From Thermoleophilia bacterium (GTDB lineage Bacteria > Actinomycetota > Thermoleophilia > Gaiellales > JAICJC01): 64,000 bases of DNA. The notes beneath the pieces are model-generated. The model was not told the DNA's origin. It did not search any database and saw only the letters and a list, made by a program, of their open reading frames with translations. Location: assembly GCA_025934255.1 (NCBI GenBank), contig JAICYJ010000010.1, positions 6,379 through 70,378 on the forward strand, given 5' to 3'. This document shows, one piece after another, positions 1 through 64,000 of the stretch; the first letter of the stretch is position 1; every line of letters begins with the position of its first letter. A program made the translations under genes and the position numbers.

Positions 1-2
1 CG

Positions 3-128
3 CTGCCGGCGACGGAAGCGGCGGGCGAGACGGTGCTGTCGCTGCCGCTGGGAGGGGCGCACACGGAGCAGGACGTCGACGACGTGCTGGCGGCGCTCCG
101 CAAGCTTCACGCCGCGTTCACGCGATGA
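3..128 (+). CDS. 3' end of a DegT/DnrJ/EryC1/StrS-type PLP sugar aminotransferase (partial, runs off the window start)
   Basis: Frame 3 reads LPATEAAGETVLSLPLGGAHTEQDVDDVLAALRKLHAAFTR*, a typical C-terminal tail of this family. The stop TGA at 126-128 overlaps the next ATG (ATGA). Confidence 0.5.
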   Translation: MPATEAAGETVLSLPLGGAHTEQDVDDVLAALRKLHAAFTR

Positions 129-1165
129 GCCGGCGCACGCGGGTGGCGGCCGGAGCGGTCGTCTCGGCGGTGCTGCTGGTGGCGCTCCTGTGGTTTACGG
201 ACCCGCGCGAGATCTGGCGGACGCTGTCGCAGGCGGATCTGAAGTGGGTGGCGCTGGCGATGGCCGTGAACGTGGCAACGGTGCCGGTGATGGCGTGGCG
301 CTGGAGCATCCTGATCCGCGCGAAGGGCATGGTGGCACCGTTCTGGTGGCTGGTGAGGACGTACTTCGTGGCGTTGTTCCTGGGACAGTTCCTGCCGGCG
401 GCGGTGGGCGGGGACGCGGTGCGGGCGGTGGAGCTGGGGAGGCGCACCCACGACGGGCCGGAGGCGGTGGCGTCGGTGCTGATCGACCGGCTGGTGGGTG
501 TCGTGTCGCTGGTGGGGCTGGCGGTGCTGGCGTACGCCGCGGGAGGGCACTCGGCAGGGGGGCCGGAGGTGGTGGTCGCCGAGACGACGTTCGGGCTGGC
601 GGCGCTGTTGGTGCTGGGACTGCTGTTCTCGGCGCGGCTGCGTGGTCTGGCCGCGCGCGTGCTGGAGCCGCGGGTGGGCGAGAAGCGGCTGGCGACGGGG
701 CAGCGGTTCTACGAGGCGCTGCACGGGTACCGCGAACAGCGAGCGGCGCTGGCGGCGGTGTTCGGACTGGCGCTGGGGGTCCAGATCGTACGGGTGGGGA
801 CGATCTGGATGCTGGTGAAGGCGCTGGGGCTGGACGTGCCGATCACGGAGATCTACGCCACCGGGCCGGTGCTGTTCGCGGCGCTGGTGCTGCCCGTGTC
901 GCTGAACGGCATCGGGGTGCGCGAGGCGGTCTTCGTGTCGTTCCTGCACGACTCGACGACCGCGGAGCAGGCGATCGCGCTGGGAGTCGCGTTCTTCGCG
1001 GTGGGCACGGCCACGTCGCTGGTGGGGGCGCTGATCCTGGCGCTGCGGTGGGTCAGGTACGGGATCGGTGCGGTGCGGCCACGCACGCAGATCGACGACC
1101 CAGGCGTACCGCCGGCCAACGAATTGCGGGATACCGGTTACCTCAAGACGACGAAGCGCCGATAG
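125..1165 (+). CDS. Lysylphosphatidylglycerol-synthase TM-region-like (UPF0104/flippase-like) integral membrane protein
   Basis: 346-aa ORF, polytopic and hydrophobic. The N-terminus ...DPREIWRTLSQADLKWVALAMAVNVATVPVMAWRWSILIRAKG... is typical of the LPG_synthase_TM family. Translationally coupled to the upstream aminotransferase. Confidence 0.7.
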   Translation: MSRRTRVAAGAVVSAVLLVALLWFTDPREIWRTLSQADLKWVALAMAVNVATVPVMAWRWSILIRAKGMVAPFWWLVRTYFVALFLGQFLPAAVGGDAVRAVELGRRTHDGPEAVASVLIDRLVGVVSLVGLAVLAYAAGGHSAGGPEVVVAETTFGLAALLVLGLLFSARLRGLAARVLEPRVGEKRLATGQRFYEALHGYREQRAALAAVFGLALGVQIVRVGTIWMLVKALGLDVPITEIYATGPVLFAALVLPVSLNGIGVREAVFVSFLHDSTTAEQAIALGVAFFAVGTATSLVGALILALRWVRYGIGAVRPRTQIDDPGVPPANELRDTGYLKTTKRR

Positions 1166-1220
1166 GGGATGTGACCCGATGCTGCATCCGTCCATCGCCT
1201 TCCAGGAGAGTTCCAGCCAC

Positions 1221-1343
1221 ATGCCCCCTCGCACCACCGAGGCGCATGCCGCCCGACCCGGCACCATGCGTCCCGTCAATCTGCTGATCGCACTGTTTGC
1301 GGTGGCCTGCGCCATCGCTCTCGCGCACGGCATCATCGCCTAG
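1221..1343 (+). CDS. Hypothetical 40-aa single-TM micropeptide (MPPRTTEAHAARPGTMRPVNLLIALFAVACAIALAHGIIA)
   Basis: AGGAGAG lies 10 nt upstream of ATG 1221. The C-terminal half is hydrophobic and codons are GC3-rich. There is no homology evidence. Confidence 0.25.
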   Translation: MPPRTTEAHAARPGTMRPVNLLIALFAVACAIALAHGIIA

Positions 1344-1379
1344 TTCCGCGCTCCACCCCGCCACCGCACACCCGCGGAT

Positions 1380-1521
1380 GCAACACCGGCGCCTGGCACC
1401 GGTGTTGCGCCCGATTCTACGAATTTCGTAGAAAACAGGCCCTGATTCTACGAATTTCGAAGCTGCGACCCCGTTTTGCTATCGGAATTCGTGCAACACC
1501 GGTGCCAGACGCACGTGTTGC
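1380..1521. repeat. REP-like hairpin pair flanking an AT-rich palindrome, immediately upstream of the Y1 transposase homolog
   Basis: Hairpin 1 (1380-1408): GCAACACCGG / CCGGTGTTGC, a 10-bp perfect stem. Hairpin 2 (1493-1521): GCAACAC(CG)GTGC...GCACGTGTTGC. Between them lies a 19-bp perfect palindrome TTCTACGAA-T-TTCGTAGAA (1415-1433). A 16-nt direct repeat GATTCTACGAATTTCG occurs at 1413-1428 and 1444-1459. Confidence 0.55.
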
Positions 1522-1595
1522 GTCGCACCCTTGGCGCGGAGTTGTGATCGGCTGGGGGACGATTCGTGGCTGCCGGCGGCCGTAGGCTGGCCGGC

Positions 1596-2306
1596 ATGTC
1601 GCGCAGACGCCGGACACCTTGCCGCGGTGGCCTCTACCACGTTGTTCAGCGAGGCAACAGACGCCAGGCCATCTACGAGACCGACCAGGACCGCCACCTG
1701 TTCCTCGAGATGATGGCTGACACCCTGCCCAGGTTCGGGTTCCGCTACCACGCCTACTGCCTGATGGGGAACCACTACCACCTGCTGATCGAGACGCCGA
1801 ACGCCAACCTGGGCAAGGGCATGCACTGGCTGAACGGGGTCTATGCCGCGCGCTTCAACGCCACCCACGACGTCGACGGCCACCTGTTCCAGGATCGCTA
1901 CTGGGCGTCGCCTGTCGCCGGCGCCAAGGCCATCATCGAGGTGGCCGGTTACATCGCGGCCAATCCGCTGCGGGCCGGCCTCTGCGATCGCGCCGAGCTG
2001 TGGCCGTGGTCGACCTACCCCATGGCGCTCGGCATCAGGCCGCGCACGCCGCACGTCACCCTCGACCTGATCATGGCCCTGTTCGACGCCCACCTCGGCA
2101 TCGACGAGGCCCGCGTCCGCTTCCGCCGACTGGTCGAGCAGGAGCCCCCAACCCGCCCACTGCTTGCCGCGGTGCTGCCCGACCTGGCCGCTGCCCGCGG
2201 AGCCGGCTACTCGCTGCGCGAGATCGGCGCCGCGGCCGGCCTTGACCCGTCGACCGTCATGCGCCGCCTGCGCGGCGTCAGCGGATACAGACCGTGTTCG
2301 CCGTGA
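1596..2306 (+). CDS. IS200/RayT-like Y1 (HUH) tyrosine transposase homolog with a C-terminal HTH, probably domesticated
   Basis: YHVVQRGNRRQAIY..., HUH motif in LMGNHYHLLIETP, and catalytic-Tyr region VAGYIAANPLRAG. The C-terminal GYSLREIGAAAGLDPSTVMRRL resembles a DnaA-C-like HTH. A -10-like TAGGCT (1583-1588) sits 7 nt before ATG 1596. No IS right end is present; the 3' end overlaps the convergent gene. Confidence 0.75.
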   Translation: MSRRRRTPCRGGLYHVVQRGNRRQAIYETDQDRHLFLEMMADTLPRFGFRYHAYCLMGNHYHLLIETPNANLGKGMHWLNGVYAARFNATHDVDGHLFQDRYWASPVAGAKAIIEVAGYIAANPLRAGLCDRAELWPWSTYPMALGIRPRTPHVTLDLIMALFDAHLGIDEARVRFRRLVEQEPPTRPLLAAVLPDLAAARGAGYSLREIGAAAGLDPSTVMRRLRGVSGYRPCSP

Positions 2307-5300
2307 CCGGCGCGGCCGGCGCCCAGGCCGACAGCAGCCCGACGTTGTCCACCGCCTGGAACTGCACCAGGTAGACACCGCGCGTCGCGAACTTCACCGA
2401 TGATCCTGAGGTCGTCGCGCCCCACGTCACGCCGTTGTCCGCCGACACCCGGTACTGGTAGTGCGCCACCCCCGACCCCACTCCGTCGCTGCTGCCCGAC
2501 GCGGACACGGTCTTCCGGTGGGAGCAGCTCGTCGCACCGCTGCCACCCGTCACCGTCGGCGCGCTCGGCGCCGTGCGGTCGATCCGTGCCGTATTCGTGG
2601 CCCCGTTCACGGCCGGCGTCCAGAGCGACACGTTGCCGGCGTTATCGACCGACCGGAACTGCACCAGCGTCTGGCCCTCGTTCACCACCGGGAAGCTGTT
2701 GCCGGACGCGGCCGCCGACCAGGTCGCCCCGCCGTTCGTCGACACCTGGTACTGGTAGCCCGCAAAGCCCGACCCACCGGCCTGGTCCGTCGACCCCGAT
2801 GCCGAGATCGCGATCTGCGCCACGTTCTTCCACGTCAGGCTGCCGCCCGACACCACCGGAGCGCTCGGCTTCACCGTGTCGATCCGCACCTGGGCCTGCA
2901 CCCACGGCGACACCCGTAACACGTTGTCCACCGACCGGAACTGCACCAGCGTCTGCCCCTCACTCACTACCGAGAAGCTGTTGCCCGCCACCGCCGCCGT
3001 CCAGGTCGCTCCGCCGTTCGTCGACGTCTCGTACTCGTACCTGAGGATCCCGCTGCCCGCATCCGTGCTACCCGCCGCCGACACCGTCACCGGCGTGCTC
3101 GTGTGCCAGCTCGCCGAGCCACCCGTCACCGTCGGTGCCATCGGGTTCGTGCGGTCGATCTTGACCGTGCTGCCTGCTATAGGCGCCCCCGGCGCCCAGG
3201 CCGACACGTTTCCGGCGCCGTCCACCGACCGCACCTGCACGTAGGTCAGGCCCTCGTTCGAGATCGTGGCCGAGGCACCCGCCACCGGCGCGGACCACGT
3301 CACCCCGTCCGACGATGTCCGCGTCTGGTAGCCCGACAGCCCCGCTCCGCCCAGCGGATCCGTCGACCCGGACCCTGTCACCGTCATCGACGCCACGTTC
3401 TGCCACGCCGCCGAACCGCCGGCCACCGTGACGGGCGCGCTGGGCTGGGTGCGGTCGATCTTGACCGTCATGGACACCCAGTTCGAGGTGTTGCCGACGT
3501 TGTCCGTGGACCGGAGCCGCACCACGGTCGATCCCTCGCCGGTCACCGTCACCTGGCTCCCCGACACGAGCGGCGACCACAGCACCCCGCCGTCCGTGGA
3601 CGTCTGCGACTGGTAGGCGCCGAGGCCGCTCCAGAGATCAGCCGATCCGGCCGCCGTCACCACCACCGACGCCGAGTTCACCCATCCCGGCGACGCTCCC
3701 GTCACGGTCGGATCCGACGGCGGCGACGAATCCAGGCTCGCCGTCACCTGGCTCCATGCCGACGTGTTCCCCGCCCCGTCGATCGACCGGAACCGCACCA
3801 CCGTCACGCCGTCGGTCGTCACGAACAGGCTCGCGCCCAGCACCGGTGCCGTGTACGGCGCCCCGTTCGTGGACATCTCGCTCTGGTATCCGACCAGCCC
3901 GGAGCCGCCGCTGTCGCTCGAGCCGGACGCGCTCAGCGGCAGCGACGTCGTGTTCTGCCAGCCGGCGCCGGCGCTGCTCACGTTCGGGTCGGTCGGCTTG
4001 GTGCGATCGATCCGGGCCGTCGCGACCACCCAGTTGCTGGTCTTGCCGGACACATCCACCGCCCGGAACCGCACCAGCGTCTCGCCCTCGGCCGTCACCA
4101 GCCGCGAGGAACCGGTCGAAACCGCGCCCCAGGTGGCGCCGCCGTCGGTCGAGACCTGCCGCTCGTAGCGGGCGATGCCGGAACCGGGCGAGTCGGTAGA
4201 GCCGCTGGCCACCAGGTTGATCGATGCCACGTTCTGCCACGTGGTCGAGCTGTTCGCGACCACCGGGTCGGTGGGATCGGCCCGGTCGATGTTGACCGAC
4301 GCGCTCACCCACGGGGTCACGTTGCCGGCGAAGTCACACCCGCGGAACTGCACCAGCGTGGCGCCTTCGCTGGACACCGTCACGTGCGTCCCCGCCGTCT
4401 CGGGGCCCCAGGTCGTGCCGCCGTCCGTGGACGTGCGGTAGCTGAGGTGGTCGAACCCGGAGCCACCCGTGTCCGTCGTCCCGGTCGCCGCCACGTCCAC
4501 CGACGCCGCGTCCTGCCACGCCGGCGACCCTCCCGTCAGCGTCGGCTTGGCCGGAGCGGTGTGGTCGATGCGCGCGATCCCCGTCACCCAGTTGCTGAAC
4601 CGGCCGGCCACGTCGACCGCACGGAACCGCACCAGCGTCTCGCCCTGCGACGCCACCGTCAGGCTGGACGCGCTCGCCGGCGCCGACCAGGTGAGACCGC
4701 CGTCGGTCGACGTCTCCCGCTGATAGGCGGCGATTCCCGACCCGGTGTCGGTCGAGCCGGCCGCCGTCAGGTGCAGGGACGTCACGCTCTGCCACGCCGC
4801 CGACCCGCCGCTGACCACCGGGTCGGTGGGGTCGGCGCGGTCGATCATGACGGTGGCCGTGGCCCACGGCGACGCGTTGCCGGCCACGTCGTAGCTCCGG
4901 AAGCGCACCAGCGTCGAGCCCTCCGCCGACACGGTCACGCCGGTGCCCGCAACCTCCGGGCTCCAGGTGGTGCCGCCGTCCGTGGAGAGTCGGTAGCCGA
5001 AGCCGGCAAACCCGGAACCGCTGTCCGCTCCGCCGCTCACGTTCACGGTCACCGACGCCACGTCCTGCCAGAGCGGCGACCCTCCCGTCAGCGTGGGGAT
5101 GGCGGGAGGCGTGGTGTCGATGTTGACCGTGTTGTCGGGCCCGGGAACGGACGGCACCCAGCTCGACGTGTTGCCGGCCCGATCAACGCTTCGGAACTGC
5201 ACGATCGACGACCCCTCGATGCCGATGGCAGCGGGATTCCGCTGCACCGGCGAGCGCCATGCGCCGCCGTTCACCGACACCTGGTACTGGTAGCCGGCCA

Positions 5301-5793
5301 GCCCGCTGGCGGCGTCGCTGCCTCCGGCCGCCGTCACCGTCACCGGCGCCGTGCTCCACGCAGTGGAACCGCCCAGCACGGACGTGGGCGGTAGCGGAGC
5401 ATCGAGGTCGACCAGCCACCTGACCGTGATCGTGCGGCGCGACGAGACGCCCTTCACCGCCAGCACGAACGTGTGGTGGCCGGCCGCGAGGTTGCGGTAG
5501 CTGATCCTGCCGTGCCTGCACGACGTCGCCCTGCGGATGTCCAGCTTGCAGGTGGTGCGGCGCACGGTGCCGGTGTGCCTCCACGAAAACCACGCCCTGG
5601 TGACGTGCACGTAGGCCGCCGGCTTCCGCAGCATCTTCACGGTCAGCTTCCTGGTGGCGTGGGACGCCGGTCGCGTCACGTGCGGCACGTATGGCATCGC
5701 GTAGGCAGGCGCAGCGGCCGTCAGGCTGATCACGAGAGCCAGCAGCAGTACCACGCGATGTCGGCGCGGAAAGGGGGATCCGCGACGTACCAT
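2278..5793 (-). CDS. Large secreted repeat protein (1171 aa) with 11 tandem ~92-100-aa Ig-like/OmpL47-type repeats, each carrying an Asp-box (SxDxGxTW)
   Basis: GAGGTG lies 4 nt upstream of ATG 5793. Signal peptide MVRRGSPFPRRHRVVLLLALVISLTAAAPAYA. The repeat consensus is P.DP.V.GGS..W.....V.....GS.D.GSG...Y.....STDGG.TW...........EG.T.V.FR..D.AGN.S.W.....IDRT. Confidence 0.85.
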   Translation of the reverse strand: MVRRGSPFPRRHRVVLLLALVISLTAAAPAYAMPYVPHVTRPASHATRKLTVKMLRKPAAYVHVTRAWFSWRHTGTVRRTTCKLDIRRATSCRHGRISYRNLAAGHHTFVLAVKGVSSRRTITVRWLVDLDAPLPPTSVLGGSTAWSTAPVTVTAAGGSDAASGLAGYQYQVSVNGGAWRSPVQRNPAAIGIEGSSIVQFRSVDRAGNTSSWVPSVPGPDNTVNIDTTPPAIPTLTGGSPLWQDVASVTVNVSGGADSGSGFAGFGYRLSTDGGTTWSPEVAGTGVTVSAEGSTLVRFRSYDVAGNASPWATATVMIDRADPTDPVVSGGSAAWQSVTSLHLTAAGSTDTGSGIAAYQRETSTDGGLTWSAPASASSLTVASQGETLVRFRAVDVAGRFSNWVTGIARIDHTAPAKPTLTGGSPAWQDAASVDVAATGTTDTGGSGFDHLSYRTSTDGGTTWGPETAGTHVTVSSEGATLVQFRGCDFAGNVTPWVSASVNIDRADPTDPVVANSSTTWQNVASINLVASGSTDSPGSGIARYERQVSTDGGATWGAVSTGSSRLVTAEGETLVRFRAVDVSGKTSNWVVATARIDRTKPTDPNVSSAGAGWQNTTSLPLSASGSSDSGGSGLVGYQSEMSTNGAPYTAPVLGASLFVTTDGVTVVRFRSIDGAGNTSAWSQVTASLDSSPPSDPTVTGASPGWVNSASVVVTAAGSADLWSGLGAYQSQTSTDGGVLWSPLVSGSQVTVTGEGSTVVRLRSTDNVGNTSNWVSMTVKIDRTQPSAPVTVAGGSAAWQNVASMTVTGSGSTDPLGGAGLSGYQTRTSSDGVTWSAPVAGASATISNEGLTYVQVRSVDGAGNVSAWAPGAPIAGSTVKIDRTNPMAPTVTGGSASWHTSTPVTVSAAGSTDAGSGILRYEYETSTNGGATWTAAVAGNSFSVVSEGQTLVQFRSVDNVLRVSPWVQAQVRIDTVKPSAPVVSGGSLTWKNVAQIAISASGSTDQAGGSGFAGYQYQVSTNGGATWSAAASGNSFPVVNEGQTLVQFRSVDNAGNVSLWTPAVNGATNTARIDRTAPSAPTVTGGSGATSCSHRKTVSASGSSDGVGSGVAHYQYRVSADNGVTWGATTSGSSVKFATRGVYLVQFQAVDNVGLLSAWAPAAPVTANTVCIR
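2281..5400 (-). repeat. Coding tandem repeat array (11 diverged units of about 276-300 bp) inside the large secreted protein gene
   Basis: Unit boundaries were read from the protein (…IDRT/A | P.DP…). The units are diverged at the DNA level, so this is neither a CRISPR array nor a simple satellite. Confidence 0.8.
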
Positions 5794-5898
5794 GGTGCAC
5801 CTCGGGGGGAGGGAGCGGAGCCGACGAGCTCCTGCTCGCGTTATCGCCGATCGTGGGCTATACCGCATCCCCCGAAACGGGGGGCCGATTTCGGTCGC

Positions 5899-6288
5899 TC
5901 AGACGCGGAGCACGAGCAGTTGCCGCTGCCGCGGGCCGTCGAACTCGCAGAAGAAGATGCGCTGCCAGCGCCCCAGCACCGGCGTACCGCCGGCCACCCC
6001 CAGCAGCTGCGAGCAACCGACCATGATCGACTTCACGTGCGAATCCGAGTTGCCTTCGAGGTGCGCGTAGCCGTCATCGCGCGGGACCAGCCGTGCCAGC
6101 ACGTCCACGACATCGGCGGCCACGTCCGGGTCGAACCCCTCGTTGATGGTCACCGCCGCCGTCGTATGCGGTACGTGCAGCAGCACCGCGCCGTCGGTCA
6201 CGCCCAGCTCGGCAACAGCCGCGGCCACCGCCTCGGTGACGTCGACGAACTGCTCTCGCCGGTCGGTTGCCAGCGCGATCCCGGGCAT
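5899..6288 (-). CDS. yjbQ: YjbQ/UPF0047 family protein (secondary thiamine-phosphate synthase-like)
   Basis: MPGIALATDRREQFVDVTEAV...LLHVPHTTAAVTINEGFDPDV...HLEGNSDSHVKS...GRWQRIFFCEFDGPR matches the family pattern. A -10-like TACGAT (complement of 6295-6300) sits 6 nt before ATG 6288. Confidence 0.8.
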   Translation of the reverse strand: MPGIALATDRREQFVDVTEAVAAAVAELGVTDGAVLLHVPHTTAAVTINEGFDPDVAADVVDVLARLVPRDDGYAHLEGNSDSHVKSIMVGCSQLLGVAGGTPVLGRWQRIFFCEFDGPRQRQLLVLRV

Positions 6289-6306
6289 CGATCGATCGTA
6301 CCGCAT

Positions 6307-6320
6307 TGCATGTTCATGCA
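6307..6320. promoter_or_regulatory. 14-bp palindrome TGCATG-TT-CATGCA in the yjbQ/argF divergent region; candidate ArgR (ARG-box-like) operator
   Basis: Perfect inverted repeat that overlaps the -35 position for the argF -10-like CATACT (6330-6335). The TGCAT core is reminiscent of actinobacterial ARG boxes; that link is from memory and was not checked. Confidence 0.35.
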
Positions 6321-6344
6321 CATCTGTGGCATACTTTTGCGTCC

Positions 6345-7277
6345 ATGGCCATGCTCGCCCCCACTCCGGCCGGCCTCGCCGGCCGCGACCTGCTCTCGGT
6401 CGACCAGCTCGGCCGTGACCGGCTGATCGAGCTGCTCGATCTCGCCGACCACCTCAAGATGCTGCAGGGGCGCGGCGTCCCGCACCGGCTGCTGCCCGGC
6501 CGCACGCTGGCCATGATCTTCCAGAAGGCGTCCACCCGCACGCGCGTCTCCTTCGAGGTCGGCATCGGCCAGCTGGGCGGCAGCGCGGTCGTGCTGTCGT
6601 CGTCCGAGATGCAGCTGGGACGCGGCGAGTCGATCGAGGACACGGGCATCGTGCTGTCGCGGTACGTCGACGCGATCATGATCCGGGCCGGGGCGCACGC
6701 GGAGGTGGAGGCGCTGGCCGCCGCCGCCTGCGTGCCCGTCATCAACGGCCTCACCGATCTCCACCACCCCTGCCAGGCGCTGGCGGACGCCCAGACGCTG
6801 CGCGAGCGGCTGGGCGACCTCGACGGCCGCACCCTGGCCTGGGTCGGCGACGGCTGCAACAACGTCTGCCACTCGCTGATCACGGCCGTCGGCATGCTCG
6901 GCATGGAGGTGCGGGTGGCCACGCCGCTCGGGTTCGAGCCCGACCCCGCGGTCGTGGCCGCCGCCGGCCCGGTGACCGTCACCGACGATCCGCTGGAGGC
7001 GGTGGCCGGCGCGGACGCGGTCGCCACCGACGTCTGGACGAGCATGGGCCAGGAGGCCGAGCGCGACCAGCGCGTCTCCAACCTGACCCCCTACCAGGTA
7101 AACCGCGAGCTGCTTGCGTCGGCGGCGCCGGGCCACGTCGTGCTGCACTGCCTGCCCGCGCACTACGGCGAGGAGATCACGCACGAGGTGCTGCACGGCC
7201 CCAGCTCGGCTGCCTGGGACGAGGCCGAGAACCGCCTCCACGCCCAGAAGGCGCTGATGGCCATGGTCATGGCCTGA
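6345..7277 (+). CDS. argF: Ornithine carbamoyltransferase
   Basis: Motifs STRTR, HPCQALAD, DVWTSMG and HCLPAH are present. The start was chosen at ATG 6345, 9 nt after CATACT. No other arg genes are nearby. Confidence 0.85.
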   Translation: MAMLAPTPAGLAGRDLLSVDQLGRDRLIELLDLADHLKMLQGRGVPHRLLPGRTLAMIFQKASTRTRVSFEVGIGQLGGSAVVLSSSEMQLGRGESIEDTGIVLSRYVDAIMIRAGAHAEVEALAAAACVPVINGLTDLHHPCQALADAQTLRERLGDLDGRTLAWVGDGCNNVCHSLITAVGMLGMEVRVATPLGFEPDPAVVAAAGPVTVTDDPLEAVAGADAVATDVWTSMGQEAERDQRVSNLTPYQVNRELLASAAPGHVVLHCLPAHYGEEITHEVLHGPSSAAWDEAENRLHAQKALMAMVMA

Positions 7278-7443
7278 GCGGGCGTCCCGGCTCACGACCC
7301 TGCATTGTGACCGATTGGATATGCAGCGCGGCGATCGGTCTGTACACTCTCGATGTTTCTGCGTGTCGATGGCGGTCGAGCCCCCCACGGTCCGTCGCTC
7401 CGAAGCCACGAACACGCCAACCATCGCTGGGAGGGAGCTTTGC

Positions 7444-8562
7444 GTGGAGCAGCCTGATGTCCGCCTAGAGCGGGTGACGAAGCAGTTCGGTGACGTGAAG
7501 GCAGTCGACGACCTGTCGCTGTCCTTCGACCGTGGCGGCTTCGTGGCCCTGCTCGGCCCCTCCGGCTGCGGCAAGACCACCACGCTACGGATGATCGGCG
7601 GCTTCGAGGAGCCGACCGCCGGCACCGTCTACCTGGGAGAGCAGGACGTCACCGGCCTGCCCCCCTACAAGCGCGAGGTGAACACCGTCTTCCAGAACTA
7701 CGCGCTGTTCCCGCACATGACCATCTTCGACAACGTCGCGTTCGGCATCCGCCAGCGCGGCGGCGGCTCGAAGCACCAGATCGCGCAGCAGGTGGGCGAG
7801 ATGCTGGAGCTGGTGCAGCTGGCCGGCTTCGAGCGGCGCAAGCCCACGCAGCTGTCCGGCGGCCAGGCGCAGCGCGTGGCGCTGGCCAGGGCGCTCATCA
7901 ACAAGCCGCGGGTGCTGCTGCTGGACGAGCCGCTGGGCGCGCTCGACCTGAAGCTCCGCAAGCAGATGCAGATCGAGCTGAAGCGGATCCAGACCGAGGT
8001 CAACATCACCTTCATCCACGTCACACACGACCAGGAAGAGGCCATGACAATGGCCGACCGGATCGCCGTCATGAACCAGGGTCAGGTCGAGCAGATCGGC
8101 CCTCCCGGCGAGCTCTACGAGCAGCCGCGCACGGCATTCGTGGCCGGGTTCCTGGGTGTCTCCAACATGGTCTGGGCGACCGTCACCGGGCCCGGCACCG
8201 TGCAGCTGCACGAGGGCACCGTCGCCCGCGTGCCCCAGGAGAGCCTGGAGGGCGGGCACAAGGAGCTGCGGATCGGCGTGCGCCCCGAGAAGATGCGGAT
8301 CGTGGCCAACGGCAGCGGAGACGGTGCCGGCGACGCCAACCGGCTCGATGGCACCGTCAAGGACGTCAGCTACATCGGCGTCAGCACCCAGTACATCATC
8401 GAGACCGCGGCCGGCGACGAGCTGACCGTGTTCGCGCAGAACGTGGGCCGGAGCGCGGAGCGTGCCGCGCCCGGCCAGAAGGTTGGTGTGCTGTGGGATC
8501 CCGAGCACACCTTCGTCATCACCGACACCCGAGAAGTACCTACCCTGGAGGAGCAGCTATGA
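7444..8562 (+). CDS. potA: Spermidine/putrescine-type ABC transporter ATPase (PotA family), operon 1
   Basis: Walker A GPSGCGKTT, signature LSGGQAQR, and the PotA-typical LLLDEPLGALDLKLRKQMQIELKRIQ, plus a C-terminal TOBE-like domain. GGGAGGGAG lies 6 nt before GTG 7444. Confidence 0.85.
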   Translation: MEQPDVRLERVTKQFGDVKAVDDLSLSFDRGGFVALLGPSGCGKTTTLRMIGGFEEPTAGTVYLGEQDVTGLPPYKREVNTVFQNYALFPHMTIFDNVAFGIRQRGGGSKHQIAQQVGEMLELVQLAGFERRKPTQLSGGQAQRVALARALINKPRVLLLDEPLGALDLKLRKQMQIELKRIQTEVNITFIHVTHDQEEAMTMADRIAVMNQGQVEQIGPPGELYEQPRTAFVAGFLGVSNMVWATVTGPGTVQLHEGTVARVPQESLEGGHKELRIGVRPEKMRIVANGSGDGAGDANRLDGTVKDVSYIGVSTQYIIETAAGDELTVFAQNVGRSAERAAPGQKVGVLWDPEHTFVITDTREVPTLEEQL

Positions 8563-9818
8563 CCAACGAGCCCAGAGGCTCCCGCGCCGACATCGAGGCC
8601 CTCGCCTTTGCCCGTGGTGCCCTCACCCGGCGCGACTTCATGCGCCGTGTCGGCCTCGCCGGAGGCTCGCTGGCCGCGGCCAACCTGCTGGCCGCCTGCG
8701 GCGGTTCGGTTGGCGGCGCCAGCACCCAGAACCCGGGCTCTTCCGCCGGGGCGGTCAAGTACCCACACACCGTCTCCCCCGACTGGAACTGGTCGAACTG
8801 GACGCTCTACATCGACGAGAAGAACCACCGCCACCCCTCGATCGACATGTTCGACGCCAAGTACAAGACCCACACCAACTACATCGAGGACATCAACGAC
8901 AACGAGGAGTTCTTCGGGAAGTTCCAGGCCACGCTGCAGGCCGGCCAGGACATCGGCCGCGACATGGTCACGCTGACCGACTGGATGGCCGGCAAGTGGG
9001 TGCAGTTCGGCTACGTCGAGCCGCTCGAGTGGGACATCCTGCCCAACGTCAAGTCGAACCTGCTGCCCACCTACCACGGCCGCTCGATCGACCCCAACGA
9101 CGAGTTCCTCGTGCCCTGGCAGTCGGGGCTGACCGGCATCGGCTACAACAGCGAGCTGACCGGCCGCGACCTGACCACCGTCAGCGACCTCTGGGATCCC
9201 AAGTTCAAGGGCAAGGTCAGCCTGCTGACCGAGATGCGCGACACGTTCGGCCTGGTGATGCTGAACCTGGGAATCGACCCGTCAAAGTGCACGACCGCCG
9301 ACGCGCAGAAGGCCCACGACGCGATCAAGCCCTACGTCGACAACGGCCAGATCCGCGCCTTCTACGGCAACGACTACTCGAACCACCTGGCCAACGGCGA
9401 CCTCACGGCCGCGATGGTGTGGTCCGGCGACATGGTGCAGCTGCTGCCCGACAACCCGCACCTCAAGTTCGTCGTGCCGGACGAGGGCTGCATGCTCTGG
9501 ACCGACAACATGATGATCCCCAAGCACGCGAAGAACCCCTACAACGCGCACCTCTGGATGAACTACTACTACCAGCCCAACATCGCGGCGCTGGTGGAGG
9601 ACTGGGTCAACTACATCTGCCCGGTCAACGGCGCGGCCGACGTGCTGAAGGCAGGCGATCCCTCGATCGGCCTGCAGGGCGATCCCAAGGTGGCGGACAA
9701 CCCGCTGATCTTCCCGCCCAAGTCGACGCTGGACAAGGCGCACGTGTTCAAGTCGCTGTCCGCCAGCGAAGAGACCCAGTTCAACACCCTGTTCGCCGAC
9801 CTGACGGGCACCGCCTAA
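8559..9818 (+). CDS. potD: PotD/PotF-family polyamine-binding periplasmic protein with a Tat/lipoprotein-type signal, operon 1
   Basis: ATGA overlap with potA. Signal TRRDFMRRVGLAGGSLAAANLLAACGG. The body is PotD/F-like (…WSNW..YID…). Confidence 0.75.
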   Translation: MTNEPRGSRADIEALAFARGALTRRDFMRRVGLAGGSLAAANLLAACGGSVGGASTQNPGSSAGAVKYPHTVSPDWNWSNWTLYIDEKNHRHPSIDMFDAKYKTHTNYIEDINDNEEFFGKFQATLQAGQDIGRDMVTLTDWMAGKWVQFGYVEPLEWDILPNVKSNLLPTYHGRSIDPNDEFLVPWQSGLTGIGYNSELTGRDLTTVSDLWDPKFKGKVSLLTEMRDTFGLVMLNLGIDPSKCTTADAQKAHDAIKPYVDNGQIRAFYGNDYSNHLANGDLTAAMVWSGDMVQLLPDNPHLKFVVPDEGCMLWTDNMMIPKHAKNPYNAHLWMNYYYQPNIAALVEDWVNYICPVNGAADVLKAGDPSIGLQGDPKVADNPLIFPPKSTLDKAHVFKSLSASEETQFNTLFADLTGTA

Positions 9819-9821
9819 GCG

Positions 9822-10703
9822 ATGTCCAGAGTCACCCGGCTGTTCCGTTCCGCGCCCGCCTATCCCCTGCTGCTGCCTGGCATGGTGTGGCTGGCGATCT
9901 TCTTCTTCGTGCCCATGTACTACCTGCTGGACATGTCCCTGCGCACGGGGAACCTGCTGGACGGCTTCAACCAGGTGTACCGGTTCGCCAACTACGGCGA
10001 CGCGATCCGCGAGAACAAGGAGCAGTTCATCCGCTCGATCATCTACGCCGCCTCGGCCACCGCCCTGGCGTTCTGCATCAGCTACCCGCTGGCCTACGTG
10101 ATCGCGTTCCGCGGCGGCCGGTACAAGAACTTCCTGCTGATGCTGGTGATCGCGCCGTTCTTCACCAACTACCTGATCCGCACGCTGGCCTGGGAGACGA
10201 TCCTGGCCGACCACGGCATCGTCACCAGCACCTTCCGGTCGCTCGGCATCCTGACGGCCACCGACAAGCTCGGGTTCACGTCCGGCCAGCGGCTGCTGGC
10301 AACGCCGCTGGCGGTGGTCACCGGCATCACGTACAACTACCTGCCGTTCATGACGCTGCCGCTCTACGTCAGCCTCGAGAAGATCGACAAACGGCTTCTG
10401 GAGGCCGCGCTCGACCTGTACGCCAACCGTCCGCGGGCGTTCATGAGGGTGACGCTGCCGCTGTCGCTGCCCGGCATCTTCGCCGGCACGCTGCTGACGT
10501 TCATCCCGGCCATCGGTGACTACATCAACGCCTACCTGCTGGGCTCGACCCAGACCACCATGATCGGCAACGTGATCCAGAGCAAGTTCCTGACGTTCAA
10601 CGACTACCCGTCGGCGGCGGCGCTCTCGTTCACCCTGATGGCCGGGATCATGGTGTTCGTGATCATCTACGCCCGCATCCTGGGCACCGAGGACCTGGCC
10701 TGA
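9822..10703 (+). CDS. potB: ABC transporter permease (PotB-like), operon 1
   Basis: Six-TM permease with an EAA-type loop (LLEAALDLYANRPRAFMRVTLPL). Confidence 0.8.
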   Translation: MSRVTRLFRSAPAYPLLLPGMVWLAIFFFVPMYYLLDMSLRTGNLLDGFNQVYRFANYGDAIRENKEQFIRSIIYAASATALAFCISYPLAYVIAFRGGRYKNFLLMLVIAPFFTNYLIRTLAWETILADHGIVTSTFRSLGILTATDKLGFTSGQRLLATPLAVVTGITYNYLPFMTLPLYVSLEKIDKRLLEAALDLYANRPRAFMRVTLPLSLPGIFAGTLLTFIPAIGDYINAYLLGSTQTTMIGNVIQSKFLTFNDYPSAAALSFTLMAGIMVFVIIYARILGTEDLA

Positions 10704-11623
10704 TGGCGGCCGGCACCGAGGTCACGCAGGCCACGGGGGCGCAGCAGGACACGGCGCAGCCCCGCAAGGCGCCCAGCCGTTTCTGGGCCAGGGTCCGCTA
10801 CCAGCTGCTGAACGTCTTCGCGGGCCTGGCATTCCTGTACCTGCTGGTGCCGATCGCGGTCGTCATCCTGTTCAGCTTCAACGACCCGCCGGGCCGGTTC
10901 AACTTCACCTGGCACAAGTTCTCGACCGCCGCCTGGCAGCATCCGTTCGCCACGCCGGGCATCCAGGACGCGGTCGTGCTGTCGCTGAAGATCGCGTTCC
11001 TGTCGACCATCATCGCCACCATCCTGGGCACCCTGATGGCGCTGGCGCTGGCCCGCTACAGCTTCCGCGGGCGCAGCGTCACCAACTTCGTGATCTTCCT
11101 GCCGATGGCCACGCCCGAGATCGTGATGGGCTCGTCGCTCTTGACCCTGTTCATCTCGATCAGCTTCAACCGCGGTTTCACCACCATCCTGATCGCGCAC
11201 ATCATGTTCAACATCAGCTACGTGGTGGTGACGGTGAAGGCGCGCATCTACGGGTTCGACCGCCGCATGGAGGAAGCCGCCATGGACCTCTACGCCAACG
11301 AGTTCACGACGTTCCGCAAGATCACGCTGCCGCTGATCATGCCGGGGGTGCTGGCCGCCGCCATGCTGGCGTTCGCGCTGTCGATCGACGACTTCGTGAT
11401 CACCCAGTTCAACGCCGGGCCCGACATCACGTTCCCGCTGTTCATCTACGGCGCCGCCCGCACCGGCGTACCCGTGCAGGTGAACGTGATCGGCTCGATG
11501 ATCTTCCTGATCGCGATCGGCCTGATGGCCGTGAACATCCTCTACCAGAACTACCGCGGCAAGCGCGACGCGATCGCGATCAGCGGTGCCGTACGCAAGG
11601 CGCAGCTGGCAGAGGCCACCTGA
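10703..11623 (+). CDS. potC: ABC transporter permease (PotC-like), operon 1
   Basis: Permease with EAA loop MEEAAMDLYANEFTTFRKITLPL. Its start overlaps the potB stop. Confidence 0.8.
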   Translation: MAAGTEVTQATGAQQDTAQPRKAPSRFWARVRYQLLNVFAGLAFLYLLVPIAVVILFSFNDPPGRFNFTWHKFSTAAWQHPFATPGIQDAVVLSLKIAFLSTIIATILGTLMALALARYSFRGRSVTNFVIFLPMATPEIVMGSSLLTLFISISFNRGFTTILIAHIMFNISYVVVTVKARIYGFDRRMEEAAMDLYANEFTTFRKITLPLIMPGVLAAAMLAFALSIDDFVITQFNAGPDITFPLFIYGAARTGVPVQVNVIGSMIFLIAIGLMAVNILYQNYRGKRDAIAISGAVRKAQLAEAT

Positions 11624-11630
11624 GGCCGGG

Positions 11631-12026
11631 TCACACCCGCAGGCGCGCGGTGCGGCCGCCGGCCACCACCAGGTAGCTGCCGGGCTCGAGCGCGCCCAGC
11701 GAGACGCGCACCGTCTTTCGCATGGCCAGCTCGATGCAGGCCGTCCCGGGAGGGACGATCGACCCCTCACGCAGGTCGACTGTGATGGTGGTGCCGTGGC
11801 GGGCGACACGCACCGGCGTCAGCCCATAGCAGGCCGGCACGCCACCCCACCAGACGGCCCGCGCGTAGGCGCGGCCACCGCTGACTCCGGCCCGCAGCGC
11901 GACGGCGTGCACCGCGCGTGCCTGCGTGACCTGCACCCCGGCTACCGGCGGCCGCGTCGCGGCCGCGGGGGCCGACCCACACCCGGCCGCGAGCGCTGCC
12001 AGCGTGATCGCGATCACCGTCTTCAT
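11631..12026 (-). CDS. Hypothetical lipoprotein (131 aa)
   Basis: MKTVIAITLAALAAGCGS is a lipobox signal. GC3 codon bias is present. No family was recognised. Confidence 0.55.
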   Translation of the reverse strand: MKTVIAITLAALAAGCGSAPAAATRPPVAGVQVTQARAVHAVALRAGVSGGRAYARAVWWGGVPACYGLTPVRVARHGTTITVDLREGSIVPPGTACIELAMRKTVRVSLGALEPGSYLVVAGGRTARLRV

Positions 12027-12097
12027 GCCCGCTTGGACAGAGGACCGACCGCAACGGTTCCCGGGGTGGCGGTGATTCGGTAGCCTAGGCGCCCCTC

Positions 12098-13219
12098 ATG
12101 AGCGACCAGTCCATCGACTACGACGTCGAGTTCCGGGCCATCACCAAGCGCTTCGGCTCCCTGGTGGCAGTCAACGGCGTCTCGCTGAAGGTGCGCAAGG
12201 GTGAGTTCCTCTCGCTGCTGGGGCCGTCCGGCTGCGGCAAGACCACCTCGCTGCGCATGATCGCCGGCTTCGAGCAGCCCGACGAGGGAGAGCTCCTGAT
12301 CGGCGGTTCCGACGCGGTCGGGATCCCGCCCTACCGCCGCGACGTGAACACCGTGTTCCAGCAGTACGCCCTGTTCCCGCACATGTCGATCCTGGACAAC
12401 GTCTGCTACGGGCTGAAGCAGCGCAAGGTGTCGCGGCGCGAGCGCCGCGCCAAGGCCGGCGAGGCGCTGGAGCTGGTGCAGCTGACCGGCCGCGACTCGC
12501 ACCGGCCGGCGATGCTGTCGGGCGGGCAGCAGCAGCGGGTGGCGCTGGCGCGGGCGCTGGTCATGAACCCCCGGGTGCTGCTGCTGGACGAGCCGCTGGG
12601 CGCCCTCGACCTGAAGCTCCGCAAGGAGATGCAGATCGAGCTGAAGCGGATCCAGGATCAGGTCGGCATCACGTTCATCTACGTCACCCACGACCAGGAG
12701 GAAGCGCTGTCGATGTCCGACCGCGTTGCCGTGATGAGCAACGGGGTGATCGAGCAGCTGGACACGCCGCGCGCCATCTACGACCACCCGCTGACGGCCT
12801 TCGTGGCCGACTTCATCGGCGACATGAACTTCCTCGAGGGCCGCGTCGCCGAGTCGGCCGACGGGGGCTACGCCATCGATGCCGGAGAGGGCGTCGTCGT
12901 CCGCGGCCGCGGCCACCCGGCCGGCGCCGCGATCGTGCGCGTCGGGATCCGCCCCGAACGGATCGTCGTCGAGCGCGGCAACGGATCCGGCACCGCCAAC
13001 AGCGCCCGCTGCGAGGTGCTGACGAAGATGTATCTCGGCGACCAGGTGCAGCTGATCCTGCGCCTGGCGAACGGCAGCGAGTTCGTGGTGCGCGAGCAGC
13101 GCACCAGCGCCGCACCTGCCATCGACAGCCTCGAACCGGGCGACACGGCCACCGCCCGCTGGGATGAGGCGGCTCCGCTGCTGATGGCCGACCTGCAACC
13201 ACAGAAGGATGGCGAATGA
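12098..13219 (+). CDS. potA: Spermidine/putrescine-type ABC transporter ATPase (PotA family), operon 2
   Basis: GPSGCGKTT, LSGGQQQR, and LLLDEPLGALDLKLRKEMQIELKRIQ. About 80 nt are near-identical to operon 1 (7913-7992 versus 12576-12655). A -10-like TAGCCT (12081-12086) sits 11 nt before the ATG. Confidence 0.85.
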   Translation: MSDQSIDYDVEFRAITKRFGSLVAVNGVSLKVRKGEFLSLLGPSGCGKTTSLRMIAGFEQPDEGELLIGGSDAVGIPPYRRDVNTVFQQYALFPHMSILDNVCYGLKQRKVSRRERRAKAGEALELVQLTGRDSHRPAMLSGGQQQRVALARALVMNPRVLLLDEPLGALDLKLRKEMQIELKRIQDQVGITFIYVTHDQEEALSMSDRVAVMSNGVIEQLDTPRAIYDHPLTAFVADFIGDMNFLEGRVAESADGGYAIDAGEGVVVRGRGHPAGAAIVRVGIRPERIVVERGNGSGTANSARCEVLTKMYLGDQVQLILRLANGSEFVVREQRTSAAPAIDSLEPGDTATARWDEAAPLLMADLQPQKDGE

Positions 13220-14442
13220 TCGAGCACGACCCCAAGCTGAACGTCCTCGCTCCCATCGAGATCCGGCCCAGGCTCGACCGCCTGGAACGGCTGGTGCGCC
13301 GCTCCGGCGGCGGGCGCATGACCAGGGCCGAGGCCCTGGGCCTGGCCGGCCTGGCGTTGCTGGCCGCCGCCGGCTGCGGCGGGAAGACCTCGACCGGAGG
13401 CGGCGGCGGAGCCTCGAGCAGCGGCGCCGCCGACCCGCTGGCCGGCAAGCCGATCGAGAGCAACCTCGTCATCTACAACTGGTCGCAGTACGACGACCCC
13501 AGCACGTACAAGAGCTTCAAGACCCAGAACCACGTCGCCATCAAGGAGACGTACTACTCGTCCAACGACGAGCTGCTGGCCAAGCTGCAGGCGGGCGGCA
13601 CCGGCTACGACATCATCGTGCCCAGCCAGAACGCCGTCGGCGAGCTGGTGCAGCTGGGATCGCTGATGAAGCTGGACAAGGCGCTGATCCCGAACGCCTC
13701 GGCCGTGGAGTCGTCCTGGGTGAAGACGGCATACGACCCGACCGGCGACTACAAGGTGGTCAAGGACTTCGGCGTCACCATGTTCTTCTACAACAACACG
13801 ATCGTCACCGAGAAGCCCACCACCATGAAGCAGTTCTACGACCTTTTGCCCAAGTACGGCAGGGTCGGCCGCACCAACCTGATGGACGGCGCCGAAGAGG
13901 TGGTGCCGCTGGCGCTGATGGCGCTCGGCTACGACCCGAACACCGGCGACCCGGCCGAGCTCGACAAGGCCAAGAACTTCCTGCTCTCGATCCGCAGCGG
14001 CGTCACCACGATCGACTCGTCCAACTACATCAACGACGCGTCGGCCGGCAAGATCATCCTCGGGCAGGGCTGGAACGGCGACGTGCGCCGGATCATCTCG
14101 GCACGCAAGAAGCAGGGCGACATCACCGCAGTGCTGCCGCAGGACACGTCCGAGAAGTGGGCCGACAACTGGTGCATCCCCGCCACCGCGCCCGATCCGG
14201 TGGCGGCGCACGCATGGATCAACCACCTCTGCGACCCGGCGGTGGCGGTCACGGAGATGGAGTACCACAACTACCCGATCCCGATTCAGGCGGCGCTCGA
14301 CCAGACGCCGGCGGAGCTGAAGAACGACCCGCTATTCAACGTGCCCACGTCCTACACCGACCACTACAAGTTCATCCTCAACCCCTCGCAGGAGATCGTC
14401 AACGCCCGCACGCAGATCTACACGGCGTTCCAGTCGGCCTGA
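13216..14442 (+). CDS. potD: PotD/PotF-family polyamine-binding lipoprotein, operon 2
   Basis: ATGA overlap with the ATPase gene. Signal LGLAGLALLAAAGCGG, then …LVIYNWSQYDDP…. An alternative start is ATG 13318. Confidence 0.75.
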   Translation: MIEHDPKLNVLAPIEIRPRLDRLERLVRRSGGGRMTRAEALGLAGLALLAAAGCGGKTSTGGGGGASSSGAADPLAGKPIESNLVIYNWSQYDDPSTYKSFKTQNHVAIKETYYSSNDELLAKLQAGGTGYDIIVPSQNAVGELVQLGSLMKLDKALIPNASAVESSWVKTAYDPTGDYKVVKDFGVTMFFYNNTIVTEKPTTMKQFYDLLPKYGRVGRTNLMDGAEEVVPLALMALGYDPNTGDPAELDKAKNFLLSIRSGVTTIDSSNYINDASAGKIILGQGWNGDVRRIISARKKQGDITAVLPQDTSEKWADNWCIPATAPDPVAAHAWINHLCDPAVAVTEMEYHNYPIPIQAALDQTPAELKNDPLFNVPTSYTDHYKFILNPSQEIVNARTQIYTAFQSA

Positions 14443-14448
14443 TCGAAC

Positions 14449-15342
14449 GTGACCTCCGAGACCATCCAGCCCCCGAAGCGGTCCCCGCGTCGGCGGTCGT
14501 TCGCCCCGCGCTACCCGGGCTGGCTGACGGCGCCGTCGCTGATCTACTACATGATCTTCTTCCTGGGACCGCTGGCGATCCTGGTCGTGTTCTCGGTGGC
14601 CACCCAGGCCGGGTTCGGCTCGGTCTCCTACACGTTCAGCACCAGCCAGTTCAAGGCGCTGAACGATCCGCTCTACATCAAGGTGTTCCGCCAGACGATG
14701 CTGATGGCCGCGGGCGGGACGGCGCTCACGATCGCGATCGGCTACCCGGTTGCCTACTGGATGTCGCGCTATCTGACCCGCTACAAGACGCTGGCGCTGC
14801 TGCTCGTGATCGTCCCGTTCTGGACGTCGTTCCTGATCCGCACCTACGCGCTCAAGATCATCCTCGACCCGCAGGGCTACCTGGCCCACTTCGTGGAGTG
14901 GACCGGGATCAGCAGCCAGTTCAACGTGCTCTACACCGGCAAGGCGGTGGCGATCGGCCTCGCCTACAACTACCTGCCGCTGCTGATCCTGCCGGTCTAC
15001 GCCTCGCTGGAGCGGATGGACTGGAAGCTGGTGGAGGCCGCCACCGACCTGGGCGCGAGCCCGTTCAAGGCCTTCCGCCAGATCACCCTGCCGCTGACGC
15101 TGCCGGGGCTGATCACGGGTGCGCTGCTCGTGTTCATCCCGATGTGCGGCGAGTACGTGATCCCCCAGCTGCTGGGCGGCGGCCAGTTCGCGTTCGTGGG
15201 CACCGTCATCGGCAGCAACTTCCTGGGCGCGCAGAACTGGCCGTTCGGATCGGCGATGGCGATCGCTTTCATGGTGCTGCTGTCGATCTTCGTGGTCATC
15301 TACATCGCCTTCGCCACCCGCGAGGAGCAGTTCGGTGCCTAG
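14449..15342 (+). CDS. potB: ABC transporter permease (PotB-like), operon 2
   Basis: Polytopic permease with EAA loop LVEAATDLGASPFKAFRQITLPL. Confidence 0.8.
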   Translation: MTSETIQPPKRSPRRRSFAPRYPGWLTAPSLIYYMIFFLGPLAILVVFSVATQAGFGSVSYTFSTSQFKALNDPLYIKVFRQTMLMAAGGTALTIAIGYPVAYWMSRYLTRYKTLALLLVIVPFWTSFLIRTYALKIILDPQGYLAHFVEWTGISSQFNVLYTGKAVAIGLAYNYLPLLILPVYASLERMDWKLVEAATDLGASPFKAFRQITLPLTLPGLITGALLVFIPMCGEYVIPQLLGGGQFAFVGTVIGSNFLGAQNWPFGSAMAIAFMVLLSIFVVIYIAFATREEQFGA

Positions 15343-16246
15343 CGCCGGCACGCCCCGCCGCTCCCGGCACCGGTTCGGCAAGCGCATGTTCACCGGCTGG
15401 GCGGTGCTGGTCTACCTGGTCCTGTACCTGCCGATCGTGGTGGTCGTGATCTTCGCCTTCAACCAGCCGACGAGCGTTCCCCAGGGCGCCAGCCCCTGCA
15501 GTGTCGACCCCTCCCGGATGGGCAACGTGACGGTCTGGAACGGCGGCACCACCTGCTGGTTCCACACCGCGCTCAACGACCCAACCTACGTGCCCGCGGT
15601 CAAGACCAGCTTCTGGATCGCGTTTCGCGCATCGCTGATCGCGACCGTGCTGGGCACCGCCGCGGCGCTCTCGCTGGCGCGGATGAAGAAGCGCTGGCGG
15701 GTGCCCTTCGACGTGCTCGTGTACCTGACCCTGGTGGTGCCCGAGATCGTGATCGCGGTGGCATCGCTGATCTTCTTCGTGCAGGCGCACAACAACCTCA
15801 GCATCTTCCCGACGCTGGGAGAGTCCACCATCCTGCTCGGCCAGATCGTGTTCAGCGCCTCGCTGGTGATGCTGATCGTGCGCGCCCGCTTCGTGGGCAT
15901 GGGCAGCTCGCTGGAGGAGGCCAGCTTCGATCTCGGCGGCGGCCCGATCGCGACCTTCCGGCAGGTGACGCTGCCACGGCTGCTGCCGGCCGTGATCGCC
16001 GGCGCGCTGCTCTCGTTCACGTTCTCGTTCGACGACTACGTGCTGCCGGCGTTCACGAACGGCACCGTCAACACCTGGCCGATCGTGGTCTACTCCGCCG
16101 TCCGCTTCGGGGTGACGCCGGCCGTGAACGCCCTCGCCACGGTGATGCTGGTGGTGACCGTGACCCTGATCCTGATCACCGGCCTGGTGCTGCGGCGCTC
16201 GGGCGCCAGCGACCTCACGGGCGCGCCACCGCCCACCATTCCGTAA
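15335..16246 (+). CDS. potC: ABC transporter permease (PotC-like), operon 2
   Basis: EAA loop LEEASFDLGGGPIATFRQVTLPRL. The GTG start overlaps the upstream stop. Confidence 0.8.
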   Translation: MPSAGTPRRSRHRFGKRMFTGWAVLVYLVLYLPIVVVVIFAFNQPTSVPQGASPCSVDPSRMGNVTVWNGGTTCWFHTALNDPTYVPAVKTSFWIAFRASLIATVLGTAAALSLARMKKRWRVPFDVLVYLTLVVPEIVIAVASLIFFVQAHNNLSIFPTLGESTILLGQIVFSASLVMLIVRARFVGMGSSLEEASFDLGGGPIATFRQVTLPRLLPAVIAGALLSFTFSFDDYVLPAFTNGTVNTWPIVVYSAVRFGVTPAVNALATVMLVVTVTLILITGLVLRRSGASDLTGAPPPTIP

Positions 16247-16282
16247 CCGGAGCGCGCCTGCTGCTGGCTATACTCGCCCGTC

Positions 16283-17332
16283 GTGCGACTCTTCGGCGAG
16301 CATGAGCAGATCGTGGTCTGCACTGACCGCGACAGCGGGCTTCGCGCGATCATCGCAGTCCACGACACGACGCTTGGCCCGGGCCTGGGCGGGATCCGGA
16401 TGTGGACGTACGCCAGCGACGAGGCGGCGCTGACCGACGTGCTGCGGCTGTCGGAGGGGATGACCTACAAGAACGCGCTGGCAGGCCTCGATCTGGGTGG
16501 CGGCAAGACGGTGGTGGTGGGCGACCCCCGCACCGACAAGACGCCCGAGCAGTTCCAGGCGCTGGGCGGATTCATCGACCGGCTGGGCGGCGCCTACCTT
16601 GCAGCCGAGGACGTCGGCACCACCACCCAGGACGCCGAGCAGGTGCGCACCCGCACGCGCTACATCACGGGCCTGCCGGTCGAGCAGGGCGGCTCCGGCG
16701 ACCCGTCGCCGATGACCGCCTGGGGCGTGTTCTGCGGGATCCGCGCGGCGCTGGCGGAGGCCGGGCTGGGAGCCACCTACGACGGCGTCCACGTCGCCGT
16801 ACAGGGCGCGGGCCACGTCGGTGCCGCGCTCGTCCGCCATCTGCTCGATGCCGGCGCCACCGTCACCGTCGCCGACATCCACGCCGACCGGCTGGAGCCG
16901 CTGCAGGAACTGGGCGCGGCGGTGGTCCCGGCCGAGCAGATCCATCAGGTCGAATGCGACGTCTACTCACCCTGCGCGCTGGGCGCGGTGATCCGGCCCG
17001 AGACGATTGGGCGGCTGCGGTGCCGGGTGATCGCGGGGGCGGCCAACAACCAGCTGTCCGACGCCGCGATGGGCGACGAGCTGAAGCAGCGCGGCCTGGT
17101 CTACGCGCCGGACTTCGCGATCAACGCCGGCGGCGTGATCAACATCGGCGAGGAGCTGGGCGGCCGGGTGTACGACGCGGAGCGGGCGCGGCAGAGCGTC
17201 GAGCGGATCGAGCAGACGCTGGGAGACGTGTTCGAGCGGTCGCGGCGCGAGGGCGTGGCGCCTCACCGGGCCGCCGAGCAGATGGCCCGGGACCGCATCA
17301 GCGCGGCCAGGGTCGCCACCGCCACCCGGTGA
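16283..17332 (+). CDS. Leucine/valine/phenylalanine dehydrogenase (Glu/Leu/Phe/Val dehydrogenase family)
   Basis: …AIIAVHDTTLGPGLGGIRMW.Y…KNALAGLDLGGGKTVV… plus the NAD-binding VAVQGAGHVG. A -10-like TATACT (16269-16274) sits 8 nt before GTG 16283. Confidence 0.85.
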   Translation: MRLFGEHEQIVVCTDRDSGLRAIIAVHDTTLGPGLGGIRMWTYASDEAALTDVLRLSEGMTYKNALAGLDLGGGKTVVVGDPRTDKTPEQFQALGGFIDRLGGAYLAAEDVGTTTQDAEQVRTRTRYITGLPVEQGGSGDPSPMTAWGVFCGIRAALAEAGLGATYDGVHVAVQGAGHVGAALVRHLLDAGATVTVADIHADRLEPLQELGAAVVPAEQIHQVECDVYSPCALGAVIRPETIGRLRCRVIAGAANNQLSDAAMGDELKQRGLVYAPDFAINAGGVINIGEELGGRVYDAERARQSVERIEQTLGDVFERSRREGVAPHRAAEQMARDRISAARVATATR

Positions 17333-18087
17333 TCCCGCTTCACGACACCGTCCCCACCCGGCACCGGCCGGTGGTGACGCTGGCGCTGATCGCGATCAAC
17401 GTGGCCGTGTTCCTGGTCGAGCTGGCCGCGCCCCAGCAGCACCTGCCGACCACCCGCGGCCAGGTGTTCGCCGTGGACGGCCAGAGCGCGATCACGGCCG
17501 AGTACGGCTTCGTGCCGTGCGAGCTGCGCAGCTCCTGCCCGCTCGGCGACGACACCGTCGACTTCGGCGCCAACGCGCCCTTCCGCGTGCACCACGTGCC
17601 GGTGGTGGCGACGGTGTTCACGTCGATGTTCCTACACGCCGGTTGGGCCCACCTCGGCTTCAACATGCTGTTCCTGTGGGTGTTCGGGAGCAAGGTCGAG
17701 GATCGGCTGGGACGGTCCCGCTTCCTGGCCTTCTACCTGCTGGGCGGCGTCGCGGCGCTGGGCCTGCAGTGGGTGGCCGACCCCGGCAGCGCCGTGGCCA
17801 CCATCGGCGCGTCGGGCGCGATCGCGGCCGTGCTGGCCGGGTACCTGCTGCTGTACCCGCGCGCGCTGATCCTGACGCTGGTCGGCTGGATCCCGATACC
17901 GCTGCCGGCGATGGTGTTCCTGCTGATCTGGATCCTGCTGCAGCTGGCGGGGGCCGCCGGCACGATCGGGCAGGCGGCCGGCGGGGGCGGCGGCGTCGCC
18001 TACATGGCACACGTGGGTGGGTTTGCGTTCGGGCTGCTGGCGATCAGGAGGTTCGACCCGGGGCCTGGTCGAACCTCGTACCCCTAA
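17329..18087 (+). CDS. Rhomboid-family intramembrane serine protease
   Basis: GTGA overlap with the dehydrogenase stop. Contains the GASGAIAAVLAGY (GxSG) and AHVGGFAFG (catalytic His) motifs and about 6 TM segments. Confidence 0.8.
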   Translation: MIPLHDTVPTRHRPVVTLALIAINVAVFLVELAAPQQHLPTTRGQVFAVDGQSAITAEYGFVPCELRSSCPLGDDTVDFGANAPFRVHHVPVVATVFTSMFLHAGWAHLGFNMLFLWVFGSKVEDRLGRSRFLAFYLLGGVAALGLQWVADPGSAVATIGASGAIAAVLAGYLLLYPRALILTLVGWIPIPLPAMVFLLIWILLQLAGAAGTIGQAAGGGGGVAYMAHVGGFAFGLLAIRRFDPGPGRTSYP

Positions 18088-19040
18088 CCTGTCGCGCCGA
18101 CGCCGAACGCCTGCATCGTCAGCACCACGCGGTCGGAGCGCAGCACGGCGTTGGGGTGCAGGCGGTGGGCGGGCAGGTCGCGCGGGTCGTCGCCGCGGCG
18201 CCCCTCGTCGACCGACACGGTCTGCTCGTAGAGATCGAGCCGCACCTCGTACTCGTACCACGAGATGTCCCAGGCCACGCAGATCGAGACCACGCGCGGC
18301 AGCTCGCAGCCGTCCACCGCCACGTTCACAAGCGGGTCGCCGAGGCTGCGTGAGATCGAGACCACCCGCTCGACGTGGGGCGAGCGGTTGAACGCCTCCA
18401 GCGCCATCCGCCGCACCTGCCGGGCGTCGCCCTCGGTGCGCCGCGCCTCGGCCAGCTCGCCGTAGCGGCGCCGCTCATGCTCCAGCTCCTGTTCGAGCTG
18501 TCCGACCCGGCTCTCCAACCGCTCGACCATCGCCGTCTGCTCGTCCAGCCGTGCGCCGACCTGGTGGTGCTTGGCGATCTCGGCACGGTGCGCCGACTCA
18601 GCCTGGGCGGCGCGCTCATCGCTGCGGCGCTTCTCGTCAGCCATGCCGCGCAGCTCGCGGTCGCGCCGGCGCATCTCGTTGGAGAGATCCTTCATCTCCC
18701 GCTTGACCGTCCGCAGCTCGCCGGCCTGCTGCTCGGCCTTGGCGAGGGCGCTGCGCACCTGGTCGAGGTCGAACTCGACCGACTGCAGCTGGCCGCGCAG
18801 CCGGTCGATCAGGCCCTCGCGCTCGCGCAGGGCGTGGTCGCGCGGGGGGTTCGCGTGCACGGCCACGATCGGACGCCCGTCGGCGCGCCAGCCCCGGCGG
18901 TCGGCCTGCTCGTAGCAGAGCGGGCACACCTTCAGGAACCGCTTCGACGCCGGGTCCTGGTACAGGCGCGCGGGCTCGCCAACCAGAAGGTGGCGCCTGC
19001 AGAGAGCGCAGCTTGCGGTGTTCTCGGCGATGCTGGTCAA
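18084..19040 (-). CDS. Hypothetical protein: N-terminal CxxC...CxxC zinc ribbon, ~150-aa charged coiled coil, and an uncharacterised C-terminal domain
   Basis: GGAGGA lies 5 nt before TTG 19040. Zinc ribbon: CALCRRHLL…VCPLCYEQ. Heptad-like ER-rich region (…RLRGQLQSVEFDLDQVRSALAKAEQQAGELRTVKREMKDL…). The C-terminal region …VSICVAWDISWYEYEVRLDLYEQTVSVDEG… matches no family I recognise. Confidence 0.6.
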   Translation of the reverse strand: MTSIAENTASCALCRRHLLVGEPARLYQDPASKRFLKVCPLCYEQADRRGWRADGRPIVAVHANPPRDHALREREGLIDRLRGQLQSVEFDLDQVRSALAKAEQQAGELRTVKREMKDLSNEMRRRDRELRGMADEKRRSDERAAQAESAHRAEIAKHHQVGARLDEQTAMVERLESRVGQLEQELEHERRRYGELAEARRTEGDARQVRRMALEAFNRSPHVERVVSISRSLGDPLVNVAVDGCELPRVVSICVAWDISWYEYEVRLDLYEQTVSVDEGRRGDDPRDLPAHRLHPNAVLRSDRVVLTMQAFGVGATG

Positions 19041-19125
19041 ATCCGTCCTCCCGCCCGCTCGAGCGGACCTGGGAGCATACCGCGGTCGGGGAGGTCGCGG
19101 CGGACCGACGGCGAAGATGGCCTAT

Positions 19126-20781
19126 TCAGCAGCCGGCGGGGGTGCTCGCAGCCGCGCCGTCGGCCGCGCCGGCTGCCACGGCGGAGGGATCGGTGTCGAT
19201 GTTCAGCTGCACGATGCCCGCCTGCTGGGCGACCACCTCGGTCATGCCGTTGGCCGCCGGGCGCACGCAGGCGCCGACCGGGGTCGGCTGCCGGTAGGGG
19301 CTGTAGCGCACGCGCACCATGTAGCTACCCGGGCCCGACACCGACAGCACCACGCGCTGCTGGCCGAGATACGTCAGCGTCGCCCGCCGGCCGGGCGGCG
19401 CCGTCACGATCGGCGTCGGGTGCGGGAGCGCGTAGAAGGTCCAGTGCGGCGAGCTTGAGACGACCCGCAGCCCGGACACGCCGGTGCGCAGCAGCTGCGC
19501 CTCGCGCTCGGAGCTGTAGTCGAGCGGCGCGTCGGGCAGCATCACGTAGCGGACGCCGAGCGAGCGCATCCAGGCCCGGAACATGGCCGGCGTCATCTCG
19601 TCGTTGTAGAGCGAGCCGTTCTGCGGGAAGTCCTCCTGCCGGAACCATCCGCGCGCCAGCGGCACGCGCCACTTGGCCACGTAGTAGGCCTCCCAGTGAC
19701 CCCAGGTGGAGACGGCGTCGACCCGGTAGCCGGCGATCTGGGCGCGGTGCTCCTCGACGAACTGCCTGGCCGGGCGCCAGTAGCTGGCCGCCGCCGCCGG
19801 GTTCTCGTAGGCCGAGTAGGCATCACGCATCTTCGGGGCCACCTGCAGCGCCACCGCGGCCGCGATCAGCGGGAACACCAGCAGCCGCGATCGGCGCGGG
19901 TTCAGGTTTGCCGTCAGCCACAGCATCGGCGCCCCCGCGATCGCGAACAGGCGGCTGGGATTCGAGCCGATCGGGCCCTTCAGCAGGAACGCGAACAGGT
20001 TCAGCGCCAGGTAGGCGACGAACATCGCCCGCATCGAGCGGGTGGGCGCGGCGGTGCCGGCGATCCAGAGGCCCACCAGCGAGAACACGAGCACGATCAG
20101 CGCGTCCCAGAGGTCGTACGGGTACCAGCCCTGGCTGGGGAAGGCGCGCTGCAGCAGCACGCCCACGACGAACACGGCCACCACGATGCCGAAGGCCGCG
20201 CGGTTGGAGCGAAGCGCACCCAGCGGCTGCGCCTTGCCCAGCAGCACCCCGGCCAGCACCGCGCACAGCAACGAGAAGGACAGCGGGCTGAAGGCGAGCG
20301 TCACCAGCACTGCGAGGCCGAACCAGATCCGCCGGCAACGCTGCAGCAGCGCCAAAGCCAGCAGCGACGAGGCCACTCCGGCCAGGAACGGATAGGTGCC
20401 GCCGACCATCATGATGAACGGCGCGGTGATGGCGAAGGTGATGCTGGGGCCGCGCGCGGCCGACGCCCACTCACGGCTGCAGACCAGCGCGAAGCAGCCG
20501 CCCATCAGGGCCGACGCCGGCAGCAGCACGCCCAGCTGCCCGACCTGCGCGGCGACGGCGTAGTAGAGCATGCTGTAGTTGACGAACTCGTAGCGGCCGG
20601 CGTACCAGTAGTTGTTGTAGATGTCGAAGCCGCCGTGGCTGAACAGCCAGGTCTGGAACAGGTGCGACGGTGCATCGATGCCGGGGCTCGTGAACAGCCA
20701 CAGCAGCAGCGTCACCGAGGCGGACAGGCCGGCGCAGGCAAGCGGCAGCACGTAGCGGCGCGGGAGGGCGGGCACGACCAC
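19126..20781 (-). CDS. Polytopic membrane protein, GT-C-like/PTPS-related-type putative glycosyltransferase with a C-terminal extracytoplasmic domain
   Basis: About 10 TM segments. The N-terminal loop GIDAPSHLFQTWLFSHGGFDIYNNYWYAGRYEFVNYSMLYY resembles the DxxxH/aromatic loop of membrane glycosyltransferase-like families. A -10-like TATGGT sits 6 nt before GTG 20781. Confidence 0.45.
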   Translation of the reverse strand: MVVPALPRRYVLPLACAGLSASVTLLLWLFTSPGIDAPSHLFQTWLFSHGGFDIYNNYWYAGRYEFVNYSMLYYAVAAQVGQLGVLLPASALMGGCFALVCSREWASAARGPSITFAITAPFIMMVGGTYPFLAGVASSLLALALLQRCRRIWFGLAVLVTLAFSPLSFSLLCAVLAGVLLGKAQPLGALRSNRAAFGIVVAVFVVGVLLQRAFPSQGWYPYDLWDALIVLVFSLVGLWIAGTAAPTRSMRAMFVAYLALNLFAFLLKGPIGSNPSRLFAIAGAPMLWLTANLNPRRSRLLVFPLIAAAVALQVAPKMRDAYSAYENPAAAASYWRPARQFVEEHRAQIAGYRVDAVSTWGHWEAYYVAKWRVPLARGWFRQEDFPQNGSLYNDEMTPAMFRAWMRSLGVRYVMLPDAPLDYSSEREAQLLRTGVSGLRVVSSSPHWTFYALPHPTPIVTAPPGRRATLTYLGQQRVVLSVSGPGSYMVRVRYSPYRQPTPVGACVRPAANGMTEVVAQQAGIVQLNIDTDPSAVAAGAADGAAASTPAGC

Positions 20782-20833
20782 ACCGGAACCATACCCGCCG
20801 ACCCCGCGGCGGCCTGTGGGCCGGACCCAACGA

Positions 20834-20866
20834 AGCGGATCGGGATCGGCCCGACGACCTTCTGGT
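20834..20866 (-). repeat. Partial copy (31 of 33 nt) of the 3' half of the nearby tRNA-Ala gene; candidate att-site remnant
   Basis: AGCGGATCGGGATCGgcCCGACGACCTTCTGGT (20834-20866) versus AGCGGATCGGGATCGaaCCGACGACCTTCTGGT (21464-21496). Same orientation, 630 bp apart. Confidence 0.7.
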
Positions 20867-20898
20867 GAAAGCCCGCTCCTCCGAGTCGATGATGATGG

Positions 20899-20927
20899 TT
20901 GACAGAACGCGCGGACTTTGTGAGTAT
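20899..20927 (+). promoter_or_regulatory. Candidate sigma70-type promoter for the islet gene (TTGACA-N17-GAGTAT with a TG just upstream)
   Basis: Perfect -35 TTGACA at 20899-20904 and GAGTAT at 20922-20927. AAGGAGG follows at 20946-20952, ahead of ATG 20963. Confidence 0.4.
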
Positions 20928-20962
20928 TGGCTCAATTCAGCGGCCAAGGAGGCTCCGCTCCC

Positions 20963-21448
20963 ATGCGGCGCACTATCCTCAGCGCTGGTTTCGCCATCGG
21001 AACGATGCTGGTGGTCGCGGCTCCTGCCAGCGCGACCGCGCCCGACCGAGAGGTCGACAGCTTCTCGTTCTCAGATAGCGCGGATTGCGGCAGCTTCACC
21101 GATGACTACGCCGGCACGGTGACGATCAGGACAACGACGTTCTTCGACGCGGACGGCAACCCGATCATGGTTCGTCGCAAGTTCTTGCAACGCGAGACGG
21201 ACATCAACTCCGAGACCGGCACGAGCGTTCGCGTGAAGGGCTCGTACACCGAGTCGATTGACCTGCCTACCGGTATTCGGCGAACCACAGGCCAGGTGTT
21301 CATGGGCGTCGGCGGAAAGGGCGCGAACGTCATCCACGACACCGGCCTGGTCATCTTCAATGACATCACCAGCGAGGTGATCAAGGTGGCCGGCCCGCAT
21401 ACCGTGCTCGAGGGCGGCAACGAGCCGTTCTGCCAGGCGCTGAGCTGA
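20963..21448 (+). CDS. Hypothetical secreted protein (161 aa) in a lower-GC islet
   Basis: AAGGAGG RBS. Signal peptide MRRTILSAGFAIGTMLVVAAPASA. GC is visibly lower than in the flanks. No family was recognised. Confidence 0.6.
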   Translation: MRRTILSAGFAIGTMLVVAAPASATAPDREVDSFSFSDSADCGSFTDDYAGTVTIRTTTFFDADGNPIMVRRKFLQRETDINSETGTSVRVKGSYTESIDLPTGIRRTTGQVFMGVGGKGANVIHDTGLVIFNDITSEVIKVAGPHTVLEGGNEPFCQALS

Positions 21449-21460
21449 TCGCCGCGGGTA

Positions 21461-21533
21461 TGGAGCGGATCGGGATCGAACCGACGACCTTCTGGTTGCA
21501 AACCAGATGCTCTCCCAACTGAGCTACCGCCCC
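21461..21533 (-). tRNA. tRNA-Ala (anticodon UGC), 73 nt, CCA not encoded
   Basis: Reverse complement GGGGCGGTAGCTCAGTTGGGAGAGCATCTGGTTTGCAACCAGAAGGTCGTCGGTTCGATCCCGATCCGCTCCA. It folds as a cloverleaf with anticodon loop TTTGCAA and the G3:U70 alanine identity pair. Confidence 0.95.
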
Positions 21534-21574
21534 GGGCCGCCTCAGTCTATCGTGGAGCGGCCCTCCGGCCCTCT

Positions 21575-21592
21575 TGACTGATTGATCAGTCA
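21575..21592. promoter_or_regulatory. 18-bp perfect palindrome TGACTGAT-TG-ATCAGTCA overlapping the -35 of the SBP gene promoter; candidate operator
   Basis: TTGACT (21574-21579), 18-nt spacer, TAGTGT (21598-21603), then ATG 21613 nine nt later. The palindrome spans the -35 and the spacer. Confidence 0.5.
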
Positions 21593-21612
21593 GCCAGTAG
21601 TGTGCCCGCACC

Positions 21613-23298
21613 ATGCTGCGGCCGCGAACCATGCTGATGGCGCTCGCGCTGCTGGCCGCCGTCTGCGGCGGCTGCGGCGGTAGCAGCAGCAGCTCGGGCG
21701 CGAGCGGCAGCGGCAAGAACACGATCCTGCGGATCGGCACCACCTACTACATCGATTCCCTGAACCCGCTGCTGGCCTACGAGCCGCAGGCGTCGAACGC
21801 GTTCGCGATGATCTACCCGCAGCTCGTCCAGTACGGCCCGGGCCTCAAGATCGCCCCCGACTGGGCCACCAGCTGGGAGGAGTCGAAGGACGGCCTCACC
21901 TGGACGTTCCACCTCAAGCCCGGCGGCAAGTGGAGCGACGGCGTGCCGCTGACCGCCGAGGACGCGGTGTGGTGGGTGAACACCATCTTCAAGTACCAGA
22001 ACGGCGCCACCTCCTACCTGGCCGGTGAGCTGGCCGGCCTCAAGAAGATCACGGCCCCCGACCCCAACACGCTGGTGCTGACCTACAGGAAGCCGGTGCC
22101 CTCAGCGCTCGCGAACCTCGAGCAGTTCTACTTCATGCCCAAGCACGTCTGGTCGAAGTACACCGGCAACGACGGCAAGGACATGAAGTCGTTCGACCCC
22201 GAGCAGCACCTGCCGGTGGTGTCGGGCGGGCCTTACACGATCACGCAGTTCCAGGAGAAGGGCACCACCGTCTTCAAGCCCAACCCGTACTTCTACGGGC
22301 CCAAGAGCCACGTCGCCGCCGTCGCCCTCACCTACTACACGAACGCCACGTCGATGATCGCGGACCTCGAGCAGAACCAGCTCGACTTCATCGACGCCAC
22401 GCCCTACACGGCCGCCAACTCGATGAAGGGCAAGAGCAACATCACCGTCTCGATCGCACCCGGCAGCGAGGTCACCAACCTCGGCATCAACTCGAACCCG
22501 GTCAAGCCCAAGAACCGCGAGCTGCTCGACCCCCGCGTGAAGGAAGCGCTCGAGTACGCGATCCCGCGCCAGGAGCTGGTGGACGTCGTCTACGGCGGCC
22601 ACGCCCAGCCCTGGGCCAACATCATGTCCGCCTGGTCGGGGCCGTCCGGCTGGTTGAACCCGGACGTGAAGCCGCTGCCCTACGACATCGCCAAGGCCAA
22701 CCAGATCCTCGATCAGCTCGGCTACACGCGCGGCTCGAACGGCATCCGGGTGGCGCCCGCCACCACCGGCCAGTACGCCCAGCCGGCGCATCCGATGAGC
22801 TACAGCGTGATCGTCCCCAACGACCTCGACTTCAACGGCGACCGGCAGTTCTCGGTGCTGGCGGCCGCCTACGCCAAGGTCGGCGTGCAGCTGCACGAGA
22901 TCTCCGGCGGCGACGTGTCGCAGGCCTACGACCTGATCACCGCTCCCAACTACACCTACAAGAACGCCGACATGTTCACCTGGTACTGGCACCCCTACAT
23001 CGACCCCAACTACAACCTGTCGGTGGTGACGCGGGCGCAGTGGGGGAACAGCAGCGACACCGGCTTTGACGACCCCACGTACGACGCCATGTGGCGCAAG
23101 CAGGCGGGGCTGGTCAGCTTCAAGCAGCGGCAGCAGCTGGTCTGGCAGATGGAGGCGTACCTCGCCCAGAAGCGGCCCTACATCCAGCTCGTGGACACCG
23201 ACGTGATCACGGCCCACTCAAACTCCTGGACCGGGTTCGATCCGCAGCTGTGGGGCTACTGCAAGTGCTTCTACACGAGCCCGCACCCGACCGGATGA
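21613..23298 (+). CDS. ABC transporter substrate-binding protein, family 5 (peptide/nickel/opine type); no cognate permease or ATPase genes adjacent
   Basis: 561 aa with an N-terminal signal (MLMALALLAAVCGGCGG). Typical family-5 features are …LRIGTT.YIDSLNPLLAY…, KW(S)DG.PLTA.DV. Confidence 0.75.
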   Translation: MLRPRTMLMALALLAAVCGGCGGSSSSSGASGSGKNTILRIGTTYYIDSLNPLLAYEPQASNAFAMIYPQLVQYGPGLKIAPDWATSWEESKDGLTWTFHLKPGGKWSDGVPLTAEDAVWWVNTIFKYQNGATSYLAGELAGLKKITAPDPNTLVLTYRKPVPSALANLEQFYFMPKHVWSKYTGNDGKDMKSFDPEQHLPVVSGGPYTITQFQEKGTTVFKPNPYFYGPKSHVAAVALTYYTNATSMIADLEQNQLDFIDATPYTAANSMKGKSNITVSIAPGSEVTNLGINSNPVKPKNRELLDPRVKEALEYAIPRQELVDVVYGGHAQPWANIMSAWSGPSGWLNPDVKPLPYDIAKANQILDQLGYTRGSNGIRVAPATTGQYAQPAHPMSYSVIVPNDLDFNGDRQFSVLAAAYAKVGVQLHEISGGDVSQAYDLITAPNYTYKNADMFTWYWHPYIDPNYNLSVVTRAQWGNSSDTGFDDPTYDAMWRKQAGLVSFKQRQQLVWQMEAYLAQKRPYIQLVDTDVITAHSNSWTGFDPQLWGYCKCFYTSPHPTG

Positions 23299-24257
23299 CC
23301 GGCCCCTTCCGGGGGCCCGGCGGCTGGCTGCGCTGCCAGCTGCACTCGCACACCACCAACTCCGACGGCGACGCGACGCCGCAGGGTCTGGTCGACCACT
23401 ACGCCCGGGCCGGCTTCGACGTGCTGGCGATCACCGATCACTGGCACGCGACCTCCCACGAGCACGACCGGGTGACGGTGATCGCCTCCAGCGAGTTGTC
23501 CGCCCGCGTGCCCGAGCAGGAGCTGGAGGAGGCCGAGGTACTGGCGATCGGCGCCGATGTGGTGCCCGAGCCCCGCGAGCACTTCGCCACGGTCGAGCAG
23601 TGCGCGGCCTGGGTCAGGGAGCAGGGAGGCGTGCCGTTCCTGGCCCATCCCTACTGGAGCGGCCTCTCCGCACACCACGTGCTCGACGCGCCCAGCCTGG
23701 CCGGCATCGAGCTCTACAACGGCGGCAGCGAGCTCGCCAACGGCAACGGGCTGTCGGACGCGCTGTGGGACCTGGTCAGCCACGCCGGCCGCGCCTGCAC
23801 CGGCGTCGCCACCGACGACTGCCACTACCCCGGCCACGACAGCCTGCTGGCCTGGACGATGGTGCGGGCGGAGTCGCGCGACCAGGCGGCGGTGCTGGAG
23901 GCGCTGAACGCGGGCCGGTTCTACGGCTCCAGCGGCGCGGTGCTGCACGACGTGCGGGTCGGTCCCGATGCGATCGAGGTCGAGTGCTCGCCGGCCGTGG
24001 CCGTGACGCTGCGATCGGGCCCGTGGGACGGGGGCCGTGTCAACGCGGATCCGCGGCGCATGAACTGGCGCGGCGAGGCGCTTTCGCGCAGCCCCCAGGG
24101 GCTGATCACGGCCGCTCGCTTCCGGCTCCCGGAGCGCTGGCCGTGGGCGCGGGTGGACGTCGCGGCGGCCGACGGCGGACGCGCGTGGACGAACCCGGAG
24201 CCGGTGGCGCTCGATCCCGACCCGTCGGACGAGGGGGGCTGGCTGCCCGATCGCTGA
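23295..24257 (+). CDS. PHP-domain (polymerase/histidinol phosphatase-like) metal-dependent phosphoesterase
   Basis: ATGA overlap with the SBP stop. Contains CQLHSHTTNSDGD…VLAITDHWH, the PHP HxH…D…H motifs. Confidence 0.7.
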   Translation: MTGPFRGPGGWLRCQLHSHTTNSDGDATPQGLVDHYARAGFDVLAITDHWHATSHEHDRVTVIASSELSARVPEQELEEAEVLAIGADVVPEPREHFATVEQCAAWVREQGGVPFLAHPYWSGLSAHHVLDAPSLAGIELYNGGSELANGNGLSDALWDLVSHAGRACTGVATDDCHYPGHDSLLAWTMVRAESRDQAAVLEALNAGRFYGSSGAVLHDVRVGPDAIEVECSPAVAVTLRSGPWDGGRVNADPRRMNWRGEALSRSPQGLITAARFRLPERWPWARVDVAAADGGRAWTNPEPVALDPDPSDEGGWLPDR

Positions 24258-24325
24258 TGCGGAGGCGCCCGCGGGCGCCCGTCCACGCCGTACACCCGTG
24301 CTCAAGCCCGGGACCTCGCACGCCG

Positions 24326-25648
24326 ATGCCTTTCTCGATGGCTCTGCCCGACCCACGCCGTGCGCCCGTGCGCGCGAAGGGCGCCGCCTCCTCCGGAGCG
24401 CGGTGGATCGACCGATGGCTGGCAACGGTCGCCGACCTGGCCACACTGAAGGACTCGCACCCGATGCTGGATGCTGTGATCGACGAGATCGACGGCCGCA
24501 TGATCCGGATCGGCGACCACTGGCTGGCCGACTTCGCCTCCTGCAACTACCTCGGGTTCGACCTCGACCGCGACATCATCGAGTCGGTGCCGGCGTACCT
24601 GGACGCCTGGGGCACGCATCCCAGCTGGTCACGGCTGCTGGGGTCGCCCGTCCTGTACGAGCAGATCGAGGCGCGGCTGACGGAGCTGCTGGGCTGCGAG
24701 GACGCGCTGGTGCTGCCGACCATCACCCACATCCACACCTCCGTGATACCGGTGCTGGCGGGCTCGGGCACGATCCTGCTGGACAGCCGCGCACACAAGA
24801 CCATCTACGACGGCTGCCAGGTGGCCCGTAGCCACGGTGCCACCGTCCGCCGCTTCCGGTTCGAGGATCCCGGCCACGTCGACCAGCTGCTGCGCGAGAT
24901 CAGCGCCCACCCGCGCATCATCTGCATGGACGGCGTCAACAGCATGACCGGCAACGCGCCCGACCTGCGGGAGTTCGCCCGAGTTGCCCGCGAGCACGAC
25001 GCGCTGCTGTACGTCGATGACGCCCACGGCTTCGGTGTGATCGGCGAGCGGCGCCCGGACGAGCTGTGCAGCTATGGCTGCCGCGGCAACAGCCTGGTGC
25101 GGCACGCGGACGAGACGTACGAGAACCTGATCCTGGTGGGCGGCTTCTCGAAGGCGTACTCGTCGCTGCTGGCCTTCATCGCTTGCCCAACCGCGGTCAA
25201 GAACATGCTGAAGGTGGCCGCTCCGCCCTACCTCTACTCGGGGCCGTCCCCGGTCGCATCGCTGGCCACCGTGCTGTCCGGCTTCGACGTGAATGAGGCG
25301 CGCGGCGACCTGCTGCGGGCCTCGATCAACCACAAGACCGCGCGCGTGCTGGACTGCATGGAACGGCTGGGCGCGCACACGCCGAACCATTCCGGCTTCC
25401 CGGTGATCGAGGTACCGCTGGCCGAGCATGAGCAGATCGGCGTGGTCGGGCGGATGCTGTTCGATCGCGGCATCTACGTGACGCTGGCCGCCTACCCGCT
25501 GGTGCCGCGCGACGAGGTCGGCTTCCGCGTCCAGATGACGGCGGCGAACACCGACGCAGAGATCGACCGGCTGATCCTGGCACTGACCGACCTCGCCGAG
25601 CGCGGGTTCCTGCAGACCGGCACGGCCGCCCAGGAGCGTGCCGCATGA
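24326..25648 (+). CDS. Alpha-oxoamine synthase family PLP enzyme (BioF/Kbl/serine-palmitoyltransferase-like)
   Basis: …FASCNYLGF…, DDAHGFGV, and the PLP-lysine region GGFSKAYSSLLAF. The start is uncertain (ATG 24326, 24338 or 24463). Confidence 0.75.
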   Translation: MPFSMALPDPRRAPVRAKGAASSGARWIDRWLATVADLATLKDSHPMLDAVIDEIDGRMIRIGDHWLADFASCNYLGFDLDRDIIESVPAYLDAWGTHPSWSRLLGSPVLYEQIEARLTELLGCEDALVLPTITHIHTSVIPVLAGSGTILLDSRAHKTIYDGCQVARSHGATVRRFRFEDPGHVDQLLREISAHPRIICMDGVNSMTGNAPDLREFARVAREHDALLYVDDAHGFGVIGERRPDELCSYGCRGNSLVRHADETYENLILVGGFSKAYSSLLAFIACPTAVKNMLKVAAPPYLYSGPSPVASLATVLSGFDVNEARGDLLRASINHKTARVLDCMERLGAHTPNHSGFPVIEVPLAEHEQIGVVGRMLFDRGIYVTLAAYPLVPRDEVGFRVQMTAANTDAEIDRLILALTDLAERGFLQTGTAAQERAA

Positions 25649-28600
25649 CGGCCGTCGCCGCCCGCATCCGCTGGCCGGCGCTATGGATGGTGTATCCGGC
25701 CCTCGGCGCGCTGGTCTGCGTGCTCTACGCCTTCGTGCCGCCGGTCGCGGGCAACGGGTTCGTCGTGCCGGGCGTGGGCCTGTCCTGCTCGGTCGCCATC
25801 ATCTTGGGCACCCGCCGCAACAAGCCGGATGCGGCCTGGGCCTGGTACCTGTTCGCGCTCGGGCAGTTCATGTTCGCGATGGGCGACGCCTACACGTACA
25901 TCTACCCGCGCGTGTTCGGCGCGGACGTACCCTTCCCGTCGTGGGGCGACGCCATCTACCTGTCGCTCTACCCGGCGTTGTTCGGAGGCATCTTCATCCT
26001 CGCCCGGCGGCGGAACCCGTCCGGCGAGTGGGCGTCGCTGATCGACTCGCTGATCCTGACCATCGGCCTCGGCCTGATCTCGTGGCTGGTGCTGATCTCG
26101 CCGGTGATCCACGACGACAGCCAGACGCAGCTGGCCCGGATCGTCTCGATCGCCTACCCCACGGCCGACATCCTGCTGCTGGCCGGCGCGCTGCGCCTGG
26201 CGGTCGACAACGGCAAGCGCCAGCCCGCCTTCTACCTGTTGTTCGGCAGCATCACGACGCTGCTCGTGACCGACTTCATCTACGGCGTGATGCTGAACAA
26301 CGGCACCTACAACGGCCAGGTGCTGCTCGACATCGGCTGGATCTCCTACTACCTGCTCTGGGGCACCTCGGCGCTGCACCCGTCGATGCGCACGCTGGAG
26401 GAGCCGGTGCCGGAGAAGGAGACGAGCCTGTCCTGGCAGCGGCTGGGCGTGCTCACGGTCGCCTCGCTGATCGCTCCCGGCCTGCAGGTGCTGCTCGGCG
26501 GCAAGGATGCCGGCGTGGACGTGCTGGTCATGATCGCCGCCTCGATCGGCCTGTTCCTGCTGGTCGTGGCGCGGATGGCGGTGCTGGTCGTGCAGCAGGA
26601 GCGGTCGGTGGAACGCGAACGCGCGCTGCGTGAGGCGGGCACGGCCCTGGTCGGCGCGGCCGCCCGGGCCGACATCGGCGCGGCCGCGCTGTCGGCCGCG
26701 CGCGCGCTGGCCGGAGCCGGCTACTCGGCGCGGCTGTGCCTGCTGACCGGCGAGCAGCTGGAGCTGATCGGGCTGGCGCTGACCGGCGGCACCCTGCTCT
26801 CCCGCGGCACCACTCAGCGGCTGCTGCTGGCCGCCTCGATCCCGACCGCGACCGAGCTGCCCGAGGAGGTCTACAACGAGCTGCTGTTCTCGGAGCGGCC
26901 GCGCACGGCGCACGTGCTCTCGCTGGAGGTGCGCGACGAAGCGCGCGGCGTGCTGCTGGCGGCCGGCCCCGGCAACCTGTCGGGCAGCCAGCGGGCAGCG
27001 CTGCAGTCGCTCGCGACCAGCGTGTCGCTCGCGCTCGAGGGCGCGGCGCTGACGGAGGATCTGCACCGCCGCGAGAGCGAGGCCCGCTTCAGCTCGCTGG
27101 TGGCACGCTCGAGCGACCTGATCACCGTGGTCGCGGGTGACGGCACGGTGCTCTACCAGAGCCCGTCGATCGAGCGGGTGCTGGGCTACGCCGCCGACGA
27201 GGTGATCGGCACCCGCTTCGACGACCTGATGGACGACCACGAGCGAGGGCGGCTGCTGGCGGTGCTGTCGTCCAAGAACAAGCAGCCCGACTCCGGTCCC
27301 GAGGCGATCGACTGCCGCCTGCGCCACCGCGACGGGCGCTGGCTCCAGTTCGAGGTGCTGCACACCAACCTGCTGGACGACGAGCACGTGCGCGGCATCG
27401 TGCTGAACAGCCGCGACGTCAGCGAGCGCAAGGCGTTCGAGGAGCAGCTGGCCCACCAGGCCTTCCACGATTCGCTGACGATGCTGGCGAACCGCGCGCT
27501 GTTCGCCGACCGCGTCGAGCACGCGCTGGCACGCGCCGGCTCGCAGGGCACCGGCATCGCCGTCGTGTTCGGCGACCTGGACGACTTCAAGACCATCAAT
27601 GACAGCCTCGGGCACGGCGCCGGTGACGAGGTGCTGGTCGAGGTCGCCCGCCGGCTGGCCGCGACGGTGCGCCCCGAGGACACGGCCGCCCGCTTCGGCG
27701 GCGACGAGTTCGCCGTGCTGCTGGAGGGGATCGTCACCGACGATGACGCCACCGAGGTGGCCGAGCGCGTGCTGGACGCGTTCCGCCGGCCGATCCAGCT
27801 GGCCGACGCCGAGGTGTTCGTGCGCACCAGCATCGGCATCGCGATCACCCGCGAAGGCGTCGAGTCCACCCCGTCCGAGCTGCTGCGGAACGCCGACGTG
27901 GCCATGTATATCGCAAAGCGCGACGGCAAGGGCGGCTACCGCGTGTTCGAGGAGTCGATGCACGCCGAGGCGCTCGAGCGCCTGGAACTGCGCGCCGACC
28001 TGCAGCGCGCCATCGACTCCGACCAGTTCGCGCTCGTCTACCAGCCGGTTGTGCGGCTTGACGACATGACCGTGTCCGGCGTCGAGGCGCTGCTGCGATG
28101 GCGCCACCCCACGCGCGGCGTGATCGCCCCGGCGCAGTTCATCCCGGCCGCCGAGGACATGGGCCTGATCGTGCCGATCGGCCAGTGGGTGCTGCGCGAG
28201 GCCTTCGCCCAGGCTGTGGAGCTGCAGACACGGTTCCCGTCCGACCCGCAGCTGACGATGGCGGTGAACCTGTCGCCGCGCCAGCTCAACCAGGGCGACA
28301 TCGTCGGCGACGTGCGCCGCGCGATCCGCGACAGCGGCATCGACCCGTCCACGGTCGTGCTCGAGATCACGGAGAGCCTGATGATGACCGACGCCGACCT
28401 GGCCATCAAGCGGCTCGAGGAGATGAAGGGCCTGGGCGTGCGGCTGGCGATGGACGACTTCGGCACGGGCTACTCGTCGCTCAGCTACCTGAGCCGTTTC
28501 CCGGTCGACATCCTGAAGATGGACCGCTCGTTCCTGGAGGCCGAGTCGGACGCCGACAGCGGCCTGGCGGCGGCGGTGGTGGCGCTGGGCGAGACGCTCG

Positions 28601-28824
28601 ACATGCAGGTCGTCGCCGAGGGCATCGAGCTGACCACCCAGATGACGTCGTTGCGCCAGCTCGGCTGCGAGCTCGGCCAGGGCTTCCTGTTCGCACGCCC
28701 GATGGGCATGGAGTCGATCTCCAACTACCTCGACGACGCCAGGGGCGGCAGCTCCGTCCTGCGCCTGCCGCCGCCTGCGCAGGAGCACGACGCGCAGGGC
28801 GAGGCGCAGAGCGATGCAGCATAG
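25645..28824 (+). CDS. Membrane-bound PAS-GGDEF-EAL protein (c-di-GMP cyclase/phosphodiesterase) with a ~280-aa polytopic N-terminal domain
   Basis: ATGA overlap with the upstream stop. PAS region (…DLITVVAGDGTVLYQSPSIERVLGY…), RFGGDEFAVLL, and EAL motifs (EALLRW, EITES, DDFGTGYSSL, EGIE). Confidence 0.9.
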   Translation: MTAVAARIRWPALWMVYPALGALVCVLYAFVPPVAGNGFVVPGVGLSCSVAIILGTRRNKPDAAWAWYLFALGQFMFAMGDAYTYIYPRVFGADVPFPSWGDAIYLSLYPALFGGIFILARRRNPSGEWASLIDSLILTIGLGLISWLVLISPVIHDDSQTQLARIVSIAYPTADILLLAGALRLAVDNGKRQPAFYLLFGSITTLLVTDFIYGVMLNNGTYNGQVLLDIGWISYYLLWGTSALHPSMRTLEEPVPEKETSLSWQRLGVLTVASLIAPGLQVLLGGKDAGVDVLVMIAASIGLFLLVVARMAVLVVQQERSVERERALREAGTALVGAAARADIGAAALSAARALAGAGYSARLCLLTGEQLELIGLALTGGTLLSRGTTQRLLLAASIPTATELPEEVYNELLFSERPRTAHVLSLEVRDEARGVLLAAGPGNLSGSQRAALQSLATSVSLALEGAALTEDLHRRESEARFSSLVARSSDLITVVAGDGTVLYQSPSIERVLGYAADEVIGTRFDDLMDDHERGRLLAVLSSKNKQPDSGPEAIDCRLRHRDGRWLQFEVLHTNLLDDEHVRGIVLNSRDVSERKAFEEQLAHQAFHDSLTMLANRALFADRVEHALARAGSQGTGIAVVFGDLDDFKTINDSLGHGAGDEVLVEVARRLAATVRPEDTAARFGGDEFAVLLEGIVTDDDATEVAERVLDAFRRPIQLADAEVFVRTSIGIAITREGVESTPSELLRNADVAMYIAKRDGKGGYRVFEESMHAEALERLELRADLQRAIDSDQFALVYQPVVRLDDMTVSGVEALLRWRHPTRGVIAPAQFIPAAEDMGLIVPIGQWVLREAFAQAVELQTRFPSDPQLTMAVNLSPRQLNQGDIVGDVRRAIRDSGIDPSTVVLEITESLMMTDADLAIKRLEEMKGLGVRLAMDDFGTGYSSLSYLSRFPVDILKMDRSFLEAESDADSGLAAAVVALGETLDMQVVAEGIELTTQMTSLRQLGCELGQGFLFARPMGMESISNYLDDARGGSSVLRLPPPAQEHDAQGEAQSDAA

Positions 28825-30145
28825 TTATGACTCGCTCGACCGCCCGGGGGGCTTCACCCGAGTAAACCTGGTGGCGCCCCTGCGCCACCGCGACTTCGCG
28901 CTGCTGTGGGGTGGGCAGACCGGCTCGCTGATCGGTGACGGCGTGTTCCTGGTCGCGATGGCGTGGCAGGTGTACGCGCTCTCGAACGCGCCCACCGCGC
29001 TCTCGATGGTCGGCATCGCGATGACGGTGCCCACGGTGGTGCTGCTGCTGATCGGCGGCGTTGTCACCGACCGCTTCGATCGCCGCCGGGTGCTGCTGGC
29101 CGCAGACGCCGTGCGCGGGTTGGCCGTCGGGCTGATGGCGGTGCTGTCGCTGACCGGCACGCTCGAGCTCTGGCACATGTTCGGCCTGGTCGCGCTCTAC
29201 GGCGCCGGCACCGCGTTCTTCGGGCCTGCGTTCGACGCCATCGTGCCCGACCTGCTGCCGGAGTCGGAGCTGGCCCAGGCGAACTCGCTCGACCAGTTCA
29301 TGCGCCCGATCTGCTTCCGGCTGGCCGGGCCCGCCCTGGGCGGCTGGCTGGTGGCGGGGCTGGGCGTGGGCACGGCCTTCGCCGTGGACACGGCGTCGTT
29401 CGCGCTGTCGGCGGCGATGGTGCTGGCGATGTCGTCGCGCGAGTCGCACGCGAGCGGCGGGCACTCGATCGCGGCCGACCTGCGGCAGGGTTTCCGGTTC
29501 GTACGGGGCAACGTGTGGCTGTGGGGTACGCTGGTGTCGGCCGCGATCGCTTACTTCCTGTTCCTGGGGCCGGTCGAGGTGCTGCTCCCCTACGTCGTCA
29601 AGAACAACCTGCACGGCAGCGCCGCGGCGCTGGGCCTGGTGTTCGCGGCCGGCGGCCTCGGCTCGGTGGGCGCCGCGCTGGTGATGAGCCACGTCGGCCA
29701 GCCGCGCCGCAGCATCACGGTCATCTACGCGACCTGGACGCTGGCCACGCTGGCGGTGGCCGGGTACGGGCTGGCCAACTCGGCCTGGCAGCTGATGTTC
29801 GCGAGCTTCGCGTTCAACGCGCTGGAGACGGCCGGCACGATCGTGTGGATGACGCTCAAGCAGCGCGAGGTGCCGGCGGCGATGCTGGGCCGCGTGTCCA
29901 GCCTGGACTGGCTGATCTCGATCGGCCTGCTGCCGATCTCGTTCGCGGTGACGGGCCCGGTGGCCGCCGCGATCGGCGCCCAGACGGCGCTGGTCGTGGC
30001 CGGCGCGGCCGGCGCGCTGGTGACGGTCTCGGCCCTGCTTTTGCCGGGGATGTTCGCCGTCGAGCACCCCGCCGCCGACGCCACGCGGCTGCCCGAGTCC
30101 GACCGCTCGGCCCGGACGCAGAAGCGCGGGTCCAGGGCGGCCTAG
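28814..30145 (+). CDS. MFS transporter (12 TM, EntS/MFS_3-like)
   Basis: …FALLWGGQTGSLIGDGVFLVAMAWQVY… and …VVTDRFDRRRVLL…. The start overlaps the upstream gene by 11 nt. Confidence 0.8.
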   Translation: MQHSYDSLDRPGGFTRVNLVAPLRHRDFALLWGGQTGSLIGDGVFLVAMAWQVYALSNAPTALSMVGIAMTVPTVVLLLIGGVVTDRFDRRRVLLAADAVRGLAVGLMAVLSLTGTLELWHMFGLVALYGAGTAFFGPAFDAIVPDLLPESELAQANSLDQFMRPICFRLAGPALGGWLVAGLGVGTAFAVDTASFALSAAMVLAMSSRESHASGGHSIAADLRQGFRFVRGNVWLWGTLVSAAIAYFLFLGPVEVLLPYVVKNNLHGSAAALGLVFAAGGLGSVGAALVMSHVGQPRRSITVIYATWTLATLAVAGYGLANSAWQLMFASFAFNALETAGTIVWMTLKQREVPAAMLGRVSSLDWLISIGLLPISFAVTGPVAAAIGAQTALVVAGAAGALVTVSALLLPGMFAVEHPAADATRLPESDRSARTQKRGSRAA

Positions 30146-30220
30146 CACCAGGCCTCTGCCGTCAGACCGCTCGGCTACCCTTGCCGGAGTCTGGCGGCGG
30201 AAACGGGAGAAGGAGCGCTC

Positions 30221-31861
30221 ATGCGGCGTGTTCTGGGACGAGCGGCTGCGCTCGCACTGATCGCAGGTTTGTGCGCGACCACCCCCACCGCCGGCGCGGC
30301 CGCGCGAGTGCACACGGCGCCCGCGCTGACGCTTCCCGCCCACGCCGACGGCCTGTCGCGTGCGCTCGCGTCCGGCCGCATCTCTCCCGCCAGGGAGGCG
30401 CTGCTGCGAGCGCAGGCGCTGTTTAGCCCGGCGCGGGTGGCCGCCGTCTACGGGCCGATCGCCCACGGCGGAGGCGACGCCACAATGATCCTGCGCGACC
30501 TGGCGGTGCGGCTGGACGGCTTGGCACCCAGCGATCGCAAGATTGCCCACGCAATCCTGGCCCGGCCCTCCGACTCGGTGGACCCCCAGGGCAACGCCTG
30601 GACCGTCCCGGAGGCGAGCGCCTCACCCGACTGCGGGCCCAACGTCTGCATCCACTGGGTCGACTCCAGCGGAGACAAGCCCAATCTGACCGACACCACA
30701 CCGGCCAACGGCATCCCCGATTACGTCGATCAGGCCCTGGCCGTGGCCGAGAACGTGTGGAGCACCGAGGTCGGCACCATGGGTTACCGGTCGCCGCTGT
30801 CCGACGTCACCTCCACGGACCACGGTCCGGACGGCGGACTCGACATCTACCTCAGCAACCTGGGGCCACAGTTGTACGGGTACTGCACGAGTGACGACCC
30901 CGGCCTGGACATGCCTGGCACGTTCACGGCGTCCGCCTACTGCGTGGTCGACAACAACTACACGGAGCCGGTCTTCCAGAACCACACCCCGATCCAGAAC
31001 CTGAAGGTGACGCTCGCCCACGAGTTCTTCCACGCGGTGCAGTTCGCATACGACATCGGCGAGGACCGCTGGCTGATGGAGGGCACGGCCACATGGATGG
31101 AGGATCAGGTCTACGACGCGATCAACGACAACCGCCAGTACCTCCAGAACAGCCAGCTGAAGTATCCGTGGGTTCCGCTCGACCATTTCAACGGCTGCTG
31201 CTTCCAGTACGGCTCGTGGATCTGGTTCCGGTTCCTGAGCGAGACGATGGGCCCCGGGGTGATCCAGGAGATCTGGGATCGGGCCGACGCCGCCCCCGGC
31301 GGGCCGGACGACTACTCGGCCCAGGCCATCAGCCACGTGCTGGCGGCCCACGGCACCACGTTCCGCAAGAAGTTCGCATCCTTTGCCGTGTGGAACAAGA
31401 TCTCGCGGCAGCGCTACTCCGAGGGCGAGGCGGGCCGCTACCCGACGCCGGTCGGCTCGGGCAGGTTCGCGCTCGGTGCAAGGAACACCAGCACCGGCTG
31501 GCTGGGGGTGAAGCTGAAGCACATGAGCAGCATCTACGTGACCTTCAAGCCGGGCAGCAGCGACGGTGCCCGCGCCCACCTGACGGTGCAGTTCGACGGC
31601 CCTCGCTACGGCTTCGGCCCCGGGGGCCGGCTGATGGTGTTCTCCCGCTCGGGCGCCGTCACCGTGAAGACCTACAAGCTGAACCGGAGCGGCGACGGCT
31701 CGGTTCGGGTCGGGTTCGGCCGCGGCCACGTCTCCAGGGTGGTGCTGATCGAGACCAACGCCAGCACCCGCTTCAGCTGCTGGAGAGGATCGCAGTACTC
31801 GTGCATGGGCTCGCCGCTCGACGACGGCCGCGTCTACCAGTTCCGGGCGCGCATCAGCTAG
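30221..31861 (+). CDS. Secreted putative zinc metalloprotease (HExxH)
   Basis: GGGAGAAGGAG RBS. Signal MRRVLGRAAALALIAGLCATTPTAGA. Active-site-like LAHEFFHAVQFAYD…WLMEGTATWMED. Confidence 0.65.
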   Translation: MRRVLGRAAALALIAGLCATTPTAGAAARVHTAPALTLPAHADGLSRALASGRISPAREALLRAQALFSPARVAAVYGPIAHGGGDATMILRDLAVRLDGLAPSDRKIAHAILARPSDSVDPQGNAWTVPEASASPDCGPNVCIHWVDSSGDKPNLTDTTPANGIPDYVDQALAVAENVWSTEVGTMGYRSPLSDVTSTDHGPDGGLDIYLSNLGPQLYGYCTSDDPGLDMPGTFTASAYCVVDNNYTEPVFQNHTPIQNLKVTLAHEFFHAVQFAYDIGEDRWLMEGTATWMEDQVYDAINDNRQYLQNSQLKYPWVPLDHFNGCCFQYGSWIWFRFLSETMGPGVIQEIWDRADAAPGGPDDYSAQAISHVLAAHGTTFRKKFASFAVWNKISRQRYSEGEAGRYPTPVGSGRFALGARNTSTGWLGVKLKHMSSIYVTFKPGSSDGARAHLTVQFDGPRYGFGPGGRLMVFSRSGAVTVKTYKLNRSGDGSVRVGFGRGHVSRVVLIETNASTRFSCWRGSQYSCMGSPLDDGRVYQFRARIS

Positions 31862-31882
31862 TTCACCCATCGCTTCAGAATC

Positions 31883-31903
31883 AATCCATTGTCTTCATGG
31901 ATT
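31883..31903. other. AT-rich hairpin AATCCAT-tgtcttc-ATGGATT between the protease and CoA-transferase genes (weak terminator or operator candidate)
   Basis: 7-bp perfect stem with a 7-nt loop, 22 nt after the stop at 31859-31861. There is no clear U-tract. Confidence 0.25.
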
Positions 31904-31924
31904 AGTTGAGTCTCGTGCGCGAGG

Positions 31925-33169
31925 ATGCGCGGCATGAGCGCATCCAGCCATGGTCCGCTGTCCGGCCTGGTCGTCCTCGACCTGGCCACCATCTTCGCCG
32001 GCCCGGCCGCGTGCCGTCACCTGGCCGACTTCGGCGCCGACGTGATCAAGGTGGAGCGGCCGCACGCCGGTGACGGCGCCCGCCACCTGGGCGAGTGCGA
32101 CGGAGACGACAGCTTCTACTGGCGCCAGGTGGGCCGCAACAAGCGGCCGATCGAGATCGATCTGAAGTCGCCGCACGGCCGCGAGGTGCTGCTGCGACTG
32201 GTGCGCGGCGCCGACGTGCTGGTCGAGAACTTCCGGCCCGGGGCGCTGGAGCGGCTGGGTCTCGACCCCGAGACGGTGCTGCTGGCGGAGAACCCGGGCC
32301 TGGTGGTGCTGCGGGTGACGGGCTACGGGCAGACCGGCCCCTACGCCAACCGCGCCGGGTTCGGCACCATGGCCGAGGGCATGTCCACGCTGGCGCACAC
32401 CACCGGCCAGCCGGACGGCCCGCCCACGCTGCCGCCGATCGCCCTGGCCGACGAGGTGACCGGCATGCGCGGCGCGTTCGCCGTGCTGGCAGCGCTCCGC
32501 CACCGCGACCGGACCGGCGACGGCCAGGTGATCGACATCAGCCTGCTGGAGTCGCTGGTGGACATGGTGGGACCGGGGCCGGCCATCTACCACCGCACCG
32601 GCCAGTCGGACGGGCGGATCGGGTCGCGGCTGTGCTTCTCGGCGCCGCGCAACATCTACCGATGCTGCGACGGCTACATCGTGCTGTCCGGCTCGGCCAA
32701 CCAGGTCGCGCTGCGGGTGTTCGACGCGATCGGCCGCAGCGACCTGCGCACCGACCCCCGCTTCACGACCGGACGGGCCCGCATCGAGCACGTCGAGCAG
32801 CTGGACGCGATCATCACGGAGTGGACGGTGCGGCACACGGTCGAGCAGGCGATCGAGACGATCGCAGCCGCCGGCGCCGCGGTGGGGCCGGTCTACGACG
32901 CGGAGGCGCTGGTGCGCGACCGCCACGTGCGGGAGCGGGGCTGCTTCGTGGAGGTCGAGAGCCCGGCCGGCAACGACCCGATCCTGCAGCTGGACGTGCA
33001 CCCGCGCATGTCGCTGACGCCGGGACGGATCCGCCACGCCGGCCTCGAGCCGGGAGCCAGCACCGACGAGGTGCTGGCCGAGCTCGGCTACGACGCCGAG
33101 CAGATCGCGGCCCTGCGGGCGCAGGGCGCGGTGGGCGGCGCGGCGGCGCCGGCCGTCGCCGTCGCCTAG
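31925..33169 (+). CDS. Family III CoA-transferase (CaiB/BaiF type)
   Basis: GPLSGLVVLDLATIFAGPAACRHLADFGADVIKVERP… is the canonical N-terminus. 414 aa. Confidence 0.85.
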   Translation: MRGMSASSHGPLSGLVVLDLATIFAGPAACRHLADFGADVIKVERPHAGDGARHLGECDGDDSFYWRQVGRNKRPIEIDLKSPHGREVLLRLVRGADVLVENFRPGALERLGLDPETVLLAENPGLVVLRVTGYGQTGPYANRAGFGTMAEGMSTLAHTTGQPDGPPTLPPIALADEVTGMRGAFAVLAALRHRDRTGDGQVIDISLLESLVDMVGPGPAIYHRTGQSDGRIGSRLCFSAPRNIYRCCDGYIVLSGSANQVALRVFDAIGRSDLRTDPRFTTGRARIEHVEQLDAIITEWTVRHTVEQAIETIAAAGAAVGPVYDAEALVRDRHVRERGCFVEVESPAGNDPILQLDVHPRMSLTPGRIRHAGLEPGASTDEVLAELGYDAEQIAALRAQGAVGGAAAPAVAVA

Positions 33170-34587
33170 GTCTCGGCCAGGGCCTCCCCCACCTCGAGGG
33201 CGATCTCGACCAGCGCAGCCACGTCGGCGTCGCTGGTGCGGAAGTTGACGATGCAGGGCCGCAGGTACACACGGCCGTCGATGGCGGCCGGGGCGACGTA
33301 GACGCGGGCGTCGCGCTGCAGCTCGACGGACAGCCGCGCGTTGTGCGCGTCCAGGTCGGCAACGCCGGCCGGGACGTGCCGGAACGGCACGATCGAGAGC
33401 TGCGGAGGGCCCAGCGCCTCCAGATCCGGCTGAGCGGTGACCAGCTCGTGGAGCAGCGCCGCCTGGCGCAGGTTGCGCCGCACCGCCCGGCGGAAGGCCT
33501 CCGCGCCGTGCACGCGAAAGGCCAGCCACAGCTTCAGCGCGCGGAACGGGCGCGAGTACTCGAGCGTGACGTCGACGGCGTGCGGCTCGTGGCGCTCGTG
33601 CGGCAGGTAGCCCTCGTCGTGCGCGAACGAGTGGTGCAGGTCCTCGCGCCTGCGCACCAGGATCACGCCGCAGGCCTTCGGCAGGTAGAGCCACTTGTGG
33701 GCGTCGAGCGATACCGAGTCGGCCTGGTCGAGCCCGGCGAACAGGGCGCCGGTCTCGGGCAGGCAGGCGGCCGCCAGCCCGTAGGCGCCGTCCACGTGCA
33801 GCCACACCCCGCGCTCCTGGCAGAGAGCGGCCAGGGGCGCGATCGGATCGACCGCGCCGGTCAGCGTGGTGCCCGCCGTGGCGATCACGGCGACCGGCGT
33901 GACGCCCGCGGCGCGGTCGCGGTCGAGCAGCTCGGCCAGCTCGCCCGGCACCATACGGCGGTCGCCGTCGAGGCCGACCGGCCGCACGTTCGCGGCGCCG
34001 ATGCCGAGCAGCTCGGCTGCACGCATCACCGAGTAGTGGGCCTCGGCCGAGCAGTAGACCGCCGCCCGCAGGTCGCCCATGCCGGCGGCGCGCGCGCCCG
34101 GCAGCGCCCGCTCGCGGGCGGCGGCCAGGGCGGTCAGATTGCTGATGGTGCCGCCGCTCGTGAACGCGCCGCCGCCGACGGGGTAGCCGACCAGCTCCCC
34201 GACCCAGCGCACGGCCTGCTCCTCGATGGCGGACGCGGCACCGGCGTAGACCGCAAGATTGGCATCGAAGCAGGAGGCCAGCGCGTCGGCGACGACGCCG
34301 ATCGGCAGGCCGGACGACCCCACGAAGGCGAAGTAGCGAGGGCGGGGCTGGGCGATGCTCTCGTCGAGGATCTGGGCGGCCTCCTCGAGCGCGCGGGTGA
34401 CGGGCTCCGGCGTGTCGGGCAGGGGTTCGCGCAGCACAGCCCGCAGATCATCGTCGACGGTGGGCTGTCCCGGCCGAGCCTGGTCGAAGCTGTTCCAGGC
34501 CTGGCTGATCAGCGTCACGGCGAGCTGCAGCACCTCATCCCGAGGCGCGTCCAGCTGCAGTTCGGGGGCATCGCCGACCGCGCTCAT
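33166..34587 (-). CDS. Group II pyridoxal-dependent decarboxylase (copy 1)
   Basis: …SGGTISNLTALAAARE… and the PLP-lysine motif SLDAHKWLYLPKACG. The start was chosen at ATG 34587 (MSAVGDAPEL…). Confidence 0.8.
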   Translation of the reverse strand: MSAVGDAPELQLDAPRDEVLQLAVTLISQAWNSFDQARPGQPTVDDDLRAVLREPLPDTPEPVTRALEEAAQILDESIAQPRPRYFAFVGSSGLPIGVVADALASCFDANLAVYAGAASAIEEQAVRWVGELVGYPVGGGAFTSGGTISNLTALAAARERALPGARAAGMGDLRAAVYCSAEAHYSVMRAAELLGIGAANVRPVGLDGDRRMVPGELAELLDRDRAAGVTPVAVIATAGTTLTGAVDPIAPLAALCQERGVWLHVDGAYGLAAACLPETGALFAGLDQADSVSLDAHKWLYLPKACGVILVRRREDLHHSFAHDEGYLPHERHEPHAVDVTLEYSRPFRALKLWLAFRVHGAEAFRRAVRRNLRQAALLHELVTAQPDLEALGPPQLSIVPFRHVPAGVADLDAHNARLSVELQRDARVYVAPAAIDGRVYLRPCIVNFRTSDADVAALVEIALEVGEALAET

Positions 34588-34600
34588 GCGTGCACTGTAC

Positions 34601-35272
34601 TCAGGCGGGCGGCGGCCGGAAGCTGCGCTGGCCCTGTACCAGGATGCGCCCGTCCAGCGGACGCCAGAGCAGCTCCTGGGTCTCGTCATGGTCGTCGAAG
34701 CGACACAGCACCAACGTCCGCGGGCCGACGCTTCCGATCAGCTCCGCCGACCGCAGGCCGTCGATGCGCGGAGCGGCACCGGCGCGCCCGGCGGCGAAGT
34801 CCGGCGCCCACAGCGCCATCACGGCGGCCGCGTCGTGAGCGTTGAGCGCATCGACGTAACCCCGCGCCGCGTCCTGGGCGGCCAGCTTGGTGGCGAGGCG
34901 TGCCAGCCGGCCGGTATCGCCGGCCGCCTCCAGCGCGGCGCGGTCGATCAGCGTGAACAGGCGCTCGTCCTCGACCAGCGGACGCCCGGCGGCCGGCGTC
35001 CACTGCTGCTCGACGACGTAGGCCGGATAGGCGGCGCCGGGCGTGATGGCGTGCAGCATGGTGTGACGGCCGAGCAGGCCGAGCGTGCGTGCGGCAACGG
35101 CGTGCTCGGCCAGCGGAGCCAGCTCCTCGGCGGCGGCGCGCACCCACAGCTCCTCCGTGGTGAGGCCACGCAGGGCATCCATGTCGTGCGCGAGCAGCGC
35201 GTCGCGGACGGCCTCGGCCCCGGCCCACAGCGTGCGATCGTCGACGCCCTGCACCGCGGCAGGATCGCACAT
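34601..35272 (-). CDS. Hypothetical protein with a C-terminal NTF2/SnoaL-like segment
   Basis: 223-aa ORF with GC3 bias, 13 nt upstream of the decarboxylase gene on the same strand. …AARGYVDALNAHDAAAVMALWAPDF… resembles SnoaL-like folds. Confidence 0.5.
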   Translation of the reverse strand: MCDPAAVQGVDDRTLWAGAEAVRDALLAHDMDALRGLTTEELWVRAAAEELAPLAEHAVAARTLGLLGRHTMLHAITPGAAYPAYVVEQQWTPAAGRPLVEDERLFTLIDRAALEAAGDTGRLARLATKLAAQDAARGYVDALNAHDAAAVMALWAPDFAAGRAGAAPRIDGLRSAELIGSVGPRTLVLCRFDDHDETQELLWRPLDGRILVQGQRSFRPPPA

Positions 35273-35349
35273 GTCGATTTCGGCACGCGCCCGTTCGTCA
35301 TAGGATCGAGGCGGCGACCCACGCCGCCAACCAACGAACGGAGGAAGCG

Positions 35350-35709
35350 GTGCAGTATGTGCTCTTGATCTACGGGGATCCGGCCGCTGCCGAGGGGATG
35401 TCCGAGGAGGACGGCCGCGCCATGATGGCCGAGTACTTCGAGTACACCGAGGGGCTGCGCCGGTCGGGCGCGTACGTCTCGGGCGAGCCGCTGGAGTCGG
35501 CGCAGACCGCGACCACGGTGCGGCAGCGTGACGGCCAGCAGCTGATCAGCGACGGGCCGTTCGCGGAGACGCGCGAGGTGCTGGGCGGGTTCTACGTGCT
35601 GGAGTGCGACTCGCTCGACCAGGCGCTGGAGCATGCCGGGCGCTGCCCGGGGGCCCGCTACGGCTCGATCGAGGTGCGGCCCGTGATGGTGATGCCGGCC
35701 ACGGCGTGA
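35350..35709 (+). CDS. YciI-family (DGPF-type) protein
   Basis: GGAGGAA RBS before the GTG. MQYVLLIYGD…DGPFAETREVLGGFYVLE…SIEVRPV is the family signature. Confidence 0.8.
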   Translation: MQYVLLIYGDPAAAEGMSEEDGRAMMAEYFEYTEGLRRSGAYVSGEPLESAQTATTVRQRDGQQLISDGPFAETREVLGGFYVLECDSLDQALEHAGRCPGARYGSIEVRPVMVMPATA

Positions 35710-36977
35710 CCTCCGAGGCGGCGGCAGTCGACCGGGTGTTCCGGTCAGAGTTCGGGCGCGCCGTCGCGCTGCTTGCCCGCGTCCTCGGCGACATCGGACT
35801 CGCCGAGGACGCGGTCCAGGATGCGTACCTGGCCGCGCTGCGCCGCTGGCCGGCCGACGGGATTCCCGACAACCCACGGGCGTGGATCGTGGCGGTGGCG
35901 CGGAACAGGGCGATCGACCGGCTGCGGCGAGACCGGGTGCTGGAACGGCACACGGAGGAGCTGACCCGGCGGGCGGAGGACGAGATGAACCGGTACGACG
36001 AGAGCGCGGACGACGACACCGTCCCCGACGAGCGGCTGCGGCTGATCTTCACCTGCTGCCACCCGGCACTGGCGACCGAAGCGCAGGTGGCGCTGACGCT
36101 GCGGCTGGTGGCGGGGCTGACGGTGCCGGAGATCGCGCGGGCGCTGCTGGCGGCGGAGCCGACGATCGCCCAGCGGCTGGTGCGGGCCAAGCACAAGGTG
36201 CGGGCGGCCGGGATCCCGGTGCGGGTGCCTCCCGACGACCAGCTGACCGATCGGCTGGCGAGCACGCTGGCGGTGGTCTACCTGATCTTCAACGAGGGGT
36301 ACGTGGCCACGTCGGGGCCGCAGCTGCGGCGAGACGATCTGGCCGGGGAGGCGATCAGGCTGGGGCGCGTGATCAGCACGCTGATGCCGGATGAGCCGGA
36401 GGCGGCCGGGCTGCTCGCGCTGATGCTGCTGCAGCACTCGCGGCGCGATGCCCGCACCGACGCCGCCGGCGAGGTGGTTCTGATCGGGCGGCAGGACCGC
36501 TCGCAGTGGCACCGCGACGAGATCGCGGAGGGGGTCGCGCTGACGGAGCGGGCGCTACGCATGACGCGAACGCCCGGGCGCTACGCGCTGGAGGCGGCGA
36601 TCGCGGCGGTGCACGCCCAGGCGGCCACCGCCGAGGACACCGACTGGTGGCAGATCGCGGCGCTGTACGAGATGCTGCTGAGGGTGTCACCGTCCCCGAT
36701 GGCGGCACTCAGCCGGTCGGTGGCCGTGTCGCTGGCGCAGGGGCCGGCGGCCGGGCTGGCGCTGGCCGACTCGATCGCCGCCGAGGGCTCGCTCGCCCAC
36801 AGCCACCTGCTGCATGCGACCCGGGCCGACATGCTGGGCAGGCTGGGGCGCTCACAGGAGGCGGCCGCCGCCTACCGCACCGCGATCGAGCAGGCCGGCA
36901 ACGAGGCCGAGCGCCGGCTGCTGCAGCGGAAGCTGGCCGACCTGCCCGAGCCGTCACAACCGCGCACGACCAGGTAA
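35706..36977 (+). CDS. Sigma-70-family (ECF-like) sigma factor with a long C-terminal helical/TPR-like extension
   Basis: GTGA overlap with the yciI stop. Region 2: …AEDAVQDAYLAALRRWP…NPRAWIVAVARNRAIDRLRR. Region 4: LTVPEIARALLAAEPTIAQRLVRAKHKV. About 230 aa follow as an extension. Confidence 0.75.
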   Translation: MTSEAAAVDRVFRSEFGRAVALLARVLGDIGLAEDAVQDAYLAALRRWPADGIPDNPRAWIVAVARNRAIDRLRRDRVLERHTEELTRRAEDEMNRYDESADDDTVPDERLRLIFTCCHPALATEAQVALTLRLVAGLTVPEIARALLAAEPTIAQRLVRAKHKVRAAGIPVRVPPDDQLTDRLASTLAVVYLIFNEGYVATSGPQLRRDDLAGEAIRLGRVISTLMPDEPEAAGLLALMLLQHSRRDARTDAAGEVVLIGRQDRSQWHRDEIAEGVALTERALRMTRTPGRYALEAAIAAVHAQAATAEDTDWWQIAALYEMLLRVSPSPMAALSRSVAVSLAQGPAAGLALADSIAAEGSLAHSHLLHATRADMLGRLGRSQEAAAAYRTAIEQAGNEAERRLLQRKLADLPEPSQPRTTR

Positions 36978-37177
36978 CGCCCCGCCCGGCCGGCACCGCC
37001 AGATCCGGCTTATGCGTGACTCCGGCAAGGTTGCAACGACCCGTACATCCACCTGCGACGCGCGCCCGGCGAAGCAGCCACGGCCGTGACAGGTTCGTCC
37101 AGCACGTCCGGATCACGCGCAGCCACCGCCAACGTCCCAGTGACGACCTCGCACGCGCCCGTCACGGAGTGCCGCGC

Positions 37178-37206
37178 GCAACGCCCGCGCCTGGCACCGG
37201 TGTTGC
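37178..37206. repeat. Third copy of the REP-like hairpin (GCAACgcCcGcGCC-T-GGCACCGGTGTTGC)
   Basis: Positions 37187-37206 are an exact 20-nt match to 1389-1408 (GCGCCTGGCACCGGTGTTGC). It lies in the convergent intergenic region between the sigma factor and flavin reductase genes. Confidence 0.6.
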
Positions 37207-37244
37207 CAACGGCGGAGAAACGACCCGTGACGGCGCGGTGCCGG

Positions 37245-37778
37245 CTACCAGCCGGAGGCGGTGTGAATCCCGATCACGCGGCCCTGGGGCACCAGCGCGT
37301 CTGCATCGAGGCCGCCGAAGGCGCCGCGGTGAAAGATCAGCGGCTGGCCGCCCGACCCCTCGAAGTCGATCACCTCGCCCACGACCAGGTCGTGGTCGCC
37401 GGCCACGTGCGTGCCGTACACCTCGCAGCGCAGGATCGCAAGCGCGTGGCGCACGACCACGAAGCCGTGCGGGTCCTGCACCGTGTAGCCTTCCGGGAAC
37501 GGCGCTCCCGGCTTCGCGAACGCCAGGGCCACGTCGCGCTGGTTGCGGTGCAGCACGTTGACCGTGAACCTGTTCGACGACTTGACCGCCTCCAGCGTCC
37601 GGGTGGCGTGCGCAAGCGACACCAGCACCAGCAGCGGATCGAGCGAAACCGACGTGAAGGAGTTCAGCGTCATGCCCGCAGGCTGGCCCTGCGCATGGGT
37701 CGTCACCACGGTCACGCCGGTGGCGAACGCGCCCACGCATTCGCGGAAGTCAAGCCGCAGTTCGCCTGAGATGCTCAT
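37245..37778 (-). CDS. Flavin reductase family protein (FMN-binding split barrel)
   Basis: …FRECVGAFATGVTVVTT…GMTLNSFTSVSLDPLLVLVSL…. 177 aa. Confidence 0.8.
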   Translation of the reverse strand: MSISGELRLDFRECVGAFATGVTVVTTHAQGQPAGMTLNSFTSVSLDPLLVLVSLAHATRTLEAVKSSNRFTVNVLHRNQRDVALAFAKPGAPFPEGYTVQDPHGFVVVRHALAILRCEVYGTHVAGDHDLVVGEVIDFEGSGGQPLIFHRGAFGGLDADALVPQGRVIGIHTASGW

Positions 37779-37865
37779 TCGGCCGTACAGTATCCATCGC
37801 GGCGCCGCCTTTCAGCGCCCGCGGGGAAGAGAGGACACCTCATCATCCTGATCAGCCTCACCGGC

Positions 37866-39482
37866 GTGTCGAAGACTTTCGGTGCCCGTACCATCCTGCG
37901 CGGCCTCGATTTCGAGGTCGACGAGCGCGCCCGCGTGGGCGTGATCGGGCCGAACGGCGGCGGCAAGTCCACCATGCTGCGCCTGCTGGCCGGCAGCGAG
38001 CAGGTGGACGCCGGCAACGTCGCCCGCCGCCGTGAGCTGGTGACCGCCTTCCTGCCCCAGCAGGTCGCGCCCGAGCAGCGCACGCCACGCCAGATCGTGC
38101 GCGGCGCCAGGCCCGAGATCGCACGGATCGAGCGAGAGCTGTCCGATTGCGCCGCTCGCCTGGGCGAGCCCGACGTGATCGCCGACCTCGACCTGATGAG
38201 CCGCGTTCTCCGCCGTCAGGAGCGCCTGCTGGACGAGCTCGACCGGGCCGGCGGCCACGTCTTCGAGGGCCGCATCGAGACGCTGCTGCTCGAGCTCGGC
38301 CTGCGCCCGGAGCAGTTCGACGAGACCTCGGCCGTGCTCTCCGGCGGCCAGCGCAAGCTGGTGGCCCTGGCCGCCTGCCTCGCCCAGGACCCGGATGTGC
38401 TGCTGCTGGACGAGCCCGAGACGCACCTCGACGCCGAGCGCCGCAGCGACCTCGAGCGGCTGGTGCGCCGCTTCGATGGCGCCGTGGTGATGGTCAGCCA
38501 CGACCGCTACCTGCTGGACGAGACCGTCACCACCATCGCCGAGCTGGACGGCGGCGCCATCACGCTCTGGCCCGGCAACTACTCCGCCTACGCCGTCTCC
38601 CGCGAGCTGGCGCTGCAGCGCCAGGAGCATCACTACCAGACCCAGCAGAAGGAGATCGCGCGGCTGGAGGAGATGATCCGCCGCTTCAAGCAGTGGTTCA
38701 ACCAGGGCGACAACGAGCGCTTCATCGTCGCCGCGCGCGTCAAGCAGCGCCAGATCGACACCATGGAGAAGGTCGACCGGCCGGTGCTCGAGCGACGCAA
38801 GATGGGCCTGCGGCTGCGCAGCGAGCGCCGGGGCGGCCAGCGCGTGGTCGAGCTGCGCCACGTGGACGCCGCCTACGACGGCGAGCCGATCCTGCGCGAT
38901 GTCTCGCTGACGGTGATGCGCGGCGAGCGGGTCGGCATCATCGGCGCCAACGGCTCCGGCAAGAGCGTGCTCACCCGGCTCATCACCGGCGAGCTGGAGC
39001 CGGCCTCCGGCGAGCGCTGGATCGGCCCCTCGATCGAGCTAGGGACGCTCGTCCAGGAGCACCACCCCGCCCTCGGCGCCGCCACCCCGATCGAGGCCGT
39101 GCGCCTCCAGCGCCCCTGCACCGAGGGCGAGGCCGTGCACGCGCTGATGCGCTTCCTGTTCACCTACGAGCAGGTGCGCCAGCCGGTCGAGAAGCTGTCG
39201 GGCGGCGAGCGCACCCGCCTGGAGCTGCTGCTGCTGATGCGCGGCGGCGCCAACTGCCTGGTGCTGGACGAGCCCACCAACCACCTGGACATCGACTCGG
39301 TGGAGGCGCTCGAGGGCGCCCTCGAGAGCTTCGACGGCACCGCCGTGTTCGTCTCACACGACCGCTACTTCCTCGACCGCATCTCCGACCGCATCCTCGA
39401 GGTGCGCGACGGCCACGTCCACAGCTCGGAGGGCGGGTACAGCGCCTGGTACGCACGCCACAAGGGCAGCGTGGCCGCATGA
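37866..39482 (+). CDS. ABC-F family ATPase (two ABC domains, no TM). The true start is probably upstream of GTG 37866 at a non-canonical codon.
   Basis: GPNGGGKST / LSGGQRKLVALA…LLLDEPETHLD and GANGSGKSV / LSGGERTRLEL…LVLDEPTNHLD, joined by a charged linker. There is no in-frame ATG, GTG or TTG between the stop at 37767 and 37866, although the encoded IILISLTG looks like the missing first beta-strand. Confidence 0.8.
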   Translation: MSKTFGARTILRGLDFEVDERARVGVIGPNGGGKSTMLRLLAGSEQVDAGNVARRRELVTAFLPQQVAPEQRTPRQIVRGARPEIARIERELSDCAARLGEPDVIADLDLMSRVLRRQERLLDELDRAGGHVFEGRIETLLLELGLRPEQFDETSAVLSGGQRKLVALAACLAQDPDVLLLDEPETHLDAERRSDLERLVRRFDGAVVMVSHDRYLLDETVTTIAELDGGAITLWPGNYSAYAVSRELALQRQEHHYQTQQKEIARLEEMIRRFKQWFNQGDNERFIVAARVKQRQIDTMEKVDRPVLERRKMGLRLRSERRGGQRVVELRHVDAAYDGEPILRDVSLTVMRGERVGIIGANGSGKSVLTRLITGELEPASGERWIGPSIELGTLVQEHHPALGAATPIEAVRLQRPCTEGEAVHALMRFLFTYEQVRQPVEKLSGGERTRLELLLLMRGGANCLVLDEPTNHLDIDSVEALEGALESFDGTAVFVSHDRYFLDRISDRILEVRDGHVHSSEGGYSAWYARHKGSVAA

Positions 39483-40468
39483 AGACCGCACCCCGCCGCC
39501 CGCGCACGATCCAGGAGCGACGCGACATCGCCCGCCGCCGCGTCCGCCGCGAGCGGCAGCTCGCCGCCGGCGTGACGCTCGGCTGCGTCGTCGTCGTGGG
39601 GGCCTTCTTCGCGCTCAGCCAGGGCGGCTCGGGGATCGACACCAGCGCCGCCGAGCACGGTTCCTCAAAGGCCGCCCCGCCCGCGCAGGAGCCGCGCGGC
39701 GGCCGCACGCTGCTGCCGGACTACCGAGTCGTCGCCTACTACGGCGCCCCGCAGGACCCCGGCCTCGGCCAGCTCGGCATCGGCACCCCCCACTCGGCCA
39801 CCGCCAAGCTGCTGGCGCAGGCCGCCCCGTACGCCCGCCCCGGCCGCCCGGTGATGCCGGCCCTCGAGCTGATCGCAACGTTGGTCACGGCCGCGCCCGG
39901 CGACGACGGCAAGTACCGGTACCGGCAGAGCAGCGACCTGATCGATCGCTACCTGGCCGAGGCACGCCGGGCCAAGGCGCTGCTGATCCTCGACATCCAG
40001 CCGGGCCGGGCCCGCTTCATGGACGAGGTGCGCGCCTATCAGCGGTACCTGCGCGAGCCGGACGTGGGGCTGGCGCTCGACCCGGAGTGGAGCATGCGCA
40101 GGCACGAGATCCCGGGCCAGGTGATCGGCTCCACCGACGCATCGATCGTGAACCAGGCCGGGGCGTACCTGTCGGCCCTGGTCAAGCGCTACGACCTGCC
40201 GCAGAAGCTGTTGATCGTGCACCAGTTCACGCCCGGCATGATCCAGCACCGGCGCACCCTGGCCGAGCACCCCGGCGTTGCCCTCGTGATCAACATCGAC
40301 GGGTTCGGCAACCCGCCGAACAAGATCTCCAAGTACGACCTCTTCGCCAAGCGCCACCCGCCCTGGTACAACGGTTTCAAGCTGTTCTACCACGAGGACA
40401 GCCATATGATGTCGCCGCCCGCGGTGATGCGCCTGCACCCGCGCCCCGACGTGATCATCTACGAGTAG
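39479..40468 (+). CDS. Hypothetical membrane-anchored extracytoplasmic protein (Arg-rich N-terminus, one TM, ~270-aa domain)
   Basis: ATGA overlap with the ABC-F stop. TM segment AAGVTLGCVVVVGAFFAL. The domain has …LILDIQPGRARF…GLALDPEWSM…LLIVHQFT… motifs, possibly a hydrolase-like TIM barrel; that is speculative. Confidence 0.55.
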   Translation: MKTAPRRPRTIQERRDIARRRVRRERQLAAGVTLGCVVVVGAFFALSQGGSGIDTSAAEHGSSKAAPPAQEPRGGRTLLPDYRVVAYYGAPQDPGLGQLGIGTPHSATAKLLAQAAPYARPGRPVMPALELIATLVTAAPGDDGKYRYRQSSDLIDRYLAEARRAKALLILDIQPGRARFMDEVRAYQRYLREPDVGLALDPEWSMRRHEIPGQVIGSTDASIVNQAGAYLSALVKRYDLPQKLLIVHQFTPGMIQHRRTLAEHPGVALVINIDGFGNPPNKISKYDLFAKRHPPWYNGFKLFYHEDSHMMSPPAVMRLHPRPDVIIYE

Positions 40469-40472
40469 CGCG

Positions 40473-41411
40473 TCAGGCGGTTGCGGCGAACGGATGCCGC
40501 GCGATCTCGGCGCACACTTCGGCGGCGAGATCGATGAACGAGCGGGCGGCGGCGGACTGGACGCGGTCGCGGTGCCATGCGATCCCGATCAGCCGCGGCG
40601 GCAGCTTGCCGCTCATGTCGACGGCGCGGGTGCGCGGATCGGCCAGGTCGACCGCCAGCGCCGGCATCAGCGCAACCCCCACTCCGGCCGCCACCATCCC
40701 CTGCATGGTGCCATTGTCGTCTGACCGGAAAACGATCTCCGGGGTGCTGCCGCGCAGGCGCAGCTGCTCCTCGACCTGGTGCGACGAGGTGCAGGTGCGG
40801 TAGCTGATCAGCGGCAGGTCGCCGACCTCACGCAGCGACGGGGGCTGTCCCGCGGCCAGCGGCGAGCCGGTTTTCACGACCAGCATGTGCGGATCGCGCA
40901 GGATCTCGATCGCCTCGAACGGGCCGTCCGGCAGCGGCAGCTGGATGAACGTGAGGTCGAGGTCGCCGGTCTCGACCTGCCGCACCAGCGCGCCGTCCTC
41001 GCTCTCGGACAGCTGCACGTCGACGTGCGGATGCGCGAACGAGAACCGCAGCATCACCTCGGGCAGCACGCGCGCGCCTACGCTCTGGTACGTGCCGACG
41101 CGCAGCGACCCCGCGTTTCCCTCGTGCAACGCCGCCAGGTCGGCCTGTGCCGCCCGCAGGCGCGCCACGATTCCGTCGGCATGGCGCAGCAGCACCGTCC
41201 CCGCCTCGGTGATCGACACCGGGCGCGGGCCGCCCGGCCGCTCGACCAGACGATCGCCCACCAGTCGCTCGAGCGTCGCGATCTGCTGGCTGACGGCGGA
41301 CTGCGTGTAGCCCAGCCGGATCGCGGCACGGCCGAAGCTGCCCTCCTCCGCCACCGCCTGCAGGGCAGCCAGATGCCGCAGTTCGACCCCGAGCCAACTA
41401 TCAGGTTCCAT
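40473..41411 (-). CDS. LysR-family transcriptional regulator
   Basis: HTH: LRHLAALQAVAEEGSFGRAAIRLGYTQSAVSQQIATLERLVG. GGGAAG lies 6 nt before ATG 41411; TTG 41417 is also possible. Confidence 0.85.
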   Translation of the reverse strand: MEPDSWLGVELRHLAALQAVAEEGSFGRAAIRLGYTQSAVSQQIATLERLVGDRLVERPGGPRPVSITEAGTVLLRHADGIVARLRAAQADLAALHEGNAGSLRVGTYQSVGARVLPEVMLRFSFAHPHVDVQLSESEDGALVRQVETGDLDLTFIQLPLPDGPFEAIEILRDPHMLVVKTGSPLAAGQPPSLREVGDLPLISYRTCTSSHQVEEQLRLRGSTPEIVFRSDDNGTMQGMVAAGVGVALMPALAVDLADPRTRAVDMSGKLPPRLIGIAWHRDRVQSAAARSFIDLAAEVCAEIARHPFAATA

Positions 41412-41485
41412 GTTCAACTTCCCATGTGGTGGGTGTACGTGAGATCACCGGTCGCGTGAATAGGCCGTTCTCGGCGAAATCTTCC

Positions 41486-41500
41486 ATAAGCATGGCTAAT
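41486..41500. promoter_or_regulatory. T-N11-A LysR-type box ATAAGC-ATG-GCTAAT in the AT-rich divergent region
   Basis: Imperfect dyad (5 of 6 per half-site) fitting T-N11-A, located between lysR and the leaderless micro-ORF. Confidence 0.4.
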
Positions 41501-41556
41501 CATATACACCGATTAGTGGATTTGAGCGAATCGTCCCCACGGCCGATACTTCACAC

Positions 41557-41664
41557 ATGGCAACGTTCATGATCATCTTCATCCTGGCGGTTGGCCCGCT
41601 GGCGCTGCTGTACGGCGTCGACTCGCGGCCCACCGATACCCGGGACACGCGACGCTGGCTCTAA
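41557..41664 (+). CDS. Hypothetical 35-aa hydrophobic micropeptide (MATFMIIFILAVGPLALLYGVDSRPTDTRDTRRWL)
   Basis: A -10-like GATACT (41545-41550) sits 6 nt before the ATG, matching the leaderless pattern seen elsewhere in the window. One TM segment plus a basic tail. It is below the ORF-track length cutoff. Confidence 0.35.
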   Translation: MATFMIIFILAVGPLALLYGVDSRPTDTRDTRRWL

Positions 41665-43151
41665 CCCCGTAGCTCGGAGTCGAGTCGCGCGCCCAGCTCG
41701 GCCACCACGTCGAGAACGGCGTCGATGTCGTCGGCCTCGGTGCGGTGGTTGACGATGCACGCCCGCAGCACGAACCGCTCGCCCAGCAGGGCGTTCGAGA
41801 TGTAGACGCGACCGTCCAGCTGCAGCTCGGTCATGATCCGCTCGTTCAGCCGTGACAGGTAGCCGGCGTCCAGGCCCGGCTCAGGCACGTACGCGAAGCA
41901 GCAGATCGAGAGCCCCACGGGAGCGGCCAGCTCGAACCGGTCGCGCTCCTGCACGCGTGCCGCCATGTAGCGCGCCAGCGCCGCGTCGTGCGAGATGCGG
42001 GCGCCGTACGCGCGGTGGCCGTGCGCGAGCAGCGAGGACCACAGCTTGAGGGCCTGGAAGCCGCGGCTGTACTGCGGCCCCAGCTCGCCCAGGCTGACCC
42101 CGGCGCCGGTGCGCTCGCGGTCCTGCCACACGTATGACGCGTGCACCTGGTATGCGTCCACCAGGTGCTGCGGGTCGCGCACCAGCACGCAGCCCGCCGA
42201 CTGCGCGATGTAGAGCCACTTGTGCGGGTCGAATGCGATCGAGTCGGCGCGCTCGATCCCGGCCAGCAGCGGCCGCAGGTCGTCGGCCAGCACCGCGGGG
42301 CCGCCGTACGCCGCATCGACGTGCATCCAGACCTGCTGCTCGGCGCAGACCTCGGCCACCTCCGCCAGCGGGTCGATGGTGCCCGTGGACGTCGTGCCCG
42401 CCGTGGCCACCACCGCCATCGGCCGCAGACCGGCCGCGCGGTCGGCGCGGATCTGCTCGCGCAGCGCGCCGGTCGTCATCCGCAGCCGGTCGTCGACCGG
42501 CAGCCTCCGCACGGATGCGGTGCCCAGCCCCAGCGCGTCCGCCGCGCGGTCGGTGACGACGTGCGTCTGATCGGTTGCATAGATCACCAGCGGCGGGCCT
42601 GCGGCCATGCCGTCGCGGCGGGTGTTCCACCCAGCCACGTGGTCGCGCGCGGCTTTCAGCCCGACCATGTTGGCCATCGCGCCGCCCGACACCAGCAGGC
42701 CGGCCGCCTCATCGCCCATGCCGAACCGGGCGGCGAACCACCGCACCAGGTTCTGCTCGATCTCGCTCGCCGAAGGCGAGAGCTGCCATCCGCCCACGTT
42801 CATGTTGACCCCGGAGGCCAGCATGTCGACCACCGCCCCCGGCACGGTGCCGCTGCCGGTCACGTAGGCGAGGAAGCGCGGGTGCCCGCACTGGACGCCC
42901 CACTCGATCAGCACGTCCCGCAGGTGGGCGATCAGCTCGTCGTCGCTCATGCCGTGCTCCGGCACCGGCCGCACCACCGCGGCGCGCACTTCCGCGGCCG
43001 GCGCGTAGCGGGAGATCGGCATGTCGTCGAGGCCGTCCAGGAACTCTGCGTAGAGCCCCACGGCGCGATCGGCCAGCGAGCGCATGCGGGCCGAATCCCA
43101 GTCGAGGTCGGTTACAGGCGCCGGCGGCTGCGTCTGGTGTGTCACGGACAT
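41661..43151 (-). CDS. Group II pyridoxal-dependent decarboxylase (copy 2)
   Basis: …SGGAMANMVGLKAARD… and the PLP-lysine motif AFDPHKWLYIAQSAG. A -10-like GATACT sits 8 nt before ATG 43151. Confidence 0.8.
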   Translation of the reverse strand: MSVTHQTQPPAPVTDLDWDSARMRSLADRAVGLYAEFLDGLDDMPISRYAPAAEVRAAVVRPVPEHGMSDDELIAHLRDVLIEWGVQCGHPRFLAYVTGSGTVPGAVVDMLASGVNMNVGGWQLSPSASEIEQNLVRWFAARFGMGDEAAGLLVSGGAMANMVGLKAARDHVAGWNTRRDGMAAGPPLVIYATDQTHVVTDRAADALGLGTASVRRLPVDDRLRMTTGALREQIRADRAAGLRPMAVVATAGTTSTGTIDPLAEVAEVCAEQQVWMHVDAAYGGPAVLADDLRPLLAGIERADSIAFDPHKWLYIAQSAGCVLVRDPQHLVDAYQVHASYVWQDRERTGAGVSLGELGPQYSRGFQALKLWSSLLAHGHRAYGARISHDAALARYMAARVQERDRFELAAPVGLSICCFAYVPEPGLDAGYLSRLNERIMTELQLDGRVYISNALLGERFVLRACIVNHRTEADDIDAVLDVVAELGARLDSELRG

Positions 43152-43191
43152 GCTGCGTCAGTATCGCATCGGCCCGTACACTGAGAGAACC

Positions 43192-44622
43192 GTGAAGCGC
43201 ACCATCGAACGCGAGATCAAGCTGCGGGCGGGCGCCGGGTTCGCGCTGCCCCGCGGGCTGGGCGATCCGCTGGCCCCGCGGAGCTTCTCCTCGACGTATC
43301 ACGACACCTCCGACCATCGCCTGGCGGCGTCGGGGTTCACCCTCCGCTACCGGGCCGAGCACGGCTCCGGCGCCTGGCAGCTGAAGCTGCCGCGTAACGG
43401 TAACCGGCTGGAGCTCGAGCTGCCGGGCTCGCCCGAGTCGGTGCCGCCGCCGTTCGGGGACCTGCTGGCGGCGACCACGCGCGGCCGGCCGCTGGCTCCG
43501 GTGGCGACGCTCGACACGACCCGGCAGGGGATAATCGTTCGCGACAGCGGCCGCGACCTGGCCGAAGTGGTGATCGACGAGGTGGTGGTGTCCCGCAGCG
43601 GCCGGCGCGTATCGCGTATCGACGAGCTCGAGGTGGAGCTGGTCGACGGCGACGACGCGTCGTTGCAGCGGATCGAGCGGGCGCTGCGTGCCGCCGGCGC
43701 ACTCGACGCCGATGAGCGTCCGAAGCTGTTCCGGGCGCTCGGCCTCGTCCGCCCCGAGGGCAAGCCGCCACGTCGCAAGGCAAAGCCGATGAAGCACCTC
43801 ACCGCAATGCTGGAGGCGCAGTACCGGGCGATCCTCCAGCACGACCCGGGCACGCGGCTGGGCAGCGACCCGGAGGAGCTGCACCAGCACCGCGTCGCCA
43901 TCCGCCGGCTGCGCGCCCTCCTGCAGGCGGCGAAGCCGATGCTCGACGCGGAATGGGTCAAGGACGTGCGCCGTGAGCTGGCCTGGGCCGGCCGCGCGCT
44001 CGGCGAGGTGCGCGACCTGGACGTGCTGCTCGGGCACCTCGACCAGGATGCTCAGCACCTCCCGGTCGAGCAGCGCCACGCCTTCGACACGCTGACCGTG
44101 GCCATCACGTCGCGGCGCGAGGAGGCGCGCAAGCGGATGCTGACGACCCTCCGCGCACAGCGCTACATGCGCCTGCTCGACCGCCTCGAGGGCGAGCTGG
44201 TCGCGCCCCCCTCGGGCGACGAGCAGCCGTCGCTGGAGCGGATCGCGGGCGACGAGTTCGAGCGTCTGGCGCGCGAGATGGCCGAGCTGGGCCCGAACCC
44301 CGCGGACACGGCGCTGCACGAAGCCCGCAAGACCGCCAAGCGCGCCCGCTACGCGGCCGAGCTGGCCGAGCGGGCACGGGGGCGCAAGGCCAAGCGGTTC
44401 ATCGCCGCAACCAAGCAGCTGCAGGACGTGCTCGGCGACCACCAGGACGCCGCGGTCGCCGAGCGCACGATCCACGAGCTGGCCGAGGGCGCCTCGTCCC
44501 AAGCCGCATTCGCCGCCGGCATGCTGGCCGAGCGCCAGCGCGAGCGGCGCCGCGTCGCGCGCGCCGCCTATCCGCAGGCGTGGAAGGCTGTACGCAAGCG
44601 CGGCCGGGCCGCCTGGTCGTGA
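43192..44622 (+). CDS. CYTH-CHAD two-domain protein (triphosphate tunnel domain plus polyphosphate-granule-associated CHAD)
   Basis: CYTH region TIEREIKLRA…TYHDT. CHAD region ELHQHRVAIRRLRALLQ and …LHEARKTAKRARYAAE…. TACACT (43177-43182) sits 9 nt before GTG 43192. Confidence 0.8.
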   Translation: MKRTIEREIKLRAGAGFALPRGLGDPLAPRSFSSTYHDTSDHRLAASGFTLRYRAEHGSGAWQLKLPRNGNRLELELPGSPESVPPPFGDLLAATTRGRPLAPVATLDTTRQGIIVRDSGRDLAEVVIDEVVVSRSGRRVSRIDELEVELVDGDDASLQRIERALRAAGALDADERPKLFRALGLVRPEGKPPRRKAKPMKHLTAMLEAQYRAILQHDPGTRLGSDPEELHQHRVAIRRLRALLQAAKPMLDAEWVKDVRRELAWAGRALGEVRDLDVLLGHLDQDAQHLPVEQRHAFDTLTVAITSRREEARKRMLTTLRAQRYMRLLDRLEGELVAPPSGDEQPSLERIAGDEFERLAREMAELGPNPADTALHEARKTAKRARYAAELAERARGRKAKRFIAATKQLQDVLGDHQDAAVAERTIHELAEGASSQAAFAAGMLAERQRERRRVARAAYPQAWKAVRKRGRAAWS

Positions 44623-45041
44623 TCCTGCTGATCCGGCACGGTCGGGCCGGGAAGCGCAGTGCCTGGGCCGGTGACGACAGCCTGCGGCCGCTGGACAGAA
44701 AGGGCCGCCGGCAGGCGGCGGCGCTGCCCGCGCTGCTGGCCGGCTTCGGCATCGACCGCATCCTCAGCAGCCCCTACCGGCGCTGCGTGGAGACGGTCGA
44801 GCCGCTGGCGACAGACCTCCATCTCGACGTCGAGCAGCGCGCAGAGCTGGCCGAGGGCGCCGACGCGGTGGACGTCGGCCGCCTGCTGAACGAGGTCGGC
44901 CGCACGCCGGTCGCGCTGTGCACCCACGGAGACGTGATCGCCGGACTGATCGGCGCGGAACGCAAGGCCGAGAAGGGGTCGGTGTGGGTGATCGAGGCCG
45001 CGCATCGCAGCCCCGTGCAATACCTGGTTGATCCGAGCTAG
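44619..45041 (+). CDS. SixA-like histidine phosphatase-superfamily protein
   Basis: GTGA overlap with the CHAD gene stop. LLIRHGRAG… (RHG motif), …SSPYRRCVETV…, …LCTHGDV…. Confidence 0.7.
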   Translation: MILLIRHGRAGKRSAWAGDDSLRPLDRKGRRQAAALPALLAGFGIDRILSSPYRRCVETVEPLATDLHLDVEQRAELAEGADAVDVGRLLNEVGRTPVALCTHGDVIAGLIGAERKAEKGSVWVIEAAHRSPVQYLVDPS

Positions 45042-45922
45042 GCGGCCTGCAGCTCGGACAGCAGCTGGCCGGCCAGGCCCTCGCGCAGGCCTGCTCGCGC
45101 CACCTCGAAGGGAACGCCCAGCCGCTCCTGCACCTCGGCCAGGATCACCGCACCGGCCAGCAGCGTGCGGACGCGTCGCAGGTCGATGGCGTGCTTGCGG
45201 GCGAGCTTGGCCGGCGATCGGCCGACCAGCATCTCGATCGCCTCCTGCAGCTCGTCGCGCCCCAGCGTGCGGCCGACCAGCTTGCGCAGCGCGCGGGCGC
45301 TGCCGCCCGCCGCCAGCGCCACGTCCGGCGTGGCATCGCCGATCTGCTCCAGGTGCATCCGCACCTCGGCGCGGGCGGCGCGCACGCTCGACCGCTGGCC
45401 GGTGCCGTCGGGAAAGAAGCGGCTGGACAGGCGCAGCGAGCCGAGATCGATCGAGTCCACCCAGTCCGGCTCGATCCAGCGGCCGCCGAAGGCGACCTCC
45501 GTCGACCCGCCGCCGACGTCGCAGACGGCGATCAGCCCCGGCAGCGCTCCGGCGGCGGCCACCGCGCCCAGGTAGGCGAAGCGGCCCTCGCTCTTGGCCG
45601 ACAGCACCCGCGGCGCCACGCCCACGGCTCCCTGCAGCACGCCCAGCAGGTCATCGGCGTTCGCGCTCTGACGCCCCGGCGCCGTCACCACGACCTCCAG
45701 CCGCTCGCAGTCCAGCCGGCGGGCCAGCTTTGCGTAGTCGCGCGCCGCCCGCGCTGTCTCCGCCAGCTTGGCGTCGGTGATGCGGCCGCGCCGCTCGATC
45801 GTCTCGCCCAGGCCGACCTGGCGCCGCGCCTCGTGCAGCGGATACACCAGCCCGCCGGCGTCGCGTTCTGCGGCCAGCAACCGCACCGTGTTCGAGCCCA
45901 CGTCGATGATGCCGATCTTCAT
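45038..45922 (-). CDS. Ppx/GppA-family phosphatase (short, N-terminal ASKHA domains only)
   Basis: MKIGIIDVGSNTVRLL… and …VCDVGGGSTE…. 294 aa. Confidence 0.8.
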   Translation of the reverse strand: MKIGIIDVGSNTVRLLAAERDAGGLVYPLHEARRQVGLGETIERRGRITDAKLAETARAARDYAKLARRLDCERLEVVVTAPGRQSANADDLLGVLQGAVGVAPRVLSAKSEGRFAYLGAVAAAGALPGLIAVCDVGGGSTEVAFGGRWIEPDWVDSIDLGSLRLSSRFFPDGTGQRSSVRAARAEVRMHLEQIGDATPDVALAAGGSARALRKLVGRTLGRDELQEAIEMLVGRSPAKLARKHAIDLRRVRTLLAGAVILAEVQERLGVPFEVARAGLREGLAGQLLSELQAA

Positions 45923-46002
45923 CTGTCTGCATTGTCACAACCCCCTCGGACGCTGGGGAGGGCGCACGGTGACGACTCGGTGAACATGTGGTGAACCTGC
46001 GG

Positions 46003-48102
<2,100 letters not shown>

Positions 48103-48186
48103 CCAGCAATCGTACTCCGGGTGCTGGATCCTGGCGATCACCTGGTTTCAGCATCTTCGACCCCTGATCGCTCTAGACTGGCGCCA

Positions 48187-48723
48187 ATGGAGCGGTTGCT
48201 GACACGGGTCAGCTCGGCAGAACGCACCCCGGCCGCCGGCTCCGCCGCGACCGCCGCGGCGGCGCTGTCCGCGGCGCTCGTCACCAAGGTCGCCCGGCGC
48301 TCGCGCGAGGTGTGGCCCGAGGCCGGCGGCGCGATCGCCCAGGCGGCGGCGCTCGACTCCCGCCTCTGGGTCAACGCCGCGGCGCTGGAGATGTCGTACG
48401 AGGCGGCCACCGATGCGCTGGAGACGAGCAATCAACCGCGCATCGCGGAGACGCTGCCGCAGGCCGCCGAGGACTCGCTGGAGCTGGCCCGGATCGCCGC
48501 CGATCTGGCCGAACTGGCGCTCGAGGCCGGCCATCGCTGCGACCAGGCCCACCACGCAGATATGACGGTGGCGGCCGTGCTGGCCGAGGCGGCGGCCCGT
48601 GCCGGGGCGCTGCTGGTGGCGGTGAACCTGCTCAGCCGCACCGACGACAGCCGCTCATCCGAGGCGCGGCTGCTGGTGACCCGGGCGGAGAGTGCGGCCG
48701 AAACCCTTGCCAGCGAGAGGTAA
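48187..48723 (+). CDS. Cyclodeaminase/cyclohydrolase (FTCD C-terminal-like) helical protein
   Basis: …TPAAGSAATAAAALSAALVTKVARRS… is the typical N-terminal motif of the family. TAGACT (48174-48179) sits 7 nt before the ATG. Confidence 0.65.
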   Translation: MERLLTRVSSAERTPAAGSAATAAAALSAALVTKVARRSREVWPEAGGAIAQAAALDSRLWVNAAALEMSYEAATDALETSNQPRIAETLPQAAEDSLELARIAADLAELALEAGHRCDQAHHADMTVAAVLAEAAARAGALLVAVNLLSRTDDSRSSEARLLVTRAESAAETLASER

Positions 48724-49296
48724 ATGGAGTTTCATCAACGTATGACGGCGCTCAGCACGGCCACGGATGCCGGCCTCGTCGCCCGTTGCCGGGACGGCGA
48801 TGACGACGCCTGGGAGGAGCTGGTGCGCCGATTCTCGCGCTACGTGCTGGCGATCGCCCAGCAGGCCTACCGGCTGTCGCCGGCCGATGCCGAGGACGTG
48901 TTCCAGGAGGTGTTCGCGCGCACCTACGAGCGGCTGGGCGACCTCCGCAACGACGAGGCGGTACGGCCCTGGATCGCGCAGCTGACGCGCCGGCTCTGCA
49001 TCGACCGGATCCGCGCCGGCACGCGGGAGGCAGCCGACCCCGAGGCGCTGGAAGCGGGCGTCGACGACAGCCTCGACCAGCTCGACGAGGCGCTGTCGGT
49101 GCAGGAGGCGATGCTGGCGATGCCGGACAACTGCCGCGACATCCTCGATCGCTTCTTCCGCCGCGACGAAAGCTACGCCGTGATCGGAACCGCGCTGGGC
49201 CTGCCATCCGGGACGATCGCCAGCCGCATCTCGCGCTGCCTCGGCAAACTTCGTGACCAACTCGAGGGAAGAGAACATGCCCGTCCCCCGTCATGA
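48724..49296 (+). CDS. ECF-type sigma-70 family sigma factor
   Basis: Starts directly after the upstream TAA. Region 2: …DAWEELVRRFSRYVLAIA…AEDVFQEVFARTY…. Region 4: SYAVIGTALGLPSGTIASRISRCLGKLR. Confidence 0.8.
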   Translation: MEFHQRMTALSTATDAGLVARCRDGDDDAWEELVRRFSRYVLAIAQQAYRLSPADAEDVFQEVFARTYERLGDLRNDEAVRPWIAQLTRRLCIDRIRAGTREAADPEALEAGVDDSLDQLDEALSVQEAMLAMPDNCRDILDRFFRRDESYAVIGTALGLPSGTIASRISRCLGKLRDQLEGREHARPPS

Positions 49297-49543
49297 GTAT
49301 GAGATGTACGACGAAGAGCGCATAGGAGCACTGCTGCGGGCGATGCCCCAGGCCCCCGAGGCCTGGGTGCTGACGGCCGCACGGCTTCCCGCTACACGCC
49401 GCGCGATCGAGCAGATCGCGGCGCTGGCGGGGGCCGACGCGACATTCCGGTCGCAGACCCTCGAGGATCTCGAGGGAGCGCTCGCGCGGGCAGGTCTCGA
49501 GGCCAGCCCCGCCCTCGTCGAACACCTTCGCGATCGCCTGTGA
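49277..49543 (+). CDS. Hypothetical 88-aa cytoplasmic protein (candidate sigma partner)
   Basis: GAGGGAAGAG lies just before ATG 49277, and the ORF overlaps the sigma gene 3' end by 20 nt. It has no TM segment, no Cys and no HxxxCxxC motif. Confidence 0.5.
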   Translation: MPVPRHEYEMYDEERIGALLRAMPQAPEAWVLTAARLPATRRAIEQIAALAGADATFRSQTLEDLEGALARAGLEASPALVEHLRDRL

Positions 49544-50373
49544 GCGACGCCGCAGACGACGCCCCCGAAGAACTGCCCGCCTGGAGCCTGACGGCCGACC
49601 AGGCGGCCAAGCTGCGTGATCCCGCGTGGCCGTCGCGGTTCACGCGCGAGTGGGCCTGGGGCGGCTCCACCGGCAAGGGCGTGCGGGTCGCCATCGTGGA
49701 CAGCGGCGTCGACCCCGACCACCCGCTGGTCGGCCAGGTGCAGCAGGCGGTCACGATCGGCGACCCCGACAAGGTCGAGGTGCTGGCCGACACCGAGGGC
49801 GACCTGTGCGGCCACGGCACCGCCTGCGCCGGGATCGTGCGGTCGATCGCACCCGACTGTGAGATCGTGAGCGTGCGCGTGCTGGGCGCCGGCTACACCG
49901 GCAGCGGCCCGGTGCTGATGGCCGGCCTGGAGTGGGCCGTCGACGAGAAGTTCGACCTGATCAACATGAGCCTGTCCACGACCAAGCGGCAGTTCTCGGA
50001 GTTCCTGCACGAGCTGGCCGACGACGCCTACTTCAACAACACCATGATCGTGGCCTCGGCGCACAACATGCCGGTCGAGAGCTACCCGTGGCGGTTCTCG
50101 TCGGTGCTGTCCGTGGGCAGCCACGATCAGCAGGGCCCGCTCACCTTCTTCTACAACCCCGACCCGCCGGTCGAGTTCTTCGCTCCCGGCCTCGACCTGG
50201 ACGTGCCCTGGATCGGCGGCTCAACGCTGCGCTGCAGCGGCAACAGCTTCGCGACCCCGCACATGACCGGCATCTGTGCCCTGATCCTGGGCAAGCACCC
50301 CGAGCTGACCCCGTTCCAGCTGAAGAGCGTGCTGCACGGGACCGCGACGAACGTGGAGGAGGCGGCACCGTGA
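49540..50373 (+). CDS. S8 (subtilisin-like) serine peptidase, compact, with no signal peptide
   Basis: GTGA overlap with the upstream stop. Catalytic triad motifs VAIVDSGVD (Asp), GHGTACAG (His) and GNSFATPHMTG (Ser). The N-terminus is acidic rather than hydrophobic. Confidence 0.8.
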   Translation: MSDAADDAPEELPAWSLTADQAAKLRDPAWPSRFTREWAWGGSTGKGVRVAIVDSGVDPDHPLVGQVQQAVTIGDPDKVEVLADTEGDLCGHGTACAGIVRSIAPDCEIVSVRVLGAGYTGSGPVLMAGLEWAVDEKFDLINMSLSTTKRQFSEFLHELADDAYFNNTMIVASAHNMPVESYPWRFSSVLSVGSHDQQGPLTFFYNPDPPVEFFAPGLDLDVPWIGGSTLRCSGNSFATPHMTGICALILGKHPELTPFQLKSVLHGTATNVEEAAP

Positions 50374-51065
50374 GCGACGATCCCATGATGGTGGCGGTGG
50401 CGGCCGGCGTGCTCTCGGCCGACGATGCCCATCGCGCCCTGCTGAACTCGGTCGCCGAGACCGCGCGCGCGATCTTCGGCGCCAAGGCAGCCTCGATCTT
50501 CCTCTACGACGAGCGCACCGACGAGCTGGTGTTCGAGGCGGTGGCCGGGTCGGGGGCCGATACCCTGATCGGGCGGCGGCTGCCGTCAAGCGCAGGCATT
50601 GCAGGCTGGGTGCTGGTCACCCGCCAGCCGCTCGTGATCGAGGACGTTCGCGCCGACCCCCGGTTCGCGCAGGACGTGGCCGAGGACACGGGCTACGTGC
50701 CCAAGGGCATCATGGCGGTGCCGTTGCTGCACCAGGAGCGTTCGCTGGGTGTGCTGGAGGTGCTCGACCGGCCGGCCAACGCCAAGTTCACGCTGGCGGA
50801 GATGGATCTGCTGGGCCTGTTCGCGAACCAGGCTGCGATCGCGCTCGACCTGACCCAGCGCTCACGCCGTGCCAGAGAAGCGCTGGAGGGCGGCGACCCG
50901 GCCTACGCGGCCGTGGCCACCGTGGCCCGGCGCCTGGACGAGATGGGCGCCGACTCGGCGGCCGTGCGGCGGCTGCTGGAAGCCCTGGCCGACGTGCTCG
51001 GCCCGGCAGACGGCGATGCCGAGTCAGCCGCCGAGCGGCCGATGCGCCGCCGGCGCCGCGCCTGA
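50370..51065 (+). CDS. GAF-domain protein with a C-terminal helical tail
   Basis: GTGA overlap with the S8 gene stop. …ASIFLYDERTDELVFEAVAG…GIAGWVLVTRQPLVIEDV..DPRF…MAVPLL…LGVLEVLD… is the GAF pattern. Confidence 0.75.
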   Translation: MSDDPMMVAVAAGVLSADDAHRALLNSVAETARAIFGAKAASIFLYDERTDELVFEAVAGSGADTLIGRRLPSSAGIAGWVLVTRQPLVIEDVRADPRFAQDVAEDTGYVPKGIMAVPLLHQERSLGVLEVLDRPANAKFTLAEMDLLGLFANQAAIALDLTQRSRRAREALEGGDPAYAAVATVARRLDEMGADSAAVRRLLEALADVLGPADGDAESAAERPMRRRRRA

Positions 51066-51093
51066 TCCGGGGCCGAACGCCCCACGGGACCAT

Positions 51094-51132
51094 GCAAAAG
51101 GGGGCCCGGCCTCTGGCCGAGCCCCCTTTTGC
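51094..51132. terminator. Bidirectional intrinsic-terminator-like hairpin between convergent genes
   Basis: GCAAAAGGGGGC…GCCCCCTTTTGC, a 12-bp perfect stem. The loop region can add about 5 more base pairs. A T4 run sits in the descending arm on either strand. Confidence 0.7.
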
Positions 51133-51140
51133 AGGAGTGC

Positions 51141-51371
51141 TTACATGCGGTGGCGGTGAGCCTCGACGTCGGGCTCGGTCGCGTCCTGCGTGCCCTCGTC
51201 GCTGGCGTGGCGGTGGCGATGGCGATGCCGATGCGCCTCGACGTCCGGCTCCGTCGACTCCTTGGAGTCGTCCTTGCCCTCATCCGCAGCGTGGCGATGG
51301 CGGTGAGCTTCCACGTCGTCCTTCGACGCGTCCTCGTCCTGCGCCTTGCGATGGTGCTCGTACTCCGACAT
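51141..51371 (-). CDS. 76-aa His/Arg-rich acidic repeat microprotein (three copies of DVEAHRHR(H))
   Basis: GGAGGA lies 6 nt before ATG 51371. Sequence: MSEYEHHRKAQDEDASKDDVEAHRHRHAADEGKDDSKESTEPDVEAHRHRHRHRHASDEGTQDATEPDVEAHRHRM. By my count it has 12 His, 9 Arg and 22 Asp/Glu. Confidence 0.65.
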   Translation of the reverse strand: MSEYEHHRKAQDEDASKDDVEAHRHRHAADEGKDDSKESTEPDVEAHRHRHRHRHASDEGTQDATEPDVEAHRHRM

Positions 51372-51484
51372 TCGGGGTCCTCCTGCTTGTTGGGCGAACA
51401 CGAAAAACTGAACACATGACGGATCAGCGCACAGAAATCTTCCCACATGCCTTCACAAATGCAAGAACGTGATGAAATGGCGCC

Positions 51485-53137
51485 GTGCCCGGCCGCCTGA
51501 CCGACTCCACCCGCGCGTTCCGCGAGGCCTTCTCCAGCAAGGGGCTGCGCAGGCTGCAGCTGGCGCTGGCCGGATCGGTGATCGGCGATTGGGCGTTCAG
51601 CATCGCGCTGGCCGTCTACGCGTACGACGCGGGCGGCGCGAAGGCGGTCGGGCTGCTGGCGCTGGCGCGCTGGACGCTGGCGGCCTTCGCGGCGCCGTTC
51701 CTGTCGGTGCTGGCCGACCGCTACCGCCGCCGCTCGGTGATGCTGGCCTCCGACTCGATCCGCCTGCTGGCGACCGCCGGCGCGGCGGTGGCCGTGTGGA
51801 CGTCGGCCCCGGCGGTGATCGTGTACGCAGCGGCGCTGATCGTGACCGCGGTCTCCACCGCCTTCCAGCCGGCCCAGACGGCGCTCTTGCCGTCGCTGAC
51901 CTCCTCGCCGGAGCAGCTGACGGCGGCCAACGTCGTCACCAGCACCATCGAGAGCGTCGGCACGTTCCTAGGCCCGGCTCTGGGCGGCCTGATGCTGGTC
52001 TGGGCCGGCACCGGCACCGTGATGGCGATCGACTCGCTGACGTTCGCCTGGTCGCTGGTGATGCTGTCGGGCATCCCCCGCGGTGAGCGCCCGATCAGGG
52101 AGGCGGAGGCGGCGGGCATCCTGGCGGAGGTGGGCGAGGGCTTCGCCGCGGTCGGCAGCAACCCCCGCATGCGGCTGATCATGGGGCTGTTCGGCGCACA
52201 GGTATTCGTGTCCGGGGCGATCAGCGTGCTGATCGTGGTGATGGCGCTGCAGCTCCTGCACATGGGGCAGTCCGGCGTCGGCCTGCTGAACGCCGCCATC
52301 GGCGTGGGTGGGGTGCTGGGCAGCGTGGTCGCCGCCGCGCTGGTCGGCCGAGGCCGCCAGTCCCTCAACTTCGCGGGCGGGCTGGTGCTGTGGGGCGTTC
52401 CGATCGCGCTGGTCGCGGCGTTCACGAACTCCGGATTCGCGCTGGCGATGCTGGTCGTGGTCGGGATCGGGAACGTGCTCGTCGACGTGGCCGGGCTGAC
52501 GCTGCTGCAGCGGGTCGCTCCGGACGACGTGCTGGGCAGGGTGTTCGGCGTGCTCGAGACGGTGTTCTCGCTGGCGGTCGGCCTGGGTGGAGCGGCGGCG
52601 CCGCTGATGATCGACCTGATCGGGATCCGCGGCGCGCTGGTGGCGACCGGGGCGCTGCTGCCGGTGCTGGTGGTGATCACGTGGCCGATGCTGATCCGCC
52701 TCGACGTCGGCGTGCTGCTGCCGGAGCGGGTGGCGCTGATGCGCGGCGTGCCATTCCTGGAGCCGCTGGCGGAGGCCACGCTGGAACGGATCAGCGGCCT
52801 GCTGGAGCCGGTGGCCGTGGCCGCCGGCGAGGCGGTGTTCGACCAGGGCGACGCAGGCGACCGCTTCTACCTGATCGAGTCGGGCGAGGCCTCGGTCGTG
52901 CAGGACGGAACGGAGGTGACCCGGCTAGGTGAGGGCGGCTACTTCGGCGAGATCGCGCTGGTGCAGGACATCCCGCGCACGGCGACGGTGCGGGCGACCA
53001 GCGAGCTGGCGCTGCTGGCGCTCGACCGCGACGAGTTCATCGCGGCGGTGACAGGGCACGCGCCCAGCCGCGAGGCGGCGGACGCGGTCATCTCGTCGCG
53101 GCTGAGCGGGCTGCGAGCGGGCGTAGCGACCCTCTAG
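51485..53137 (+). CDS. MFS transporter fused to a C-terminal cyclic-nucleotide-binding (CAP_ED) domain
   Basis: About 12 TM segments, then …VPFLEPL…FDQGDAGDRFYLIESGEASV…LGEGGYFGEIALV…RTATVRA…. Confidence 0.8.
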   Translation: MPGRLTDSTRAFREAFSSKGLRRLQLALAGSVIGDWAFSIALAVYAYDAGGAKAVGLLALARWTLAAFAAPFLSVLADRYRRRSVMLASDSIRLLATAGAAVAVWTSAPAVIVYAAALIVTAVSTAFQPAQTALLPSLTSSPEQLTAANVVTSTIESVGTFLGPALGGLMLVWAGTGTVMAIDSLTFAWSLVMLSGIPRGERPIREAEAAGILAEVGEGFAAVGSNPRMRLIMGLFGAQVFVSGAISVLIVVMALQLLHMGQSGVGLLNAAIGVGGVLGSVVAAALVGRGRQSLNFAGGLVLWGVPIALVAAFTNSGFALAMLVVVGIGNVLVDVAGLTLLQRVAPDDVLGRVFGVLETVFSLAVGLGGAAAPLMIDLIGIRGALVATGALLPVLVVITWPMLIRLDVGVLLPERVALMRGVPFLEPLAEATLERISGLLEPVAVAAGEAVFDQGDAGDRFYLIESGEASVVQDGTEVTRLGEGGYFGEIALVQDIPRTATVRATSELALLALDRDEFIAAVTGHAPSREAADAVISSRLSGLRAGVATL

Positions 53138-53150
53138 CGCAGCCGTCAGC

Positions 53151-53459
53151 CTATTCCCAGCGGAAGTCCTGGTCGGTGGTTGTCTCAATCCAGGCGATGG
53201 GCTGGCCGTCCTCGGGCTCCTCCATCACGGGCATCGTCAGCGTGTCGGCGGGCATCTCCAGCGACACTGCGGGGTGCTCCCCCGTCTCCTCCTCCTCGGC
53301 GCGAGCCTCGGCCTCGGTCTTGAAGAGCGGGTGATTCTGGAACGGATCATGCACCGCGAACTCGTCGATCGGCATGTCGTCGTCCAGATGGCTGTTCTGG
53401 CGCTTGAGGGCGAGATGGTCCTCGATCACCGAGGAAAACAGCGAGCTACTACCGGTCAT
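53151..53459 (-). CDS. Hypothetical acidic cytoplasmic protein (102 aa)
   Basis: GGAGAGG lies 5 nt before ATG 53459. …SLFSSVIEDHLALKRQNSHLDDDMPIDEF… followed by a Glu-rich tail. Confidence 0.55.
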   Translation of the reverse strand: MTGSSSLFSSVIEDHLALKRQNSHLDDDMPIDEFAVHDPFQNHPLFKTEAEARAEEEETGEHPAVSLEMPADTLTMPVMEEPEDGQPIAWIETTTDQDFRWE

Positions 53460-53567
53460 GGACACCTCTCCGGACGCATGTCATTTGAACGTGGAACCCA
53501 ATCTGCGGGCGTGAATATAGCAGCCGCCTGTAATCCAGTCGTTAACATCTGGTTCGGGATTCCGGCA

Positions 53568-55439
53568 TCAGGTTACCCGGTTTTTGCCCTCGCGCTTGCT
53601 TGCGTAGAGGGCGTTGTCGGCAGCCGCGATCAGATCGAGCTGGGTCTGGTCGAGGTCCGGACCGGAGGCCACGCCGAAGCTGGCCGTGACCGCGATCTCG
53701 TCCTCGCCGCCGAAGCTGACCAGCCGCTCGGCGATGGCCGCGCGCAGCCGCTCCGCCAGGTTGACGGCACCCTCGTGGTCGGTCTGTGGCAGCAGCACGG
53801 CGAACTCCTCGCCACCGTAGCGCGCGGCCAGGTCGATGTCGCGGATGTGGCCCGAGATGGCCATCGCCACCGACCGCAGCACCGCGTCGCCGGCGAGGTG
53901 CTTCATGGGATGCGTGTCGTTGACCCGCTTGAAGTCGTCGATGTCGAGCATCACCAGCGACAGCGGGGTGCCGAACCGGTGGGCGCGCTCGAACTCGCGG
54001 CCCAGCACCTCGTAGAACTGGCGCCGGTTCGCCAGCCCGGTCAGGTCGTCGGTGATCGCCTGCTGCTCGACCGCCCGGTGCAGCCTTGCGTTCTCGATCG
54101 CCACGCCGGCCTGCACGGCCAGGCCGGACAGCGTCTCGACGTCGTCGGGGCCGAACACGCCGCCCTCGGCATCCACCACCGTGAAGCAGCCGAGCAGCGC
54201 GCGCTCGCGCACGATCGGCACGGCCAGCAGCGCCCGCGGCGACGCCGACGACCGCGGCTCCTGGGCCTGCAGCGCCTCGCCCTCGATGCCGCGGCCGATC
54301 TGCACCACCATCGGCAGGTCGGTGCGCGAGCCGCGAGCCGTGCCCAGCCGCACCTGCTCGGTGGCCTCGCCGTTCTGGGTGTCGTACAGCAACAGGCGCC
54401 CGCCGCGGGCCTTGGTGGCCTGCACCGCCAGCTCAAGCACCCCGCCCAGCAGCACCCGCAGATCATGCGTGGCGGCCAGGGTCTCGCCGTACCTGGCCAC
54501 GGTCGTCTTGAGCCGGGCGCGCTCACCCTCCAGCTCGGTCATGCGGTGCGTCAGCTCGCTGGACATGGTGTCCAGCGCCACGTTCAGCTCCTCCAGCTCG
54601 TCGCCGTGGCGGGGAGGAAGCGGCGTCTGCAGTCGCACCAGCGCCAGCGCCCGCTGCGAGAGCTGGCTGAGCGCGCGCGAGATGCGGTCGGCGGCGAGCA
54701 GCGCCAGCGCGGCCACCAGTCCCGCCAGCAGCGCCAGCGGCACCAGCAGCTTCAGCCGCAGCGCGTCGATGCGATCGCTGATGCGGCCGGTCGGGTAGTT
54801 CGCGACCATCTCCGTAAGCGCCCGCCCCGGCCCCCCCACGCGCACGACCTGGGCGCGCACATCGGCGTCGCCGATCGATCCGTCGCTGGCCGCCTGCCCA
54901 GGCGCGAAGCCGCTGAGGTCGCCGCTGAGGCCGTCGGGGCTGGCGATCACGTGGCCGCCGCTGGCCAGCGCCAGGTCGACGCCGTCGGGCAGCGGGCTCT
55001 GGGCTGCTACCCGCAGCAGCAGCTCGTCGTTGAGCGGCATCGAGACGATCACGTGCCGGCCGTCGATGTGGGGGACCAGCTCGGCGCTGGCCTGCCAGAC
55101 CTGACCTTCCGGCACCGAGCCCGCGAACGTGCCCTTGTCGTCGGCCAGAGCCACGGTGTAGCCCGGCGGAACGGACGACAGGTCGAGCTGCGACGCATCC
55201 CGGTCGCGGAAGGCCCTGGCCACGTCCGGCCGCGACGCGAGCTGCACGGCCACGGTCTGGGCGACGACCTGCTGGGCGCGGTAGGCGGCGGCCGCTCCGG
55301 CGGCGCCGATCGACAGCTTCGCGTCGACGCTGCGGACGGTGTCGCGCGTCAGAAGCGCCTGAACGATCAGACCGGCGCCGATCAGCGGCACCAGCGCCAG
55401 CCCGACCAGGACGATGGACAGCTTGTGGCGAAAGCGCAC
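53568..55439 (-). CDS. Membrane sensor diguanylate cyclase (TM, extracytoplasmic domain, TM, HAMP-like, GAF, GGDEF)
   Basis: RYGGEEFAVLL active site and a GAF-like segment (…GGRLLLYD…LLAVPIV…). The start was chosen at GTG 55439, immediately before the first TM segment. Confidence 0.8.
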   Translation of the reverse strand: MRFRHKLSIVLVGLALVPLIGAGLIVQALLTRDTVRSVDAKLSIGAAGAAAAYRAQQVVAQTVAVQLASRPDVARAFRDRDASQLDLSSVPPGYTVALADDKGTFAGSVPEGQVWQASAELVPHIDGRHVIVSMPLNDELLLRVAAQSPLPDGVDLALASGGHVIASPDGLSGDLSGFAPGQAASDGSIGDADVRAQVVRVGGPGRALTEMVANYPTGRISDRIDALRLKLLVPLALLAGLVAALALLAADRISRALSQLSQRALALVRLQTPLPPRHGDELEELNVALDTMSSELTHRMTELEGERARLKTTVARYGETLAATHDLRVLLGGVLELAVQATKARGGRLLLYDTQNGEATEQVRLGTARGSRTDLPMVVQIGRGIEGEALQAQEPRSSASPRALLAVPIVRERALLGCFTVVDAEGGVFGPDDVETLSGLAVQAGVAIENARLHRAVEQQAITDDLTGLANRRQFYEVLGREFERAHRFGTPLSLVMLDIDDFKRVNDTHPMKHLAGDAVLRSVAMAISGHIRDIDLAARYGGEEFAVLLPQTDHEGAVNLAERLRAAIAERLVSFGGEDEIAVTASFGVASGPDLDQTQLDLIAAADNALYASKREGKNRVT

Positions 55440-55473
55440 GCTTTCAGTGACCCCTTCCCAGACCCAGTCTCGG

Positions 55474-55479
55474 ATTATA
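55474..55479 (-). promoter_or_regulatory. Perfect TATAAT -10 hexamer ~35 nt upstream of the GGDEF sensor start
   Basis: The minus strand reads cgTATAATcc. There is no convincing -35 element. Confidence 0.3.
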
Positions 55480-55533
55480 CGAACGGGCGGCCCGCCGCGA
55501 GCACCCCAAAAGGGGGACACGGGCTCGCAATTT

Positions 55534-56517
55534 TCAGTAGGCGGCCAGGTCCCGCGCCGCCGAGAGAATGTCCTCTTCGAGCGGCAGGTACTCGCGCTCC
55601 AGCGGGGGCGCGAACGGGATCGGCGTGTCCAGCGCAGCCACCCGCCGAACCGGTGCATCCAGGTACTCGAACGCGTCCTGCGCTATCACGGCGGCCACCT
55701 CGCCGCCGAATCCGCCGGTCAGGTTGTCCTCGTGCACGATCAGCGTCTTGCCGGTCTTGCGCACCGAGTCCAGCACCGCGTCGCGATCGAACGGGACCAG
55801 CGTCCGCAGGTCGATCACCTCGACCGAGAGGTCCTCCTGCTCGAGCGTGTCGGCCACGGCCAGCGCCAGCTGCACGGTGGAGGCGTAGGTGATGATGGAC
55901 AGGTCGCTGCCCTCGCGCACGACGTCGGCCTTGCCCAGCGGCACCAGCACGCCGTCCCGCGGTCCGGTGGCGACCTGCTGCTTGACGCGGCGGTAGAGGA
56001 ACTTGTGCTCGCAGAACACGACCGGGTTGGGGTCGCGGATCGCGGACCGCAGCAACCCGTAGGCATCGGTCGCGGTCGCCGGGCACACGATCTTGAGGCC
56101 GGCGTGATGGTGGAACCACGCCTCCACGTTCTCGGAGTGGTACGGGCCGCCGCCGACCCCGCCGCCGTTGGGGCAGCGCACGACCAGCGGCACCGCCCAG
56201 CCGATGCGGTAGTGCATCTTCGCGGCGCATGTGATCAACTGGTCGTACGCGCACGAGACGAAGTCGGCGAACTGCATCTCGGCGATCGGCCGCTGCCCGG
56301 CCATGGCCGCACCCACGGCGACGCCCACGATGCCGGACTCGGCCACCGGGGTGTCGATGGAGCGCAGCTCGCCGAATCGCTGCTGCAGCTCCTTGGTGGC
56401 CCCGAACGCGCCGCCCTGGCGGCCGACGTCCTCGCCCATCACGAACACCCGCTCGTCGATCTCCATCTCGTCGTGCATCGCCGCCCGGATCGCCTCCAGG
56501 TACGTCATCTCAGGCAT
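55534..56517 (-). CDS. 2-oxoacid (pyruvate/branched-chain) dehydrogenase E1 beta subunit
   Basis: MPEMTYLEAIRAAMHDEM…VFVMGEDVG..GGAFGATKEL…IDTP..E.GIVG. The start overlaps the E1 alpha stop. Confidence 0.85.
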   Translation of the reverse strand: MPEMTYLEAIRAAMHDEMEIDERVFVMGEDVGRQGGAFGATKELQQRFGELRSIDTPVAESGIVGVAVGAAMAGQRPIAEMQFADFVSCAYDQLITCAAKMHYRIGWAVPLVVRCPNGGGVGGGPYHSENVEAWFHHHAGLKIVCPATATDAYGLLRSAIRDPNPVVFCEHKFLYRRVKQQVATGPRDGVLVPLGKADVVREGSDLSIITYASTVQLALAVADTLEQEDLSVEVIDLRTLVPFDRDAVLDSVRKTGKTLIVHEDNLTGGFGGEVAAVIAQDAFEYLDAPVRRVAALDTPIPFAPPLEREYLPLEEDILSAARDLAAY

Positions 56518-57550
56518 CGGTGTCAGCCTCCGCGAACACCCCAAGATGCGCCTCCGAGGGGTCCGCGAACCCGTCGTCGTCAGCCCGCTCGACCGCCTCG
56601 TGCACCTCGTCCTTGACCTTCGTGCGGATGCCCTCGAGCTTGGCCTCGTCGATCGTCCGCTCCTCGCGCAGCGCCTGCTCGAGGCGCTTCAGCGGATCCT
56701 TGTCCGACCACTCGGCCAGAAGCTCCATCGGCATGTAGCTCTCGTACTTGTCGTGGGCAGCGTGGCCGGCCATGCGGTAGGTCTTGCACTCGATGAAGCG
56801 CGGGCCACGGCCGGCGCGACAGTGCGCCACCGCCTCGCTCATGGCCGAGTACACCGCCAGCACGTCGTTGCCGTCGACCTCGATCGCGGGGATGCCGTAT
56901 CCGAGCGCCTTCTTGTACAGGTCCGTGACCTTCGTCTGCTTGCTGATCGGCGTCGTGTAGGCCCAACGGTTGTTCTCGGCCACGAACACCGCGGGCACCT
57001 CCAGCACGGCCGCGATGTTCAGTCCCTCGTGGAAGTCGCCGCGAGAGGTGGCGCCGTCGCCGAAGGACGTGACGGCCACGCGATCCTCTCCGCGCTGCTT
57101 GTAGGCCAGCGCCGCACCCACGGTGAGCGGGATCATGTCGGCCATGTGCGAGACCTGGCAGGGGATGTTCCACTCGTAGCCGCCGATGTGCAGGTTGCCG
57201 TCCTTGCCGCGTGTGGTGGAGCCGGCCTTGCCCATGAACTGCGCGAACATGCGCCACACCGGCACGCCGTGCACCAGGTAGGAGCCGAGGTCGCGGATCC
57301 ACGGCGACAGCCAGTCGCCGTCGGCACCCCTGCGAAGCGGCGCCGCCATGCCCACCGAGATCGCCTCCTGGCCGCGGCCGGTGTAGTAGCTGCCGGGCAG
57401 CTTGCCCTGCCGGTATAGGTTCAGCGCGCGCTCCTCGGTGGCGCGTGTCAGCACCATCCAGTAGTAGAGATTCAGCGCCTCCTCGTCCGATATGCGGGGC
57501 GCGGGAGCGGGCTCGGGGACGGCGGAGATGTTTCGTGCGGGGGTGCTCAT
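56510..57550 (-). CDS. 2-oxoacid dehydrogenase E1 alpha subunit (TPP-dependent)
   Basis: …MVLTRATEERALNLYRQGK… and the TPP-binding …FGDGATSRGDFHEGLN.A…. 346 aa. Confidence 0.85.
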   Translation of the reverse strand: MSTPARNISAVPEPAPAPRISDEEALNLYYWMVLTRATEERALNLYRQGKLPGSYYTGRGQEAISVGMAAPLRRGADGDWLSPWIRDLGSYLVHGVPVWRMFAQFMGKAGSTTRGKDGNLHIGGYEWNIPCQVSHMADMIPLTVGAALAYKQRGEDRVAVTSFGDGATSRGDFHEGLNIAAVLEVPAVFVAENNRWAYTTPISKQTKVTDLYKKALGYGIPAIEVDGNDVLAVYSAMSEAVAHCRAGRGPRFIECKTYRMAGHAAHDKYESYMPMELLAEWSDKDPLKRLEQALREERTIDEAKLEGIRTKVKDEVHEAVERADDDGFADPSEAHLGVFAEADTDA

Positions 57551-57752
57551 CGGTTCAGGCGAGGTCCTCGTGTGGGGAGCGCGGACGGGTCAATGGGCTT
57601 ATCGGCCATTTCCGGCGATACGCTTTAGACGGAACCTCGCGGGTCGGCAGATGCCCAACACGACGGGCCTGATACTAGCCTCGACCGCGGCCGTGGACTG
57701 TCAGCTAAACCCGGCCTTAACCCGCGGGATCAGCTACACGAGCGGCGGCGAG

Positions 57753-57953
57753 TCATGCCCGGCGGTCGCGCACGCGACGCCGATCGGTGCGGGATTCATG
57801 GACGCCGACCTTGACGGGTGGCGCGCCGTGTTCCCCGACGATCCCGGCCGCCAGCGCGGCCGCATGGGCCGCCTGCTGCCGCGTCGGATAGTCACCAGCG
57901 TCACGCTCTGGCTGGCCGTTGTACTTGACGCTCACGGTGAACACACGCACCAC
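57753..57953 (-). CDS. Possible small protein (~63-66 aa) in a poorly coding region
   Basis: AGGGAG is followed by three in-frame GTGs. …FTVSVKYNGQPERDAGDYPTRQQAAHAAALAAGIVGEHGAPPVKVGVHE… looks protein-like. No family was recognised. Confidence 0.3.
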   Translation of the reverse strand: MVRVFTVSVKYNGQPERDAGDYPTRQQAAHAAALAAGIVGEHGAPPVKVGVHESRTDRRRVRDRRA

Positions 57954-58231
57954 GCTCCCTGCGGTTAGGTCGCGCGGAAGCCACGCGCGGGTTATCGGGT
58001 ACTAAGAGGACGCGGCAACCGTTGCTTTTCTTCCACCCTACGTTCGCGGCGGGAAAAGCCAGGCCAGGAGGCGCTCGGCGATCGATGGTGCTGACGCCGC
58101 ATGGGCGCGTGGCCGGGTGTGTCCGTGCGAAGGGTGGGCCAGCAGCGAGCGGAACGAAGCCATTCCGCGAGCATACAACCGGCCGGCGACGAACCCTCGA
58201 CTGCACGGGATGTCATACTCCATCGACCGCA

Positions 58232-58396
58232 ATGCCTCCCCCTCCCGCCTCCTCGATCGATGAGATCCGCCGCAAGGTCGTCAAGGAACTGGTCGACCTC
58301 GATGTGGCGTTTGCACGCAGGCGGTTGACGCGCCGGCAGCGATTCGCACGGGGACTGCGGCGGCGAACTGCCGCCATCCGGCGCTTCGGTCGCTAG
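58232..58396 (+). CDS. Possible 54-aa basic helical protein
   Basis: MPPPPASSIDEIRRKVVKELVDLDVAFARRRLTRRQRFARGLRRRTAAIRRFGR. TGtCATACT lies 12 nt upstream. GC3 bias is only moderate. Confidence 0.2.
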   Translation: MPPPPASSIDEIRRKVVKELVDLDVAFARRRLTRRQRFARGLRRRTAAIRRFGR

Positions 58397-58469
58397 CCGG
58401 CCACGCGAGCGTGACGGCTGGCCGGAGACCGGATCGTGCGGCGGGGAGCTTTCGGTAGGCTGCCCGCCG

Positions 58470-59906
58470 ATGACGCTGGTGACTCTGATACCGGGCGACG
58501 GAATCGGCCCCGAGGTGGTCGACTCGGCCCGCCGGATCGTCGACGCCAGCGGCGCGCCGATCGAGTGGGAGCCGCGCCAGGCCGGCGCCGAGGTGTTCAA
58601 GCAGGGCCTGCCGACGGGCGTCCCGCAGGACACGATCGACTCGATCAGCCGCTCGCGGGTGGTGCTCAAGGGCCCGCTGGAGACGCCGGTCGGCTTCGGC
58701 GAGAAGAGCGCCAACGTCACGCTGCGCAAGCTGTTCGAGACCTACGCCAACATCCGCCCGGCACGTGAGTTCCCGGGCGTCGTCACGCCCTACTCCGGCC
58801 GCGGCATCGACCTGGTCGTGGTCCGCGAGAACGTCGAGGACCTCTACGCCGGCATCGAGCACATGCAGACGCCGGGGGTCGCCCAGTGCCTGAAGGTGAT
58901 CTCCCGCAAGGGCTGCGAGAAGATAGTGCGGCTGGCGTTCGAGTTCGCGCGGGCCGAGGGCCGCTCCAGCGTCGCCTGTGCGACCAAGTCGAACATCATG
59001 AAGCTGACCGAGGGCCTGCTCAAGCGCACGTTCGAGGAGATCGCGCCCGAGTACCCCGAGATCGAGTCCTGGCACGTGATCGTCGACAACTGCGCGCACC
59101 AGCTGGTCAAGCGCCCGGAGCAGTTCGACGTGATCGTGACCACCAACATGAACGGCGACATCCTCAGCGACCTCACCTCCGCCCTGGTCGGCGGCCTCGG
59201 CTTCGCGCCCTCGGCGAACCTTGGCAGCGACGTCGCGATCTTCGAGGCGGTGCACGGATCGGCACCCAAGTACGCCGGCAAGAACACGATCAACCCGACC
59301 GCCATGATCGGCGCGGCGGTGATGATGCTCCGCCACCTGAACCTGTTCGACCAGGCCGCCGCGATCGAGAACGCGCTGCTCTGCACGCTCGAACAGGGCA
59401 CGCTCACCCGTGACGTCGTCGGCGACGCGGGCGCAGCATCAACCACCGCGTTCACGGATGCCATCATCGCCAACCTGGGCAACGAGTCGGCGTCCTGGCC
59501 GGCTCGCTCCTATCGGCCGCTGAAGATGCCCGAGATCACGCGCGACCCCGTGATGGTGCGCCCGGCGGTGCGCCGCGTGGCCGGCCTGGACGTGTTCGTC
59601 GAGTTCGGCGGCACGCCGGACGAGCTCGGTACCTCGATGCAGCGGCTGGTCGAGAGCAGCCCGGTCGAGCTGAAGATCGTCGACAACCGCGGCACCCGCG
59701 TGTTCCCCGCCACCGGCACTCCCACCGATTGCGTGGACGCCTGGCGCTGCCGCTTCGTCATGCGCGACTCGGCGGCCGGCCTGTCCGACGCCGACCTCCT
59801 GACGCTGCTCTCGCGCCTGGCCGAGGAGCACCGCTTCACGCACATCGAGAAGCTGCACGAGTTCGACGGCGTCCAGGCCTACAGCAAGGCTCAGGGCGAA
59901 GACTGA
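58470..59906 (+). CDS. IDH3-like NAD(P)-dependent isocitrate dehydrogenase (isocitrate/isopropylmalate dehydrogenase family) with a ~140-aa C-terminal extension
   Basis: …LIPGDGIGPEV…, SANVTLRKLFETYANIRP, NMNGDILSD, FEAVHGSAPKYAGK..INP.A.I.AAVMMLRH. TAGGCT (58456-58461) sits 8 nt before the ATG. Confidence 0.85.
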   Translation: MTLVTLIPGDGIGPEVVDSARRIVDASGAPIEWEPRQAGAEVFKQGLPTGVPQDTIDSISRSRVVLKGPLETPVGFGEKSANVTLRKLFETYANIRPAREFPGVVTPYSGRGIDLVVVRENVEDLYAGIEHMQTPGVAQCLKVISRKGCEKIVRLAFEFARAEGRSSVACATKSNIMKLTEGLLKRTFEEIAPEYPEIESWHVIVDNCAHQLVKRPEQFDVIVTTNMNGDILSDLTSALVGGLGFAPSANLGSDVAIFEAVHGSAPKYAGKNTINPTAMIGAAVMMLRHLNLFDQAAAIENALLCTLEQGTLTRDVVGDAGAASTTAFTDAIIANLGNESASWPARSYRPLKMPEITRDPVMVRPAVRRVAGLDVFVEFGGTPDELGTSMQRLVESSPVELKIVDNRGTRVFPATGTPTDCVDAWRCRFVMRDSAAGLSDADLLTLLSRLAEEHRFTHIEKLHEFDGVQAYSKAQGED

Positions 59907-59923
59907 GCGATAGACTTCGGTCG

Positions 59924-60325
59924 ATGGACGAGCTCGGCCTGGAGATCGCAGCGTCGCAGAGCGTCGCCGAGGTGATGATCAAGCGACCCAAGACCCTCGC
60001 CGCCGGCGCCACGGTGTCCGACGCGCGGCGGGTGTTCGAGAACCCGCGTGTGCAGGTCTGCCCGCTCGTCGAGGACGACGGCCGTCTGGTCGGTGAGCTG
60101 ACACGCGACCTCATCCCCGAGGCCGCTGACGACGCCGCCCCGGCCCGCGGCTACGCCGGCGACCGCCCGCCCACCATCTCACCGCACGCCAGCATGGGCC
60201 AGGCCATGGAGCGTCTCGAGCAGCTGGGCAGCGAGCGCCTGGCCGTGATCGACGACGACGGCCGCCTCACCGGCCTGCTGTGCCTGAACCGGCGGCACGG
60301 TCGATTCTGCGTCGATCCCCGCTGA
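59924..60325 (+). CDS. CBS-domain pair protein
   Basis: …VAEVMIKRPKTL…VCPLVEDDGRLVGELT… and …RLAVIDDDGRLTGLL…. TAGACT (59911-59916) sits 7 nt before the ATG. Confidence 0.7.
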   Translation: MDELGLEIAASQSVAEVMIKRPKTLAAGATVSDARRVFENPRVQVCPLVEDDGRLVGELTRDLIPEAADDAAPARGYAGDRPPTISPHASMGQAMERLEQLGSERLAVIDDDGRLTGLLCLNRRHGRFCVDPR

Positions 60326-60343
60326 CCCCGTAGACTGAAGCCG

Positions 60344-61150
60344 GTGCTGACCCCGGATCTGATCGAGGACTTCCGTCGCGACGGCGCCGTGCGGGTGCGC
60401 GGCGCCTTCACCCCCGACGAGGTGGCGCTGGTCGAGCGCGGCATCGAGCGCAACCTGGCCGAGCCCAGCGAGCGGGCGCTCGTTGCCAGTCGCGACGACG
60501 ACGCCGGCCGCTTCGTTGAGGACTTCTGCAACTGGCAGCGGATACCCGAGTACGAGCAGTTCGTCCGCAGCTCGCAGGCCGCCTCGATCGCGGGGCAGCT
60601 GATGGGCACCGGACAGGTTCGCCTGTACCACGACCACATGCTGGTGAAGGAACCGGGCACGCGGCAGCGCACGCCCTGGCACCAGGACCAGCCGTACTAC
60701 AACATCGCCGGCTCGCAGACGTGCTCCCTGTGGATGCCGGTCGATCCCGTCAGCAGGGAATCGACGCTCGAGTTCGTCGCCGGATCGCACCTGGGGCCGT
60801 GGCTGATGCCGCGCACGTTCATGGACAGCCAGGCACGCTGGTTCCCGGAGGGCAGCCTGCAGGACCTGCCCGACATCGAGGCCGACCGGGACGCCTTCCC
60901 GATCGTGGGCTGGGAGCTCGAGCCGGGCGACGGCGTGTTCTTCCACATGCTGGCGCTGCACGCCGCCGGCGGGGTCGGCGGCGACCGCCGCCGCCGCGCC
61001 TTCTCGGTGCGCTTCATGGGCGACGACGTCGTGCACGCGCCGAGGGCCTGGCGGACGTCGCCGGAGTTCCCCGGCCTGACCGAGCAGCTGCCGGAGGGCG
61101 CGGGGATGGAAACGCCCCTGTTCCCCGTGCTCTGGAACAACCCCGGCTAA
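60344..61150 (+). CDS. Phytanoyl-CoA dioxygenase (PhyH) family Fe(II)/2-oxoglutarate oxygenase
   Basis: …TPWHQDQPYY… (HxD), plus …GDGVFFHMLALHAA… with a distal His. TAGACT (60331-60336) sits 7 nt before GTG 60344. Confidence 0.75.
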   Translation: MLTPDLIEDFRRDGAVRVRGAFTPDEVALVERGIERNLAEPSERALVASRDDDAGRFVEDFCNWQRIPEYEQFVRSSQAASIAGQLMGTGQVRLYHDHMLVKEPGTRQRTPWHQDQPYYNIAGSQTCSLWMPVDPVSRESTLEFVAGSHLGPWLMPRTFMDSQARWFPEGSLQDLPDIEADRDAFPIVGWELEPGDGVFFHMLALHAAGGVGGDRRRRAFSVRFMGDDVVHAPRAWRTSPEFPGLTEQLPEGAGMETPLFPVLWNNPG

Positions 61151-62277
61151 GCGCTGGTGAACTTGTTCCAGATGGCGACGCGCTTGTTGAGGCCGTCCGG
61201 CGTCGTCTGCAGGATCTCGTAGTCGTCGAGGATGCGCTGGGGGAACACGACCAGCGGATTCTGGGCCAGCGACCCCACCATCGGATAGCTGGCCGGCGTG
61301 CCCACCTCGTACTGGTGGTACTCCATCTCCTTCGCGTTCACGGCCGGCTCGAGGATGTAGTTGATCCACGCGTGCGCCGCCACCGGATCGGGCGCGTAGG
61401 CGCTGATCGCCCAGTTGTCGATCCAGATCTCCGACTTGCCCTCGGGCGCCACCACGGTGAAGTCGCCCTTGCGCGCGGCCTTGGCCCGCAGCCCGTCGCC
61501 CGAGTAGATGATGCCCAGGTTGACGTCGCCCTTGCTGAACGGGTCGACCTCGTCGGTGTTGATGCGGTTGACGTAGGGACGCACCTTCAGCAGCAGCTGC
61601 TCGGCCTGGTTCAGCTCGCTGTCGTCCTCGGAGTTCATCGAGTAGCCGAACGAGTTCAGCGCCACGCCGATCACCTCGGCGGGCGACTCGATGAAGTTGA
61701 CCTTCACGCCCGGATCCTTGTGCGGCAGGTAGTCGAAGAAATCCTTCCACGACGCCAGGTCGGTCTTGACGATCTTCGGGTCGTAGCCGATCGCCGTGAT
61801 GCCGACGTCCTTCATCACGGAATAGACGTTGCCCGGGTCGTATACGAGCTCCGTCCAGTGCGGCGCCAGGTTCTTGAGATTCGGAATCAGGCTGTGGTCG
61901 AGCTTGGCAAGCAGTCCCAGGCTCTTCTCGATGCGCACGTGGTCGGCGTCCGGGACGATGATGTCGTACAGCTTCTGACCCTTGGTCGCCGTCAGCTTGG
62001 TGAACAGCTCCTCGTTGGAGCCGTAGTTGGTCTCCTTGACCGTGACGCCGTATTTGCTGCCGAACGCCTTCTCGTTGTTCGGATCGATGTACTGCGACCA
62101 GTTGTAGATCTGCAGCGTGCCCTCGATCTTCGCTCCGCTGGAGACGGAGAGCGCCGACGCAGTGCCGCCGCTGGAGGTGGAGCCGCCGCACGCCGCTCCG
62201 GCCAGGGCCAGAGCTCCCAGACCGAGCACCTCGCGACGATTCAGCCGCCGCCCGTCGCTGGGGTGGGACTCGTCCAT
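61147..62277 (-). CDS. PotD/PotF-family polyamine-binding lipoprotein (third copy, orphan)
   Basis: GAGGAG lies 8 nt before the ATG. Tat/lipobox signal RRLNRREVLGLGALALAGAACGG. …LQIYNWSQYIDP… is paralogous to the operon-2 SBP. Confidence 0.75.
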   Translation of the reverse strand: MDESHPSDGRRLNRREVLGLGALALAGAACGGSTSSGGTASALSVSSGAKIEGTLQIYNWSQYIDPNNEKAFGSKYGVTVKETNYGSNEELFTKLTATKGQKLYDIIVPDADHVRIEKSLGLLAKLDHSLIPNLKNLAPHWTELVYDPGNVYSVMKDVGITAIGYDPKIVKTDLASWKDFFDYLPHKDPGVKVNFIESPAEVIGVALNSFGYSMNSEDDSELNQAEQLLLKVRPYVNRINTDEVDPFSKGDVNLGIIYSGDGLRAKAARKGDFTVVAPEGKSEIWIDNWAISAYAPDPVAAHAWINYILEPAVNAKEMEYHQYEVGTPASYPMVGSLAQNPLVVFPQRILDDYEILQTTPDGLNKRVAIWNKFTSA

Positions 62278-62397
62278 GATCTCGTCTCCTCGTGAGGTCT
62301 CGCAGGTGTCGGCTGACAGTAGAGCGCCGGAGGTGACAGGTCAATCCACCCGTTTCGAACCCACACACGGGCTGTGAGATCGGGTACCGTAGCCAGT

Positions 62398-62814
62398 GTG
62401 GGTTACAGCACGCTCCTGTTCTTGCATGTGCTCGGCGCCTTCACCCTGGTCGCGTCGGTGGGCCTGTTCCTCGCCATCATGCTAGCGGTCAGGCGGCAGC
62501 CCGACACCCTGGTGGCGCAGCGGATGCTTCCGACCGCGCGCGTGCTGTGGGCGGTGGGCGGCCTGTCGGCGCTGGTGTTCGGCATCTGGCTGGCGATCCA
62601 CGTCAGCCAGTACTCGCTCACCGATGGCTGGATCCTCGGCGCGATCGTGCTGTGGGTGATCGCCTCGGCCATCGGCGGGCGCATCTCGGCGGGCTACAAG
62701 AACCTGGGTGACGGGTCGCTCGCCCAGAGCGAGGCGCTGGTGACGCATGGTCTGCTGGTGTTGTCGGTGCTGCTGCTCCTGCTCGACATGATCTACAAGC
62801 CTGGGGCCGGATGA
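62398..62814 (+). CDS. DUF2269-like integral membrane protein
   Basis: VGYSTLLFLHVLGAFTLVASVG… with 4 TM segments. TACCGT (62385-62390) sits 7 nt before GTG 62398. The ORF track extends to 62374. Confidence 0.6.
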   Translation: MGYSTLLFLHVLGAFTLVASVGLFLAIMLAVRRQPDTLVAQRMLPTARVLWAVGGLSALVFGIWLAIHVSQYSLTDGWILGAIVLWVIASAIGGRISAGYKNLGDGSLAQSEALVTHGLLVLSVLLLLLDMIYKPGAG

Positions 62815-63278
62815 TGGTGCTCGCGATCCGCCCCGACAGCTGGAACTTCCCGCTGCTGCTGCACGTCGGCGGCGCGATGCTCCTGGTCGCCTCGATCACG
62901 GTCGCGATCGTGGCCTTCGTGCAGTCCTGGCGCGAGTCGGATCCCGAGGGCTCCGCCCGGCTGTTCCGGTTCGGCGCTCTCACGATGTTCTATGCGGCCC
63001 TGCCCGCCTTCATCGTGATGCGCGGCGCCGCCCAGTGGATCGTGTCCAAGGAGCACCTCGAGAACTCGAACGTGAGCTGGATCGGCATCGGCTTTGGAAC
63101 GTCCGACCTCAGCGGCCTGATCCTGATCGTGACGTTGGTCCTGACCGGCATCGCGCTTCGCCGCTCACGGCGGGGCGGCGGCCTCGGCAAGCTAGCCAAG
63201 GTCGGCGGCGCCCTGCCGCTGCTGCTGATGGCGCTCTACCTCGTCGCCATCTGGGCGATGACGACCAAGCCCAGCTGA
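62811..63278 (+). CDS. DUF2269-like integral membrane protein (second, tandem)
   Basis: ATGA overlap with the upstream stop. …NFPLLLHVGGAMLLVASITVAIV… with 4 TM segments. Confidence 0.6.
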   Translation: MMVLAIRPDSWNFPLLLHVGGAMLLVASITVAIVAFVQSWRESDPEGSARLFRFGALTMFYAALPAFIVMRGAAQWIVSKEHLENSNVSWIGIGFGTSDLSGLILIVTLVLTGIALRRSRRGGGLGKLAKVGGALPLLLMALYLVAIWAMTTKPS

Positions 63279-64000
63279 TCAGGCCGAGGCCTCGGCGGGC
63301 TGGTCGGCAAGCTTGACGACCTCGCGCAGGAACGGCACCTCACGGTCGTCCTGCTGCTCGAACTGCTCCGCATAGCGGTGGCCGTCCCACACCGCGGCGG
63401 CGATCGTGGCCGGACACCACGCGTCGCCGATGGCGCGAACGGCGCCCGCCCCCGTCTCTTGCAGTGCGGCGACCAGGCTGTCGCGCGGGTCGCGCGCCGT
63501 CACCAGCACCAGCGCGTCGCAGCCGACCGGGTGCTCGCGCTCGGTATACGTACAGCCCAGCAGCACCTCTCCGCCGCCGCCGCCCGCGACCGTGTGCGTC
63601 GTTCGGATCTCGACGTCCAGCTCCAGCAGCCGGCGCTGGATGCGATCCTGCTCCATCGTGTTCACGGTCCACTCCGACACGCGCGCGGCCGGGGTGACCA
63701 GGGTCACGCGGCGGCCCTCCCGCACCAGCAGCTCGGCCAGCACCCCGCCCATGTAGTAGTGATCGTCGTCGTAGATGACAACACGCTCGCCGTCCGGGCG
63801 GACGCCGTCCATCAGGTCGTCGGGCGTCAGCAGCGGCAGGTCGCCGAAGTCGACCGGGGTTGTGTGCCGGCGCCCGGTGCCGTCGCGCCGCCAGCCGGCG
63901 CCGGTCGCGATCGCGACGTGGTCGAACCCGTAGGAGACGATCTCCTCGGCCGTCAGCTCGCTGTTGAACGCCAGCTCCACGTTGGCCAGCTTGCGCAGCT
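63279..64000 (-). CDS. C-terminal part of a 2,4-dienoyl-CoA reductase / amine dehydrogenase-type flavoprotein oxidoreductase (partial, runs off the window end)
   Basis: …FDHVAIATGAGWRRDG…VVIYDDDHYYMGGVLAELL…VTLVTPA… are FAD/NAD(P) domains typical of this family. The reading frame is open to position 64000. Confidence 0.65.
   Translation of the reverse strand, partial: LRKLANVELAFNSELTAEEIVSYGFDHVAIATGAGWRRDGTGRRHTTPVDFGDLPLLTPDDLMDGVRPDGERVVIYDDDHYYMGGVLAELLVREGRRVTLVTPAARVSEWTVNTMEQDRIQRRLLELDVEIRTTHTVAGGGGGEVLLGCTYTEREHPVGCDALVLVTARDPRDSLVAALQETGAGAVRAIGDAWCPATIAAAVWDGHRYAEQFEQQDDREVPFLREVVKLADQPAEASA

Follow-up and report, generated by a model that had tools for sequence, protein, structure and literature searches.

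A tRNA-Ala gene in a chromosome of the order Gaiellales is followed on its 3' side by a 630-bp islet that carries a single gene for a small secreted protein (sec161) and ends in a partial copy of the tRNA gene itself. This arrangement raises the question of how the islet arose and whether it can still move. An initial annotation, made from the sequence alone, had offered two answers: a decayed remnant of an integrative element, or a very small cassette mobilised by an integrase acting in trans. To our knowledge, Gaiellales is an abundant, uncultured soil order whose mobile elements have barely been described. Here we compare the locus, as it stands in a window of 64 kb (64,000 nucleotides, the whole stretch of DNA that was analysed), with the corresponding loci of its relatives and weigh the explanations that it admits.

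The tRNA-Ala gene and its displaced 3' fragment

The features of the locus are collected in Table 1. According to both ARAGORN and Rfam, tRNA-Ala(TGC) is the sole tRNA gene in the 64-kb window, and its sequence is 100% identical across all relatives that have the gene. The match of 31 of 33 nucleotides between a block within this gene and the displaced copy, which share the same orientation, was confirmed, as was the location of the copy on the 3' side of the tRNA. Counting the tRNA register back from the discriminator A73 at position 21461 likewise bore out the claim that the repeat corresponds to tRNA positions 38-70. When up to 3 mismatches were allowed, the 33-nt repeat had only two matches in the window, and none of 100 dinucleotide-preserving shuffles gave a match to it at the same threshold. 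The repeat, its register, and its orientation are thus features observed directly in the DNA.

Table 1. Positions of the features at the tRNA-Ala locus, numbered from the first letter of the window
Feature	Positions	Strand	Remarks
Gene for 551-aa membrane protein, core flank	19126-20781	-	No Pfam hit; syntenic in all relatives
Displaced tRNA-Ala 3' fragment, attR-like relic	20834-20866	-	31/33 identities
Spacer between fragment and gene module	20867-20895		Specific to the lineage of the window and L001
Promoter-plus-gene module	20896-21453	+	Boundaries from blastn; 85-87% identical to the L002-L006 copies
Promoter-like site	20899-20927	+	TTGACA (20899-20904), 17-nt spacer, GAGTAT (20922-20927), preceded by TGT
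sec161, predicted secreted 161-aa protein	20963-21448	+	ATG at 20963, stop at 21446-21448; signal peptide ends after ASA (next residue T)
tRNA-Ala(TGC)	21461-21533	-	Intact; G3:U70; no encoded CCA; ARAGORN; Rfam RF00005, 69.9 bits
Identity block within the tRNA	21464-21496	-	tRNA positions 38-70; repeated 630 nt away
Gene for ABC-type solute-binding protein (SBP_bac_5), core flank on tRNA 5' side	21613-23298	+	

Both mismatches of the displaced copy are T-loop changes (positions 54 and 55); together with the likewise diverged positions 71-73, they indicate that the copy is free of tRNA-like constraint. Because the DNA 5' of the copy bears no resemblance to the tRNA 5' half (P = 0.33-0.77 versus shuffles), the copy is a 3' fragment, and its reading as a whole pseudo-tRNA was rejected on this ground. 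The fragment ends ∼50 nt upstream of the start of the membrane-protein gene, a gene that delimits the former tRNA end on the chromosomal side. The tRNA-Ala gene, in turn, is the integration target (attB) and now forms the regenerated attL side. The Islander work distinguishes two classes of attachment site, anticodon-centred and T-stem, of which the anticodon-centred class accounts for about half of the mapped tRNA islands (PMC4383910), and the start of our fragment at position 38 fits an anticodon-centred crossover sublocation. Separately, we noted a 10-nt perfect inverted repeat (20789-20798 and 21454-21463), which is no more than chance would produce in a region of such size.

The DNA between the repeats had been described as less GC-rich than its flanks, and this proved correct: the islet (20867-21460) has a GC content of 62.5% compared with a window mean of 70.1%, and 0.7% of 594-nt windows have a GC content as low as this. 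Of all ORFs in the window, sec161, which is the only credible gene between the repeats, has the lowest GC content, and its GC3 is also low (0.845, against a median of 0.93 for the 54 ORFs of the window). The adjacent transporter genes are similarly low in total GC but have a GC3 of ∼0.97, which makes GC3 the meaningful deviation for sec161. Overall, the compositional deviation of the islet is real but modest.

Contents of the tRNA-Ala site in relatives

A search with the 551-aa membrane protein retrieved 15 genome loci and 21 metagenome loci. The genome loci that carry taxon labels are all MAGs and are assigned to Gaiellales, Actinomycetes or Actinomycetota, and one locus, L001, is a nearly identical 4.7-kb contig from a JGI metagenome. 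In ∼25 loci the flanking proteins are 94-99% identical, with a synonymous divergence of ∼0.08-0.19, and these close flanks make a good panel for the comparison of occupied with empty sites. In each relative, the interval from tRNA-Ala to the membrane-protein gene was scanned for tRNA fragments by sensitive local alignment.

Nine relatives have a recognisable fragment at the equivalent position (L001, L010, L013, L023, L029, L031, L032, L039, and L040), and the fragments found in the scan are always in direct orientation, with none on the opposite strand. The fragment ends 48-52 nt before the start of the membrane-protein gene in the window and in L013, L023, L029, L031, L032, and L040, and 40 nt before it in L010, where a deletion truncates the copy at position 59; the L001 fragment is that of the window, and the L039 fragment is that of L029. 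The 5' boundaries of the fragments vary by lineage (tRNA positions 27, 38, 50, 52, 55, and 57), and such differing boundaries need several events or trimming. In L008, L024, L028, and L038 the equivalent patch is degenerate. Of these, L008 is the closest relative of the window and has the same gene with a far more degenerate fragment; the well-preserved copy in the window may stem from gene conversion or from a later event.

Identity between relatives is ∼80% in the 40 nt nearest to the membrane-protein gene and ∼60% beyond about -46, so the conserved chromosome begins just where the fragment has its 3' end. A fragment at this observed boundary between core and variable DNA is what would be expected if insertions split a tRNA-Ala gene that once sat there. 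An empty site, with tRNA-Ala directly followed by the membrane-protein gene, had been proposed as a check on the initial annotation; none was found among the relatives, and the smallest interval is 271 nt (L013).

Among relatives with 94-99% identical flanks, we observed at least eight different contents at this site. sec161 occupies the interval in the window and in L001, L008, L024-26, L038, and L041, and in L023 it is accompanied by a small membrane ORF and a gene for a family-2 glycosyltransferase. Another secreted-protein gene, secB, is found alone in L029 and L039 and together with sec161 in L028. A third small secreted protein, secC, is encoded in L040, and a fragment of its gene lies in the short interval of L013. 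The remaining contents are an alpha/beta-hydrolase-like ORF, as judged by eye (L032); 2 kb of other DNA (L033); 7.4 kb with genes for a TetR regulator, an oxidoreductase, a short-chain dehydrogenase (SDR), and DUF4386 (L027 and L030); more than 5.7 kb with sulfatase and glycosyltransferase genes behind a 42-51-nt fragment (L011); and ∼5 kb that begins with an intact tyrosine integrase gene (L009). The sec161 gene and the tRNA copy, whose conservation in all relatives had been named as an outcome that would speak against an integrative origin, are therefore not present in all of them.

The tyrosine integrase gene of L009 lies 355 nt from tRNA-Ala; its product matches Pfam Phage_integrase (3e-11) and a PHROG integrase (1e-46) and shows the Arg, His-x-x-Arg, and Tyr motifs in its sequence. 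In L014, whose membrane protein is 73% identical, we found tRNA-Ala, a small secreted-protein gene, a C-terminal integrase fragment (83% identity to the L009 integrase across 52 aa), and a repeat of 19 nt that matches tRNA positions 55-73 perfectly. Further, an element end of ∼110 nt with the motif TGCGYACA..TTGCGYACA follows the tRNA or the fragment in L009, L011, and L014, and the same end follows a tRNA-Arg(TCT) in L006, beside another integrase fragment. This conserved end is likely an integrase arm-binding site; it is absent from the window and from L008.

The absence of an integrase from the interval, as originally noted, holds for the whole 64-kb window, in which a tblastn search with the integrase of a relative gave a best E of 6. 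No conjugation or mobilisation genes were seen in any relative. An exact search of the IMG/VR viral contigs with the 35-nt tRNA 3' half gave 0 hits, and these contigs contained no relatives of the L009 integrase or of the sec161 family, so a prophage origin is without support.

Tandem accretion was observed directly in one relative. The layout of L028 is tRNA, secB, displaced fragment, sec161, degenerate fragment, and membrane-protein gene. Its secB unit is ∼0.6 kb long, and the displaced fragment of this unit comprises positions ∼36-73 with an 11-nt internal deletion. The fragment runs seamlessly into the junction of tRNA flank and sec161 3' end that is seen in the window, which indicates that secB was inserted into the tRNA of a chromosome that already carried sec161. 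L029, which lacks sec161, has an identical secB unit and the same 11-nt-deleted fragment, after which comes a perfect 24-nt fragment.

The sec161 module and its protein family

The promoter of sec161 had been called near-consensus, and this was an overstatement: its GAGTAT agrees with TATAAT at 3 of 6 positions, and a consensus promoter scan did not call the TTGACA-N17-GAGTAT site. The motif itself is present, however, and is kept with sec161 in every genomic context examined. The AAGGAGG that precedes sec161 (20946-20952) and the 161-aa gene with its signal-peptide-like N terminus were found as described. At the other end, the stop codon lies 12 nt from the 3' end of the tRNA. In L008, a 31-nt deletion takes out most of the spacer that separates the fragment from the module.

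The product had been placed in no known family. In agreement with this, sec161 gave 0 hits in Pfam and 0 in PHROGs, and a Foldseek comparison of its AlphaFold model (pLDDT 83.6; seven long beta-strands and short C-terminal helices) with the PDB returned nothing significant (best E = 0.07, best TM = 0.43). By profile search, the family comprises at least 207 clusters of proteins of ∼160-170 aa, all of them unnamed or hypothetical and devoid of Pfam domains bar one 344-aa fusion, and a pair of cysteines (C42 and C157) is invariant. The family is uncharacterised, and its members are predicted to be secreted, disulfide-containing, all-beta proteins. secB (165 aa) is a distant paralogue of sec161 (hhalign 94.9%, E = 4e-8, 149 columns). 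secC of L040 and the small secreted protein of L014 have no demonstrable kinship to sec161, their matches being confined to an HDTG motif or the signal peptide.

Pairwise dN/dS values are 0.2-0.5 for sec161 and 0.05-0.26 for the flanking genes, a pattern that suggests relaxed purifying selection on sec161; positive selection was considered and finds no support in these values. Between the window and L008, the dS of sec161 is 0.026, compared with ∼0.12 for the flanks, and between the window and L024 it is 0.29, compared with 0.11-0.17. This discordance in the sequence comparisons points to exchange of sec161 between lineages.

Copies of sec161 are also found outside the tRNA-Ala locus. Those in the unrelated contexts L002-L006 are 82-84% identical at the protein level, and the L007 copy is 67% identical. 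The DNA homology to L002-L006 begins in the -35 region, inside the promoter, and extends to 5 nt past the stop (20896-21453), which is short of the att repeats. No att repeats were found around the sec161 homologues of L003, L006, and L007, where the local tRNAs gave only chance matches of 9-11 nt. In 4 of the 7 contexts outside the locus, the sec161-family gene lies ≤2.6 kb from a tRNA gene (Arg-TCG, Arg-TCT, Leu, and Val), which suggests a tRNA proximity far above chance in what is a small sample set against a rough null (∼1 tRNA per 80 kb assumed). In L006, the homologue is located 5' of its tRNA and not on the side that carries the integrase fragment.

Origin of the islet

We consider it probable that the 630-bp islet is what is left of decayed mobile DNA at a tRNA integration hotspot and that it can no longer move. 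Of the two origins first proposed, this is the one supported by the integrases in L009 and L014, by the variable content of the site, and by the location of the repeat at the boundary of conserved and variable DNA. The geometry of tRNA and fragment, the conserved element end in relatives, the accretion in L028, the composition and evolution of sec161, and the closeness of its family to tRNA genes also speak for it. In the ancestor, tRNA-Ala would have stood directly upstream of the membrane-protein gene, at the spot that the fragment now marks. An element with a tyrosine integrase would have inserted at the anticodon-loop sublocation of this tRNA and supplied a tRNA 3' part of its own, so that the gene was regenerated and the original 3' end was pushed away to become the 33-nt repeat; we infer that the duplication in the window was made by such an integrase. 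The tRNA-Ala site would have been reused repeatedly in the Gaiellales lineage, and deletions would have cost the copy in the window its integrase and its element end, and with them its mobility. Left over would be a self-promoted gene for a small secreted protein, retained as useful or at least tolerated. No relative has a complete element in which an integrase and sec161 lie together between the two repeats, and the arrival of sec161 as cargo of an element is for this reason a step that we infer. Further points against this history are the lack of an empty site among the relatives, the differing 5' boundaries of the fragments, the degenerate fragment of L008, the placement of the L006 homologue, and the absence of the att sequence, the integrase, and the protein family from the IMG/VR viral contigs.

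Several known systems resemble the islet in part. Integron cassettes carry an attC site, are usually promoterless, and depend on an IntI/attI platform. Like them, the units at tRNA-Ala are small, carry a single gene, are arrayed at one site, and are possibly exchanged by a tyrosine recombinase. Unlike them, the islet has a promoter-like site of its own and a recombination site derived from a tRNA, an IntI/attI platform is missing, and the array does not exceed two units; a repeat scan of 20700-21650 found no attC-like imperfect palindrome. Islands in tRNA genes reportedly (Williams 2002) consist of a regenerated tDNA and a displaced 3' fragment. The islet shares with the islands mapped by Islander an intact tRNA at one end and a displaced 3' fragment in the same orientation at the other, a fragment start in the anticodon loop, a variable and compositionally deviant content, and related loci with tyrosine integrases and tandem arrays (PMC4383910). 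It differs from them in its size of 630 bp, its one gene, its eroded fragment, and its lack of an integrase, for which the Islander filter would reject it (PMC4383910).

In CIMEs, the integration and transfer genes are lost and attL and attR are kept (PMC5704250). The islet is similarly an integrase-less remnant between att-derived repeats, and the accretion of a second unit in L028 matches the pattern of decay and accretion of integrase-less CIMEs at streptococcal tRNA genes (PMC5704250). In contrast to CIMEs, however, conjugation and mobilisation genes were seen in no relative, the core repeat is present with 2 substitutions and a diverged end, so that intact att sites are not demonstrable, a conserved element end is missing, and the islet belongs to Actinomycetota (Gaiellales) and is on a 0.6-kb scale (PMC5704250 for the streptococcal CIMEs).

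It is possible, if rather doubtful, that only the fragment goes back to an old integration and that sec161 was placed later in the interval that already existed between it and the tRNA, by homologous recombination with a donor lineage (allelic replacement via the tRNA/SBP and membrane-gene flanks) or by illegitimate recombination. Such later placement would fit a fragment that is positionally common to the clade, with differing content between it and the tRNA, and a sec161 dS that departs from that of the flanks in both directions. It would also fit a module whose limits in every context lie within the promoter and 5 nt beyond the stop, not at the att repeats, and an identical secB unit in two loci, L028 and L029, that differ in the presence of sec161. 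It leaves unexplained, however, why members of the family are so frequently near tRNA genes, and secB of L028 has a displaced fragment of its own, so that at least the secB unit entered by tRNA insertion. We think it unlikely that the islet is still mobile, as a minimal CIME-like or integron-like cassette whose tRNA-derived repeats are recombined by a tyrosine integrase in trans, coming for instance from an element that has landed beside it. At least two single-gene units of ∼0.6 kb with related cargo (sec161 and secB) each lie between the 3' end of the tRNA and a fragment whose start is near position 36-38, one has been accreted onto the other in L028, relatives have integrases of matching specificity, and CIMEs can move together with an incoming element (PMC5704250). 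Against this, the fragment in the window is eroded, with its two T-loop substitutions and diverged 3' end; the ∼110-nt element end is missing, and the sec161 stop is 12 nt from the tRNA; copies elsewhere lack att repeats, and their homology stops before the repeats of the window; the 64-kb window has no integrase; and neither a circular or attP form nor a viral-contig hit was found. The erosion of the fragment, the missing element end, and the lack of att repeats elsewhere leave the trans-mobilised cassette, which had been proposed beside the remnant, the less supported of the two, and it is less likely than a decayed remnant. We also regard as improbable a broader scheme in which tRNA-Ala would act as a cassette-exchange platform, an integron-like system on a tRNA gene, where self-promoted sec161 and secB genes of ∼0.6 kb are inserted, stacked, and swapped at the anticodon-loop att site by tyrosine integrases in trans.

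Tandem tRNA duplicates and tRNA pseudogenes occur in bacteria, and an eroded fragment such as ours could in principle be a decayed tandem duplicate or a product of slippage or segmental duplication. An origin of the copy without site-specific recombination is nevertheless very improbable, given that no similarity to the tRNA 5' half lies beside the copy, that three lineages have a copy whose first position, 50-55, is within or next to the T arm, that integrases and a conserved element end are found at the same tRNA in relatives, and that unrelated DNA fills the interval in different lineages. The location of the copy at a fixed ∼50 nt from the membrane-protein start, on the same strand, in many relatives would suit a regulatory RNA or DNA structure for that gene, for example a T-arm-like leader hairpin, and a conserved regulatory structure had been named at the outset as a possible contrary finding. 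We find this hardly credible: the copy is lost or scrambled in L008, L024, L028, L038, L009, and L027 despite an intact membrane-protein gene, its boundaries vary among lineages, and Rfam matches no RNA family apart from tRNA, with the 33-nt copy belonging to none known.

Islands linked to tRNA genes, displaced fragments, tandem arrays, and integrase-less remnants are already well known, and the islet, read as a decayed remnant, is a new example of these in an understudied order that leaves the current understanding of tRNA-targeting elements unchanged. Because standard island finders rely on an integrase gene, they would overlook a remnant of this kind. The locus shows tRNA-Ala to be a very active integration hotspot in Gaiellales, and its displaced fragment pinpoints the ancestral tRNA end to the base, which aids the reconstruction of island accretion and decay. 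Its interest is modest and lies in the extreme turnover at one tRNA and in an uncharacterised family of secreted proteins that is repeatedly retained there. The more useful lead is the cargo, the sec161 family, which shows rapid turnover at tRNA-Ala and frequently lies close to tRNA genes.

Divergence and leader of sec161

We compared the gene for the 161-aa predicted secreted protein, sec161 (window 20963-21448), and its flanks with the tRNA-Ala loci L008, L024, and L028 of relatives. Synonymous divergence between the window and L008 was 0.026 in sec161 vs about 0.12 in the flanks, and that between the window and L024 was 0.29 vs 0.11-0.17 in the flanks. Because sec161 is thus discordant with its flanks, the results suggest that its alleles have been swapped between lineages. 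In the window, the Shine-Dalgarno sequence and ATG of sec161 are separated by a 5-nt duplication (GCTCC GCTCC, 20953-20962), which increases their spacing from 5 to 10 nt; neither L001 nor L008 has this duplication. The relative's locus L023, which comes from a long-read assembly, contains many apparent frameshifts in the glycosyltransferase gene and sec161 (6100-8330); these are probably assembly indel errors and not true pseudogenes.

Structure on both sides of tRNA-Ala

On the 5' side of tRNA-Ala, we compared window 21613 to about 24000 with L009 (1-850) and L013 (5185-5585). Both relatives lack the solute-binding-protein gene, and the 388-aa ORF is mostly gone, with just a C-terminal fragment left. 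Structural variation is thus present on both sides of tRNA-Ala. In L028, a displaced tRNA fragment follows each of two units, one carrying secB, a distant sec161 paralogue, and the other sec161; an 11-nt deletion in the inner of these fragments is also found in L029. The window also contains a perfect 10-nt inverted repeat, with one arm upstream of the membrane-protein gene (CCATACCCGC, 20789-20798) and the other where the 3' end of the tRNA meets its flank (GCGGGTATGG, 21454-21463); such a repeat is no more than chance would give in a GC-rich region this large.

Features of the compared loci
Feature	Locus	Position	Description
Array at tRNA-Ala	L028	6187-7518	two single-gene units in tandem
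tRNA-Ala	L028	6187-6259	
secB	L028	6262-6855	
Inner displaced tRNA fragment	L028	about 6866-6900	
sec161	L028	6907-7386	
Direct repeats	L007	7347-7508 and 8806-8971	about 165 nt, 94% identical
Neighbourhood of distant sec161-family member	L050	278-5504	
Neighbourhood of distant sec161-family member	L051	2916-5498	
Conserved element end	L009	932-1100	about 110 nt
Conserved element end	L011	302-460	about 110 nt
Conserved element end	L014	445-560	about 110 nt
Conserved element end	L006	6733-6850	about 110 nt

The sec161 family elsewhere and a conserved element end

In L007, genes resembling Big_13 and EcsC lie shortly past the 3' end of tRNA-Leu(CAA) and are bracketed by the direct repeats, which are not tRNA-derived; a sec161 homologue lies 0.9 kb past these repeats. 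In both L050 and L051, a 70-90-aa ORF precedes the distant family member. An ECF sigma factor gene adjoining a DUF6923 gene lies <0.5 kb from this member in L051, where tRNA-Val is about 580 nt away, and a sigma-70 region-2 gene adjoining a PD40/Tricorn beta-propeller gene lies about 2.7 kb from it in L050; an ECF sigma and PD40 pair likewise occurs in the L009 island.

The conserved element end includes a tandem TGCGYACA..TTGCGYACA motif and immediately follows the 3' end of tRNA-Ala (or of its fragment) and, likewise, that of tRNA-Arg(TCT). It probably contains integrase arm sites or an operator of one family of Gaiellales integrative elements.
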